A stretch of 47,652 nt of DNA, taken from positions 1 to 47,652 of the forward strand of contig JBNRMN010000030.1 of assembly GCA_050309605.1 (NCBI GenBank), read 5' to 3'. Below the pieces are notes generated by a model that searched no databases, was not told the origin of the DNA, and saw only the letters and a list, made by a program, of their open reading frames with translations. Origin of the DNA: Anaerohalosphaeraceae bacterium (lineage in GTDB: Bacteria; Planctomycetota; Phycisphaerae; Sedimentisphaerales; Anaerohalosphaeraceae). The position numbers and the translations under genes are program-made. Positions 1 to 47,652 of this stretch are shown here, in pieces; position 1 is the first letter of the stretch, and every line of letters begins with the position of its first letter.

Positions 1-230
1 GCACAACAGCGCGGCGGCGCGAGCCGCCCGATAGGGGGATGCGGATAGATGGGGCGTTTTGCAAGTCGCCACAGGATCCGGCTCACTTGCGCGGCTCGGC
101 TATTGTACGATGGCGCGGCGCAACATCGCGCACAACAGCGCGGCGGCGCGAGCCGCCCGATAGGGGGATGCGGATAGATGGGGCGTTTTGCAAGTCGCCA
201 CAGGATCCGGCTCACTTGCGCGGCTCGGCT
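1..230. repeat. Tandem REP/REPIN-like element, two identical 101-bp copies (1-101, 130-230; period 129 bp); may extend left of the window
   Basis: 1-101 and 130-230 are identical by inspection. Each copy has the hairpin GGCGGC-GCGA-GCCGCC and an oppositely oriented GCCGC-GCAA hairpin. A related inverted copy lies at 17209-17315. Confidence 0.85.
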
Positions 231-357
231 GTTGTTATGAATCCGGCGCACCAGCGCGGCTCAGGTCAAATAGCCTTTCAGGCCGAAAAAGTAAACATTA
301 TTGACCTGCTCCTGAACGCGGTGAACGCTTACATAATTTAAGATGCTGATCCCCTTG

Positions 358-1221
358 TCAGCGGGTCATTCCGAGCCGGCGCAGGGTTGCACGCGCCCAT
401 TTGACCGAGCGCGACTGGGCACACAGCAGCAGCCACACCACCAGCAGCCAGTAACCCGTAAACCGCACGTAATACAGCGCCATCCAGACCTTTGAGTCGT
501 CGGCTTTGGCCCAGCCGCCGCACAGCAGTTCGGCCGGCAGGTACATCGCACCCAGCACCACCCCCGGCAGCAGTACCTGCCACGGTGTGACAAAGACCAG
601 CGCCAGCAGCGACCGGAAAAACGCACGGCTGATATGATTGATGCCGCCGAGCTTTCCGGTCAGCGAAATCTTCAGATTCATCAGCATCGTCAGACAGTAC
701 AGCATCGCCGCCATAAACATCACAAAATTGGCGACGCGAATGATGCGGACTGCGGCGATGCAATCCAGTCGCAGAAAATCCAGTTCAAAGCCGACCGCAA
801 ATTCATCCTCGTCGATCTCTGCCGCTTGCGCGGGGTCGGCCTGCTCGTCGGTTTGAGGTGGTTCAGTGCCTGCGTCCTGTTCGGACAGCGCTTCGGTCTG
901 CGTCTGGGCGGCCGCCTGTCGGGCGACCTGTTCAGCTCGCTCGGCAATGACATTGGCCGAGGCCAGCGGCGCCGGGGCCGTCAAGCCGGACGCATCCCGG
1001 TTCCCGACCGATGGAACAGAGGCCGCTTGCTGCCCACGTAAGCAAGTCGGACAATCGACCGAATCAATCAGTCCAAGCCGATTCAGCCAAAAAACGCCCT
1101 GCGAAGCCAGCAGCGACAACAGCAGCAGCCAAAAGAAAAGATTCTTCATCCCTTTCATCACACTGACAGCCTCCAGGCAGTCGGTGGTATCGATCATTTC
1201 CTGGTTGATGTTCTGTTCCAT
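358..1221 (-). CDS. Hypothetical integral membrane protein (N-terminal TM, CxxC, acidic low-complexity linker, C-terminal TM bundle)
   Basis: 287-aa ORF directly downstream of hemL, with an SD-like AAGGGGA upstream and several hydrophobic segments. Confidence 0.75.
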   Translation of the reverse strand: MEQNINQEMIDTTDCLEAVSVMKGMKNLFFWLLLLSLLASQGVFWLNRLGLIDSVDCPTCLRGQQAASVPSVGNRDASGLTAPAPLASANVIAERAEQVARQAAAQTQTEALSEQDAGTEPPQTDEQADPAQAAEIDEDEFAVGFELDFLRLDCIAAVRIIRVANFVMFMAAMLYCLTMLMNLKISLTGKLGGINHISRAFFRSLLALVFVTPWQVLLPGVVLGAMYLPAELLCGGWAKADDSKVWMALYYVRFTGYWLLVVWLLLCAQSRSVKWARATLRRLGMTR

Positions 1222-1286
1222 CGCAATCCCCTTAAAAGTTTTTATGACTGGTCAACAAAAGCGAAAAACATCCTGTCCCTGACGCC

Positions 1287-2582
1287 TCACACACGACTTG
1301 CCTTAACGCAGGCATTATACACGGCCTGCACGGTTTTATCAATATCCTGATCCGAGTGAGCCAGCGAAACAAACATCGCCTCATAGGCGCTGGGGGCCAC
1401 ATACACACCCTGATCAAGCAGATGCACAAAGAACCGCTTGAAAAAGGCTATATCTGAACTTTGCACATCTTCAAATCGAACTACCGGTCTGTCCGTAAAA
1501 AATGCACTCAGAATCGATCCTGTCCGATTGACCGTCAGCGGCACGCCGGCGCGTGCGGCGGCGTCCTTCACGCCGGCTTCCAGTGCGGCTCCCTTTTTCT
1601 CCAGCGTCCGATAAACATCGGGATTATCAAGGAGTTCGAGGGTTTTGTTGGCCGCGGCCACGGCCAGCGGGTTGCCGCTGAGCGTCCCTGCCTGATAGAC
1701 CGGCCCAAGAGGAGCCAATAAGTCCATAATTTCACTGCGCCCCCCGACCGCCGCGGCCGGAAGTCCCCCGCCGACAATCTTGCCCAGACAGGTCAAATCG
1801 GCCTGCACGCCGCAGCGTTGCTGCGCCCCGCCGAACGCAACGCGAAAACCGGTAATCACCTCATCGAAAATCAGTACACTGTCGTATTCATCACAAAGTT
1901 GACGCAATCCATCCAGATACCCTTCGACAGGCGGAATAACCCCCATATTGGCCGCAATCGGCTCGACCACCACCGCCGCGATCGATTCCGGGAATTTGGC
2001 AAAGGCCTGTCGCACCGCGTCCAAATCGTTGTACGCCACGGCGATGGTCTGCGAGGCGACCGTGCCGGGGACGCCGGCGCTGGACGGCACGCCGTGCTCG
2101 GCGATTCCCGACCCGGCGCTGACCAGCATTCCGTCGCTGTGGCCGTGATAACAGCCGATCATCTTGACAACCCCGTCCCGTCCGGTAAACGCCCGCGCCA
2201 GCCGCACGGCGGTCATCGCCGCTTCGGTGCCGCTGCTGACCAGCCGTACCTTGTCGATGCTGTCAAATGCGGCTGCAATACGCTCGGCCAGTTCGGTCTC
2301 CGCTTGCGTTGGCGCACCGTAGGAAGTGCCCTTCCGGGCCGCTTGCCGAATCGCTTCTACAACCGCTGGATGGGCGTGGCCCAGAATCATCGGCCCCCAC
2401 GACCCGACATAGTCGATATAGCGATTGCCGTCCACATCGGTGATCGACGATCCGCCGGCTGAGGCGATAAACAGCGGTCCTCGGTCAACCCCCCCGAAGG
2501 CCCGTACCGGCGAATTCACGCCGCCGGGAATGACTTTTTTCGCGCGTTCAAACGCATGTTGAGATTGTGTTGTTGAACTCAT
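1287..2582 (-). CDS. hemL: Glutamate-1-semialdehyde 2,1-aminomutase
   Basis: PGGVNSPVRAF, YIDYVGSWGPMILGH, SGTEA, FDEVITGFR, GKIVGGGLP and YQAGTLSGNP motifs. Start placed at ATG 2582. Confidence 0.97.
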   Translation of the reverse strand: MSSTTQSQHAFERAKKVIPGGVNSPVRAFGGVDRGPLFIASAGGSSITDVDGNRYIDYVGSWGPMILGHAHPAVVEAIRQAARKGTSYGAPTQAETELAERIAAAFDSIDKVRLVSSGTEAAMTAVRLARAFTGRDGVVKMIGCYHGHSDGMLVSAGSGIAEHGVPSSAGVPGTVASQTIAVAYNDLDAVRQAFAKFPESIAAVVVEPIAANMGVIPPVEGYLDGLRQLCDEYDSVLIFDEVITGFRVAFGGAQQRCGVQADLTCLGKIVGGGLPAAAVGGRSEIMDLLAPLGPVYQAGTLSGNPLAVAAANKTLELLDNPDVYRTLEKKGAALEAGVKDAAARAGVPLTVNRTGSILSAFFTDRPVVRFEDVQSSDIAFFKRFFVHLLDQGVYVAPSAYEAMFVSLAHSDQDIDKTVQAVYNACVKASRV

Positions 2583-2759
2583 GGAAACCATCCTGACTGA
2601 TGTTAACACGGCAAAACCGGTATCCTACCCGATACAGACGGGTTTGTCCAATTCAAAGATAACGGAAGTCTATTTATGAATCGTTCTATGCCCCCGATTT
2701 GTAACAGGCCGAGGGCGCGGGCACGGCTGATTTTTCCGCCGCCGGCGAGGCGTTTTTTC

Positions 2760-2787
2760 TTGCAATCCGTATCCTGACGACTATACT
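2760..2787 (+). promoter_or_regulatory. Putative sigma70-type promoter for the SurA-like operon
   Basis: TTGCAA-16 bp-TATACT, about 60 bp upstream of ATG 2846. Confidence 0.45.
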
Positions 2788-2845
2788 GCCTTTTTCGTAA
2801 ATTCTGAACAGGACACGGATTTTGAATTAAAACACAGGACGAACT

Positions 2846-5065
2846 ATGCATGTTTCCAAGTGGATGCGCAAAAACAGCAAAAAGATAATGGTGTTTGTCG
2901 TTATCTTCTCTATGGTGTCTTTTGTCATCGGCTATACCGGGCTTCAAATCTTTTTCAGTCTGATCGGAGCGGACAATCCCGTCATCGGCACCCTGGAAGA
3001 CGGGCGTAAAATACGGGCACGGGAGTTTTCGGCCGCACAAAATGAATTGCGTCTGCTTCGGATGCTGGGCGGCGATATGGTGCTGATGAGCCAGGGGCAA
3101 CAGGGCCTGGCCGGACCGCTGATGGCGTACCTGCTGTTTCCGGACTCTCAGGCCGTGGCCGAGGCGCAACTGCCTACGGGACTCAAGCAGGCCGCACAGC
3201 GCGGCCAGATTCCGGTCAGCCTGGAGCTGATCGAGGATTTTTTTGATGAACGTGTTCAATCCGAATTGGTATGGATGCTGCTGAAAACCGAAGCTCAGAA
3301 CGCCGGCAGCGTCATTTCCGATGATCAGGCGCGACGCATTTTACAGCAAATCATCCCGCAGCTGGCCCAGGGCGCCGATCCTGCCCGCTATATCAATGCC
3401 ATAATAAGCCAGACCAATCTGACGGAAAATCAGATCGTCCGCGTCTTTGCCGACTTGATGGGTGTGATGTTTTATACCGGCAATATCATTAACAATCAGG
3501 ATGTAACGCTCAAACAGATACAGGCGTCAATCGGGCGCAGTGAAGAAAAGTTCAACGCCGAATTCGTCAAAATCCCCGCTGAGTGGTTCATTGACCCCAA
3601 CAGCCCCGTCGAATCGGATGAAATGGAGGCGCAATTTGAGGCCTACAAAAACGACCTGCCGGGGGCATACCGCCAGGAGAACCCTTTCGGCTTCGGCTAC
3701 AAGCTGCCCAAGCGGGTGCAGTTGGAATATATGACGGTGCTGCTGGACGAGGTGAAAACGCAAATCGAACGTCCCACCGCCGAGCAACTGGAAGAGTTTT
3801 ATACGCGGAATATCGAACAATTTCGTTATGAGGAGCCGGCGGATCCGAACGATCCGGAAGGCGAACAGATCACGCGGACCCGTACCTTTGCCGAATCGCT
3901 GCCGCGGATTCGCACGATGCTCGAACAGGAGCGTGTCAATCGTCTGGCCAATCAGATTTTCAATGACGCCAAAGCGATGACCGAACAGGGCTTTGCGACG
4001 GTCAATGTTGAGCAGGCCGATCTCGAGCAGCTTCGCAGTGCGGCCGGCGATTATGCCCGGACGGCCCAGGAGCTGTCGCAGCGTTATCATATCCGTGTGG
4101 TGAGCGGACAAACGGGTCTGCTCAGCGCCGCCGATTTCGGGCGCGACAGCATCCTGCAATCGCTTCGGTTCCAACACGGCCGGCAATCGCTTCCGCTTTC
4201 CGAACTTGTCTATAACGTCCGGCTTGATCCGACCCAGGCGCATCGCCAAATCGGCGTGCCGTTGGTGCGGCCATGGGAAAATATCGGACCGATGACCGGG
4301 ATGACCTATGACCCGCAGGAGGCCAAGACGCATCGGTTGATGACCATGGTGCGGGTGACAGACGTCAAGAGTGCGACGGTTCCCGACTCAATGGATGTTC
4401 GCTATGACGTTACGGGAATGATCGTTCTTGATGCTCAGCGCGAGGAGAAGACTACAACATTCGTGCTGGCCGAGCACATTGCCGCGGACATTCGCCTTGC
4501 CAAAGCGATGGAAAAAGCCGAAGCGGCGGCTCGCGAGTTGGCGGCCCTGGCCGAGGAACACGAGTGGGACGAGGCACTGGCGGTCTTCAATGAACAGCTC
4601 AAAGCCGCGTATGAGACTGCCGACCTGACGCTCCAGACCGTTCGCGATCAGAGCCGTATGTCACAGGACGACAAAGAACGCATGAGGCTGTATATGGCGG
4701 CCAATCCCGCCAGCGCCGAATTCATCAAAGACCGGCTTACCACCAATGCCCTCAATGAAATGCTTTATCAACTGCTTGAGAATGGACAGGAAACAACGGG
4801 CGATATAACCAAGGCGCTTACGGTTGAACAGACCCGGGCGAGCTATGCGGTCAAGCGGGTTACCCGGATCGCGGCGACAGAAGCGGATTATGTGGACAAC
4901 AAGGCCATTACCGCGCTGCAACTGAACACCGCCTCGTCGGCTGAACCGGCGCTGATTCATCTGAATATCCGCAACCTGCTGAATCGACTGGGCTACACCT
5001 CCACGCAAGAGGGCGTCATTGTGGACGAGCCGGCGCCGATGCTTCCTGTGGACGGAGGCTTTTAA
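2846..5065 (+). CDS. Membrane-anchored periplasmic chaperone, SurA N-terminal/PpiD-like
   Basis: Basic N-terminus plus single TM (WMRKNSKKIMVFVVIFSMVSFVI), helical body, and PpiD-like segments (Y..PKRVQLEY, PTAEQLEEFY, RTFAE). Confidence 0.65.
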   Translation: MHVSKWMRKNSKKIMVFVVIFSMVSFVIGYTGLQIFFSLIGADNPVIGTLEDGRKIRAREFSAAQNELRLLRMLGGDMVLMSQGQQGLAGPLMAYLLFPDSQAVAEAQLPTGLKQAAQRGQIPVSLELIEDFFDERVQSELVWMLLKTEAQNAGSVISDDQARRILQQIIPQLAQGADPARYINAIISQTNLTENQIVRVFADLMGVMFYTGNIINNQDVTLKQIQASIGRSEEKFNAEFVKIPAEWFIDPNSPVESDEMEAQFEAYKNDLPGAYRQENPFGFGYKLPKRVQLEYMTVLLDEVKTQIERPTAEQLEEFYTRNIEQFRYEEPADPNDPEGEQITRTRTFAESLPRIRTMLEQERVNRLANQIFNDAKAMTEQGFATVNVEQADLEQLRSAAGDYARTAQELSQRYHIRVVSGQTGLLSAADFGRDSILQSLRFQHGRQSLPLSELVYNVRLDPTQAHRQIGVPLVRPWENIGPMTGMTYDPQEAKTHRLMTMVRVTDVKSATVPDSMDVRYDVTGMIVLDAQREEKTTTFVLAEHIAADIRLAKAMEKAEAAARELAALAEEHEWDEALAVFNEQLKAAYETADLTLQTVRDQSRMSQDDKERMRLYMAANPASAEFIKDRLTTNALNEMLYQLLENGQETTGDITKALTVEQTRASYAVKRVTRIAATEADYVDNKAITALQLNTASSAEPALIHLNIRNLLNRLGYTSTQEGVIVDEPAPMLPVDGGF

Positions 5066-5481
5066 TGAAAGCGCCGCACAACAGGGTGGATTACCTGCTG
5101 TTTCTGGTGCTGGTGGGGGTGGCCGCCTGGGCGGTTCCCGGCGCCGGACATCTGCTGATCCGTGAACGCCGGCGCGCGATTATTATTTGCGTGACCGTGC
5201 TGAGTCTTTTTCTTGCGGGGCTGTATATCGGCTCGCTGGGGGTTCTTGAGCCGATTCAGACGGCCTGGTATATCTTTGTCGGACAAATGCTGACCACCCC
5301 GGCTGTCGGCATCCTGACCGATATTGCCCAGAAGGGTGAGTATTTTGTTGCCGGACGTCCGGCTGACATCGGGCTGATCTATACCATCATCGCGGGTTTG
5401 CTGAACCTGTTGTGCATTTCCAATGCGGTTTATATGGCCTATTGCGGACGCGGGCAACTCATCGGGGAGGAAGAAGAATGA
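5065..5481 (+). CDS. Membrane protein (DUF6677-like, planctomycete-type)
   Basis: AWAVPGAGHL and IAGLLNLL motifs, 3-4 TMs, TAATG overlap with the upstream gene. Confidence 0.7.
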   Translation: MKAPHNRVDYLLFLVLVGVAAWAVPGAGHLLIRERRRAIIICVTVLSLFLAGLYIGSLGVLEPIQTAWYIFVGQMLTTPAVGILTDIAQKGEYFVAGRPADIGLIYTIIAGLLNLLCISNAVYMAYCGRGQLIGEEEE

Positions 5482-5720
5482 CAATCGCCCTGCTCGCTTC
5501 GTTCACGTCGCCGATTCATATCGGCACCGATCCGGCCTCAATGCTGTGGATGTTTCCGTTGCTGGCGGCGATTGCGATTATCTATAAGACCACCAAGATG
5601 CGGGTGCTGTTCTGGGGGCGATTTATCCGCGAGACGCTGATTTTGTTTATCACCCTCAGCGCCTTTATGACGGCGGCGGTGGTGGTGCTGAACCTGATCA
5701 CCTGGCTGGCGACAAGCTGA
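5478..5720 (+). CDS. Small hypothetical membrane protein (80 aa)
   Basis: ATGA overlap with the upstream stop, two TM helices, PL..AIAIIYKTTK motif. Confidence 0.7.
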   Translation: MTIALLASFTSPIHIGTDPASMLWMFPLLAAIAIIYKTTKMRVLFWGRFIRETLILFITLSAFMTAAVVVLNLITWLATS

Positions 5721-5819
5721 GTTATTTTTTACCGCAGAGGGCACAGCAAAGAACCACAACTGCACAAACGAAACCCCGGATTTTGCCGTTCATCACAAAG
5801 GATGATTTTCATTTCAGTT

Positions 5820-8537
5820 TTATGCCAGCGCCTGGCGAATTTTATCTTTGGCCTTTTCGAGAGCGTCGGGCAGTTTGGCGGGGTCTTTGCCGCCGGCCTG
5901 AGCCATTTGGGGCCGTCCGCCGCCGCCGCCGCCGACCAAGGGGGCGATTTCCTTGACGATGTCGCCGGCCTTGATTTTTTTGATTAAATCGTCTGTCACG
6001 CCGGCCAGCAGCGTGACCTTGCCGTCGCCGTCGGCCATGCCCAGCACAATCACGGCGGATTTGGTTTTTTTCTTGAGGCTGTCCATCGCCGAACGCATCT
6101 GTTCGATGGGCGATTCGCCGATCTGTCCGACAATGATGAATGCCCCGCCGATTTGCTCGGCCTGTTCAAGCAGTCCGGCGGCCTGGGTCATCGCATCGGC
6201 TATGCCGCGGCGCCCGGCGGACTTGAGCTGTTTGGTCAGACTCTTGTTGTCCTCGATCAGCTTGCCGACTCGTGCGACAATCTGTTCGGCGGGCGTTTTG
6301 AGCCGCTCGACCAGTTCATCGATCATCCGCGACCGCTCGATCAGATGCCGCACCATCGCCGGGCCGGTCAGGGCGGTTATTCGACGCACACCGGCGGCGA
6401 CGCTTTCTTCTTTGACGATCACGAACCCGCCGATTCGGCCGGTGCAGTCCACATGCGTGCCGCCGCACAGTTCCTTGCTGAACGCCTCATCCAGTCGGTC
6501 GGCGGATGCTGCCCCGGCGGCGATCACACGAACCGTATCGCCGTATTTTTCGCCGAACAGGGCGGTTGCCCCGGCCTGTTTGGCCTGCTCAATCGGCAGG
6601 GTCGCAGTCGTTACCGGCGCATCGGCATCAATTTTTTCCTGCACGAGCGATTCGACCTGCTGAATTTCCTCTTGGCTCAGGGCCTTTGGCCAGGTAAAGT
6701 CGAACCGCAGATACTCCGGACAAACCAGCGAGCCTTGCTGTTTGACCGCATCGCCGAGTACCTGTCGCAATGCCCATTGCAGCAGGTGCGTGGCGGTGTG
6801 ATTTTTTTGGGTTGCTTTGCGTTGCGGATCGACTGTTGCCGTAACCGGCTCGCCGACGGCCACCGACCCTTCCAGCAGCCGGCCGCGATGCAGAACGCAA
6901 TCGGCCAGCTTCTCGGTTGTTTCAACCGCAAAGACGCCCCCGGCCGATGTGATCATTCCGGCATCGCCGATCTGTCCGCCGGACTCGGCATAAAAGCAGG
7001 TCCGATCCAAAACCAGCGCGACGGCCTTTTCCGTATCCTTCAACGAGCCGTTTTGGGTCAGTCCCGATTCATCCACCCAACCGACGATCGTCGCCTGGCA
7101 GCGATCGGTTGAATATTTGAGGTTGTCATCGGTGACGGGCAATTCCACACCTGACAACGATGCGGCCAGTGAGCCGGTTTTCTGAGCCGCCCGAGCGCGG
7201 GCACGCTGCTGAGCCATCAGTTCCTCAAAGGCCGCGGTATCGACCGCCAGCCCCTCTTCCCGCGCCAACAACTGCGTCAAGTCCAGCGGAAAACCATAGG
7301 TATCATAAAGCTGAAAGACATCCCGCCCGTCGAGGGTGTCGCGCTGGTGGTCTTTGGCCGTGCGTGCGGCGGCGGCGAACATCTCCAGCCCGCGATCCAG
7401 CGTCCGCCCGAACGAGGCCTCTTCGGCCTGAATGACCGAGGCCACAAACTCACCCCGCTCGGCGATCTCCGGGAATGCCGCGCCCATGTGTTCAACGACC
7501 ACATCCACCAGCCGATACATAAACGGCTCGTGCAGTTCCAGCGCCCGTCCGAACCGTGCCGCCCGCCGCAGCAGCCGCCGCATCACATAGCCGCGTCCGT
7601 CATTGCTCGGCGTTACGCCGTCGGCGATGGAAAACGTCAGTGTGCGGATGTGATCGGCGATCACGCGAAAGGCGTTGTCGGCTGCATTGCCGAGTTTGGA
7701 GGTATAGGCCTTGTGGCTGATCTCCTGCAGAGCCGAAATCATCGGCATAAACAAATCCGTGTCGTAGTTGCTCGGCTTGTTTTGCAAGACCGCCGCCAGT
7801 CGTTCCAGCCCCGCACCGGTATCCACATAATTGGCGCCGAGCCGTTCCAGCGTGCCGTCAGGCTTGCGATTGAACTGAATAAAGACCAGATTCCACAGCT
7901 CGATAAACCGTCCGCAGCCGCCGTTGACCGCGCAGCGATGGCCCGGTTCGTGCTGCTTGTCGCAGCGGTCCGGCCCCAGATCAATATGAATCTCACTGCA
8001 CGGACCGCACGGACCGCTTGCGCCCATCTCCCAGAAATTATCCTTGCGCCCGCAAAACAGCACCCGCTCTTTGGGCAGCGGCGTCAGTCGAGTCCACAGC
8101 TCGGCGGATTCGTTATCCGGCTCGGCGCCGTCGTCCGGGTCGCCGGCAAAGACCGTCGCCCACAGTCGATTCGGATCGATGCCATAGATCTTCGTCAGCA
8201 GCTGCCAGCCCCATTCAATCGCCTCGGCCTTGAAATAATCGTTAAACGACCAATTGCCGAGCATCTCAAAGAACGTATGATGATAGGTATCCAGCCCCAC
8301 TTCTTCAAGGTCATTGTGCTTGCCGCTGACGCGAATGCACTTTTGGCTGTTGACCGCCCTGCCGAACGCCGGCTGCTTGTGCCCCAGAAAGATGTCCTTG
8401 AACTGGTTCATTCCGGCATTGGTAAACAGCAGCGTCTCATCGCCGATCGGCACCACCGGCCAGCTCGGAACAAACCGATGCCCGCGTTCTTTGAAGAACT
8501 CGATAAATCCGCTGCGAATGTCATTAGCGCTTAACAC
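5820..8537 (-). CDS. alaS: Alanine--tRNA ligase
   Basis: LLFTNAGMNQFK, HHTFFEMLGNWSF, editing-domain HTATHLL and ELCGGTH, C-terminal GGGGGRPQMAQAGG. Confidence 0.98.
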   Translation of the reverse strand: MLSANDIRSGFIEFFKERGHRFVPSWPVVPIGDETLLFTNAGMNQFKDIFLGHKQPAFGRAVNSQKCIRVSGKHNDLEEVGLDTYHHTFFEMLGNWSFNDYFKAEAIEWGWQLLTKIYGIDPNRLWATVFAGDPDDGAEPDNESAELWTRLTPLPKERVLFCGRKDNFWEMGASGPCGPCSEIHIDLGPDRCDKQHEPGHRCAVNGGCGRFIELWNLVFIQFNRKPDGTLERLGANYVDTGAGLERLAAVLQNKPSNYDTDLFMPMISALQEISHKAYTSKLGNAADNAFRVIADHIRTLTFSIADGVTPSNDGRGYVMRRLLRRAARFGRALELHEPFMYRLVDVVVEHMGAAFPEIAERGEFVASVIQAEEASFGRTLDRGLEMFAAAARTAKDHQRDTLDGRDVFQLYDTYGFPLDLTQLLAREEGLAVDTAAFEELMAQQRARARAAQKTGSLAASLSGVELPVTDDNLKYSTDRCQATIVGWVDESGLTQNGSLKDTEKAVALVLDRTCFYAESGGQIGDAGMITSAGGVFAVETTEKLADCVLHRGRLLEGSVAVGEPVTATVDPQRKATQKNHTATHLLQWALRQVLGDAVKQQGSLVCPEYLRFDFTWPKALSQEEIQQVESLVQEKIDADAPVTTATLPIEQAKQAGATALFGEKYGDTVRVIAAGAASADRLDEAFSKELCGGTHVDCTGRIGGFVIVKEESVAAGVRRITALTGPAMVRHLIERSRMIDELVERLKTPAEQIVARVGKLIEDNKSLTKQLKSAGRRGIADAMTQAAGLLEQAEQIGGAFIIVGQIGESPIEQMRSAMDSLKKKTKSAVIVLGMADGDGKVTLLAGVTDDLIKKIKAGDIVKEIAPLVGGGGGGRPQMAQAGGKDPAKLPDALEKAKDKIRQALA

Positions 8538-8605
8538 GGCGATCTCTTTCCAATTAACACATCAAGAACAAAGTCATTTTTCGCACCGAAGGTGATTCGA
8601 AATAC

Positions 8606-9688
8606 TCAGTCATCCTTCGTCGATTGTTCTTCGTCGATCAATCCCTTGGCAACAAGGATTTTGTGCTTGAACTCCTCGGCCAGTTCGGGGTTGTCCTGCA
8701 AAAACTGTTTGGCGTTTTCACGGCCCTGGCCGAGCTTGATTTTGCCGTAGTTGTACCACGCGCCGCTTTTGTCGGCGATGCCGCACTCCACGGCCAGATC
8801 CAGCAGATCGCCGACGGTGCTGATACCGCTGTCGAACATAATATCAAATTCCGCGGTTTTGAACGGCGCGGCCACCTTGTTTTTGACCACCCGTGCGCGG
8901 ACGCGGTTGCCGACGGCCTGTTCGCCGCTGGTAATCGTCTGAATCCGACGCACATCCAGCCGCACCGAGGAGTAAAACTTCAGCGCGTTGCCGCCGGTGG
9001 TCGTTTCGGGGTTGCCGAACATTACACCGATCTTCATCCGAATCTGATTGATGAAAATCAGACAGGTCTTGCTCTTGCTGATAGCGCCGGTGAGCTTGCG
9101 CAGGGCCTGACTCATCAGCCGCGCCTGCAGGCCGACGTGGCTTTGTCCCATTTCGCCCTGCAGCTCGGCCGCCGGCACCAGTGCCGCCACCGAGTCCACC
9201 ACGATAATATCGACGGCGTTGGACTTGACCAGCATCTCGGCGATATCCAGCGCCTGCTCGCCGGTATCGGGCTGGCTGATCAGCAGTCCGCTGATGTCCA
9301 CGCCCAGCTTTTTGGCCCACGTCGTATCCAGCGCATGCTCGGCGTCGATGAATGCCGCTACGCCGCCGGCCCGCTGAGCACTGGCAACGGCATGCAGGGC
9401 CAGCGTGGTCTTGCCCGATGATTCCGGACCATAGAATTCCACCACGCGCCCGCGGGGAATACCCGTCCCGCCCAGCGCGATATCCAGCGACAGCGCGCCG
9501 GTGCTGATGCCTTCAACTTTGGGACGATTCGATTCGTCCATCTTCATAATCGAGCCGGCGCCGTATTGCTTTTCAATCTGGGCGATGGCGCGGTCGAGGG
9601 CGTCATTTTTGGCCGAGCTGGTGGTTGCCTTCTCGGTCATCTCCAGCGTTTTGGATGCCGCTGCTTTTTTCTTTGCTGCCTTTGCCAT
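8606..9688 (-). CDS. recA: Recombinase RecA
   Basis: GPESSGKTT Walker [39 protein letters not shown]. Start placed at ATG 9688. Confidence 0.99.
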
Positions 9689-9737
9689 AAAAAACGTCCT
9701 TCCCAATCACGGTTATTGATGTTCGATTAAAAGGGTG

Positions 9738-9766
9738 AAATTACCCCAAAACCATCCGTCCGTCAA
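9738..9766 (-). promoter_or_regulatory. Putative sigma70-type promoter of recA
   Basis: Minus strand TTGACG-17 bp-TAATTT. Confidence 0.5.
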
Positions 9767-9846
9767 CATTATTTGCCCCTGTCCGCCTGCGCCATTGACT
9801 CCCCGTGCCGCGCGGCTGTCGCGACCGGTTCGCAGCGTCGATCTAT

Positions 9847-9881
9847 AAAAAAAGAGCCGACATCCCGAAAATGCCCGGCTC
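9847..9881 (-). terminator. Intrinsic terminator downstream of trxA
   Basis: Minus strand GAGCCG-GGCAT-loop-ATGT-CGGCTC stem followed by T7. Confidence 0.7.
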
Positions 9882-9909
9882 CGTCGATAAACACTTTGGT
9901 ATAAAAGCG

Positions 9910-10236
9910 TTAAAGCAGTTCATCCAGGGCCGCGGTCAGGTCTTTTTTGCCGGTCAGCCCGACCCACTTTTTGGCAATCTGACCCTCTTTGAATAAAATC
10001 AGCGTCGGAATCGCATTGATGCCGTAATTGATCGCTGCGTCCCGATGTTCATCGGTGTTGATTTTGCAGATCGTCGCCTTTCCGGCGTATTCCCCGGCGA
10101 TTTCTTCAATTACAGGAGCGATCATTTTGCACGGCCCGCACCACGGCGCCCAAAAATCCACCAGGACCGGACCGTCGCTTTGATGCAGCGTTGATTCAAA
10201 CGTTGCATCCGTCAATTCGATGATGTTCTCAGCCAT
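9910..10236 (-). CDS. trxA: Thioredoxin
   Basis: VLVDFWAPWCGPCK motif and IPTL cis-Pro. Start ATG 10236 with SD GGAAAGGG. Confidence 0.97.
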   Translation of the reverse strand: MAENIIELTDATFESTLHQSDGPVLVDFWAPWCGPCKMIAPVIEEIAGEYAGKATICKINTDEHRDAAINYGINAIPTLILFKEGQIAKKWVGLTGKKDLTAALDELL

Positions 10237-10313
10237 TTTATCCCTTTCCGTTTGGGGTTTCCGAGGTCGCATTCAACAATCAAGGGGCATTTTATGGCAA
10301 TTCGCCCCGCCTG

Positions 10314-11306
10314 TCAAATTTCATTTTGCTCGGTCGTTGACTCGATCTCGTTTGGCCAAGACAAATGGTTCGGCTTCGGTATGTCCTGAATAGGAACGGG
10401 TGCGCGGCCCTGCGGTTCGGTCCGGTCGTCAGCCGCCTCATCGACGGCCGGCTCCGGCCGGCTGTCATCGGCTTGCGGTACTTCTTCGACCGGTCGGGCC
10501 GACGATTCCTGCACGCCGTCTTCGTCTTCGAGCCGATCGGCATAAATGGCCTTTTGCACCGCCTGTTCAGCCGGTTCAGCTGTCAGCGGCTTGAGCAGAA
10601 TCGTGCCCGCACCTTCCGGCTGCTCGGCCCATACCAGGCGGTTGCGCACCAGCTCAAGAATCCCCAAAAACAGCCCGATCATCACCAGCCGATTACGGCG
10701 TCCTTCAAACAGTTTTTTCATCGACATCGGTCCTTCACTTTGAAGCCGATGCAGCACTTCAATTTGATACAGATCAATCGGGGTATCGTCTTTGATATGA
10801 TCAAAACGGGCGGTATGGCCGGTCGCCTTCATAATGCCGTCAAAGGCCTCCAGCAGCGTCCAGATGCTGACCTGGTCAAGGTCCACTTCCGGCTCCTCAG
10901 AAGGCTTGAGCTTTTCAAGAATAGACGGCGGACGGGTGTAGCGCTGCTGTCGGGTTTGGGCCGATTCGTCCAGCAGGTTGGCGGCGTCTTTGAACCGTTT
11001 GTATTCGAGCAGTTGACGCACCAGCTCGGCGCGTGGGTCCTCGATGCCGCCTTCCTCCTGCGGGCCGTCCTCGCTGCGCGGCAGCAGCATCGCCGACTTG
11101 ATTTCCATCAGTGCCGCGGCCATGACCAGAAAATCGCCCGCCAGATCAATATCCAGCGCCTGGAGCATCTCGATATACTCAATGTACTGAGCCGTAATGC
11201 GGGCAATCGGAATGTCGTAAATATCGACTTCTTCTTTGCGCACCAGGTACAGCAGCAAATCCAGCGGTCCGGCAAAGACGTCCAGATGGACCCGATATTC
11301 ACTCAT
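10314..11306 (-). CDS. scpA: Segregation and condensation protein A (kleisin), with acidic C-terminal tail
   Basis: FAGPLDLLLYLV, DIPIARIT.QY, FLVMAA.L.EIKS.MLLP, FLGILELV. Confidence 0.93.
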   Translation of the reverse strand: MSEYRVHLDVFAGPLDLLLYLVRKEEVDIYDIPIARITAQYIEYIEMLQALDIDLAGDFLVMAAALMEIKSAMLLPRSEDGPQEEGGIEDPRAELVRQLLEYKRFKDAANLLDESAQTRQQRYTRPPSILEKLKPSEEPEVDLDQVSIWTLLEAFDGIMKATGHTARFDHIKDDTPIDLYQIEVLHRLQSEGPMSMKKLFEGRRNRLVMIGLFLGILELVRNRLVWAEQPEGAGTILLKPLTAEPAEQAVQKAIYADRLEDEDGVQESSARPVEEVPQADDSRPEPAVDEAADDRTEPQGRAPVPIQDIPKPNHLSWPNEIESTTEQNEI

Positions 11307-11584
11307 CGCCCGTTCTCCGGCTGTTCGGCTTGGTCTGGCCCCTGATCATCCTGATCCTCTTCATAGACGGCGGCCCGGCTGAGCACCGCCCTGGCCCGCT
11401 CCACATCGCTTTCAAAGACCTGCACATCCACCGTTATCACAGTCGGATACGGCATATTGACCGCCAAATCCAGCCCGGCCAGCGTGCAGGCGATGCCCTC
11501 GTTTTCCAGCGCCAGTTTGGCCACTTCCGCATCGAAACCGGTTTCATAACGGGCAATCGTAACGAGTTTTTCATGTTCACGCAT
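11303..11584 (-). CDS. DUF2007-like putative signal transducing protein
   Basis: EKLVTIARY...AEVAKLALENEGI...VQVFESDVERARAVL. Overlaps the trpS stop and the scpA start (coupled). Confidence 0.75.
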   Translation of the reverse strand: MREHEKLVTIARYETGFDAEVAKLALENEGIACTLAGLDLAVNMPYPTVITVDVQVFESDVERARAVLSRAAVYEEDQDDQGPDQAEQPENGR

Positions 11585-12554
11585 TTCGTTTTTTCCCCAG
11601 CCCGACCGCGTCGCGCACGCGCTGCATCGTCTCGGCGGCCACCGCACGCGCCCGCTGCGCACCCTGCGTGAGCACCTGCTCGACATAATCGGGATTGTGT
11701 TCGAGGTCCTGTCGTTTTTGGCGGTAGGGACGAAAATAATCGCACAGCAGTTCCGCCACACGTTTTTTTACCGTGCCGTAACCCACACCGCCGGCGCGGT
11801 ATTTCTGTTCCCACTCGGCCAGTTCGGACTCGTCGGCTGCGAGCCGCAGCAGTGCAAAAAGCGCACACTTATCCGGGTCTTTGGGGTCTTCTACGGGTGT
11901 GGAGTCGGTGACGATGCGCATCACTTTTTTGCGAAGGGTCGCTTCCGGCTCAAAAATCTCAATGGTGTTGTTGTAGCTTTTGCTCATTTTGCGGCCGTCC
12001 GTGCCCGGCACGACTGCGACGGATTCGAGAATTTGCTCCTCCGGAATTACAAAGGTCTGCCCGTACTGGGCATTGAATTTGAGTGCAATATCGCGGGTCA
12101 CCTCGATATGCTGCTTCTGGTCGGCTCCGACCGGCACCAGTTGACTGTCAAACATCAGGATGTCGGCCGCCTGCAACACCGGATAGGCAAACAGGCCGTG
12201 ATTGGGCGAGAGCCCCTGAGCGACCTTGTCCTTGTAACTGGTGCACCGCTGAAGCAGCCCCAACGGTGTTACGCACGACAAAATCCACGCCAACTCTGTT
12301 ACGTCCGGCACATCCGACTGACGCCAGAACACCGTCTTTTCCGGCTCCAGCCCCAGCGCCAGATAGTCCATCGCCACCTCCCGCGTCCGCGCGGCCAAAT
12401 CGGCCGGCGCCGGATTGCTCGTCATCGCATGATAATCGGCGATAAAATAAAACCCCTCATGATCGGTCTGCAATGCCAGATGCTGACGCATCGCGCCGAA
12501 ATAATTACCGATATGCAGCTTGCCTGACGGCTGAATTCCCGATAATATTCGCAA
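11577..12554 (-). CDS. trpS: Tryptophan--tRNA ligase
   Basis: SGIQPSGKLHIGNY (HIGH), YPVLQAADIL, VPVGADQKQH and KMSKS. Start probably TTG 12554 after GGAGG (alternative GTG 12566). Confidence 0.97.
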   Translation of the reverse strand: MRILSGIQPSGKLHIGNYFGAMRQHLALQTDHEGFYFIADYHAMTSNPAPADLAARTREVAMDYLALGLEPEKTVFWRQSDVPDVTELAWILSCVTPLGLLQRCTSYKDKVAQGLSPNHGLFAYPVLQAADILMFDSQLVPVGADQKQHIEVTRDIALKFNAQYGQTFVIPEEQILESVAVVPGTDGRKMSKSYNNTIEIFEPEATLRKKVMRIVTDSTPVEDPKDPDKCALFALLRLAADESELAEWEQKYRAGGVGYGTVKKRVAELLCDYFRPYRQKRQDLEHNPDYVEQVLTQGAQRARAVAAETMQRVRDAVGLGKKRNA

Positions 12555-12593
12555 ATTGACCTCCACAATAAAAATGGCTTATGTGAACGCATA

Positions 12594-12622
12594 AAAGTAC
12601 CATTCCGAACCGCAAAAGTCAA
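12594..12622 (-). promoter_or_regulatory. Putative promoter of the trpS operon
   Basis: Minus strand TTGACT-17 bp-TACTTT. Confidence 0.55.
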
Positions 12623-12715
12623 CCCGTTACCCGTATTCGGCGACAGTCATCGCCTTTTGATTTAGAGACCACAAATGTCTTTATATGAAATCGCAAAGTT
12701 GCCTCTATATTTTTC

Positions 12716-12790
12716 TTGACGAAACGGCATAAATCGGTATGATTATTGTATCCTTATCTATTAGCGAGATCATATACATCTTGTTATGAT
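12716..12790 (+). promoter_or_regulatory. Tandem putative promoters for the rny leader/ncRNA
   Basis: TTGACG-16 bp-TATGAT (12716-12743) and extended -10 TGtTATGAT (12782-12790), immediately before the structured region. Confidence 0.55.
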
Positions 12791-12795
12791 AAAAT

Positions 12796-13151
12796 GTCGG
12801 GAATTCCGGTTCAGGTGGTCCGTTTAATCACCTGCCGGTTGATGCAATTTGCCGAAAGCAGGTTGTAAGCAGAGCTTCAAGAACATCGATCTTTTTCGAT
12901 GGGGCGAGAGGCGGTTAAAGCAAAAAGATGTCCGCCAAGTCCAAAAATCGACAAAATCGATGAAAATGGTCAGATGAATGATGGGACGATAAGCCATTAC
13001 GGCGGTGTGACACTGTGAAAACGTTGTCAGTTTGGGATCGACCCCCAAAGGGAACCGATGGTAAAATGCTGTAAACAGTTCGAATGTCGGAGGTTACAAA
13101 CCGCACGCCGAAACCGATGGATCGGCCAGCGCGGGTTTTGTTTGTCCTGAC
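12796..13151 (+). ncRNA. Candidate large structured RNA / rny 5' leader (family not recognised)
   Basis: No credible CDS. About ten consecutive hairpins, two with GAAA-containing loops. The ends GTCGGGA/TCCTGAC can pair, and the region begins about 6 nt after a -10 box. Confidence 0.55.
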
Positions 13152-13266
13152 TTGATAACGTCCATTGTTTGTCCATTTCTTGTTTTTCTGCTGGAGTGCC
13201 GTTTCCCCTGCTTTGGCAAATGAAGATACTCTATCCAATCTGCCAAGAAGGGAAGGTTAAAACGAA

Positions 13267-14847
13267 ATGGACATGATTGCTCAAGCGAATGGGCAAATGG
13301 CGGTGTTATGGATTTTCCTCGGCCTGCTTGTCGGCGGCATTCTGGCTGTGGTCATCCAGCAAATCATCATCAAGACACGCGCCAAAGCCTTTGAAGAAGA
13401 ACTGAACGCTCGCGTAGAAACGGCCCGCAAACAGGCCGAGACCATCATCAAAGAAGCCAAACTCGACGCCGCGGCCGAGATGATGAAAAAACGGGAGCAA
13501 TTTGCCACTGAAACCGCCGCCAAAGAAAAAGAGCTTCGAAATCAGGAATTGCAGCTTTCCAAACGGGAAGATGCCCTTGATCGGCGAAATGAACAGCTCT
13601 CGCAGCGGGAGCGAAAGGTTAATGAAAGCGAAAAAGACCTTGCACGTCAACTTCAAAGCTGCCAGGACAAAAATCGCGAATTGAACTCGCTGCTGAGCCA
13701 GCAGAAAAACCAGCTTCTCAAAATCACCTCGCTGAATATGGAACAGGCCCGCGAACTGCTGCTCGAGCGTCTGGAAGATGAATGTCAGCGCGAGATGAGC
13801 CAGCTCATCCAGCGCAAAGTCGCTCAGGCCGAAGAGCAGGCCGAAGAAAAATCCAAAGAAATCATCAATCTGGCGATCCAGCGGTACGCCGCCGAGCAGA
13901 CCTGCGAAATCAGTGTCTCGATGGTGGATATCCCTAATGATGACATGAAGGGTCGCATTATTGGGCGGGAAGGCCGCAATATCCGGGCGTTTGAAAAGGC
14001 CACCGGCGTCGATGTCATTGTCGATGACACGCCGGGTGTGATCGTGGTCAGCGGATTTAATCCGGTTCGCCGGGAAGTGGCGCGGCTGAGTATGGAGCGG
14101 CTGATTCAGGACGGACGCATCCACCCGACCCGCATTGAAGAAGTCGTCAATCAGACCAAAAAAGATGTACACAGTCGGGTTATTCAGATTGGCAAAGAAG
14201 CCGCTGAGGAAGTGGATGTCCGCGGTCTGAATAATAAGATCATCGGTATGCTCGGCGCGCTGCATTACCGCACCAGCTACGGCCAAAACGTGCTGCGGCA
14301 CAGTGTGGAAGTGGCGTTTTTGGCCCAGGTCATGGCCGATGAGCTGGGACTGGACGGGACCATCGCCAAACGCGCCGGCCTGCTGCACGACATCGGCAAG
14401 GCGATGGACCGCGAAATCGAAGGCGGCCATCCGGACATCGGGGCCAATTTCCTGCGACGATTTAAGGAATCGCCGATTATTCTGAACGCCGTGGAAGCTC
14501 ACCACGGCGATATTCCGGCCGACAATCCCTATACGCCGTTGATCGCCGCGGCCGATGCCATCAGTGCGTCGCGCCCGGGCGCTCGACGCGAAACCCTTGA
14601 GCGCTACATCAAGCGGTTGGAGAAACTGGAAGATATCGCCGGTGAATTTGACGGTGTGGAAACCAGCTATGCGATTCAGGCCGGCCGCGAGGTCCGCGTG
14701 ATTGTCGATGCCCAGAAAATCAGCGACGATGCCGCGTATAAAACCGCACGCGATATTGCCAAAAAAATCGAAGAAGAAATGACCTATCCCGGCGAAATCA
14801 AAGTCACGCTGCTGCGCGAGGTGCGGTGTATCGAATATGCGCGGTGA
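13267..14847 (+). CDS. rny: Ribonuclease Y
   Basis: N-terminal TM, coiled coil, KH domain ([14 protein letters not shown]), HD domain ([35 protein letters not shown]). Confidence 0.97.
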
Positions 14848-14874
14848 GTCAGAGGTCAGAGGTCAGAGGTCAGA
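14848..14874 (+). repeat. Heptamer tandem repeat (GTCAGAG, about 4 units)
   Basis: gtcagag-gtcagag-gtcagag-gtcaga directly after the rny stop codon. Confidence 0.8.
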
Positions 14875-14888
14875 AAGTGCGGTTTTAG

Positions 14889-15740
14889 ATGAAGATTAAT
14901 GTGCTTTGCGTGGGCGATGTGGTCGGTCGCCCCGGACGTCGAATCCTGGCGCAGAAACTCGGCGGTGTGGTGCGGGAACTGGACGTTGACTGCGTGATTG
15001 TCAACGCCGAGAATGCCGCCGGCGGCTCGGGTCTGACGCCGCAGATATACGACAAATTGTGCAAGTACGGCGTGCACCTGATTACCCTCGGCGATCACTG
15101 CTATCGCAAGCGTGAGATTATCCCGACGCTCGAAGCCCAAAACAACATCATCCGCCCGGCCAATTTGTCGCCAAACTCCGCGGGTAAAGACGCCGCCGTG
15201 TACCACACCGCCAAAGGCGTCAGCGTCGGTGTGGTCACCCTGATCGGACGCATTTATATGAAGCCGGCGGACTGCCCCTATGCCAAAATTGATGCGATTT
15301 TGCCGCGGCTGCGCAATGAAGCGGATGTGATTTTTGTGGAGATGCACGCCGAGGCCTCCAGCGAAAAGGTCGCCATGGGCTATTATCTGGACGGCAAGGC
15401 AAGCTGTGTCTTCGGCACGCATACCCACGTGATGACCGCCGACGAACGCATCCTGCCCAAAGGCACCGCCTGCATCACCGACATCGGCATGACCGGTGCC
15501 CACGACAGCGTGCTCGGACGCAACCCCGAAAGCGTTGTCAAGGCCTTTCGCACCCAAATGCCGTTTCCGTTTGACATTGCCACCCGCGACGTGCGAATCA
15601 ATGCCATCCTCGTTACCGTGGATTCCCGCACCAAACGAGCCGAACAGATTCGCCGACTGGTCATTGCCGAAGACGCCGACAGCGACGCCCTGGCCTACGA
15701 CAGCGACGACGGCCGTCCGGATTACTGCAACGGCTTTTGA
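14889..15740 (+). CDS. ymdB: YmdB/TIGR00282-family metallophosphoesterase
   Basis: GDVVGRPG, NAENAAGG, TLGDH, RPAN, HAEASSEK, GTHTHV, TDIGMTG; canonical position after rny. Confidence 0.92.
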   Translation: MKINVLCVGDVVGRPGRRILAQKLGGVVRELDVDCVIVNAENAAGGSGLTPQIYDKLCKYGVHLITLGDHCYRKREIIPTLEAQNNIIRPANLSPNSAGKDAAVYHTAKGVSVGVVTLIGRIYMKPADCPYAKIDAILPRLRNEADVIFVEMHAEASSEKVAMGYYLDGKASCVFGTHTHVMTADERILPKGTACITDIGMTGAHDSVLGRNPESVVKAFRTQMPFPFDIATRDVRINAILVTVDSRTKRAEQIRRLVIAEDADSDALAYDSDDGRPDYCNGF

Positions 15741-15855
15741 CATTGCCGGCGGGCGACGAATGTCAATGTAAGGGCCGTTATTGGTTCGATACAATGTTTA
15801 CCGTCTGTCGAGGGGCGCACGCCGGCTGATGCGACAATGAGCGGCTGAACCTGTA

Positions 15856-16680
15856 TCACTGCCAGGGGCGGTAATACTGCATGGCTTCGGGCAGTGATTC
15901 CTCGATATAGCGAATGCGTGTGGTATCGGCCGGGTGGGTACTGAGCAGTTCGGGCGGGCTTGGGCCTTCTTTGGCCGCGGCCATTCGCTGCCAGAAATCC
16001 ACCGCCGCACGGGGATCGTAACCGGCCATGGCCATAAAAATCAGGCCGAGCCGGTCGGCTTCGCGTTCGTGCAGTCGACTGTACGGCAGCAAAACACCGA
16101 TTTGGGCGCCCAGCCCGTAGGACTGCATAAACAACTGCTGCGTGGTCTCGGGGCGGGTCTTGACCGCCTCAGACAGCGCGATGCCGCCCAGCTCATACAG
16201 CAGGCCCTGGCTCATCCGCTCGCTGCCGTGACGGGCCACGGCATGGGCGATTTCATGGGCCAGCACCACTGCCAGCCCCGCGTCGTCCTGCGTGACGGGC
16301 AGAATGCCGGTATAGACTACCACCTTGCCGCCGGGCATACACCAGGCATTGATCTGGTCGTCTTTGATGACGTTGAACTCCCACTGAAAGCCTTCCACAG
16401 CCCCGGCCATATTGTTTTCCCGGCAGTATCGCTCGACCGCTTCGGCCAGCCGATAGCCGACGCGCTTGACCTGATCGATCTGGACCGGATCGGTGCTTTG
16501 GGGGTGTTCATTCAAAAAGGTGGTGTATTCCTGAAGCGCCATGGAATTGACCATTGAATCGGGAACGAGATTAAGCTGCGTTCGACCGGTGATGGCCACC
16601 TCGCCGCAGCCGGCCAGCAGCGGCGGGAGCATGCCGATCATCAGAATAACAGCCATACGAGCGGAGGTGGTCATTGTCAT
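15856..16680 (-). CDS. M48-family zinc metallopeptidase, lipoprotein
   Basis: Lipobox LLAGC, NAWCMPGGK, HEIAH (HExxH), YSR.HE.EAD, LSTHP. Start ATG 16680 after GGGAG. Confidence 0.92.
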   Translation of the reverse strand: MTMTTSARMAVILMIGMLPPLLAGCGEVAITGRTQLNLVPDSMVNSMALQEYTTFLNEHPQSTDPVQIDQVKRVGYRLAEAVERYCRENNMAGAVEGFQWEFNVIKDDQINAWCMPGGKVVVYTGILPVTQDDAGLAVVLAHEIAHAVARHGSERMSQGLLYELGGIALSEAVKTRPETTQQLFMQSYGLGAQIGVLLPYSRLHEREADRLGLIFMAMAGYDPRAAVDFWQRMAAAKEGPSPPELLSTHPADTTRIRYIEESLPEAMQYYRPWQ

Positions 16681-16715
16681 ACTCCCTGACTCCGGTTTCT
16701 GAATACAGAACGGTA

Positions 16716-17081
16716 TCAACGATGGTACAAAACGGAAGCGGGGACGAAGTAGATGACAAATTCGCCCTGGGCCAATTCGATGCCGACCCGCTTAAAGCCT
16801 TCGACAACTTCGGACGTTGGAAAGAACTCGAACGTATCGCCGCGTCTGAGCGATTCAGTTCCCAGCAGAACGCCCGTTCGCTGTTCGACCAGATACACCA
16901 CGCCCGCTTCCGGTGCGGCATAACGAATCTGGTAGCCTCCTCCGACACGATATTCGTCGCCGGGAATCCCGCCCGGACCAAACAGCTCATCGGAAGACGC
17001 TTGAAATGTTTGACAGCCGGACAGAATGAGCATCAAAAATGCCGTTAACGCCAAACCAGACCCAAAATATGTCGATTTCAT
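16716..17081 (-). CDS. Hypothetical lipoprotein
   Basis: Signal peptide with lipobox ILSGC, SD AGGAG, and upstream TTGACT-17-TATGGT. Confidence 0.75.
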   Translation of the reverse strand: MKSTYFGSGLALTAFLMLILSGCQTFQASSDELFGPGGIPGDEYRVGGGYQIRYAAPEAGVVYLVEQRTGVLLGTESLRRGDTFEFFPTSEVVEGFKRVGIELAQGEFVIYFVPASVLYHR

Positions 17082-17208
17082 AATCGTTCTCCTGACTGTC
17101 GTTCCTAATCAACATTACCATACCGTATGCCGCCGGCGAAGTCAACAGTTGTTTTGACATCAGACAATAACCAAACTACACCAGCCGAGCCGCGGTCGGA
17201 TTGCGATA

Positions 17209-17315
17209 CGTACAATAGCCGAGCCGCGCGAGCGGCCGGATAATGTTGCGACTTGCAAAACGTCCCATTTATCCGCATCCCGTATCGGGCGGCTCGCGCC
17301 GCCGCGCTGTTGTGC
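17209..17315 (-). repeat. Inverted, diverged copy of the REP/REPIN-like element at 1-230
   Basis: Its reverse complement matches window positions 1-109 with a few substitutions and indels (e.g. GACTTGCAAAACG, ATCGGGCGGCTCGCGCCGCCGCGCTGTTGTGC). Confidence 0.85.
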
Positions 17316-17332
17316 CGCGCTGGTGCGTCGCG

Positions 17333-18244
17333 TTATTGGGATTGTCGTCGGAGGGTAAACACGTTGATCTGGCCGGGGCAATTAAAGCGAACCGGCACGC
17401 CGGAAGCGCCCGCCCCGCCGCTGGTGTAGCCGAGCATCTGATCGTGCCGCCACAGGCCGCGGATGCACTTGCGCGGCGCGGCGGCCGAATAGACCACCGC
17501 CCTGCCGCCGGGCAGACAGATTTGCCCGCCGTGGGTGTGGCCGGTCAGATATAAATCAAAGCCTTTGGCCGCGGCCTGGGCGTATAACTCCGGCGAATGG
17601 GCCAGCAGCACCTTGAAATCACCCCCGTTGACTCCCTCCATCGCCACGTCCAGATCGTGCGCCATAAAATAATGACAATCGTCCACACCGACCAGCCGAA
17701 GCGACTGCCCCCGGTGTTCGATGACGGCGTTTTCATTCAGCAGCAGCGTTACCCCGCAGCGGCGCAGCACCTCGGCCAGCGGCGAATAGTCATGGTTGCC
17801 GAAAATGGCATAGACCGGACTGCGTTCACACAGGGCACGGGCGATCCGCTCGGTCCGCTCGGCGGCGATGTCGGTGATGTGATGATCAAAACAGAAGTCC
17901 CCGCCCAATACGGTCATATCCCGCTCAACATCGGCGGCAATCTCAAGAACACGCTCCAGCAGTCCGTCAATCCGGTCGAAATGCAGATCGGAAATCCACA
18001 AAATACGGAACCCGTCAAACGCCTCCGGCAGCCGCTTGAGGGGCAATTCCTGATAGGCAAGCTTAACATTCAGGACGTTGTCAAAGCCGCGTTTATACTG
18101 GCCGCACAGTTTCAGCAAGGCCGCCAAAACCGGCTCCATAAACGACAGGTTTTCCCAGCGAAGCCACCACAATCGGCCGCGGCGAATGGCTCGTTTGCGA
18201 TCTTGACGCTCAACGGATAATCGTTTTTCGGATACAGGACGCAC
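17333..18244 (-). CDS. Calcineurin-like metallophosphoesterase (YkuE-like)
   Basis: ISDLH, GGDF, GNHD, LAHSP and GHTHGGQI motifs. Confidence 0.9.
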   Translation of the reverse strand: MRPVSEKRLSVERQDRKRAIRRGRLWWLRWENLSFMEPVLAALLKLCGQYKRGFDNVLNVKLAYQELPLKRLPEAFDGFRILWISDLHFDRIDGLLERVLEIAADVERDMTVLGGDFCFDHHITDIAAERTERIARALCERSPVYAIFGNHDYSPLAEVLRRCGVTLLLNENAVIEHRGQSLRLVGVDDCHYFMAHDLDVAMEGVNGGDFKVLLAHSPELYAQAAAKGFDLYLTGHTHGGQICLPGGRAVVYSAAAPRKCIRGLWRHDQMLGYTSGGAGASGVPVRFNCPGQINVFTLRRQSQ

Positions 18245-18360
18245 GCATCTTCTCCTTTGATTTTTCAGGAAAATGCATTATACTTATACGTTTGCAAAAT
18301 ACCAGACGAATACGAAACAAAATCAACGCAGAGGCGATCCGGAGTGTTGGCGCGACCCTT

Positions 18361-19758
18361 ATGGAATCCAAAAAAATACACATAAAAAGTTTTGGCTGTC
18401 AGATGAACAAGCTGGATTCGTCGCTGGTGACCGCGGCGCTGGCCGAGCGGGGCTTTGTGCTGACGGACAAGGCGAGCGAGGCGGACGTGGTGCTGATCAA
18501 CACCTGTTCGGTGCGGGAGCACGCCGAGGACCGGGTGCTGAGCCATCTGGGGCATCTGACTCATCTAAAAAAATCACGTCCCGCCCTGCTGGTGGCGGTC
18601 ATCGGATGTATGGCCCAGCGAATGGGCAACGAGCTGCTCTCGCATGAGGCGGTGGATATTGTCGCCGGGCCGGGACAGCTTCACGACGTGCCCGATCTGA
18701 TCGAACAGACCCTGGCTGACCGGCAAAAGCACCTTTGCGTGCTGGACAATATCCGTCAGCCGGCGGCCAGTGAAACGATCCGCACCCTCAGCGACCGACT
18801 GGACGAATTCGAGCTGGCCTACGACTCGGACGCCAATCACATCAAATCGCAGGCCTTCATTCGGGCAATGCGGGGGTGCAACAATTTCTGCACCTACTGC
18901 ATCGTGCCGTATGTGCGCGGGCCGGAGGTCTCCCGTTCGCCGCAGGCCATCGTCGAGCAGGCCAAAAAACTGGCCGACCGGGGCATTCAGCAAATCACCC
19001 TGCTGGGCCAGACCATCAACGCTTATCGCTACACCGCCGGCGACAAGACCTACACGCTGGCGGATTTACTCGAACAGGTCAGCGCCATTGACGGTGTGCG
19101 ATGGGTGCGGTTTATCACCAGCCATCCGGGCCAGTTCGATGCGTCGATTTTGCAGGTGATGGCGGATCTTCCGAAGGTTTGCCCGTATCTGCATATCCCC
19201 GCCCAGAGCGGCTCGGATCGCATCCTCAAGGCGATGAATCGCGGCTACACCGCCGGACGCTACCTGGATCTGATCGACCAGGCCAAAGCGACCGTGCCGA
19301 ATTTGGCACTGGCCGGGGATTTTATCGTGGGCTTTCCCGGCGAGACGGAGGCCGATTTTGAGGCGACCGAGGCGATGATCCGCCGGGTTCGCTACAAAAA
19401 CTGTTTTGTGTTCAAATACTCGCCGCGTCCCGGTACCCGCGCCGACCAAAAATTGGCTGACGATGTGCCGGCCGAGGTCAAACAGCGTCGCAACGCCCGT
19501 CTGCTGGAGGTCATCAGTGCCATTGCTGAAGAGGACAATCGCGGTTTTCTCGGCAACACACTCACTGTGCTGGTCGAAGGTCCCAGCAAAAAGCCCCATC
19601 TCAACAAAGCCGACCACCAGGACAACCCCCAGCTCATCGGCCGCACGGCCAACGACTATATTGTCGTCTTCAACGGCCCGGAATCCCTGACCGGACAATT
19701 TGCCGACGTCAAAGTCACCCAAACCGCCGCCCTGACGCTGTTTGCCGAGCTGATCTGA
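18361..19758 (+). CDS. miaB: tRNA-2-methylthio-N6-dimethylallyladenosine synthase
   Basis: FGCQMN..DS, NTCSVREHAE, GCMAQ, radical SAM CNNFCTYC, DFIVGFPGET, FKYSPRPGT, C-terminal TRAM domain. Confidence 0.93.
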   Translation: MESKKIHIKSFGCQMNKLDSSLVTAALAERGFVLTDKASEADVVLINTCSVREHAEDRVLSHLGHLTHLKKSRPALLVAVIGCMAQRMGNELLSHEAVDIVAGPGQLHDVPDLIEQTLADRQKHLCVLDNIRQPAASETIRTLSDRLDEFELAYDSDANHIKSQAFIRAMRGCNNFCTYCIVPYVRGPEVSRSPQAIVEQAKKLADRGIQQITLLGQTINAYRYTAGDKTYTLADLLEQVSAIDGVRWVRFITSHPGQFDASILQVMADLPKVCPYLHIPAQSGSDRILKAMNRGYTAGRYLDLIDQAKATVPNLALAGDFIVGFPGETEADFEATEAMIRRVRYKNCFVFKYSPRPGTRADQKLADDVPAEVKQRRNARLLEVISAIAEEDNRGFLGNTLTVLVEGPSKKPHLNKADHQDNPQLIGRTANDYIVVFNGPESLTGQFADVKVTQTAALTLFAELI

Positions 19759-19803
19759 TCAGACTCGGGTTTTTTGGCAAATTTCGCCGATTTATCTTTA
19801 CCA

Positions 19804-19832
19804 TTGAACACCGGCAGGTGTTGGAGTACACT
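19804..19832 (+). promoter_or_regulatory. Putative promoter of the tsaC fusion/rpiB operon (near-leaderless)
   Basis: TTGAAC-17 bp-TACACT ending 8 nt before ATG 19841; no SD. Confidence 0.45.
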
Positions 19833-19840
19833 CTTCGGAT

Positions 19841-20962
19841 ATGATGAAAACCGAAGTTGTGACCATCCAATCCCCGGCGGATCGAGAGGCGATCCGACGC
19901 ATCGGGCGGCTGCTGCGGGACGGGGCGATCGTCGCCGTGCCGACCGAAACCGTCTATGGCTTGGCCGCCAAGGCGGAAAAAGAGGTCATCGCTGAGCTTG
20001 ACCGAATGAAAGGACGTCCCGCCGACAAACACTATACCCTGCATATCGGCAGTGCCGAGGCGCTCAACCGCTATGTCCCCCGCCCGCCGCTTCAGGCCCG
20101 AAAGCTGATGCGACACCTGTGGCCGGGGCCGCTGACCATCATCTTTGAACTGGACACAGCTTCTCTTGAAGAAATTCAAAACATGCTGCCGACTCAGACG
20201 TATGAATGGTTGTATCGCGACGGCACATTGGGGGTACGTTATCCGGATCATCCGGTTACTTGCGCCCTGCTGACCGAAGCGCTGGCCCCCATTGTTGCGC
20301 CCAGCGCCAATCCGAGCCGTCAGCGCCCGGCTGTCAGCGCGGACGAGGCGGCCCGCTACTTCGACGGGCAGATTGCTGCGGTCATCGACAGCCCCGGCTC
20401 GTGCCGATATCAGGGGGCCAGCACGGTCGCCAGGACAGGCCGCCGCGGGCTGGAGGTGCTTCGTGAAGGCGCCTTCAGTCGCGACGACATCCTGAAAGCC
20501 GGTACGGTCCATATCCTGTTTATCTGTACGGGAAATACCTGCCGCAGTCCGATGGCTGAGGCCCTGTGCCGTAAATATTTGGCTGACAAATTCAATTGCG
20601 GTCTTGACGCCGTGCGGGAACGAGGCTATAGTATTGAATCCGCCGGTATCGCGGCCTTTGAGGCTATGCCTGCCAGCCGCCACGCGTTGGAAATCAGCCG
20701 AGAAAAACATACGCTGCTGGAATCCCATCGCAGCAGGGGTTTGACCGACGACATGATAGTGCGGGCCGATCTGATTTTTGCAATGACCCCGAGTCATCTG
20801 CAAACGGTTATCGCGGCGGTTCCGGAGGCAAAAGACAAATGTTTTTTGCTGGATCCGTCGTCGGCAATCCCGGATCCGGTCGGACAGGACATGGCGGCCT
20901 ATCGGGCGTGTGCGGGACATATTGAACGGTGTCTATCAGAGAGGATGAACGAATTGTTATGA
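19841..20962 (+). CDS. tsaC: Threonylcarbamoyl-AMP synthase (TsaC/YrdC) fused to a low-molecular-weight phosphatase (YwlE-like)
   Basis: N-terminal PTETVYGL, KGRP, WPGPLT, APSAN and ST..R..LREG; C-terminal CTGNTCRSPMAE and IPDPVG. Confidence 0.88.
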   Translation: MMKTEVVTIQSPADREAIRRIGRLLRDGAIVAVPTETVYGLAAKAEKEVIAELDRMKGRPADKHYTLHIGSAEALNRYVPRPPLQARKLMRHLWPGPLTIIFELDTASLEEIQNMLPTQTYEWLYRDGTLGVRYPDHPVTCALLTEALAPIVAPSANPSRQRPAVSADEAARYFDGQIAAVIDSPGSCRYQGASTVARTGRRGLEVLREGAFSRDDILKAGTVHILFICTGNTCRSPMAEALCRKYLADKFNCGLDAVRERGYSIESAGIAAFEAMPASRHALEISREKHTLLESHRSRGLTDDMIVRADLIFAMTPSHLQTVIAAVPEAKDKCFLLDPSSAIPDPVGQDMAAYRACAGHIERCLSERMNELL

Positions 20963-21450
20963 AAGTAGCGGTCTCAAACGATCACAGGGGGCATAAAGCG
21001 ATTGAGGAAATACGTGCGATCATTTCCCAACTGGGGATGACGTGTGTGGATTTATCGACGCCGAGCGATCAGCCGGCCGATTATCCGGACAGCGCCTACA
21101 TTGCCGCCCGGTCCGTGGCCGACCACCAGGCTGATGCGGCGATTCTGGTCTGCGGCACGGGCATCGGAATGAGCATCGCCGCCAACAAGATCAAAGGCAT
21201 CCGCGCGGCCCTGTGCTACGATGAACTGGCTGCCCGCCTGGCGCGCCAGCACAACGACGCCAATGTCCTGTGTCTGTCGGGCGACCTGATTGGCTCAAAT
21301 ACCCTCCGAAAAATCGTGGAAATCTTTCTGACGACCGACTTTGTCAACGGAAGACACCTTCGCCGCGTTCGTAAGATTCAGGCCATTGAAGAAGGCAAAG
21401 ATCCCAGGGACATTACGGGGCAGAATTCGGAATTCAGAATTGAGAATTGA
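20959..21450 (+). CDS. rpiB: Ribose-5-phosphate isomerase B
   Basis: DH.G, DYPD, CGTGIGMSIAANKIKGIRAA, HNDANVLCL, GRH.RRV; ATGA overlap with the upstream gene. Confidence 0.95.
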   Translation: MKVAVSNDHRGHKAIEEIRAIISQLGMTCVDLSTPSDQPADYPDSAYIAARSVADHQADAAILVCGTGIGMSIAANKIKGIRAALCYDELAARLARQHNDANVLCLSGDLIGSNTLRKIVEIFLTTDFVNGRHLRRVRKIQAIEEGKDPRDITGQNSEFRIEN

Positions 21451-21460
21451 GAATTCACAA
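21421..21460 (+). repeat. Heptamer tandem repeat ((C/G)AGAATT, about 5-6 units) at the convergent rpiB/lepB junction
   Basis: cagaatt-cggaatt-cagaatt-gagaatt-gagaatt-cacaa. Confidence 0.7.
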
Positions 21461-21468
21461 TGCGTCCA

Positions 21469-22986
21469 TCAGTAGTCCTGGTCTGAACTGCCGAAAATGA
21501 CGCGGATGTTGTTGAGATTGGGGACGACCGGCATCATATTCGGGCGCGGACGCCAGGCCTGTGACCAATAGACCAGCACCGCCTTGCCCATCATAAAATC
21601 GCGCGGCACGATACCCTGTCGATAGCGCACGCCGTGATTGCCGTATCCCTCGACCCCCCACAACCGGCTGTCCAGACTGTTGGGCGTATTGTCGCCGCAC
21701 ACAAAAAACTCGTCCTCGTTCAACTCAAACGGCTCGCGCGCCGTCGCACGAATACCGGGATCAATATAATAAATATCGCGATACAGTCCCACATCCCGTA
21801 TATCCAGCCCCCCGCTGCCCAGCAGCCTGACTTGCGGTGCGGTTTCCTGCCGTTGCACGACAGACAGATCTTCATCGCCGGCCAGATCAAACGACATCCG
21901 CTTTTGCCCCCATCGCAATACAAGCCGGCGATCCACATTGGCAAACTCAAATGTCTCGAACACCTCGGATCTGATACCGTCGGTCAGGATGCGCCGCAGC
22001 TCCACCCAGCGTCCATCCTGAAACTTGAAAAATCCCATCGCTCCGTGCAGTTCCACCCTGGCGGCATACAACACGCCGTATTTTTCAAGCACGGCGCCGA
22101 CTGTGCTTTTTCCGTCGCGCCCTTTGACGCGGAACCGGATCATTAAATCGCTGCACATCGGAAGCATCGAAAAGGAACCGCTGTCATTATAGCCGTAAAT
22201 GGCGCGGAAATCATCGGCTCGGCCATTGTCAAAAAGCAAGGTGTGTTCCGTTGAGTCGTATGCATCCAGAACAAACCGGCTCGGCCTGTCAGAATCAAAC
22301 CGCCATACCGAACCGGGGGCATTCGAAAACGGCTGCTTCCAGTGGGTTTGTCGGATGCCGTCGGGCCGTTCGGCCGGCCCCGACCGAGCAGGCGGCTGAT
22401 ACCGCTGAAGATAAATCGGCATCCAAAGTTCCCGCTGTACGTTCAGCGGTTTTCGGACAATCTGGCCGTTGATGTAGATATCGCCCTCAATAATTTGGAC
22501 GCTTTCGCCGGGCAGGCCGATGAGCCGCTTGATATAATTGTCCTTTGGGTTGATGGGATTTTTGAAGACCACCACGTCCCAGCGTCTCGGCTCGAAGAAC
22601 TGATAGATGCACTTGAGCACGAAAATCCGGTCGCCGTTGACCAGCGGCCCGATGGAACCGCTCGGCTGAAGATACCCGCAATTGGGGCACTGCGGCAGAT
22701 CCAGCGACAGCGAATCCGACCCGGTATCAAACGCGTAACCGCACTGAAGGCAGCGCATCCGGTAATGATCGCCGCGCAGCGTCTCGGCCATACTGCCGGT
22801 GGGAATTTGAAATGCCTGAATTCCGAAGGCCTGAAACACCAGCGCCAGGATGAACGCCACCAGCAGCCAATCCAGCAAGGTCACCACCCCCTCAACGGAA
22901 GAATGGTGCCGCCGTTCAAAACCGCGGTCCGATTTTGACGGAGTCTGCTGTTCGTATTGAACGTCCTGCTGCATCGCGTTGTCCAT
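21469..22986 (-). CDS. lepB: Signal peptidase I with Zn-ribbon insertion and large beta-domain insertion (paralog 2)
   Basis: IPTGSM (catalytic Ser), CLQC..CPNC, RWDVVVFK, YIKRLIG (catalytic Lys), GDN.PNSLDSR. Confidence 0.9.
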   Translation of the reverse strand: MDNAMQQDVQYEQQTPSKSDRGFERRHHSSVEGVVTLLDWLLVAFILALVFQAFGIQAFQIPTGSMAETLRGDHYRMRCLQCGYAFDTGSDSLSLDLPQCPNCGYLQPSGSIGPLVNGDRIFVLKCIYQFFEPRRWDVVVFKNPINPKDNYIKRLIGLPGESVQIIEGDIYINGQIVRKPLNVQRELWMPIYLQRYQPPARSGPAERPDGIRQTHWKQPFSNAPGSVWRFDSDRPSRFVLDAYDSTEHTLLFDNGRADDFRAIYGYNDSGSFSMLPMCSDLMIRFRVKGRDGKSTVGAVLEKYGVLYAARVELHGAMGFFKFQDGRWVELRRILTDGIRSEVFETFEFANVDRRLVLRWGQKRMSFDLAGDEDLSVVQRQETAPQVRLLGSGGLDIRDVGLYRDIYYIDPGIRATAREPFELNEDEFFVCGDNTPNSLDSRLWGVEGYGNHGVRYRQGIVPRDFMMGKAVLVYWSQAWRPRPNMMPVVPNLNNIRVIFGSSDQDY

Positions 22987-22996
22987 TGCTGACGGC

Positions 22997-24544
22997 TCAG
23001 TTTCCGCCGTAAATCAATTTCATTCCGTCCGGGCTGGGAATCCATCGCAGCGGCTCTTTGTTGAACCGCCAGCCGCCCGGCCAGTGCACAAACACCGCCT
23101 TGCCGACCAAAAAGTCGCGCGGCACAATGCCGGGGCGGTATTCCCTGCCGTTGTTGCCCCGTCCCGGTTCGTCCCACAGACGGGAGTCAAAACTATACGG
23201 GCTGTTGTCGCCGCAGACAAAATACTCGTCCGGCCCCAGCACCAGCGGATCATTCTCGGTGGCCCGTCGGGCGTTATCCGTCATATAGTAAATATCGCGA
23301 AACAGCCCGATGTGGTCAAGCCGAACCGCTCCGCTTGCGGCCAATTCCACCGCCGGCGGAATATCGCGATGCGTCCCGACCGCCTCCGGCGCTGCGCCGA
23401 GATCATAGGTCAAACGAAACGACCCGTATTCCAATCGCAGCAGATGATCGGCATTGGCAAACCGAAACCGCACCGGCGCAGTCGGCACGAGGGTGTGTCC
23501 CTGCGCCAGCGTCTCTGTGTGGCCGTCTGCCTCGACGCGGACAATCTCCGCCCGACCGTCCGCATAGACCCAGCCCTCATAGGCCGTGCCGTATTTGCTC
23601 AGTCGGACGCCGAATGCTGAATCCGACCCGATTTCGGCATAACACCGTAGCATCAGGTCGCTGCACATCGGCATAAATCGGTATTTGTCCGGGTCATCGT
23701 ACGCATAGGTCGCTCGAAAATCATTGCCCGCCTGGGGGTTGTACCACACCCGATGAACCGCCCGGCCGTTATCGTTCAGCGCAAAAATCGACCGCCTGTC
23801 CGTCTCAAGTTCCCATCGGCTGCCCGGACGATTTTCGAAGGGCTGCCGCCAGGAGCGGCCGTTAAAACCCTGCTCGTCGGGTCGGGCCGGACGAAAATCA
23901 TTGTCATAAATCGGCATCCATAATTCATCCTGCACCTTTGCCGGCTTTCGAGCGATTTGTCCATTGATAAAGACGTTGCCGTCGATGATTTGAACCGTCT
24001 CGCCGGGGCCGGCGATTAACCGCTTGATATAATTGATTTTCGGTTCAAGAGGATTTTTGAAAACCATCACATCCCAGCGTTTCGGCTCGAAAAACTGATA
24101 AATGCATTTGAGGACAAAAATCTGGTCGCCCTTGAATACGGTATGCAATTTGCCCGGCAGCACCCGGTCGCCCTGTTGGACATACACTTTCCCGCCGGAA
24201 ACCCGCACCTTCGGCTCGAAATACCCGCAACTGGGACAACGCGGCGGCGTGGGCAAAAGCGGCAGTTCCTGCCGCGGCGTGACGTTTTCGGGTATCCGAT
24301 AGACATCCTGCCGAAAGTCATAATCGTACCGATAGCCGCATTGGCGACAGCGCAGCCGAAAATGAGCGCCCCGAAGCGTATCGGCCATACTGCCGGTGGG
24401 AATGCGATAGACCTGCATATGAAAAAAGATAAACACCAGCGTACCGGCAAAGGCGGTGATCAGCCATTCGACGGTATGGTAAAACCCATCGGCTTTGGCA
24501 TTGCCGCTGCTTATCTGATGCTGTATGTCCGTTTTTTTGTGCAC
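22997..24544 (-). CDS. lepB: Signal peptidase I with Zn-ribbon insertion (paralog 1)
   Basis: IPTGSM, CRQC..CPSC, RWDVMVFK, YIKRLIA, GDNSPYSFDSR. Confidence 0.9.
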   Translation of the reverse strand: MHKKTDIQHQISSGNAKADGFYHTVEWLITAFAGTLVFIFFHMQVYRIPTGSMADTLRGAHFRLRCRQCGYRYDYDFRQDVYRIPENVTPRQELPLLPTPPRCPSCGYFEPKVRVSGGKVYVQQGDRVLPGKLHTVFKGDQIFVLKCIYQFFEPKRWDVMVFKNPLEPKINYIKRLIAGPGETVQIIDGNVFINGQIARKPAKVQDELWMPIYDNDFRPARPDEQGFNGRSWRQPFENRPGSRWELETDRRSIFALNDNGRAVHRVWYNPQAGNDFRATYAYDDPDKYRFMPMCSDLMLRCYAEIGSDSAFGVRLSKYGTAYEGWVYADGRAEIVRVEADGHTETLAQGHTLVPTAPVRFRFANADHLLRLEYGSFRLTYDLGAAPEAVGTHRDIPPAVELAASGAVRLDHIGLFRDIYYMTDNARRATENDPLVLGPDEYFVCGDNSPYSFDSRLWDEPGRGNNGREYRPGIVPRDFLVGKAVFVHWPGGWRFNKEPLRWIPSPDGMKLIYGGN

Positions 24545-24698
24545 TGTCGCGCTCCGGAAATTATAAAAAGCTGTATTATGTTGTCAACAAAGGCCGAGGT
24601 CAAGCATTACTTTTTCTTTACAAAGAACATCTATTATAGCCAAATATCGTATTGGCGAAAATTTTTATCAATTGCCCCAAAAATCCTCCAAAAAAACC

Positions 24699-24727
24699 TT
24701 GCCGTTTCGAAGTCTTTTGTGTATAGT
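24699..24727 (+). promoter_or_regulatory. Putative promoter of the HU/IHF gene
   Basis: TTGCCG-17 bp-TATAGT. Confidence 0.5.
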
Positions 24728-24821
24728 AAGTTGCGGTTGGAATGATGGCAGGTCAATCACCAATCACGGCTTCTTTACGCATAAACAATCTGGATCTTTC
24801 ATTATTGCACGAGGGTAACCG

Positions 24822-25130
24822 ATGGCAACCATCACAAAGAAAGAGCTTATCGACCGAATTGCCGATTCCACGCAGGCAAAACGGGTCGTCGTCAAACGGA
24901 TTATCCAGTCTTTCCTTGATGAAATTATCACTGAGTTGGCGTCGGATAACCGGCTTGAATTTCGTGATTTCGGCGTCTTTGAAACCCGCAGTCGCAATGC
25001 GCGTGTGGCTCAGAACCCCAAAACGCTCGAACGGGTCAAGGTGCCCTCTAAACGCAGTGTGAAGTTTAAGATGGGCCGGCTGATGAAAGAAAAGCTGGCC
25101 GAAACGTCCACTGTTGCCGAACAGGCGTAG
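24822..25130 (+). CDS. HU/IHF-family DNA-binding protein (IHF beta-like)
   Basis: TKKELIDRIA, RLEFRDFGVFE, ARVAQNPKT, VKFKMG. Confidence 0.95.
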   Translation: MATITKKELIDRIADSTQAKRVVVKRIIQSFLDEIITELASDNRLEFRDFGVFETRSRNARVAQNPKTLERVKVPSKRSVKFKMGRLMKEKLAETSTVAEQA

Positions 25131-25158
25131 CGGCAAGATTGGTCCGCCATCCATCCGG

Positions 25159-25188
25159 TTGACAAAGACAGCAGAGGTGAAATACAAT
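25159..25188 (+). promoter_or_regulatory. Putative promoter of the cold-shock gene
   Basis: TTGACA-18 bp-TACAAT. Confidence 0.55.
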
Positions 25189-25232
25189 TCCTGCCGAGCG
25201 GTTTGAATTGTTTGTGGCGAAGGTGAGTTTAT

Positions 25233-25439
25233 ATGAGCGAAGGTAAAGTTAAGTGGTACGATAAGAAAAAAGGATACGGCTTTATTGCCGAGGAAAACGG
25301 CGGCGACATCTTTGTGCATTACACCAGCTTTTCCGATCCGTCTCTGCGAACGCTCGCTGAGGGTCAGCTTGTCACGTTTGAAGTGGTGCAGGGCGAAAAA
25401 GGGCCCCGAGCACAAAACCTGAGTGTCAAAGCAAACTAA
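25233..25439 (+). CDS. Cold-shock domain protein (CspA family)
   Basis: GKVKWY..KKGYGFI (RNP1), DIFVHY (RNP2), KGPRA.N. Confidence 0.96.
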   Translation: MSEGKVKWYDKKKGYGFIAEENGGDIFVHYTSFSDPSLRTLAEGQLVTFEVVQGEKGPRAQNLSVKAN

Positions 25440-25475
25440 ACGCGGTCGGCCGCATCAGGCCGGAAAACCGTGTCA

Positions 25476-25526
25476 GGCGATGCAGCTCAGCGCAGTGCCG
25501 GACGAGTTTGAATCCGTCGGACGCCA
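25476..25526 (+). other. tRNA-like mini-structure (not a complete tRNA)
   Basis: GGCG/CGCC-A closing stem ending in CCA, a GCAGCTCAG D-arm-like segment and a GTTTGAATC T-loop-like hairpin; no anticodon arm. Confidence 0.3.
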
Positions 25527-25581
25527 AAAATGCTTTCGACGAAAAGGGGGGGGTAGGTGTATTTTTTAGTGCGGAATAGCG

Positions 25582-26217
25582 ATGGAAAGTGCTCAGTTAC
25601 ATAGCGGGCTGGATTGTCGTGTGCTGGTGCTGAACAAGCATTATATGGCGTTGCGGATTATCTGCGCCCGTCGCGCGTTTTCGCTGCTGTGTCGCCAGCA
25701 GGCTGAGGTCGTCGCCTGCGAAGAAGGGACCTACGCAAATTATGATTTTCATATGTGGCAGCAGGTCAGCGAAGCCAAACGCGCCTTTGAGTCGCACAAA
25801 TACGACTGGGTTTCGACGGTGCACCTGGACATCGCCGTGCCGCGAATCATTCGTCTGCTGTTTTACGACCGCCTGCCGCGTCAATCCGTCAAGTTTAACC
25901 GCCGAAATATTTTTGCCCGCGACGGCAGCCGATGTCAGTACTGCGGCAGAAAATTCCCCACCACCGAACTGTCGCTGGATCATATCGTACCGCGCACCCT
26001 GGGCGGAAAAAGCACCTGGACCAACATCGTCTGTGCGTGTACCGCCTGCAATGTTAAAAAAGGCGGACGCACCCCGGATCAGGCCGGAATGAAGCTGATT
26101 CAAAAACCCGAAAAACCCAAACGCAACCCCGTCATCGGTGTGCATCTCAGCGCCGACCGCTACAAAAGCTGGAAACAGTTTCTCGATCACGCCTACTGGT
26201 CGGTGGAACTGACCTGA
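25582..26217 (+). CDS. HNH endonuclease (McrA/HNH_5-like, LVLNxxY family)
   Basis: VLVLNKHY, RRNIFARD..RCQYCG, LDHIVPR..GG..W.NIVCAC..CN..KGGRTP. Confidence 0.92.
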   Translation: MESAQLHSGLDCRVLVLNKHYMALRIICARRAFSLLCRQQAEVVACEEGTYANYDFHMWQQVSEAKRAFESHKYDWVSTVHLDIAVPRIIRLLFYDRLPRQSVKFNRRNIFARDGSRCQYCGRKFPTTELSLDHIVPRTLGGKSTWTNIVCACTACNVKKGGRTPDQAGMKLIQKPEKPKRNPVIGVHLSADRYKSWKQFLDHAYWSVELT

Positions 26218-26330
26218 TTGCCGATCACATCATCACACCAAAAACGGTCGCGTATTCACACGACGGTGTCCACTCATTTCGGTTGTCCATTCGACCGGTG
26301 AATGCGATCGTGAAGACGTTAATGCAATGC

Positions 26331-26981
26331 TTACGGCTCCGAGGTCGTCAGTCCTTCCTGTATGGCGTACTTGGTAAGCTGAGCGATATTGTCGATGCCC
26401 AGCTTGTTCATCAGGTTCAGACGATGCGCCTCAACGGTTTTGGGACTGATGTGAAGCTGCATCGCCGTCTGTTTGGTGGTCTTGCCTTCGGCGAACAATT
26501 GCAGGACTTCACGTTCGCGCCGACTCAAAACGGAAAACGCCGACGGCCTTTCTTCAGGTTGACGGATAAAGTCCTGCACCACCGCATCGCCGATGGACGG
26601 GCTGATGTAGGTCTGGCCGTCCATCACGACGCGAACGGCTTTGCTGAGTTCTTCAAAAGGACAATTCTTCAGCAGATAGCCCGACGCCCCGGCCCGAAAC
26701 ATCTCCCGCACATATTTGTTATTGGCGTGCATCGACAAACCGATGACCTTGACGGCGGGAAAGTCCTTTTGAATCAAGCGGGTCGCTTCGATGCCGTTCA
26801 GTTCCGGCATCCCGATGTCCATTACCACAACATCCGGCGACAATTCGGCCACCTGCATCAACGCGGCGCGCCCGTCGCCGACCTGTCCGACCACGGCCAT
26901 GTCGGGTTCCGCATCAAACGCCCGACTCAGCCCGTCGCGCAGGATGGCATGATCATCGGCCAATAGAATTTTTATCGGCAT
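26331..26981 (-). CDS. NarL/LuxR-family response regulator
   Basis: LADDH, PDVVVMDI.MP.LNG, GYLLK and LS.RE.EVL...ISPKTVE.HR..LM.KL. Confidence 0.95.
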   Translation of the reverse strand: MPIKILLADDHAILRDGLSRAFDAEPDMAVVGQVGDGRAALMQVAELSPDVVVMDIGMPELNGIEATRLIQKDFPAVKVIGLSMHANNKYVREMFRAGASGYLLKNCPFEELSKAVRVVMDGQTYISPSIGDAVVQDFIRQPEERPSAFSVLSRREREVLQLFAEGKTTKQTAMQLHISPKTVEAHRLNLMNKLGIDNIAQLTKYAIQEGLTTSEP

Positions 26982-29856
26982 AACGTTTCTCCTCTTGCCT
27001 GTCCTCGTTCAGATTCAACGGTGCAATCACGGTTGCCTCGGTTCCTCTGTTTTTAGCGGATTCGATCTTCAAACAGCCGCCGATATGGCTCAATCGTTCG
27101 CGCAGATTGAACAGACCAAATCCGCCGTTTTCCGATGAGCGCCTTGACAGCACCGAGACATCAAATCCCCGCCCATTGTCCTGCACTGTAATCTGGATAT
27201 CGGACTCCAGGCGTGAACAGAAGATCTTGACCAAATCGGCCTCGGCGTGTTTGGCCGCATTGATCAGCAGTTCCCTGACCGATCGATAAAGCAGTACCTT
27301 GACATCGTCCCTCAGCGGCTTGGGTGAAGCGCAGCTTTCGAAAGAACAGTTGAAATGATGCTCTTTGGACATCCGTTCCGCCAAATCCTCAATGGCCACC
27401 TCAAGCCCCAGATCATAGAGCAGCGCCGGACTTAAGTCAAAGCTCAGCGACCGCGCCTGCTCTACTGCTGTATCCAACTGGTCGGCGATCTGTCGCAGGG
27501 ATTTGGCAAGCGGAGGCGAAGCGGTTTGTTGAAGCCGTCGCAGTTCGCGTCCGGAAAAAGACAGGATCTGACCGATTGAATCGTGTAGATCCTGGGCGAT
27601 GCGCCGGCGCTGGCGTTCCTCGGCCAACTGCAATTGAGTCGCCAGAGAACGCAGTTCTTTCTGCTGGTGAAGAATTTCGGCCTCCGCCTTTTTGGCGGCG
27701 GTGATGTCCCGGATCATCCCGGCCATCATCGTCAGTTCACCGTGCGCATTGCGTACCGGATAGCCGATATCATGCACCCAGCGAATCGCGTCGTCGGATT
27801 GAACAATGCGATACACATAGTTCCACCGCCCTTTGGCGTGTCCTTTCAACCCGGCGACCAGCCGGTCCCGGTCGTCCGGATGAACGGATTCGAGAAAAGA
27901 CATCGGGTTTTGATACAAGCTGCGCCGCGTCTTGCCCCAGAGTTTTTCATAGGCCGGACTGATATACAATATTTGTCCTATGCCGGGCGTACACATCCAG
28001 AAGACATCTTCAGAGGCCTGTGCCATCAGCCGAAACCGCTGCTCGCTCTGCCGGACCGCTTCTTCGGCGCGGACGCGCCCCGTAATATCGTGCACCGTTC
28101 CGATCATCCGAACAGGGCGATGATCCGCATCATAAACGACCTCGGCCTGTTCGTGCACAACACGCTCAATGCCGTCGGGCCGAATCACCCGGTGATCAAT
28201 ACTGTAGCGTTTTGCCCCGGCCAGAGCCTCCTGCACCGCTCGGTTGACGGCGTCGCGATCCTCCGGATGCACATACGCCAAAAACGTATCATAGGTGACC
28301 TCCAATTGTCCCGGCGTCAGTCCGAAGATGCGATACACCTCATCGGACCACCATAGTGTATTAAGCGCAATCGTCCATTCCCAGTTGCCCAGATGCGCCA
28401 CACGCTGCGCCTCGCGCAGCCGCGATTCACTGTTGCGTAATTCCGCTTCCACATCAAATCGATGAACCGGCTCGCCAATCAGCATGGCGACGCTTTCGAG
28501 AAATTCCACCCGGTCCGGCGGGGTTCTGTTTTCGCGTCGGTCGGCAAGATGAATCGCTCCGATAATGACATCCCGATAGCGCACCGGAATCACCGCCAGC
28601 GACGCAAAGCCGTGCTGAAGACAGACGCCGCGATACTGCTTTTTTTTCTCCTCCGGCAAATCATCCAGAAAGCGGAACGTGTTTTCACAGCAAAACGCCC
28701 CGCGCGGCGTCACCAGCGGGATGTCCTGCGCCCCCGGCCGTTGGGTGATGGCGCGAATGCAAAGGCAGGTATCGTTCTTCAGCGACAGGCAGTTTTCCGT
28801 TGCCAGAAAATCGTCACTGAAACCGACACAGGACGCATACGGAATGCAATCCTGCGCATCGCGCAGACGAATGCCGACACATTCACAGCCGCTCCATTGG
28901 CGAATCAATTCGACCGCCGAATCCAGATAGTCCTGTCGCGATGTGTTATGGGTAAACAGCTCAAGCAGCTTATGGGTAAACTCCGTGCGAAGCTGGCCCT
29001 GCTTGCGGTCGGTCACATCCTCCAGCGAGAAGACCAACATCTCAACGTCCCCCTGCTCATCGGTGATCGGCATCAGCGTCCAGTCCCAGTAGGTTGTGCC
29101 CCACTCGGGATGATCCTGATACAGAAACGGTTTGGCCGACGCGCGAAACGGGGTTTTCGTCCGAACCACCTCTTCAAATATACGCTGATTTTCCTCGTCG
29201 GGAAAAAACTCAAAATGATTGCGACCGATCAGGTCCGCCGGTTCGTGTCCGCAGGAATCCGCGTAGGCCTGGTTGACGCGAACAAAGTTAAATTTCCTGT
29301 TGAGCATAACCAGCGGTGTAATGGTATTCGAAAAAAAAGCGTCCAGGTCCCTTGACTGTTTGTGAAGCACCTTTTCCGTCAGTTTTCGCTGGGTGATTTC
29401 TTCTTCAAGCAATGCAACGGTACGCGCCGACTCGGCGGTCCTTTGCCGGAGGTGCAGCTCAAGTTTCTCGCGCGATTTTCGAAGCGCCGATTCCAACTGT
29501 TTTTGTTCGGTCATATCGTGAAGAATCGTCAGCATCGAGATGCGTCCGTCCGGATTGACCAAAGGGGTCTCAAAACAGTCATAAGCCCTGGCCGTTTTAG
29601 GACATTCCATCTGCCCTCTGACTGTCTTGCCGCCCACTACGTCCTGCCACTTGCACCAGGGACACGGCTCAGTGCGGCCGTACAGATAGGCAAAGCACGT
29701 GACGCCCGGCCGGAACGGGCCGTGTTCGTTGACAATGGCGGCGTTGACGTATTCCACCTCATAGCGCGCGCCGATCACATAGATCCTGTCTTTCATGGAA
29801 TCCAAAATAGCAAGCAGATGTTCCCGCTCCAAAGCAGTATTTATGTGTTCAGCCAC
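26953..29856 (-). CDS. Cytoplasmic multi-PAS/GAF sensor histidine kinase (HisKA_3)
   Basis: Four PAS-like repeats, a GAF-like segment, ERQRRRIAQDLHDSIGQ, ELLINAAKHA, DNGRGFD, GFGL..LRER; no TM; overlaps the regulator. Confidence 0.93.
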   Translation of the reverse strand: MAEHINTALEREHLLAILDSMKDRIYVIGARYEVEYVNAAIVNEHGPFRPGVTCFAYLYGRTEPCPWCKWQDVVGGKTVRGQMECPKTARAYDCFETPLVNPDGRISMLTILHDMTEQKQLESALRKSREKLELHLRQRTAESARTVALLEEEITQRKLTEKVLHKQSRDLDAFFSNTITPLVMLNRKFNFVRVNQAYADSCGHEPADLIGRNHFEFFPDEENQRIFEEVVRTKTPFRASAKPFLYQDHPEWGTTYWDWTLMPITDEQGDVEMLVFSLEDVTDRKQGQLRTEFTHKLLELFTHNTSRQDYLDSAVELIRQWSGCECVGIRLRDAQDCIPYASCVGFSDDFLATENCLSLKNDTCLCIRAITQRPGAQDIPLVTPRGAFCCENTFRFLDDLPEEKKKQYRGVCLQHGFASLAVIPVRYRDVIIGAIHLADRRENRTPPDRVEFLESVAMLIGEPVHRFDVEAELRNSESRLREAQRVAHLGNWEWTIALNTLWWSDEVYRIFGLTPGQLEVTYDTFLAYVHPEDRDAVNRAVQEALAGAKRYSIDHRVIRPDGIERVVHEQAEVVYDADHRPVRMIGTVHDITGRVRAEEAVRQSEQRFRLMAQASEDVFWMCTPGIGQILYISPAYEKLWGKTRRSLYQNPMSFLESVHPDDRDRLVAGLKGHAKGRWNYVYRIVQSDDAIRWVHDIGYPVRNAHGELTMMAGMIRDITAAKKAEAEILHQQKELRSLATQLQLAEERQRRRIAQDLHDSIGQILSFSGRELRRLQQTASPPLAKSLRQIADQLDTAVEQARSLSFDLSPALLYDLGLEVAIEDLAERMSKEHHFNCSFESCASPKPLRDDVKVLLYRSVRELLINAAKHAEADLVKIFCSRLESDIQITVQDNGRGFDVSVLSRRSSENGGFGLFNLRERLSHIGGCLKIESAKNRGTEATVIAPLNLNEDRQEEKRYADKNSIGR

Positions 29857-30061
29857 CTTGACATCTCCACTGAATCAAAGACAGCACGCCGCTGTTTCGA
29901 ACATTTGCGCAAATCATAGTACCTCCCCGACCTTTGAAAGTAAATACAAAAGCACACCCGATACCCGACATACGACGGCAGATCAGCATGGCGATGCGCA
30001 TCGCGTGCGGTCGAAGTGTCCAATGAGCGGTGTTATCGTCTGTTTGGCCGTTGAGCCGTCT

Positions 30062-31177
30062 TTATAGGTCCTGAAGCCAAAATCGGGCAAAAATCAGCAG
30101 ATCGTTATAATTCACGACGCCATCGCCGTTCAGATCGACCCCTGCGCATTGATCGTCGCCGCACTCATCCGCCAGCCACCACTGCGCAAAATACGCCATG
30201 TCCTCCATGTGGACGCCGTGCGGACATACGAAATCGGCGGCGGGGATTTGCCATTGCAGCCGGGGGTAATCCATCCCCTCGCAGAGCGTCCAGATGTTTT
30301 GAAAATCCCATCCCGCCTCGGTGTAAAGGCTCTGGGTTTGCATCTGAGCCGTGGTTTTTCCCTCGCCGCCGCCGTTGGACATCGTGCCGGTCGTTTCAAT
30401 GTCCCAAAAACTGCCTGTAATGACGCCTTCCCAATTGATACCTGCCAGACCGCCGACTTCTGAGATGCCCGTTGTTTCGCCGACGGAGTAACAATGAACC
30501 ACTTGGCCTTTGTCGTTGGCGCCGAGCAATCCGCCGACATAATCTCGTCCACTGACCGTGCCCAACGCATAGCAGGCAGTGATGGCATCGCCCAGATTGT
30601 ATCCCGCCACGCCGCCGACATAGTCGCTGATGCTGACCACGGCCGCATCCGTAAAGCAGGCGGTAATTGCGCCGCCGATATTGCTTCCGGCCAGGCCGCC
30701 GGTGTCCCAGTAGTGCCCGCGGACAGAGCCGGTCACATAACAGGAGCGGATCGTGCCGTGATTGCGCCCGACCAGGCCGCCGACCGCCTCGTGCCCCTGA
30801 ACGTCCACGTTAACGATCCGGAGATTCTTGATGAGTCCGCCGGCGCCGATGTATCCGAACGGCCCGACAAAGTTCTCATTGTTCAGTGCGAGGGTCATAT
30901 TATGCAGCTTATAGTGATTTCCATCCAAGACGCCGTTAAAACGTACGGTGTTGTTGCCTACGGGCATGGGGTTTATTTCCGACAGATCAACATCATTCGT
31001 CAGAATAAACCACGCCCGCCAGTCTGCCGGCGAGGCCGTCAGTTCCAGCCAATCGGCGGCCGTGCTGATGCGGTAGGGATCGGCCTCGGTACCTGCGCCG
31101 CCGCTGTAGGTACCGGCAAAAATCACGGACGAGAAGACCGTCATCCCCGCCGCCAGAAATACAGATCCGACATTCAT
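30062..31177 (-). CDS. Secreted GLUG-repeat protein with C-terminal dockerin/EF-hand-like domain
   Basis: Signal peptide, GAGT..DPY.I, repeated VGGLVG.N, C-terminal DLNGDGVVNYNDL..F...WL. Confidence 0.85.
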   Translation of the reverse strand: MNVGSVFLAAGMTVFSSVIFAGTYSGGAGTEADPYRISTAADWLELTASPADWRAWFILTNDVDLSEINPMPVGNNTVRFNGVLDGNHYKLHNMTLALNNENFVGPFGYIGAGGLIKNLRIVNVDVQGHEAVGGLVGRNHGTIRSCYVTGSVRGHYWDTGGLAGSNIGGAITACFTDAAVVSISDYVGGVAGYNLGDAITACYALGTVSGRDYVGGLLGANDKGQVVHCYSVGETTGISEVGGLAGINWEGVITGSFWDIETTGTMSNGGGEGKTTAQMQTQSLYTEAGWDFQNIWTLCEGMDYPRLQWQIPAADFVCPHGVHMEDMAYFAQWWLADECGDDQCAGVDLNGDGVVNYNDLLIFARFWLQDL

Positions 31178-31181
31178 ACCA

Positions 31182-32138
31182 TTACCCTCCTCTTTGCGAG
31201 CTTCGGCTCGGTTTAGTGAAGTTGGCGGTAATCGATAGATCTTTATTCATTGTGATCGTAACGGGGTTGACTTTGCCGGTCAATCCGCCTGACCATCCGC
31301 TGAAGGTATAGCCGTCATCGGCCGCGGCGATCAGTGTAACCGTTTGTCCTTCGAGGTAAACCGGCTTCTCCGGTGACAGGTTCACCCTGCCGTTCTCGGC
31401 GTTAACGGTCAGGACATAGGCGTTATCGGGCAAAACCTCATCGGCGATATGATATACAATCGTTTGTTCCGCCGCCTGGCCTCGAAACGACTGAACCGTT
31501 ATCCGCAGGGTGATGTCGTCATAGCAGTAACGCACACCGCCGCAGCGAATTCCAAACCCCACGCTGCGTCCGGTGCCGGCGTAATCGATAAACTCCAGCA
31601 GGGCCGATGACAGGGTCATCGCCGTTCCGTCCGCCAGGGTCAGCGCGGGTCTGTCGCCGAAGACCTTTGCCGTCCAGCCGTTCGGGTCATGGGTTTGACT
31701 CAGCCGATAAATCAGGTCGCCGTCCTGATACTGTGCTGAAAGAACCCCGCCGAACCGGGCAAACGGATCGTCTTGCTGCGTCTTTTCCTTCAACGGCAAA
31801 AACCCAAATCGTGGATTGTCCAGCACATAAACCCGCAGGGCCTGGTCATCAAAGCCTTCCTGTTCCGAGTCGGGTGCGAGACGAAGTTGGCTGCGCGGTG
31901 TGGACCCCGAAAGGCTCTCGTTCGAATCCGACGCCGCGGGGCGAATCTGATGGATTGTCACGACCGCGTCGGTGATAATCTGCCCGCCCTTCAACGGCAG
32001 CATAATGCGCGGGTTGATGCCCCAGGTATAACACTGTTCCGGTTCAAACAGGCCGTATGCCGGCGCCGAATTAGGTTCCGGCGCCGCGCTCAACGCCGCG
32101 GCAATCAACCACAATGTCAGTCCAAATAATTTCATCAT
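31182..32138 (-). CDS. Secreted protein with C-terminal InlB B-repeat-like (bacterial repeat) domain
   Basis: Signal peptide from ATG 32138; C-terminal Y.LTV..ENG.V..SP...Y..GQTVTL.A..DDGYTFSGWSG...NP.TITM...SITANF. Confidence 0.75.
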   Translation of the reverse strand: MMKLFGLTLWLIAAALSAAPEPNSAPAYGLFEPEQCYTWGINPRIMLPLKGGQIITDAVVTIHQIRPAASDSNESLSGSTPRSQLRLAPDSEQEGFDDQALRVYVLDNPRFGFLPLKEKTQQDDPFARFGGVLSAQYQDGDLIYRLSQTHDPNGWTAKVFGDRPALTLADGTAMTLSSALLEFIDYAGTGRSVGFGIRCGGVRYCYDDITLRITVQSFRGQAAEQTIVYHIADEVLPDNAYVLTVNAENGRVNLSPEKPVYLEGQTVTLIAAADDGYTFSGWSGGLTGKVNPVTITMNKDLSITANFTKPSRSSQRGG

Positions 32139-32393
32139 CCCTCTTGGAAATCCTTCTGTCTGATCTACACAAAGTTGCTGTCGATGAACCCTGGATCCCC
32201 CGATAAGCCGGCTAAAATGTGAAACCAAACATCTTAGCGATGCGATGACGAACTGCTACCTTAAACGTCCTATAATACACAACCCGGCAAAGCAATACAA
32301 GCGAATTATTGGGAAATGCAAAAAAGAGTTCTCGATTTCAAAATCAGACATTAGACGGTATTCTTGCCGGTGATTTTAGCACACGACGGTTAT

Positions 32394-33494
32394 TTAAGAG
32401 CCGATGGGGATGCGGACCGTAAAGATCGACCCTTCCCCCGGCAGGGTTTTGACCTCGATTCGGCCGTGATGGTTCCGGACGATTTTTCGGGCGATGGCCA
32501 GGCCCAGTCCCGTGCCTTGACCCTGTTTGTCGGTATGAAACGGCTCGAAGATCAGGTCGGTATTCTCAATCCCGCGCCCGTTGTCCGTGACGCGCAGCAC
32601 AAGCTCGCCGGTCTTGTGATTCAGTTCGGTATGGACGGTGACCTGGCCGACTTGCGGCTCGACGGCCTCGATGGCGTTCATCACCAGGTTCATCAGCACA
32701 TCCTGCATCTGATCCGGATCCAGATTGACCTGCTCAAGCTGTTCATCCAATTGAATCGTCAGCGAAACGTGCCGCAGATCGGCCTGCGGACGCAGCACTT
32801 CGGCGACCGACTCGACGAGTCGATTGAATTGGCAGGGCTGCATGCGGGGCGGCGTTTCGCGGCTGAACTTGAGCATGTCCAGCACGACCTTGTGAATCTT
32901 GTCAAGATTGCGTTTCAGAATGTTCCAGGCTTTTTTGGCCTGATCCATATCGTGGTAACCAAAGGCGTCATCCATCACGTCCTGCCCCGACCGCAAAGCC
33001 TGAAGGATGTTCTTGACGCCGTGAGACATATTCAGCGCCGCCTGCCCGGCCTCAAGAATGCGTTTGCGATGGCGGGCGGCCTGTTTGGATTGCAGCGAAT
33101 CAAACGCCACGGCGATCATCGTTTCGCCCGGATCAAAGACCAGTTCCACCGGTGCGTTGGGGTCCTGTTCGGGTGTCAGCCATTGCTCCGGATAGTCCCC
33201 CTCAAACAGCAAGACCGTGGCGCCGCAGCGAATCTGGTCGTGATGGGACAAACCGGTGGTATGCTGAACGCGAAGCTCGTTGATAAAGGTGCCGTTCGAT
33301 GACCCCAGATCACGGATAAACCACTGGCCATCCCGAAACGACAGCTCGGCGTGTCGGCGTGAGATGGCATTGTCGGGGATGCGCATCTCGACGCCCTCGC
33401 TGCCGCGGCCGATGACGAATGTCGTGCCGCGCTGAGAAGTCAGTTCAAACGACTTGTCGCGTAACGCGCCGGTAAGCAGAGTCAGTGTTGCCAT
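32394..33494 (-). CDS. FHA-domain histidine kinase
   Basis: FHA motifs IGRG, ISRRHA and DLGSSNGTFIN; H-box SHGVKNIL; NLVMNAIEA, DNGRGI, FEPF.TDK..GTGLGL. Confidence 0.9.
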   Translation of the reverse strand: MATLTLLTGALRDKSFELTSQRGTTFVIGRGSEGVEMRIPDNAISRRHAELSFRDGQWFIRDLGSSNGTFINELRVQHTTGLSHHDQIRCGATVLLFEGDYPEQWLTPEQDPNAPVELVFDPGETMIAVAFDSLQSKQAARHRKRILEAGQAALNMSHGVKNILQALRSGQDVMDDAFGYHDMDQAKKAWNILKRNLDKIHKVVLDMLKFSRETPPRMQPCQFNRLVESVAEVLRPQADLRHVSLTIQLDEQLEQVNLDPDQMQDVLMNLVMNAIEAVEPQVGQVTVHTELNHKTGELVLRVTDNGRGIENTDLIFEPFHTDKQGQGTGLGLAIARKIVRNHHGRIEVKTLPGEGSIFTVRIPIGS

Positions 33495-33550
33495 AGTTAA
33501 TTATCACATCTCAAAGCTGAAATCATTGATCACACATCGGGATACCAGTT

Positions 33551-34945
33551 TTATTTGCCGATACAAAACCGCGAAAAGATACTGTCGAGGATTTGTTCGC
33601 TGACATTTTCGTGTTCCAGTCCGCCGAGCGTTTCGTAGCCCTGGCGCAGCAGCATCGCGGCGGTCTCCTCACGGCCGGCGTGTATTTCATCGGCGGCTTG
33701 GTCAAGACTCTTAACCGCTTCTTCGAGCCGTTGACGATGGCGTCGGTTCAGCGTCAGCCGGTCGGCCTGTTCGTCCCCGCTGCGTCCGGTAATCAGGGTG
33801 TTTTTAATACGGATTTTTAAGTCCGACAGTCCCTGTCCCGTGCGGGCACTGGTGAGACTGAACGGGGCGTCAAAAAAATCGCGTCCCCACTCGGTCAGTC
33901 GCCGCAATGCGATTTCATCGGCCAGGTCGGCTTTGGTCGCGACAGGAATCAGCCGTGCGGCCTGAATCTCCGAGAGGATGCGCCGATCGGCCTCAAACGA
34001 CGACTTGCCGGCGTCGATGCAGAACAGCACCACCGCCGCTTGCCGCAGGGCATCGACCGCGGTCTGATGTGCCAGATAATCCAACCGGCTGCGAGTGGGT
34101 GCGTCCGGCAGCAGCCCGGCACAGTCAAACAGCACACAGCCGATCCCGTCCAGATCCAGCACGCCGGTCAGAATGTCGCGCGTCGTGGCCTCGATGGGCG
34201 AGACGATGCTGCGCGTGCGTCCCAGCAGGGCGTTGAGCAGACTGCTTTTGCCCGTGTTGGGCAGTCCGGCCAGCCCGACGGCGTCCAGGTCGATCATCCG
34301 CTCAAGCCGGATGCCGCCGTCGAGCAGTTCGCCCAAACGGTTGCGCTGGGCCGTGATGCGCGTCGCGGCCTGATCGGCGGCAATGAATTCAATGTCCTCC
34401 TCGGTAAAATCCAGCCCCGCCTCGATCAGGCCGAGCAAGTCCAGGATGTCGCCTCGTACCCGGCGGATGGTTTCGGAAAACCGCCCGTGCAGCAGCTTTT
34501 CCGCCGCGGCAAGCTGTACGCTGTTGGCCGACGAGACAATCTGGGCGACCGCCTCGGCCTGGGTCAGATCCATCTTGCCGTTCAGGTAGGCCCGCAGCGT
34601 AAATTCACCCGGCTGCGCCAGCCTGGCCCGTTCGCATAAACGCTGCAAAAGATGCTCCACCGCGCCCGGCGCCGCCCAGAGGTGCAACTCGGCCATATCT
34701 TCGCCCGTATAGGAACGCGGCGAAAAAAAACAGTACAACATCCCCTCGATTTCCAGCCGTCTGCTGAGCTGCACCCGACACGGCAGCACCGCATCGGCCT
34801 GCGGCGGACGGTCCGTCGTCACGATCCCGGCCAGCACATCCCACAGCCCCGCTCCCGACAGCCGAACAATACTCCGCGCCGTCTGCCCGACCGAAGGCAA
34901 AGCACTGCTGACCGCAACAATCACATTGATTGAGCTATCCATCAA
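33551..34945 (-). CDS. mnmE: tRNA modification GTPase MnmE/TrmE
   Basis: IVRLSG, PRSYTGED.AE, PGEFTLRAYLNGKMDLTQAEAV, G1 GLPNTGKSSL, C-terminal IFSRFCIGK. Confidence 0.93.
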   Translation of the reverse strand: MMDSSINVIVAVSSALPSVGQTARSIVRLSGAGLWDVLAGIVTTDRPPQADAVLPCRVQLSRRLEIEGMLYCFFSPRSYTGEDMAELHLWAAPGAVEHLLQRLCERARLAQPGEFTLRAYLNGKMDLTQAEAVAQIVSSANSVQLAAAEKLLHGRFSETIRRVRGDILDLLGLIEAGLDFTEEDIEFIAADQAATRITAQRNRLGELLDGGIRLERMIDLDAVGLAGLPNTGKSSLLNALLGRTRSIVSPIEATTRDILTGVLDLDGIGCVLFDCAGLLPDAPTRSRLDYLAHQTAVDALRQAAVVLFCIDAGKSSFEADRRILSEIQAARLIPVATKADLADEIALRRLTEWGRDFFDAPFSLTSARTGQGLSDLKIRIKNTLITGRSGDEQADRLTLNRRHRQRLEEAVKSLDQAADEIHAGREETAAMLLRQGYETLGGLEHENVSEQILDSIFSRFCIGK

Positions 34946-35096
34946 ATAAAAACCAATTCCAGAATTTTGTTTTAAGTGATTGATTTATATAGACATATAA
35001 GAAATCGCGGCGACCTTGTTGTGCTGTGTTTGGCCATTTTGTCAAATAGCGATCAAATAACAAAGAGGCCTTATATGTCCAGAATAAAACTTTTTG

Positions 35097-36542
35097 CTAA
35101 TTTCTATCCAGTCCAAGTACATCCAGCTCTATCGGTAACCAGATATCGTCATCAGTAAATGCAACCCCATCCGGTCCCGGCGAATATATTCGCTTCTTAT
35201 CAACATCGACAACATACTCATCCCCATAAGCTCGCGCCGTCAAATCCGCTTCCCCCCGGAGACGATACGACAAAACACATTGGAATAGATCATCACTGAT
35301 TTTAGTTTTGAGAACGATTTCAGGTAATTTTTCCATAACCATTTCGGGCAACCATTCGATTGGTTGCTGAAAAATCGTAACCGACTTTGCACCGGCAGGG
35401 TTAAAAAAAGCATAATACCATGGTCGGGATATGCCAAAATCAGCTCCAATATTGGGTAAAAAACTTAGCCAAAACGGCCAAACACAGTACATTGCCTGCG
35501 GTTCGGCAGCTCCTTCGCTATATGCGATTGCGGCATCAATTATGTTTCGAAGCAATCGAGTTGATGACCGTTTTTTCTCAAAAAGTGAGAATCCATCTTG
35601 TTCATATTGTTGTAGAGTATTAAGGTAATCGAAAATAAACGGGTTTCTTAGGCTGAGTTGATCAAGTGTCAACGGCAAAAAATAGTCCTGGATACCTTCT
35701 AAAGCCTGGGTGTCTATGTTTGGGTTATTGACTATTTCATTTGCTGTTCGGATGTTGGAAATTAAGATGGGAAGACACGTTTGTTTGACCCTGTTGCTGC
35801 GTGCTGACACACTTAACTTTCGAATAAAGCAGTTCCATGCAATAAGTTCGGCTATTCCTTCTTCAACATGCCCTGATTGAATTAACAAAGGCACTGTATG
35901 ACTATACAGGATATTAAGGTAAACGAAATTCGTGGTAGATTGGTGGTGTTTTCTAAAAAAATCGGGCGTAGTCAAATCAGCAATTTGATCATAGATCATC
36001 GTTTCACGAATTTCTCGTCTGACTTCTTTGGTCTTTTCCCACATATGGAAAAAATCGTCTTGATACTGCTGACGCCACTCAGCCAAGTCAGGCATAACAT
36101 CCGGCGCCGACCAATGCTGTATGAGTATGTGCCAATCGTCGGAATTTAGTCCGATGAGTGAATTGTAATCCCTGACGGCATGACTGATGAAAAAATATGA
36201 AGTCAGTAAATCAAATGTATGGTCGAAAATCGGTTCGGCCGATGTCAGGGCAACAATGGTGTAGTCATCCTTGATCGGCGGCGCATCGCGCCAGGGTGAA
36301 GCTGACAAGAAGCCAACTACGAGCGCAAACGATGCCAGTCCGTAATACAGTCGCTTGTGGGCAATATGCTTGTTTCGAATCAGGCCAATTATTTCCAGTC
36401 CAGCACCCACAAAGGCTGCGGCGCCGATTACCGGTACCGATATCCCCAGAATGGCAGAAAACGCGGCCCCCCACGCGCCGATTTTGAGGGCAATTGCCTT
36501 TCGTCTTGACTTTTTGTCCTGTACCGAATCCTCACTTGGCAT
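35097..36542 (-). CDS. AT-rich hypothetical membrane-anchored protein with GspG-like C-terminal motif
   Basis: 481-aa ORF with N-terminal TMs, C-terminal IYSPGPDG..FTDDDI and an SD GGAGG; visibly AT-richer than its neighbours. Confidence 0.75.
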   Translation of the reverse strand: MPSEDSVQDKKSRRKAIALKIGAWGAAFSAILGISVPVIGAAAFVGAGLEIIGLIRNKHIAHKRLYYGLASFALVVGFLSASPWRDAPPIKDDYTIVALTSAEPIFDHTFDLLTSYFFISHAVRDYNSLIGLNSDDWHILIQHWSAPDVMPDLAEWRQQYQDDFFHMWEKTKEVRREIRETMIYDQIADLTTPDFFRKHHQSTTNFVYLNILYSHTVPLLIQSGHVEEGIAELIAWNCFIRKLSVSARSNRVKQTCLPILISNIRTANEIVNNPNIDTQALEGIQDYFLPLTLDQLSLRNPFIFDYLNTLQQYEQDGFSLFEKKRSSTRLLRNIIDAAIAYSEGAAEPQAMYCVWPFWLSFLPNIGADFGISRPWYYAFFNPAGAKSVTIFQQPIEWLPEMVMEKLPEIVLKTKISDDLFQCVLSYRLRGEADLTARAYGDEYVVDVDKKRIYSPGPDGVAFTDDDIWLPIELDVLGLDRN

Positions 36543-36627
36543 CGCTTTGCCTCCTTATTCAGCGGTACATTATTCGCGAGTATCCCAGGAAACACCAACA
36601 GCAAACCAATGTAAAGGGTTATTATTG

Positions 36628-38733
36628 TTATGTTCTGTCAAATCGGTACATGGGTTTAGGTTTTTTCTTTTTGACCTTGCCGCCGGTTTTGGCGGTGACG
36701 GGGACAGTGCTTTTGGCCTCGCGTTCTTCCCGTTCGCGGATGTGTTTTCGAATGACCATCTGCTCAATGACGCCGGCGCCGATACTGCTCATAATATACA
36801 GATTCACACCCGATGGGCCGTGATACAGCAGCAGCGGAAACATCAGCGGGAACATAATCATCATCATCTTTTGTTGCTGGGCGACCTGAGGGTTGGTCTG
36901 AGCGGTCGCCTGCGAAGTGGGCATCAGCTTTTGCTGGGCAAACATCACCCCGCCCATCAGCAGCGGCAGCAGGTTCAGATAGTCCCCGAAGTACGGCAGC
37001 GACAGCCCAAACGGAAACTGAAACAAATGATCCGGCGCCGACAAATCGGTAATCCAGAACGGCAAAAACGCCTGCCCCCGCAGATCCACGCTCGTATAAA
37101 CTGCCGTCCAGAGGGCAATCCAGATCGGCATCTGCAAAAACATCGGCAGCATTCCCGAAATCGGCGAGACGCCCATCTCTCGATAGACCTCCATCATCCG
37201 GCGGTTCATTTCCTGCTTGTTGCCGGCGTATTTTTTCTGAATTTCCTGCATCTTGGGGCCGAGTTTCTGCATCCGCATCATCGACACCTGACTGTGTTTG
37301 GTCACCGGATGCAGAACCAGCCGCACAATAAACACCAGAAAGATAATCACTACGCCGTAGTTGCCCAGCGGCCCCATCAGCGTGTAAATCGCCTTCATCA
37401 GCCAAATGATGCCGAAGGCCATCGGACCGATGATCGAGGTCGGACAGCAGCACCCGCGAAAATCAATCGTCTGAAAATACTCCAGCGCCCGATAGGTCGC
37501 GTTGGCCTCGAAAAGGCTTTTGTCCTTCGGCCCCAAAAACAGTTCCCATTGCAGCGTTATCTCATTGTCTTCATCGCCGCTCGGCGCCAGCACCAGCGTT
37601 TTGGATTCGAGCAGTGCCGCAGCGCCGGCCTGTTCGGCCGGGTCTTTGGCCATCAGGTCCGCATCTATATAGGCAGCCCGCTTGAACTGGACCGGCCCCG
37701 GCTCGCCCGGGTCTTCGCCGGCCGAACGCAAAATGGCGGCAAAATACTTGTTCGTCGCGGCGGCCCACATCATCGGCGGACGCGAAGGAGTGAGCGAAAA
37801 TCGCAGTTTTTCTTCCGGCGGCGTCGGCTCGCCGAAAAGCCCTCTCAACTGCGAAAAAATTCCCTGTGAGGGGCGAATCTTTTCCCGCTCGGTCTGGCGG
37901 ATGTCCAGCGCGGTCATAAATCGTGTTTGGATGCCCGATTCGGTCTTGTGGGCGACCACGATTTTTCGCGTATCCTCACGGCTGTCTTCGCGCGTCAGCC
38001 CCACCGGCCCGTAAAAATCCATCTGAATCTGAAGCGGCCTGTCAGTCAAATTCTCGGCAGCGACGGCACACTCCAGATCGTAACTGCCGGGCCGGACGCG
38101 ATAGGTCTTGACCAGCCGCAGCACCGGCATCAACATATCGGCGTCCGTCAGCACCGCCTCAAAGGTTGCCGTATCGGCATCGTCGGTTTCAACCCATTGC
38201 CAGTTGAGCCGATCCAGCGGGAACGCTTTGGATCCGAACCGCTCGGCCCCGGCCGGGGCGATCCGCAGGGCCGCGTTGGCCAATGAATAGATCGGACGAC
38301 TGTTGCGCAGCGGCGAGAGCAGCACCAGTGGGCGTCGATCCGACGCATCGCGATTGTCAAACTCACTGAGCGCAGCCGTCCTGACAGCCGCGCCGAGCGT
38401 GGTCAGCTCGACCTGAAACTTGTATCGATCCGGATCGTCGCTGCGACGAATGTCGTCAGGATAGACCGCCCCGAGCGTTACCGTCCGCTGCGGGCCGCTG
38501 ACCGCCGCCAGTTCGAGATCTCCGGCTGCCGTTACCGTCGGCTCTTCGGCGGGCGGCTCATTCAGATCGGCATACGAATCAGCTAAGGCCTCTGTCGGCG
38601 CGTCGGATTCAGCAACCGCCGCCAGCGGCGCAGCTTGAGGCGACCTGCCCGAGTGCACCGCATCCACGGCCAGCAGTCCGCACAACGTCAAAAAACCTGA
38701 AATGACAATCAGAACAAGCGTTCTTGGTTTCAT
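36628..38733 (-). CDS. yidC: Membrane protein insertase YidC
   Basis: Large periplasmic domain, GNYGVVIIFLVFIVRL, SMMRMQKL.PK, PMFLQMPIWIALW, WITDLSAPD, PSGVNLY. Confidence 0.95.
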   Translation of the reverse strand: MKPRTLVLIVISGFLTLCGLLAVDAVHSGRSPQAAPLAAVAESDAPTEALADSYADLNEPPAEEPTVTAAGDLELAAVSGPQRTVTLGAVYPDDIRRSDDPDRYKFQVELTTLGAAVRTAALSEFDNRDASDRRPLVLLSPLRNSRPIYSLANAALRIAPAGAERFGSKAFPLDRLNWQWVETDDADTATFEAVLTDADMLMPVLRLVKTYRVRPGSYDLECAVAAENLTDRPLQIQMDFYGPVGLTREDSREDTRKIVVAHKTESGIQTRFMTALDIRQTEREKIRPSQGIFSQLRGLFGEPTPPEEKLRFSLTPSRPPMMWAAATNKYFAAILRSAGEDPGEPGPVQFKRAAYIDADLMAKDPAEQAGAAALLESKTLVLAPSGDEDNEITLQWELFLGPKDKSLFEANATYRALEYFQTIDFRGCCCPTSIIGPMAFGIIWLMKAIYTLMGPLGNYGVVIIFLVFIVRLVLHPVTKHSQVSMMRMQKLGPKMQEIQKKYAGNKQEMNRRMMEVYREMGVSPISGMLPMFLQMPIWIALWTAVYTSVDLRGQAFLPFWITDLSAPDHLFQFPFGLSLPYFGDYLNLLPLLMGGVMFAQQKLMPTSQATAQTNPQVAQQQKMMMIMFPLMFPLLLYHGPSGVNLYIMSSIGAGVIEQMVIRKHIREREEREAKSTVPVTAKTGGKVKKKKPKPMYRFDRT

Positions 38734-38772
38734 TCGTGTCGCCTTCTATCCTCAATAATCCATTGTCAATTG

Positions 38773-39549
38773 CTACCGCCCGTCGAACAGTCGGTCGCCT
38801 TCAAAGTCGTCCAGCTCCGGCTCGGCGTAAATCTTATCGGCGGCGGCCTTAAAATCGTATTCCAGACGTACGAAATACACATAGTTGTCTTCAATATAGG
38901 CATAAGACGCCCGATTGTCGCGGTCGCGCGGCTGGCCGACCGAACCGACATTGATAATCGCCTTTTCATCCGGAATAATCGGATATTTACCGCCCAGCTC
39001 ATCGGGCGTGTAAAAGTCCGGATCTTCCAGAAATACGCCCGGCAGATGGGTATGCCCCACAAAGCAGATATGCTTGACCCGCTCAAAGAGGGCGTTCATT
39101 TTTCCTGTGGTTGTATAGACATCATCCGGAAAAACATATTCATTGATCGGTCGCCGCGGCGAAGCGTGTACGAAATCCAGCGTTGCCTCAACGTCTTTGA
39201 GTGTGGTTTCGAGCGTCCAGCGCATCTTCTGTCTGCCCAGATAACGCCATCGCTTGTCGTTTTTTTTATGATCCGGCTCCTGTTCGAGCACCTTGCGCGC
39301 CCAGTAGGCGGCTGATTCGGCGCCCTGATTGAAGTTGGTCGGCTCGTACAGGGCCGCATAGTCGTGGTTGCCCATCAGACAGATTTCAGTCTTGTCGATG
39401 ACCAAATCGAGGCACTCGATCGGGTTGGCTGCGTATCCCAGCACATCGCCGAGACAGTAAATGGTCTTGATGCCGCGTTTTTCGATGTCCGCCAGCACCG
39501 TCGTCAGCGCCTCAATATTCGAATGGATATCGCTGATAATTGCAAACAT
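38773..39549 (-). CDS. Metallophosphoesterase (YfcE/PPP-like phosphatase/phosphodiesterase)
   Basis: ISDIHSN, LGDVLGY, GNHD, HASP, GHTH, NVGSVGQPRD. Confidence 0.9.
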   Translation of the reverse strand: MFAIISDIHSNIEALTTVLADIEKRGIKTIYCLGDVLGYAANPIECLDLVIDKTEICLMGNHDYAALYEPTNFNQGAESAAYWARKVLEQEPDHKKNDKRWRYLGRQKMRWTLETTLKDVEATLDFVHASPRRPINEYVFPDDVYTTTGKMNALFERVKHICFVGHTHLPGVFLEDPDFYTPDELGGKYPIIPDEKAIINVGSVGQPRDRDNRASYAYIEDNYVYFVRLEYDFKAAADKIYAEPELDDFEGDRLFDGR

Positions 39550-39827
39550 ATTGGTTTTATCCTGGGTTGACAGTTCGGGTTCAAAGCCGTCTTTATATCA
39601 CAAACCGCCCCCGCAATCCAGAAAAACGTTGACGCAATTAAAAACATCCCCCGCCGCCGAATCTACATCGCTTTCCAACGGGCCGGTGCAATGCCTTGGG
39701 GGAAAGAACTTACATCGGATTCGCTCTGAAAGAGCCGATGTAATCCATAAACAGCGAGATGCGATTATCATACAAGTTATGTTCTATTTTAATATAAAGA
39801 ATATATTTTTTAGTTTTTTCGAAAATA

Positions 39828-39889
39828 ATGTAAAATCTACTTGACATAATGTAATGCAGAGTGTACTTTATGTTCAGTTAGATATACTT
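39828..39889 (+). promoter_or_regulatory. Promoter overlapped by three 20-bp operator-like boxes at 21-bp spacing
   Basis: TTGACA(39841)-17 bp-TACTTT. Boxes: ATGTAAAATCTACTTGACAT, ATGTAATGCAGAGTGTACTT, ATGTTCAGTTAGATATACTT. Confidence 0.65.
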
Positions 39890-39915
39890 AAAGAACAAGA
39901 TAAGGAGAGGTTAAA

Positions 39916-40338
39916 ATGAATCGATTGCAGAAAAAAGCGTGGATCGAACTGATTGCCTGTGGAGTCATGATTGTTTTAATTACAATTCCGGCGATTCTTT
40001 TTCTGGCGTCTCGGAATGCACAGGGGCTGGATTATTTGCTCATCGCTCTGATTGTCGGAGCACCGACCGGACTGATTGCCTATCTGATCGAATTAAAGAA
40101 ACTCAATGATTATGACGAACGCGAAAAAGAAATCATCCGAAAGGCCTTTATGTTGAGCATGATGATCTTTGTATTCTATCTGCTTGCATTTGCCTTTACG
40201 GCATTCTTCTTAATCGGCGGGAAAGAAAAAGTGCCGGTTGTCGTCCTTCCGCTGATGGTTTTGACGGGAATATTTCTTGCCCAGTGTGTTCAGTCCGCCG
40301 CCTTGCTGATTCAGTGTGCAAAGGAAGACGATGAGTAA
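39916..40338 (+). CDS. Four-TM membrane protein (DUF2178-like, DERE motif)
   Basis: Four hydrophobic helices with a central YDERE..I..KA loop, strong SD, coupled to the XRE gene. Confidence 0.8.
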   Translation: MNRLQKKAWIELIACGVMIVLITIPAILFLASRNAQGLDYLLIALIVGAPTGLIAYLIELKKLNDYDEREKEIIRKAFMLSMMIFVFYLLAFAFTAFFLIGGKEKVPVVVLPLMVLTGIFLAQCVQSAALLIQCAKEDDE

Positions 40339-40543
40339 GGACCAACTGAGCAATCAGGTGCGGCGGTGTCGGTTTGAGGCCGGGGAAATGACCCAGCAGG
40401 GGCTGGCCGAGCGGGTGGGGGTCACGCGGCAGACGATTATCGCTATCGAGCAGGGTAACTATACGCCGTCGCTGACGCTGGCGCTGAAGATCGCACGCAC
40501 GTTTGGTAAATCGGTTGAGGATGTGTTTTGGCTGGAGCAGTGA
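40331..40543 (+). CDS. XRE-family helix-turn-helix regulator
   Basis: MTQQGLAERVGVTRQTIIAIEQGNYTPSL.LALKIA..F...VEDVF. Confidence 0.93.
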   Translation: MSKDQLSNQVRRCRFEAGEMTQQGLAERVGVTRQTIIAIEQGNYTPSLTLALKIARTFGKSVEDVFWLEQ

Positions 40544-40545
40544 GG

Positions 40546-40580
40546 GGCAGAGGTCAGAAGACAGAAGTCAGAGGACAGAC
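40546..40580 (+). repeat. Degenerate heptamer repeat (GnCAGAn x5)
   Basis: ggcagag-gtcagaa-gacagaa-gtcagag-gacagac; same family as 14848-14874. Confidence 0.7.
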
Positions 40581-40838
40581 ACTGTACGATATCTTGTCTT
40601 GATGGGCTAAAGCCTGTTTGATTGCCTGTTTGGGACTGTTGATCGTAAAGCCCTGCTCTTGCAGGTAGTCGCGCATCAGCTTCCAGGACAACTCAAAGGC
40701 CATCTCGAAAAACTGAATCAGGCCGGCTCGCTCCGCCTCGGACGGGTTTGAAATCTCCAGCGCCCGTTCGAGCAAACGATACGCCTTTTCGAAGTTTTCA
40801 AATCGCTGCTTCCAGCGAATGTCGTTGTTTTGTTCCAT
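40554..40838 (-). pseudogene. Truncated HI0074-type nucleotidyltransferase substrate-binding (HEPN) protein
   Basis: DIRWKQRFENF.KA and GLIQFFEMAFELSWK.MRDYL..SPKQAIKQA, followed by an unrelated tail. Lacks the C-terminal RN..xH motif and has no MNT partner. Confidence 0.7.
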
Positions 40839-40841
40839 AGA

Positions 40842-43800
40842 CTATCCCCTTTGGCCGCAGCATTTTTTGTATTTTTTACCGCTGCCGCACGGACACGGAT
40901 CGTTGCGGCCGACTTTGGGCTGGTCCAGTTTGATGGGTTTGACGGTCTGTTCGCCCTGGGGGGCGGCCGCGGCGGCGCGCTGGCGCTGATCCATCTCGAA
41001 CTGCCTGACTTCCTGCTTTTGGGTCTCGCGGACATTATAGACGCTGCGGCTCTGCTGGCCGGCCTGCAAGCGAACGCGAAAGATGATATCGGTCACGCGA
41101 TCCTCGATGCTCTGGAGCATCTCGTTGAACATCCGAAATCCTTCCTGCTTGTATTCGATTTTCGGATCCTTCTCGGCATACGCCCGCAGCATAATGCTTT
41201 CCTTGAGATGGTCCATCGCATACAAATGGTCCTTCCAGGTCGAGTCGAAGATTTGAATCAGCACAAACCGCTCCAGATCGGCCAGCTCGCGGCGCAGAAA
41301 GGCGCGTCCGGCCTCCAGCAGTTTGTCCTTGGCGGCGTCTTTGTCCTTCAGCTCATCAGCGGTCAAGTCGGCGTCAAAACGTTCCCTGGCCCAGCCGGCA
41401 AGCGTATCGGGGCCGACACTGCGCAGCTTGTGTTCAATTGTCTGCGTCAGCTTGCCGTTGTTCCAGGCCTTGCTCATCTCCAGCAGCGTGTTGAAGATCT
41501 CCTTCGGCTGCATCTGCGACAAGTCCTCCGGCGTCAGTGCCGACTCATACTTGCGCCGCGCCCACTCGGCCAGCAATTCAAATCCATAGACATTCGCTCC
41601 CTTCGGGGTAAAGACCATATTCATCGCATATTCAATCGGATACTCCACCTCGCGCTTGCGATACAGCTCGGCTACCTGGTGAGCCACTTTTTGCTCGGCC
41701 TGCGATGCCTGGCAATCTATCAACTCCGCCGGGTCGAGCTTGATGTTGAATTTGCCCTGTGCCCAAACGCTGAACATGCGCGCCGGGTAATCGGCCTTGA
41801 GAAAATCCTCAATCCGCGAGACATCTTTTTTGTCCACCTGCTCGCAGGCGGCCTCGATAAGCGTTTCTGCAACCTGGTCGGCGTCCATCTGCCGCAGCTT
41901 GGAGGCCGACAGGTTGGCCCGGAACGCACTCATCGCCCATTTGCACAGGGCATCGACCTTCCAGGTCGAAGGGTCGTCGTAGTCTTCGAGATATTCGCCC
42001 AGCGATACGGAAATATCGTTGGCGATATTCTTTTTGGCCCGCTCGCGGATGGTTTCGATGATCTGGTCGGCCTCCATCCCGCCAAGGCGCTTGGGTTCCA
42101 GCTCGACGCCGAATTCCGCTCGTGCCCATTCGCTGATACATCGCTGCGGGTAGTCCGGCGCCAGGATTTCCTCGGCGGCGTCGGCGATGACATCGGCAAT
42201 CATATCCTGGATGGTTTTTTTCAGGTCTTTGCCTTCAATTATCTTGCGGCGGCGCGAGTAGAAGATTTTGCGCTGATAGTCCATCACCTCATCGTATTCG
42301 AGCAGGCTTTTGCGTGCTTCGAAGTTGCGCTCTTCGACTTTCTTCTGGGCTTTTTCAATGCCCTTGCTGATCCGCTTGTGCTGGATGGGCATCCCCTCTT
42401 CCCAGCCGATCATGGACAGGGCCTTAACCGTCCAGTCCGGCGCGAAAACCCGCATCAGATCGTCGTCAAACGACAGGAAAAAGACGCTGCTGCCCGGGTC
42501 GCCCTGCCGTCCGGACCGACCGCGAAGCTGGTTGTCGATGCGGCGGGACTCGTGCCGCTCGGTGCCGAGGATGTGCAGGCCGCCGATGTCCGCTACGCCG
42601 GGGCCGAGCTTGATGTCCGTGCCGCGACCGGCCATGTTCGTGGCGATGGTCACATTGCCGCGGACCGAGCCGTCGCGGGCGGTATGCTGGCCGCCGGCTT
42701 TTTCGACGATGACGGCCTCGCGGGCGTGCTGTTTGGCGTTGAGTACTTCATGATCGATACCGTAACGCCGTTTGAGCGCCTCGGAGAGCGCCTCGCTTTT
42801 CTCGATGCTGACCGTGCCGACCAGCACCGGGCGACCGGCACAGCAGACCTCGTGAATCTCATCGACAATGGCCATAAACTTTTCCCGCATCGTCTTGTAA
42901 ATCATATCCTCGCGGTCGTCGCGGATGCAGGGCTTGTTGGTCGGAATCGTCACCACGTCGAGTTTGTAAATCTTCATAAACTCCTCGGCCTCCGTGGCCG
43001 CCGTGCCGGTCATACCGGCAATCCGGCCGTAAAGCTTGAAGAAGTTTTGCAGCGTAATCGTCGCCAGTGTTTGCGATTCTTCTTTGATCTGGACGTTTTC
43101 CTTGGCCTCGACCGCCTGATGCAGGCCGTCGGACCACTGCCTGCCGTGCATCAACCGACCGGTAAACTCATCGACAATGACCACCTTGCCGTCCATCACC
43201 ACATAGTTTTTCTCGCGTTCAAAGACCAGATGCGCCCGCAGTGCCTGTTCGATCAAATGCGGCCAGTCGGAATTCTGCCCCAGATAGAACGATCCGACGC
43301 CGGCAATCTCCTGCGCCGCGGCGATGCCCTTTTCCATCAGATGCACCGATTTGCGTTCATAATCCACATTATAATACAGCGTCTCTTCTTCGATCTGGTC
43401 TTCCGTGCCGCGCAGTTCCTCGGCCAACCGATGCCGAGCCTGTTCCAACTGCTTTTGCGTCTTGTCAATCACCGCCTGCGCCTTTTCCATGCGGGCGGTA
43501 TCTTTAGCCCGCTTGGCGTCGGTCAGCTCACCCTGGGCGTTGGCGATGGTTCGCGTATATTCATCGATTGCCTTTTTGAGCTGGTCATACGAACTTTGCA
43601 GGCTCATCAGTTTGCGCGCCACCGTGTCGGCCTTTTTGTAGCGGGTTACATCGTCCTGGGCCGGGCCGGAGATAATCAGCGGTGTACGGGCCTCATCGAT
43701 GAGAATCGAGTCCACCTCGTCGATAATGGCGTATTCGAGCGGGCCTTGAACCATCTGCTCGGCGGCGATTTTCATATTGTCGCGCAGGTAGTCAAAGCCG

Positions 43801-44366
43801 AATTCGTTGTTGGTCCCGTAGGTGATGTCGCAGGCATACTGCTGTTTGCGTTCGTCGCCGGCGGTGTCCATATCCGCCTGAATCGCGCCGACCGTCAGGC
43901 CGAGGGCGTGAAAAATCGGCCCCATCCACTCGGCGTCGCGCTTGGCCAGATAGTCGTTGACCGTCACGATATGTACCCTGCGTCCGGTCAGATGCACCAG
44001 ATATGCCGCCAGCGTCGCTACCAGCGTCTTGCCCTCGCCGGTGGCCATCTCGGCGATCTTGCCTTCGTACAGCACGTTGCCGCCGACCAACTGCACGTCA
44101 AAATGCCGCATATCCACGTTCCGACGGGCCGCCTCGCGCACGACCGCAAACGCTTCAGACAGGATATCTTCAGGACCTTTGCCCTCGGCAAGGGCCTGCT
44201 TGAATTCAGCGGTTTTGGCCTTGAGCTGCTCGTCGCTCAAGGTACGAACCTGCGATTCAAACTCACCGGCCGCCAGAGCCGTCTGCATATACCCACGCAC
44301 CAGCCGCTCATTACGCGACCCGAAGATTTTTACTAAGAATCCTGAAATACCACCAGCCAAAGGCAT
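40842..44366 (-). CDS. secA: Preprotein translocase SecA (1174 aa, with insertions)
   Basis: [58 protein letters not shown]-terminal [18 protein letters not shown]. Confidence 0.98.
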
Positions 44367-44375
44367 ATTAACCCT

Positions 44376-44978
44376 TTATTTTTGCTTTTTTTCTTTTGGG
44401 GACAGTTCTTCCATTTTAAATTTCCTGAGAAGCCAATCCAGAAAAGCACGCTGATCATCGATGGTCGCTCGACGCACCTGCGAAAGAAGGTGAATCCTAT
44501 CTGGCTTTGGAAGCGCGGTGTTCTGTAAGCCCTCGTTGCAATTCGTGCAGTCGGCACGGAGATTTTGCGGGCTGTCATCCCCGCCTTTGGATTTGTCCTT
44601 TATATGTCCTAACGTCAAGCGCACCGAACGCGGGCTGCCGAGCGGGTCGGGATCGCCGGCTGCTACACCACACATCTGACAGGTATAACCGTTACGTTCG
44701 AGAACCCATGCTCGCGTTTCTTTAGAGATATCGCGCCTAAAGGATGGAAGACGAACATTCGTTTCGAGGAGATACTGACCGGGTTTCAGCGATGCGCGGT
44801 CTTTATGCGAGAGAATTTGATAACCTTCTTCGTTGCGAAGCTCACGCACCCGGCGTGCCCATTCTACGGCGCCGCCGCTGATGCGTTGTATGTCGCGTGA
44901 TTCTAAAACCTTGCCGATATTGGCTAAAAAGTATTCGAGGATCAATTCTTTAGAACCTGATCGTTTTTTGGACGCCAT
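44376..44978 (-). CDS. HNH restriction endonuclease, KpnI-like
   Basis: FLANIGKV, W.RRVRELRNEEGY.ILS and VLERNGYTCQMCG...LTLGH...GG...NLRADCTNCN. As I recall it, the pattern resembles R.KpnI. Adjacent to a methyltransferase. Confidence 0.75.
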   Translation of the reverse strand: MASKKRSGSKELILEYFLANIGKVLESRDIQRISGGAVEWARRVRELRNEEGYQILSHKDRASLKPGQYLLETNVRLPSFRRDISKETRAWVLERNGYTCQMCGVAAGDPDPLGSPRSVRLTLGHIKDKSKGGDDSPQNLRADCTNCNEGLQNTALPKPDRIHLLSQVRRATIDDQRAFLDWLLRKFKMEELSPKEKKQK

Positions 44979-45837
44979 AGCGTGCTCTTTCTCTGGATTT
45001 TTCTGCGTAGTCAGGATTCAACTCGACCAGAATTGCTCTGCGGCCTAACTCGCGTGCAGCCACGCCGGTGGTTCCTGACCCACTGAAGGGGTCTAATACG
45101 ATGTCATTGGGATGGCTTCCGAGAAGAATGCAGCGGCGTGCTAATTCGCGTGGAAACGCTGCCGGATGCCCATTACTGCTCGAATCCGGGCCGAGTACCC
45201 AGTAATTCCGTAAGTTTGCCCCGCTCGATTCTCTGACGCCATCGGGGTTATAATAGTAGGTTGGTTTCTTTGACATCAGAAAAATTTCTTCTGTTGCGTT
45301 GGTAGGTCTGTTTTTCACGCTTTCCGGCATTGCTGCTTTTTTAACCCACACTATTCTCGACCGCAGTATCCACCCATCTGCTTGCAGCGCGAATGCAACC
45401 CGCCAAGGCAATCCCATCAAATCCCTGTCTTTTAGTCCCCAGCAGTCGGGTACTTTACAATTTCGTTTTTGAATACGTTTTTTGGTATTTCCGACGATCG
45501 CGTTAGGGCCGCAATTGCCTGTCCCTCCGTTTCTCGCATATCCGTCGCCGATGTTTAACCAAAGTGTTCCGTCATTTCGCAACACACGATGAACCTGGCG
45601 GAATACCTCAACGAGATTGGCAATATAGTGTTCCGGGGAGGGTTCTGCGCCAATTTGTGAATCGTGCGCATAATCACGCAAGCCCCAATACGGAGGGGAC
45701 GTCACACAGCATTGAACAGATTTTGCTGGCAGAAGCTCAAGAAGTTCGCGGCAGTCTCCGGTAAGTATCTGCAATTCCTTGATTTGCGACTGTTCAATGG
45801 GTACTTTACATTGTCTGTGTGCTTTTGTTTTTACCAT
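44950..45837 (-). CDS. Beta-class amino (N4-C/N6-A) DNA methyltransferase
   Basis: Catalytic TSPPY near the N-terminus, HPAAFP, and SAM-binding LDPFSGSGTT near the C-terminus. Confidence 0.93.
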   Translation of the reverse strand: MVKTKAHRQCKVPIEQSQIKELQILTGDCRELLELLPAKSVQCCVTSPPYWGLRDYAHDSQIGAEPSPEHYIANLVEVFRQVHRVLRNDGTLWLNIGDGYARNGGTGNCGPNAIVGNTKKRIQKRNCKVPDCWGLKDRDLMGLPWRVAFALQADGWILRSRIVWVKKAAMPESVKNRPTNATEEIFLMSKKPTYYYNPDGVRESSGANLRNYWVLGPDSSSNGHPAAFPRELARRCILLGSHPNDIVLDPFSGSGTTGVAARELGRRAILVELNPDYAEKSRERARYGVQKTIRF

Positions 45838-45845
45838 AGACAGTC

Positions 45846-45874
45846 AGTTTAAATCGTAGTGTGAAAAAAGTCAA
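45846..45874 (-). promoter_or_regulatory. Putative promoter of the R-M cassette (near-leaderless)
   Basis: Minus strand TTGACT-17 bp-TAAACT, 8 nt before the MTase ATG at 45837. Confidence 0.5.
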
Positions 45875-45898
45875 AAACTTTAAATTTCCACGATACAA

Positions 45899-46459
45899 TT
45901 ACTCTTTAACGCGGGTAACGTATTCACCGGTACGCGTGTCGATGCGAAGCACTTCACCGATCTTGACGAACGGAGGGACCTGCACAATCAGTCCGGTTTC
46001 CATCGTGGCGGGTTTGTACTGGTTGGTGGCGGTAGCGCCTTTGATTTCGGGAGCCGTGTCGGCCACCTCCAGATCGACTGTATTGGGCAGTGAGACGACG
46101 ACGGGTTTGCCCTGATACATACTGATCTGAAGCTGCGTGTTGGGTTTGAGGTATTTGGGGCCGTCGCCAAAGGCATCGTCGTCAAGCGTAATCTGGTCAA
46201 AACTTTCCATGTCCATAAAATGGTGTTCCGAGCCGGAGGAATAGAGATACTCGAAATTTCGCTTCTCAAGATAGGCTTCCTCAATGTTCTCCTCCGCGCG
46301 GATTCGTACATCGCGAATACCGCCGTCGATCAGGTTTTTGAACTTGGTCTGATAGACCGCCCCGCCTTTGCCGAGTTTGACATGTTGGTAATCAATAATC
46401 ACATACAGGTTCCCGTCCATCTTGACGGTCTGCCCTTTTTTCATATCCGACGCTTTCAT
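45899..46459 (-). CDS. efp: Elongation factor P
   Basis: HVKLGKGGA loop, FMD.ESFDQ, KPATMETGL.VQVPPFVK.GE..RIDTRTGEYVTR. Start ATG 46459. Confidence 0.95.
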   Translation of the reverse strand: MKASDMKKGQTVKMDGNLYVIIDYQHVKLGKGGAVYQTKFKNLIDGGIRDVRIRAEENIEEAYLEKRNFEYLYSSGSEHHFMDMESFDQITLDDDAFGDGPKYLKPNTQLQISMYQGKPVVVSLPNTVDLEVADTAPEIKGATATNQYKPATMETGLIVQVPPFVKIGEVLRIDTRTGEYVTRVKE

Positions 46460-46544
46460 TGAAGACTCCAGTGCCAGAAACAGGGTTAATCGTACACCAC
46501 AACGGGCGGGAAACCGCTTACCCGACCCCAAAAACAAAGGTATT

Positions 46545-46573
46545 ACTATCGCAGAATGCAGGCGGCTTGTCAA
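46545..46573 (-). promoter_or_regulatory. Putative promoter of efp
   Basis: Minus strand TTGACA-17 bp-GATAGT. Confidence 0.45.
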
Positions 46574-46719
46574 GACGGCAGGCGGATAAAGCGCAAAAAT
46601 CATCATGTAGTGGAATAAAAAGACCCAATAGGCACACAATTTTGACCCGGCCTCACCCCTTCGATTTCCGGTCAAAATTTCGATTATTCCGGTTGAATGT
46701 TTCGTCGGCGCAAACGGGT

Positions 46720-47100
46720 TTAATCCGTTGCCAGCTCCTGGTGCTGCGGCTCGTTTTCCACACGCATAATGACCTCTTCAAACGAGACACACGAATCGGC
46801 GATGAGCTTGATGTGAGAATCTTTGCCGACCAGCATCACACAAAAACGCCCGTTGGGAACACGAAACCGACGGCGCAGGCCGTCGCATCCTTCCGGCGGC
46901 AGATTCTCCGAGCCGATCTGGCCTTGTTGATCTTCGAAAATCTCGGCAACAACCACATCATGGCCGAGCAAAACACTGCGGCGGGCGTCCAGAAGGTCCA
47001 TCTGAATTCGGTAGGTGCGATCCTGCGGCGTCGGAGAAAAAACATACAGACATGAACGATCGGTTTGAGCGTCATTTGGGTGGGGTCCTGCGTTTTTCAT
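46720..47100 (-). CDS. DUF4174-like protein
   Basis: R..LYVFSP...D..YR.Q, LRRRF.V...F.V.LVGKD..IK; SD GGAG; start ATG 47100. Confidence 0.7.
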   Translation of the reverse strand: MKNAGPHPNDAQTDRSCLYVFSPTPQDRTYRIQMDLLDARRSVLLGHDVVVAEIFEDQQGQIGSENLPPEGCDGLRRRFRVPNGRFCVMLVGKDSHIKLIADSCVSFEEVIMRVENEPQHQELATD

Positions 47101-47373
47101 GGTATTTCTCCGCTTAAGGTTGCCACCCTCTCCATCAGTAACACTCACCTTACCACACCAAATCTCAAAAGTCAATAGAAAAACAGAGAATTTATGGGAC
47201 GCCGGGTCGTACCAACCCGAAAACAAAAAGAGATTCGAGCGGTTGACTTTCTTGCCCGCACATGTTTGAACGCAAGGCGCATAAAGAAGACCTCGTCAAT
47301 GGCGAGGCCCTCAAGAACCAATTGCGCTTCAATCGAAAAAACCACGCAGACAAATTCAAGACCTTTATTATCT

Positions 47374-47652
47374 TTACTTGTTACAGCATCTTCGAAGGAA
47401 TACGCCCCCGATACTCAACAACAGCAAAGTCGCTGGCTCGGGAATATAGACGAAGTTGATGTTGTCGATTGTCGGGGTATAGCCGTCAACATCGATAAGC
47501 TGGATGGAAAACGCCGAACCGTCGGCCCAAAAACCGGTCAGCATATTTGTGAGTTCATCGTGTTCATAGCCCATATGATAGAGCGTGATATACGGTTGAA
47601 TTTGACTGTAAACGACCTGTGAGGTTCGCAGACGCTGGATGGTGCCACCGCT
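47374..47652 (-). CDS. PEP-CTERM sorting-domain protein, C-terminal part (5' end outside the window)
   Basis: IPEPATLLLLSIGGVFLRR C-terminus; the reading frame appears to continue to the window edge. Confidence 0.85.
   Translation of the reverse strand, partial: SGGTIQRLRTSQVVYSQIQPYITLYHMGYEHDELTNMLTGFWADGSAFSIQLIDVDGYTPTIDNINFVYIPEPATLLLLSIGGVFLRRCCNK

Follow-up and report, generated by a model that had tools for sequence, protein, structure and literature searches.

The DNA analysed here, referred to as the window, is a stretch of 47,652 nucleotides (nt) from an Anaerohalosphaeraceae bacterium. On its plus strand it carries rny, which encodes RNase Y, followed by a ymdB-like phosphoesterase gene as the second gene of the unit; trpS lies upstream of rny in the opposite orientation (Table 1). 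In bacteria that use RNase Y, most mRNA decay is initiated by this enzyme. The genome also encodes a homologue of RNase E/G, and no RNase J above the curated cut-off was found in it.

An earlier reading of the sequence alone (the original prediction) had noted a 700-base pair (bp) gap between trpS and rny without a credible coding sequence, and had placed in it a large multi-hairpin RNA with its own promoter. The gap is real, and its open reading frames have no Pfam match. Translated matches to these frames in relatives are short fragments, spread over several frames and both strands and situated over the conserved core described below, as expected for conserved non-coding DNA and not for a gene; the coding reading of the gap was rejected on these grounds. 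A structured RNA on the plus strand is likewise real, with a promoter, an extent and several hairpins that differ from those first proposed.

Table 1. Features of the trpS-rny region in window coordinates, with the basis for each.
Feature	Position	Strand	Basis or remark
trpS	11577-12566	-	Separated from rny by the 700-bp gap
Sigma-70-type promoter, conserved	12716-12743 (-35, 12716-12721; -10, 12738-12743)	+	Consensus-scan score 10/12
rny-ymdB 5' leader, predicted	12750-13266	+	About 517 nt, from predicted start to rny
Hairpin H1	12806-12838	+	RNAalifold, five genus members; double changes at 3 of first 5 pairs
Hairpin H2	12843-12867	+	Predicted local hairpin; 12847-12862 alternatively outer 5' strand of long-range helix
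Conserved core, 118 nt	12866-12983	+	One long irregular hairpin; covariance models R1 and R2
Core 5' flank	12868-12883	+	Middle (12868-12874) and inner (12878-12883) 5' strands of long-range helix
Core P1	12884-12890 with 12956-12962	+	Covariation
Core middle helix	12897-12899 with 12948-12950	+	Covariation
Core GGGC/GUCC helix	12902-12905 with 12939-12942	+	Comparative structure
Core internal loop, invariant	12906-12909 and 12937-12938	+	Comparative structure
Core P4	12910-12914 with 12932-12936	+	Comparative structure
Variable middle domain	12984-13170	+	Sequence poorly conserved, length kept
GC-rich hairpin and U-rich run, terminator-like	13098-13146	+	-13.8 kcal/mol, then GUUUUGUUU; not conserved
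Pyrimidine-rich box	13171-13192	+	Conserved in genus; recognisable in several other genera
Outer 3' strand of long-range helix	13207-13222	+	Overlaps 5' arm of SD-proximal hairpin
SD-proximal hairpin	13213-13246 (13213-13218 with 13241-13246)	+	Double change at column pair 488/515 in one genus member
Translation initiation region	13247-13272 (purine-rich Shine-Dalgarno [SD], 13247-13256; AUG, 13267-13269)	+	
rny (RNase Y, 526 aa)	13267-14847	+	Pfam RNase_Y_N, KH_1, HD
ymdB-like phosphoesterase gene	14889-15740	+	Second gene of rny unit; Pfam YmdB, E = 4.5e-97

Promoter, extent and linkage to rny

A DNA search with the gap matched four of the six other genomes of the window's genus; the close relatives are all metagenome-assembled genomes. 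In an alignment of five rny-upstream regions from the genus, the promoter, a strong block at 12843-12990 and blocks near the start codon are conserved, separated by a variable middle. The promoter reads TTGAC-N17-TAtgAT in this alignment, and both TTGAC and the -10 element are present in all five genus members and in 11 of 11 sequences of a multi-genus set. More widely, 34 of 43 loci have TTGAC-N16-19-TAnnnT ahead of the core, ending 88-129 nt before it (14 nt in locus L020). Transcription is predicted from this sequence to start near position 12750, and the corresponding leaders of the 34 relatives with a recognisable promoter would be 406-517 nt long.

The original prediction had taken an extended -10 (TGtTATGAT, 12782-12790) as the promoter and a position near 12796 as the start. 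The motif is present in the window but is not conserved: it falls in a poorly aligned stretch of the genus alignment, where its -10-like hexamer is found elsewhere only in L011 and is missing from L010, L013 and L014. It may conceivably serve as a second, strain-specific promoter. The conserved promoter probably puts the start about 45 nt further upstream than first proposed.

Linkage of the core to rny is strict. The gene is downstream of the core on the same strand in 43 of 43 genome loci, with 202-331 nt between the end of the core and the AUG (230-295 nt in 41 of them). A pattern scan of public metagenomes returned 82 stretches, from which 80 loci were fetched and 35 were judged true by the model; three of these were too short to judge gene context, and in all 32 with enough downstream DNA, RNase Y is encoded 265-290 nt beyond the core. 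No other gene context was seen among the 43 genome and 32 metagenome loci, two related and partly overlapping sets whose counts are not independent. A hairpin followed by a U-run occurs between core and rny in only 7 of 43 leaders, at scattered places, and transcription attenuation was rejected as a conserved mechanism for this reason; the terminator-like hairpin of the window (13098-13146) is among the seven. The fixed linkage to rny and the lack of a conserved terminator together indicate a leader and not a separate gene, and we consider it highly probable that the element is a structured, cis-acting leader. The architecture of an autoregulatory leader is thus present, with a structured leader directly 5' of a nuclease gene, on the same strand, and no conserved terminator.

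Three libraries contain matching contigs. X19, a polyA RNA-seq library, has an exact 301-nt contig over 12860-13160 and another in ymdB. X20, rated as probably DNA, has exact pieces at 12913-13063 and 13074-13224, and X18 has pieces in trpS, rny and ymdB and none in the leader. All are assembled contigs at a depth of 2-3, whose ends (12860 and 13160) and uncovered stretches do not count as evidence of RNA ends. These contigs are compatible with transcription of the leader and carry no information on ends, strand or level.

The conserved core and its distribution

A cmscan-type comparison with known RNA families, suggested along with the original prediction, gave no usable match. None of the Rfam 15 families matches the whole window at its gathering score, and at E<=10 the region 12500-13400 yields only the Na+ riboswitch, at a noise-level 13.2 bits against a cut-off of 40.5. 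Conservation and covariation among relatives, on which the original prediction had been made to depend, were both found in the core.

Profile search, and then the covariance models R1 and R2, extended the core beyond the genus. Eleven sequences aligned with MAFFT without fitting to the model and folded with RNAalifold give an irregular hairpin of 20 pairs, 9 of which show double (compensatory) changes. In a set of 85 core matches (70 distinct), 91.5% of pair cells are paired, compared with 33-38% in controls with partners slid by 1-3 columns, and the cells with double changes number 199, compared with 34-65 slid; this set comes from sources picked for earlier matches, and its alignment is fitted to the model and biased accordingly. 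Double changes occur in 14 of the 20 pairs among the 70 distinct sequences, and the covariation values are reached by none of 500 shuffles. The same picture is obtained with 43 core matches and with the unfitted alignment of 11. An invariant G-U pair and many U-G pairs identify the plus strand as the RNA strand.

The bases of the internal loop and junctions are invariant although they are unpaired: at least 97% of the 70 distinct sequences have GGCGA-AG, C-AGUC and UGA. The tip of the core is variable and both of its flanks are conserved. The core scores 121.5 bits in the window, and scores of 62-121 bits are retained among genera whose leaders cannot otherwise be aligned. With its covarying helices and invariant unpaired bases, it has an aptamer-like character. 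A diverged form is present in some Sedimentisphaerales, in which the first pair of the GGGC/GUCC helix is swapped and P4 is different. Two further structural proposals were dropped: a short local helix formed by the core flanks with each other, which shows no run of covarying column pairs, and a K-turn reading of the GAAA/AA internal loop, which does not fit the K-turn consensus.

The stretch 12796-13160, close to the RNA first proposed, folds mildly better than its shuffles (z = -2.08; 2 of 100 shuffles fold as well), and the opposite strand of the original stretch does the same (z = -2.10). With near-equal values on both strands, folding energy alone decides neither strand nor function. The full leader (12750-13275) has a minimum free energy (MFE) of -167.2 kcal/mol (z = -2.98), which none of 100 shuffles equals. 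The core alone gives z = -2.41 (4 of 200 shuffles as good) and folds into the comparative structure.

Every string listed in the original prediction sits where it had been placed, and the hairpins built from them fared unevenly. H1 has double changes within the genus, and GGCGG/CCGCC (12910-12936) is P4 of the core. A hairpin is found at the place of H2 in other genera, but it is a different one there. Both H1 and H2 are missing in L020, and therefore in at least one genus, because the promoter of that locus ends so close to the core. The proposed CATCGA/TCGATG (12884-12901) and ATCGA/TCGAT hairpins are contradicted by the covariation-supported pairs of P1 and the middle helix: the partner of CATCG at 12884 is CGATG at 12958-12962 and not the TCGATG close by. 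Even the nearest relative does not keep the hairpins proposed between 12967 and 13049. The original prediction had also derived alternative folds from an 8-mer repeated at 12793-12800 and 13083-13090, either copy of which could pair with TCCTGAC (13145-13151); neither the repeat nor the 12796/13145 closing helix is retained in the closest relative, and one repeated 8-mer per about 500 nt is expected by chance (about two such pairs by our own arithmetic).

The leader belongs to an uncatalogued RNA family restricted to the Sedimentisphaerales. The window's own genome has a single core match. Of 151 genomes drawn from the order, 45 carry the core, each with one match. The counts for the families are 41 of 43 genomes in f1, 2 of 2 in f6, 1 of 26 in f5 and 0 of 79 in the others. 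A sample of the class, searched with strict filters that may have lost weak matches, gave 14 of 14 genomes in f1 and 0 of 136 across twenty other families. The core is thus common in one Sedimentisphaerales family (Anaerohalosphaeraceae according to database records) and rare in sister families. Among 86 loci around rny homologues (80 named and six earlier), 16 have the core at E<=1, 15 of them below 0.001; the RNase Y of each of the 16 is at least 66% identical to that of the window, and no locus titled Phycisphaerales or Tepidisphaerales matched.

Predicted long-range helix and pairing of the initiation region

A stretch shortly upstream of rny can pair with sequence from the 5' flank of the core and from the hairpin preceding the core. 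In the window, three colinear segments are predicted: an inner (12878-12883/13177-13182), a middle (12868-12874/13186-13192) and an outer segment (12847-12862/13207-13221), with energies of -4.7, -9.4 and -22.3 kcal/mol, respectively. The inner and middle segments appear in the unconstrained MFE structure. Per-sequence duplexes of the outer segment range from -17.4 to -22.5 kcal/mol in five of five genus members, and changes in the loop of H2 are matched on the far strand.

Family-wide, duplexes of the 5' flank with its partner are stronger when both come from the same sequence (-12.96 kcal/mol, compared with -10.62 kcal/mol for mismatched combinations; 0 of 5000 permutations). Among 37 non-redundant sequences, 25 have the best partner of the flank 60-95 nt ahead of the AUG; with shuffled flanks the number is 8.3 on average and 15 at most. 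The long-range helices differ in sequence between groups of relatives, and RNAalifold was run separately on three of these. In the g34 group (7 sequences), 24 long-range pairs are 91% paired (45-59% slid) and 8 of them have double changes, compared with a shuffled mean of 2.6 (0 of 500). In the g2+g13 group (also 7 sequences), 30 pairs join both core flanks to the pyrimidine-rich stretch and are 96% paired (46-62% slid); no double changes are found in these 30 pairs. A helix of the 3' flank (12976-12985/13161-13170) emerges from separate predictions for two genus groups that differ in sequence, one of them the window's own genus.

The same pyrimidine-rich region can also pair with the ribosome-binding site (RBS). 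A GAAAGG-type SD and ATGGA are kept across the family, and positions 13171-13179 are the exact complement of 13264-13272, which holds the AUG. The initiation region can pair with an upstream strand in 37 of 37 sequences, at about -13 to -33 kcal/mol. Here too the matched duplexes are the stronger (-22.7 versus -18.4 kcal/mol mismatched; 0 of 5000 permutations), and the consensus helices are 87-93% paired, compared with 35-65% slid. Within single genera, double changes in the RBS-covering helix are too few to beat shuffles.

For the g1 and g2+g13 groups, the consensus structures assign shared bases to the two folds, and in the g34-type group single-sequence duplexes suggest the same overlap. 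A per-sequence count, in which the flank partner and the RBS-pairing strand share at least 4 bases in 27 of 37 sequences, is at about chance level and is therefore not counted as evidence. For the window, the computed energies are -174.5 kcal/mol unconstrained, -171.8 kcal/mol with the long-range helix forced and -163.0 kcal/mol with the box-AUG helix forced. In the MFE structure the inner long-range segments coexist with a further pairing of the initiation region; parts of both folds can therefore be combined, and the two states may not be mutually exclusive.

Proposed function and relation to known systems

Our best explanation as a whole, which we hold with moderate confidence, is that the rny-ymdB unit carries a cis-acting leader of about 520 nt that acts as a switch of translation or mRNA stability, probably in feedback by RNase Y. 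Transcription would start at the conserved promoter, and the leader would fold into a 5' sensor domain around the core hairpin, with the core at the foot of an extensive closed domain. A pyrimidine-rich stretch 50-95 nt before the AUG would have two alternative partners. In the first state its partners would be the purine-rich sequence flanking the core on its 5' side and the hairpin ahead of the core, giving a three-segment helix that closes 12847-13221 and leaves the RBS free. In the second it would pair with the SD and the start codon, and initiation would be blocked. The balance would be set by whatever binds the invariant loops of the core. We infer that the two folds alternate in vivo and that the output is translation or mRNA stability.

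The most likely effector would be RNase Y itself, acting by binding or cleavage. Since genomes carry a single copy of the element, always in front of rny, the most parsimonious assumption is that the product of rny acts on its own leader, in keeping with the known rne and rny leaders discussed below; we put RNase Y forward only tentatively. Because no RNase J was found above the cut-off, the exonuclease step of the Bacillus subtilis mechanism is not simply transferable, and another nuclease could take part. One of the two readings offered by the original prediction, a switching or autoregulatory leader of about 470 nt that senses RNase Y activity, agrees with the promoter, the fixed distance to rny and the competing helices; its pairing partners have been replaced by others, its start probably lies further upstream, and RNase Y sensing stays putative.

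Alternatively, the core could be the aptamer of a riboswitch for a small molecule or ion, with the competing helices as its expression platform, tying RNase Y to a metabolite. Three features would suit such an RNA: the internal loop and junctions keep their bases unchanged between covarying helices, the SD and AUG have more than one possible partner, and the gap is free of protein-coding signal. A riboswitch class is usually found before several genes of one pathway, and leaders confined to one gene typically mediate feedback by its product. Here, rny is the gene that follows at all 43 genome and all 32 metagenome loci, each genome has one copy of the motif, the core bears no likeness to any Rfam aptamer and the operon suggests no candidate ligand; we regard a metabolite riboswitch as unlikely. 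A broader form of this idea, in which the core serves as the aptamer in a novel class of riboswitch, or in a novel protein-sensing RNA switch, that gates RNase Y translation through the 330-nt long-range helix, is speculative and in our estimation improbable. If true, a cellular signal, in addition to the activity of the enzyme itself, would directly adjust global mRNA decay in these anaerobic members of the Planctomycetes.

The leader might also be a passive structure that keeps translation constitutively low, protects the mRNA or melts with temperature, with no specific effector. The initiation region can pair in every sequence tested, the close energies of the alternative folds demand no switch, and the RBS of B. 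subtilis rny also sits in strong structure (PMC10303841). A passive leader, however, leaves three things unexplained: the invariant unpaired bases, a core of 62-121 bits amid otherwise unalignable leaders, and the matched co-variation of two competing sets of partners. We consider it a doubtful explanation.

A separate, stable non-coding RNA that ends ahead of rny through termination or processing and acts in trans, in a 6S-like or other manner, would fit the terminator-like hairpin of this genome and the RNA-library contig that spans exactly 12860-13160, but is very improbable given that terminator-like sites are few and scattered in relatives, the distance to rny is fixed, an X20 piece continues to 13224, no 6S or other Rfam family matches here, the 6S RNA is encoded elsewhere in the genome and the fold is branched and not a rod with a central bubble.

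The proposed switching leader may be set beside four known kinds of RNA. The 6S RNA resembles it in having its own promoter and in being intergenic and non-coding. The original prediction had offered, as its other reading, a large non-coding RNA at a 6S-like position; this is not supported, as the region has no usable Rfam match and no conserved terminator. The genome's 6S RNA (RF00013) is on another contig (G000:C20:45929-46114; 49.6 bits against a cut-off of 46.4), and the 6S covariance model matches neither 12500-13400 at E<=10 nor the whole window at the gathering score. Unlike the 6S rod of about 180-200 nt, the element is an irregular hairpin within a branched domain of about 375 nt and is fused to rny; its identity as 6S RNA was rejected.

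Translational riboswitches and other SD-sequestering leaders share with it a conserved sensor domain and a strand that can pair either with the flank of the sensor or with the SD and AUG. It differs from them in its one gene context and in having no known ligand, and its long-range helix, spanning about 330 nt, reaches much further than the usual expression platforms.

In Escherichia coli, the rne leader (Rfam rne5) is long and structured, and a conserved stem-loop and internal loop mediate feedback by RNase E. The likeness is that of a structured leader on the gene of the main decay-initiating endonuclease. The enzyme there is RNase E and not RNase Y, the rne5 model has no match in the window, and feedback in our case is putative.

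A full-text literature search found no description of an rny leader outside the Firmicutes; control of the level of RNase Y was found in print only for B. subtilis, and nothing was found for the Planctomycetes. The host phylum is one without described RNA-decay biology, and an RNA family with a model, a structure, a known range and explicit competing helices before rny makes the control of RNase Y directly testable there.

The same gene in B. subtilis is a further close parallel. Its rny mRNA has a 164-nt 5' untranslated region (UTR) and is subject to feedback through cleavage by RNase Y in the leader and first codons, by a mechanism that needs RNase J1 (PMC10303841). The gene, the rny-ymdB unit, a long leader and an RBS within structure are common to both. 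The B. subtilis UTR is much the shorter (164 nt versus about 520 nt), no description of a conserved structured core or of a long-range helix was found for it, and its need for RNase J1 contrasts with a genome in which no RNase J was found above the cut-off. Structured leaders of ribonuclease genes are known as a kind; new here are this RNA family, its size and its 330-nt long-range helix.

Variation of the core and its distribution in the order

A diverged form of the core, the conserved 118-nt irregular hairpin of the predicted rny leader, is found in other Sedimentisphaerales (rny-region loci L073, L077, L080, L081, L086 and L092, at about positions 1030-1280 in each). Here the GGGC/GUCC helix opens with a swapped pair, C-G; GAUA forms the internal loop and GAGA/UCUC forms P4. 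The position approximately 230-330 nt upstream of rny is kept. In one genus (locus L018 and sampled genomes G020, G112 and G151), the core match extends over approximately 170 nt, compared with the usual 118 nt or so, because approximately 55 nt are inserted at the P4 tip. In other families of the order (L025, L027, L035 and L038), rny is also preceded by a gap of 500-800 bp that lacks long ORFs; the core match is absent from these four gaps, which may carry unrelated leaders.

Several MAG records with the motif are titled Pirellulales or Gimesia maris (L074, L078, L079 and others). Their RNase Y proteins (72-77% identical), together with the leader, group them with Anaerohalosphaeraceae, and on these sequences the titles are probably mislabelled taxonomy.

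The trpS-rny gap

In the genus alignment, window positions 12760-12795 align poorly with the four genus relatives. This segment contains the extended -10 (TGtTATGAT) that the original prediction had proposed as a promoter element of the RNA; it may represent an insertion specific to this strain, or else an additional promoter. The gap also holds a terminator-like hairpin, with no plus-strand gene upstream for it to terminate.

6S RNA and other ribonucleases of the genome

The 6S RNA of this genome lies on another contig, distant from rny.

Features of the gap and of the genome
Feature	Position	Strand	Remarks
Terminator-like hairpin and T-run	window 12639-12654	+	between divergent trpS start and rny promoter
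6S RNA (RF00013), locus L233	G000:C20:45929-46114	-	49.6 bits; cut-off 46.4
RNase E/G and RNase J matches	G000:C89:36058-36870 (locus L234)	-	
	G000:C89:62608-62766		

For RNase J, all matches in the genome fell below the curated cut-off (top match 23.6 bits versus 400). An RNase E/G-family gene, with a score of 340 bits and an open frame of 539 aa, is present in addition to RNase Y.
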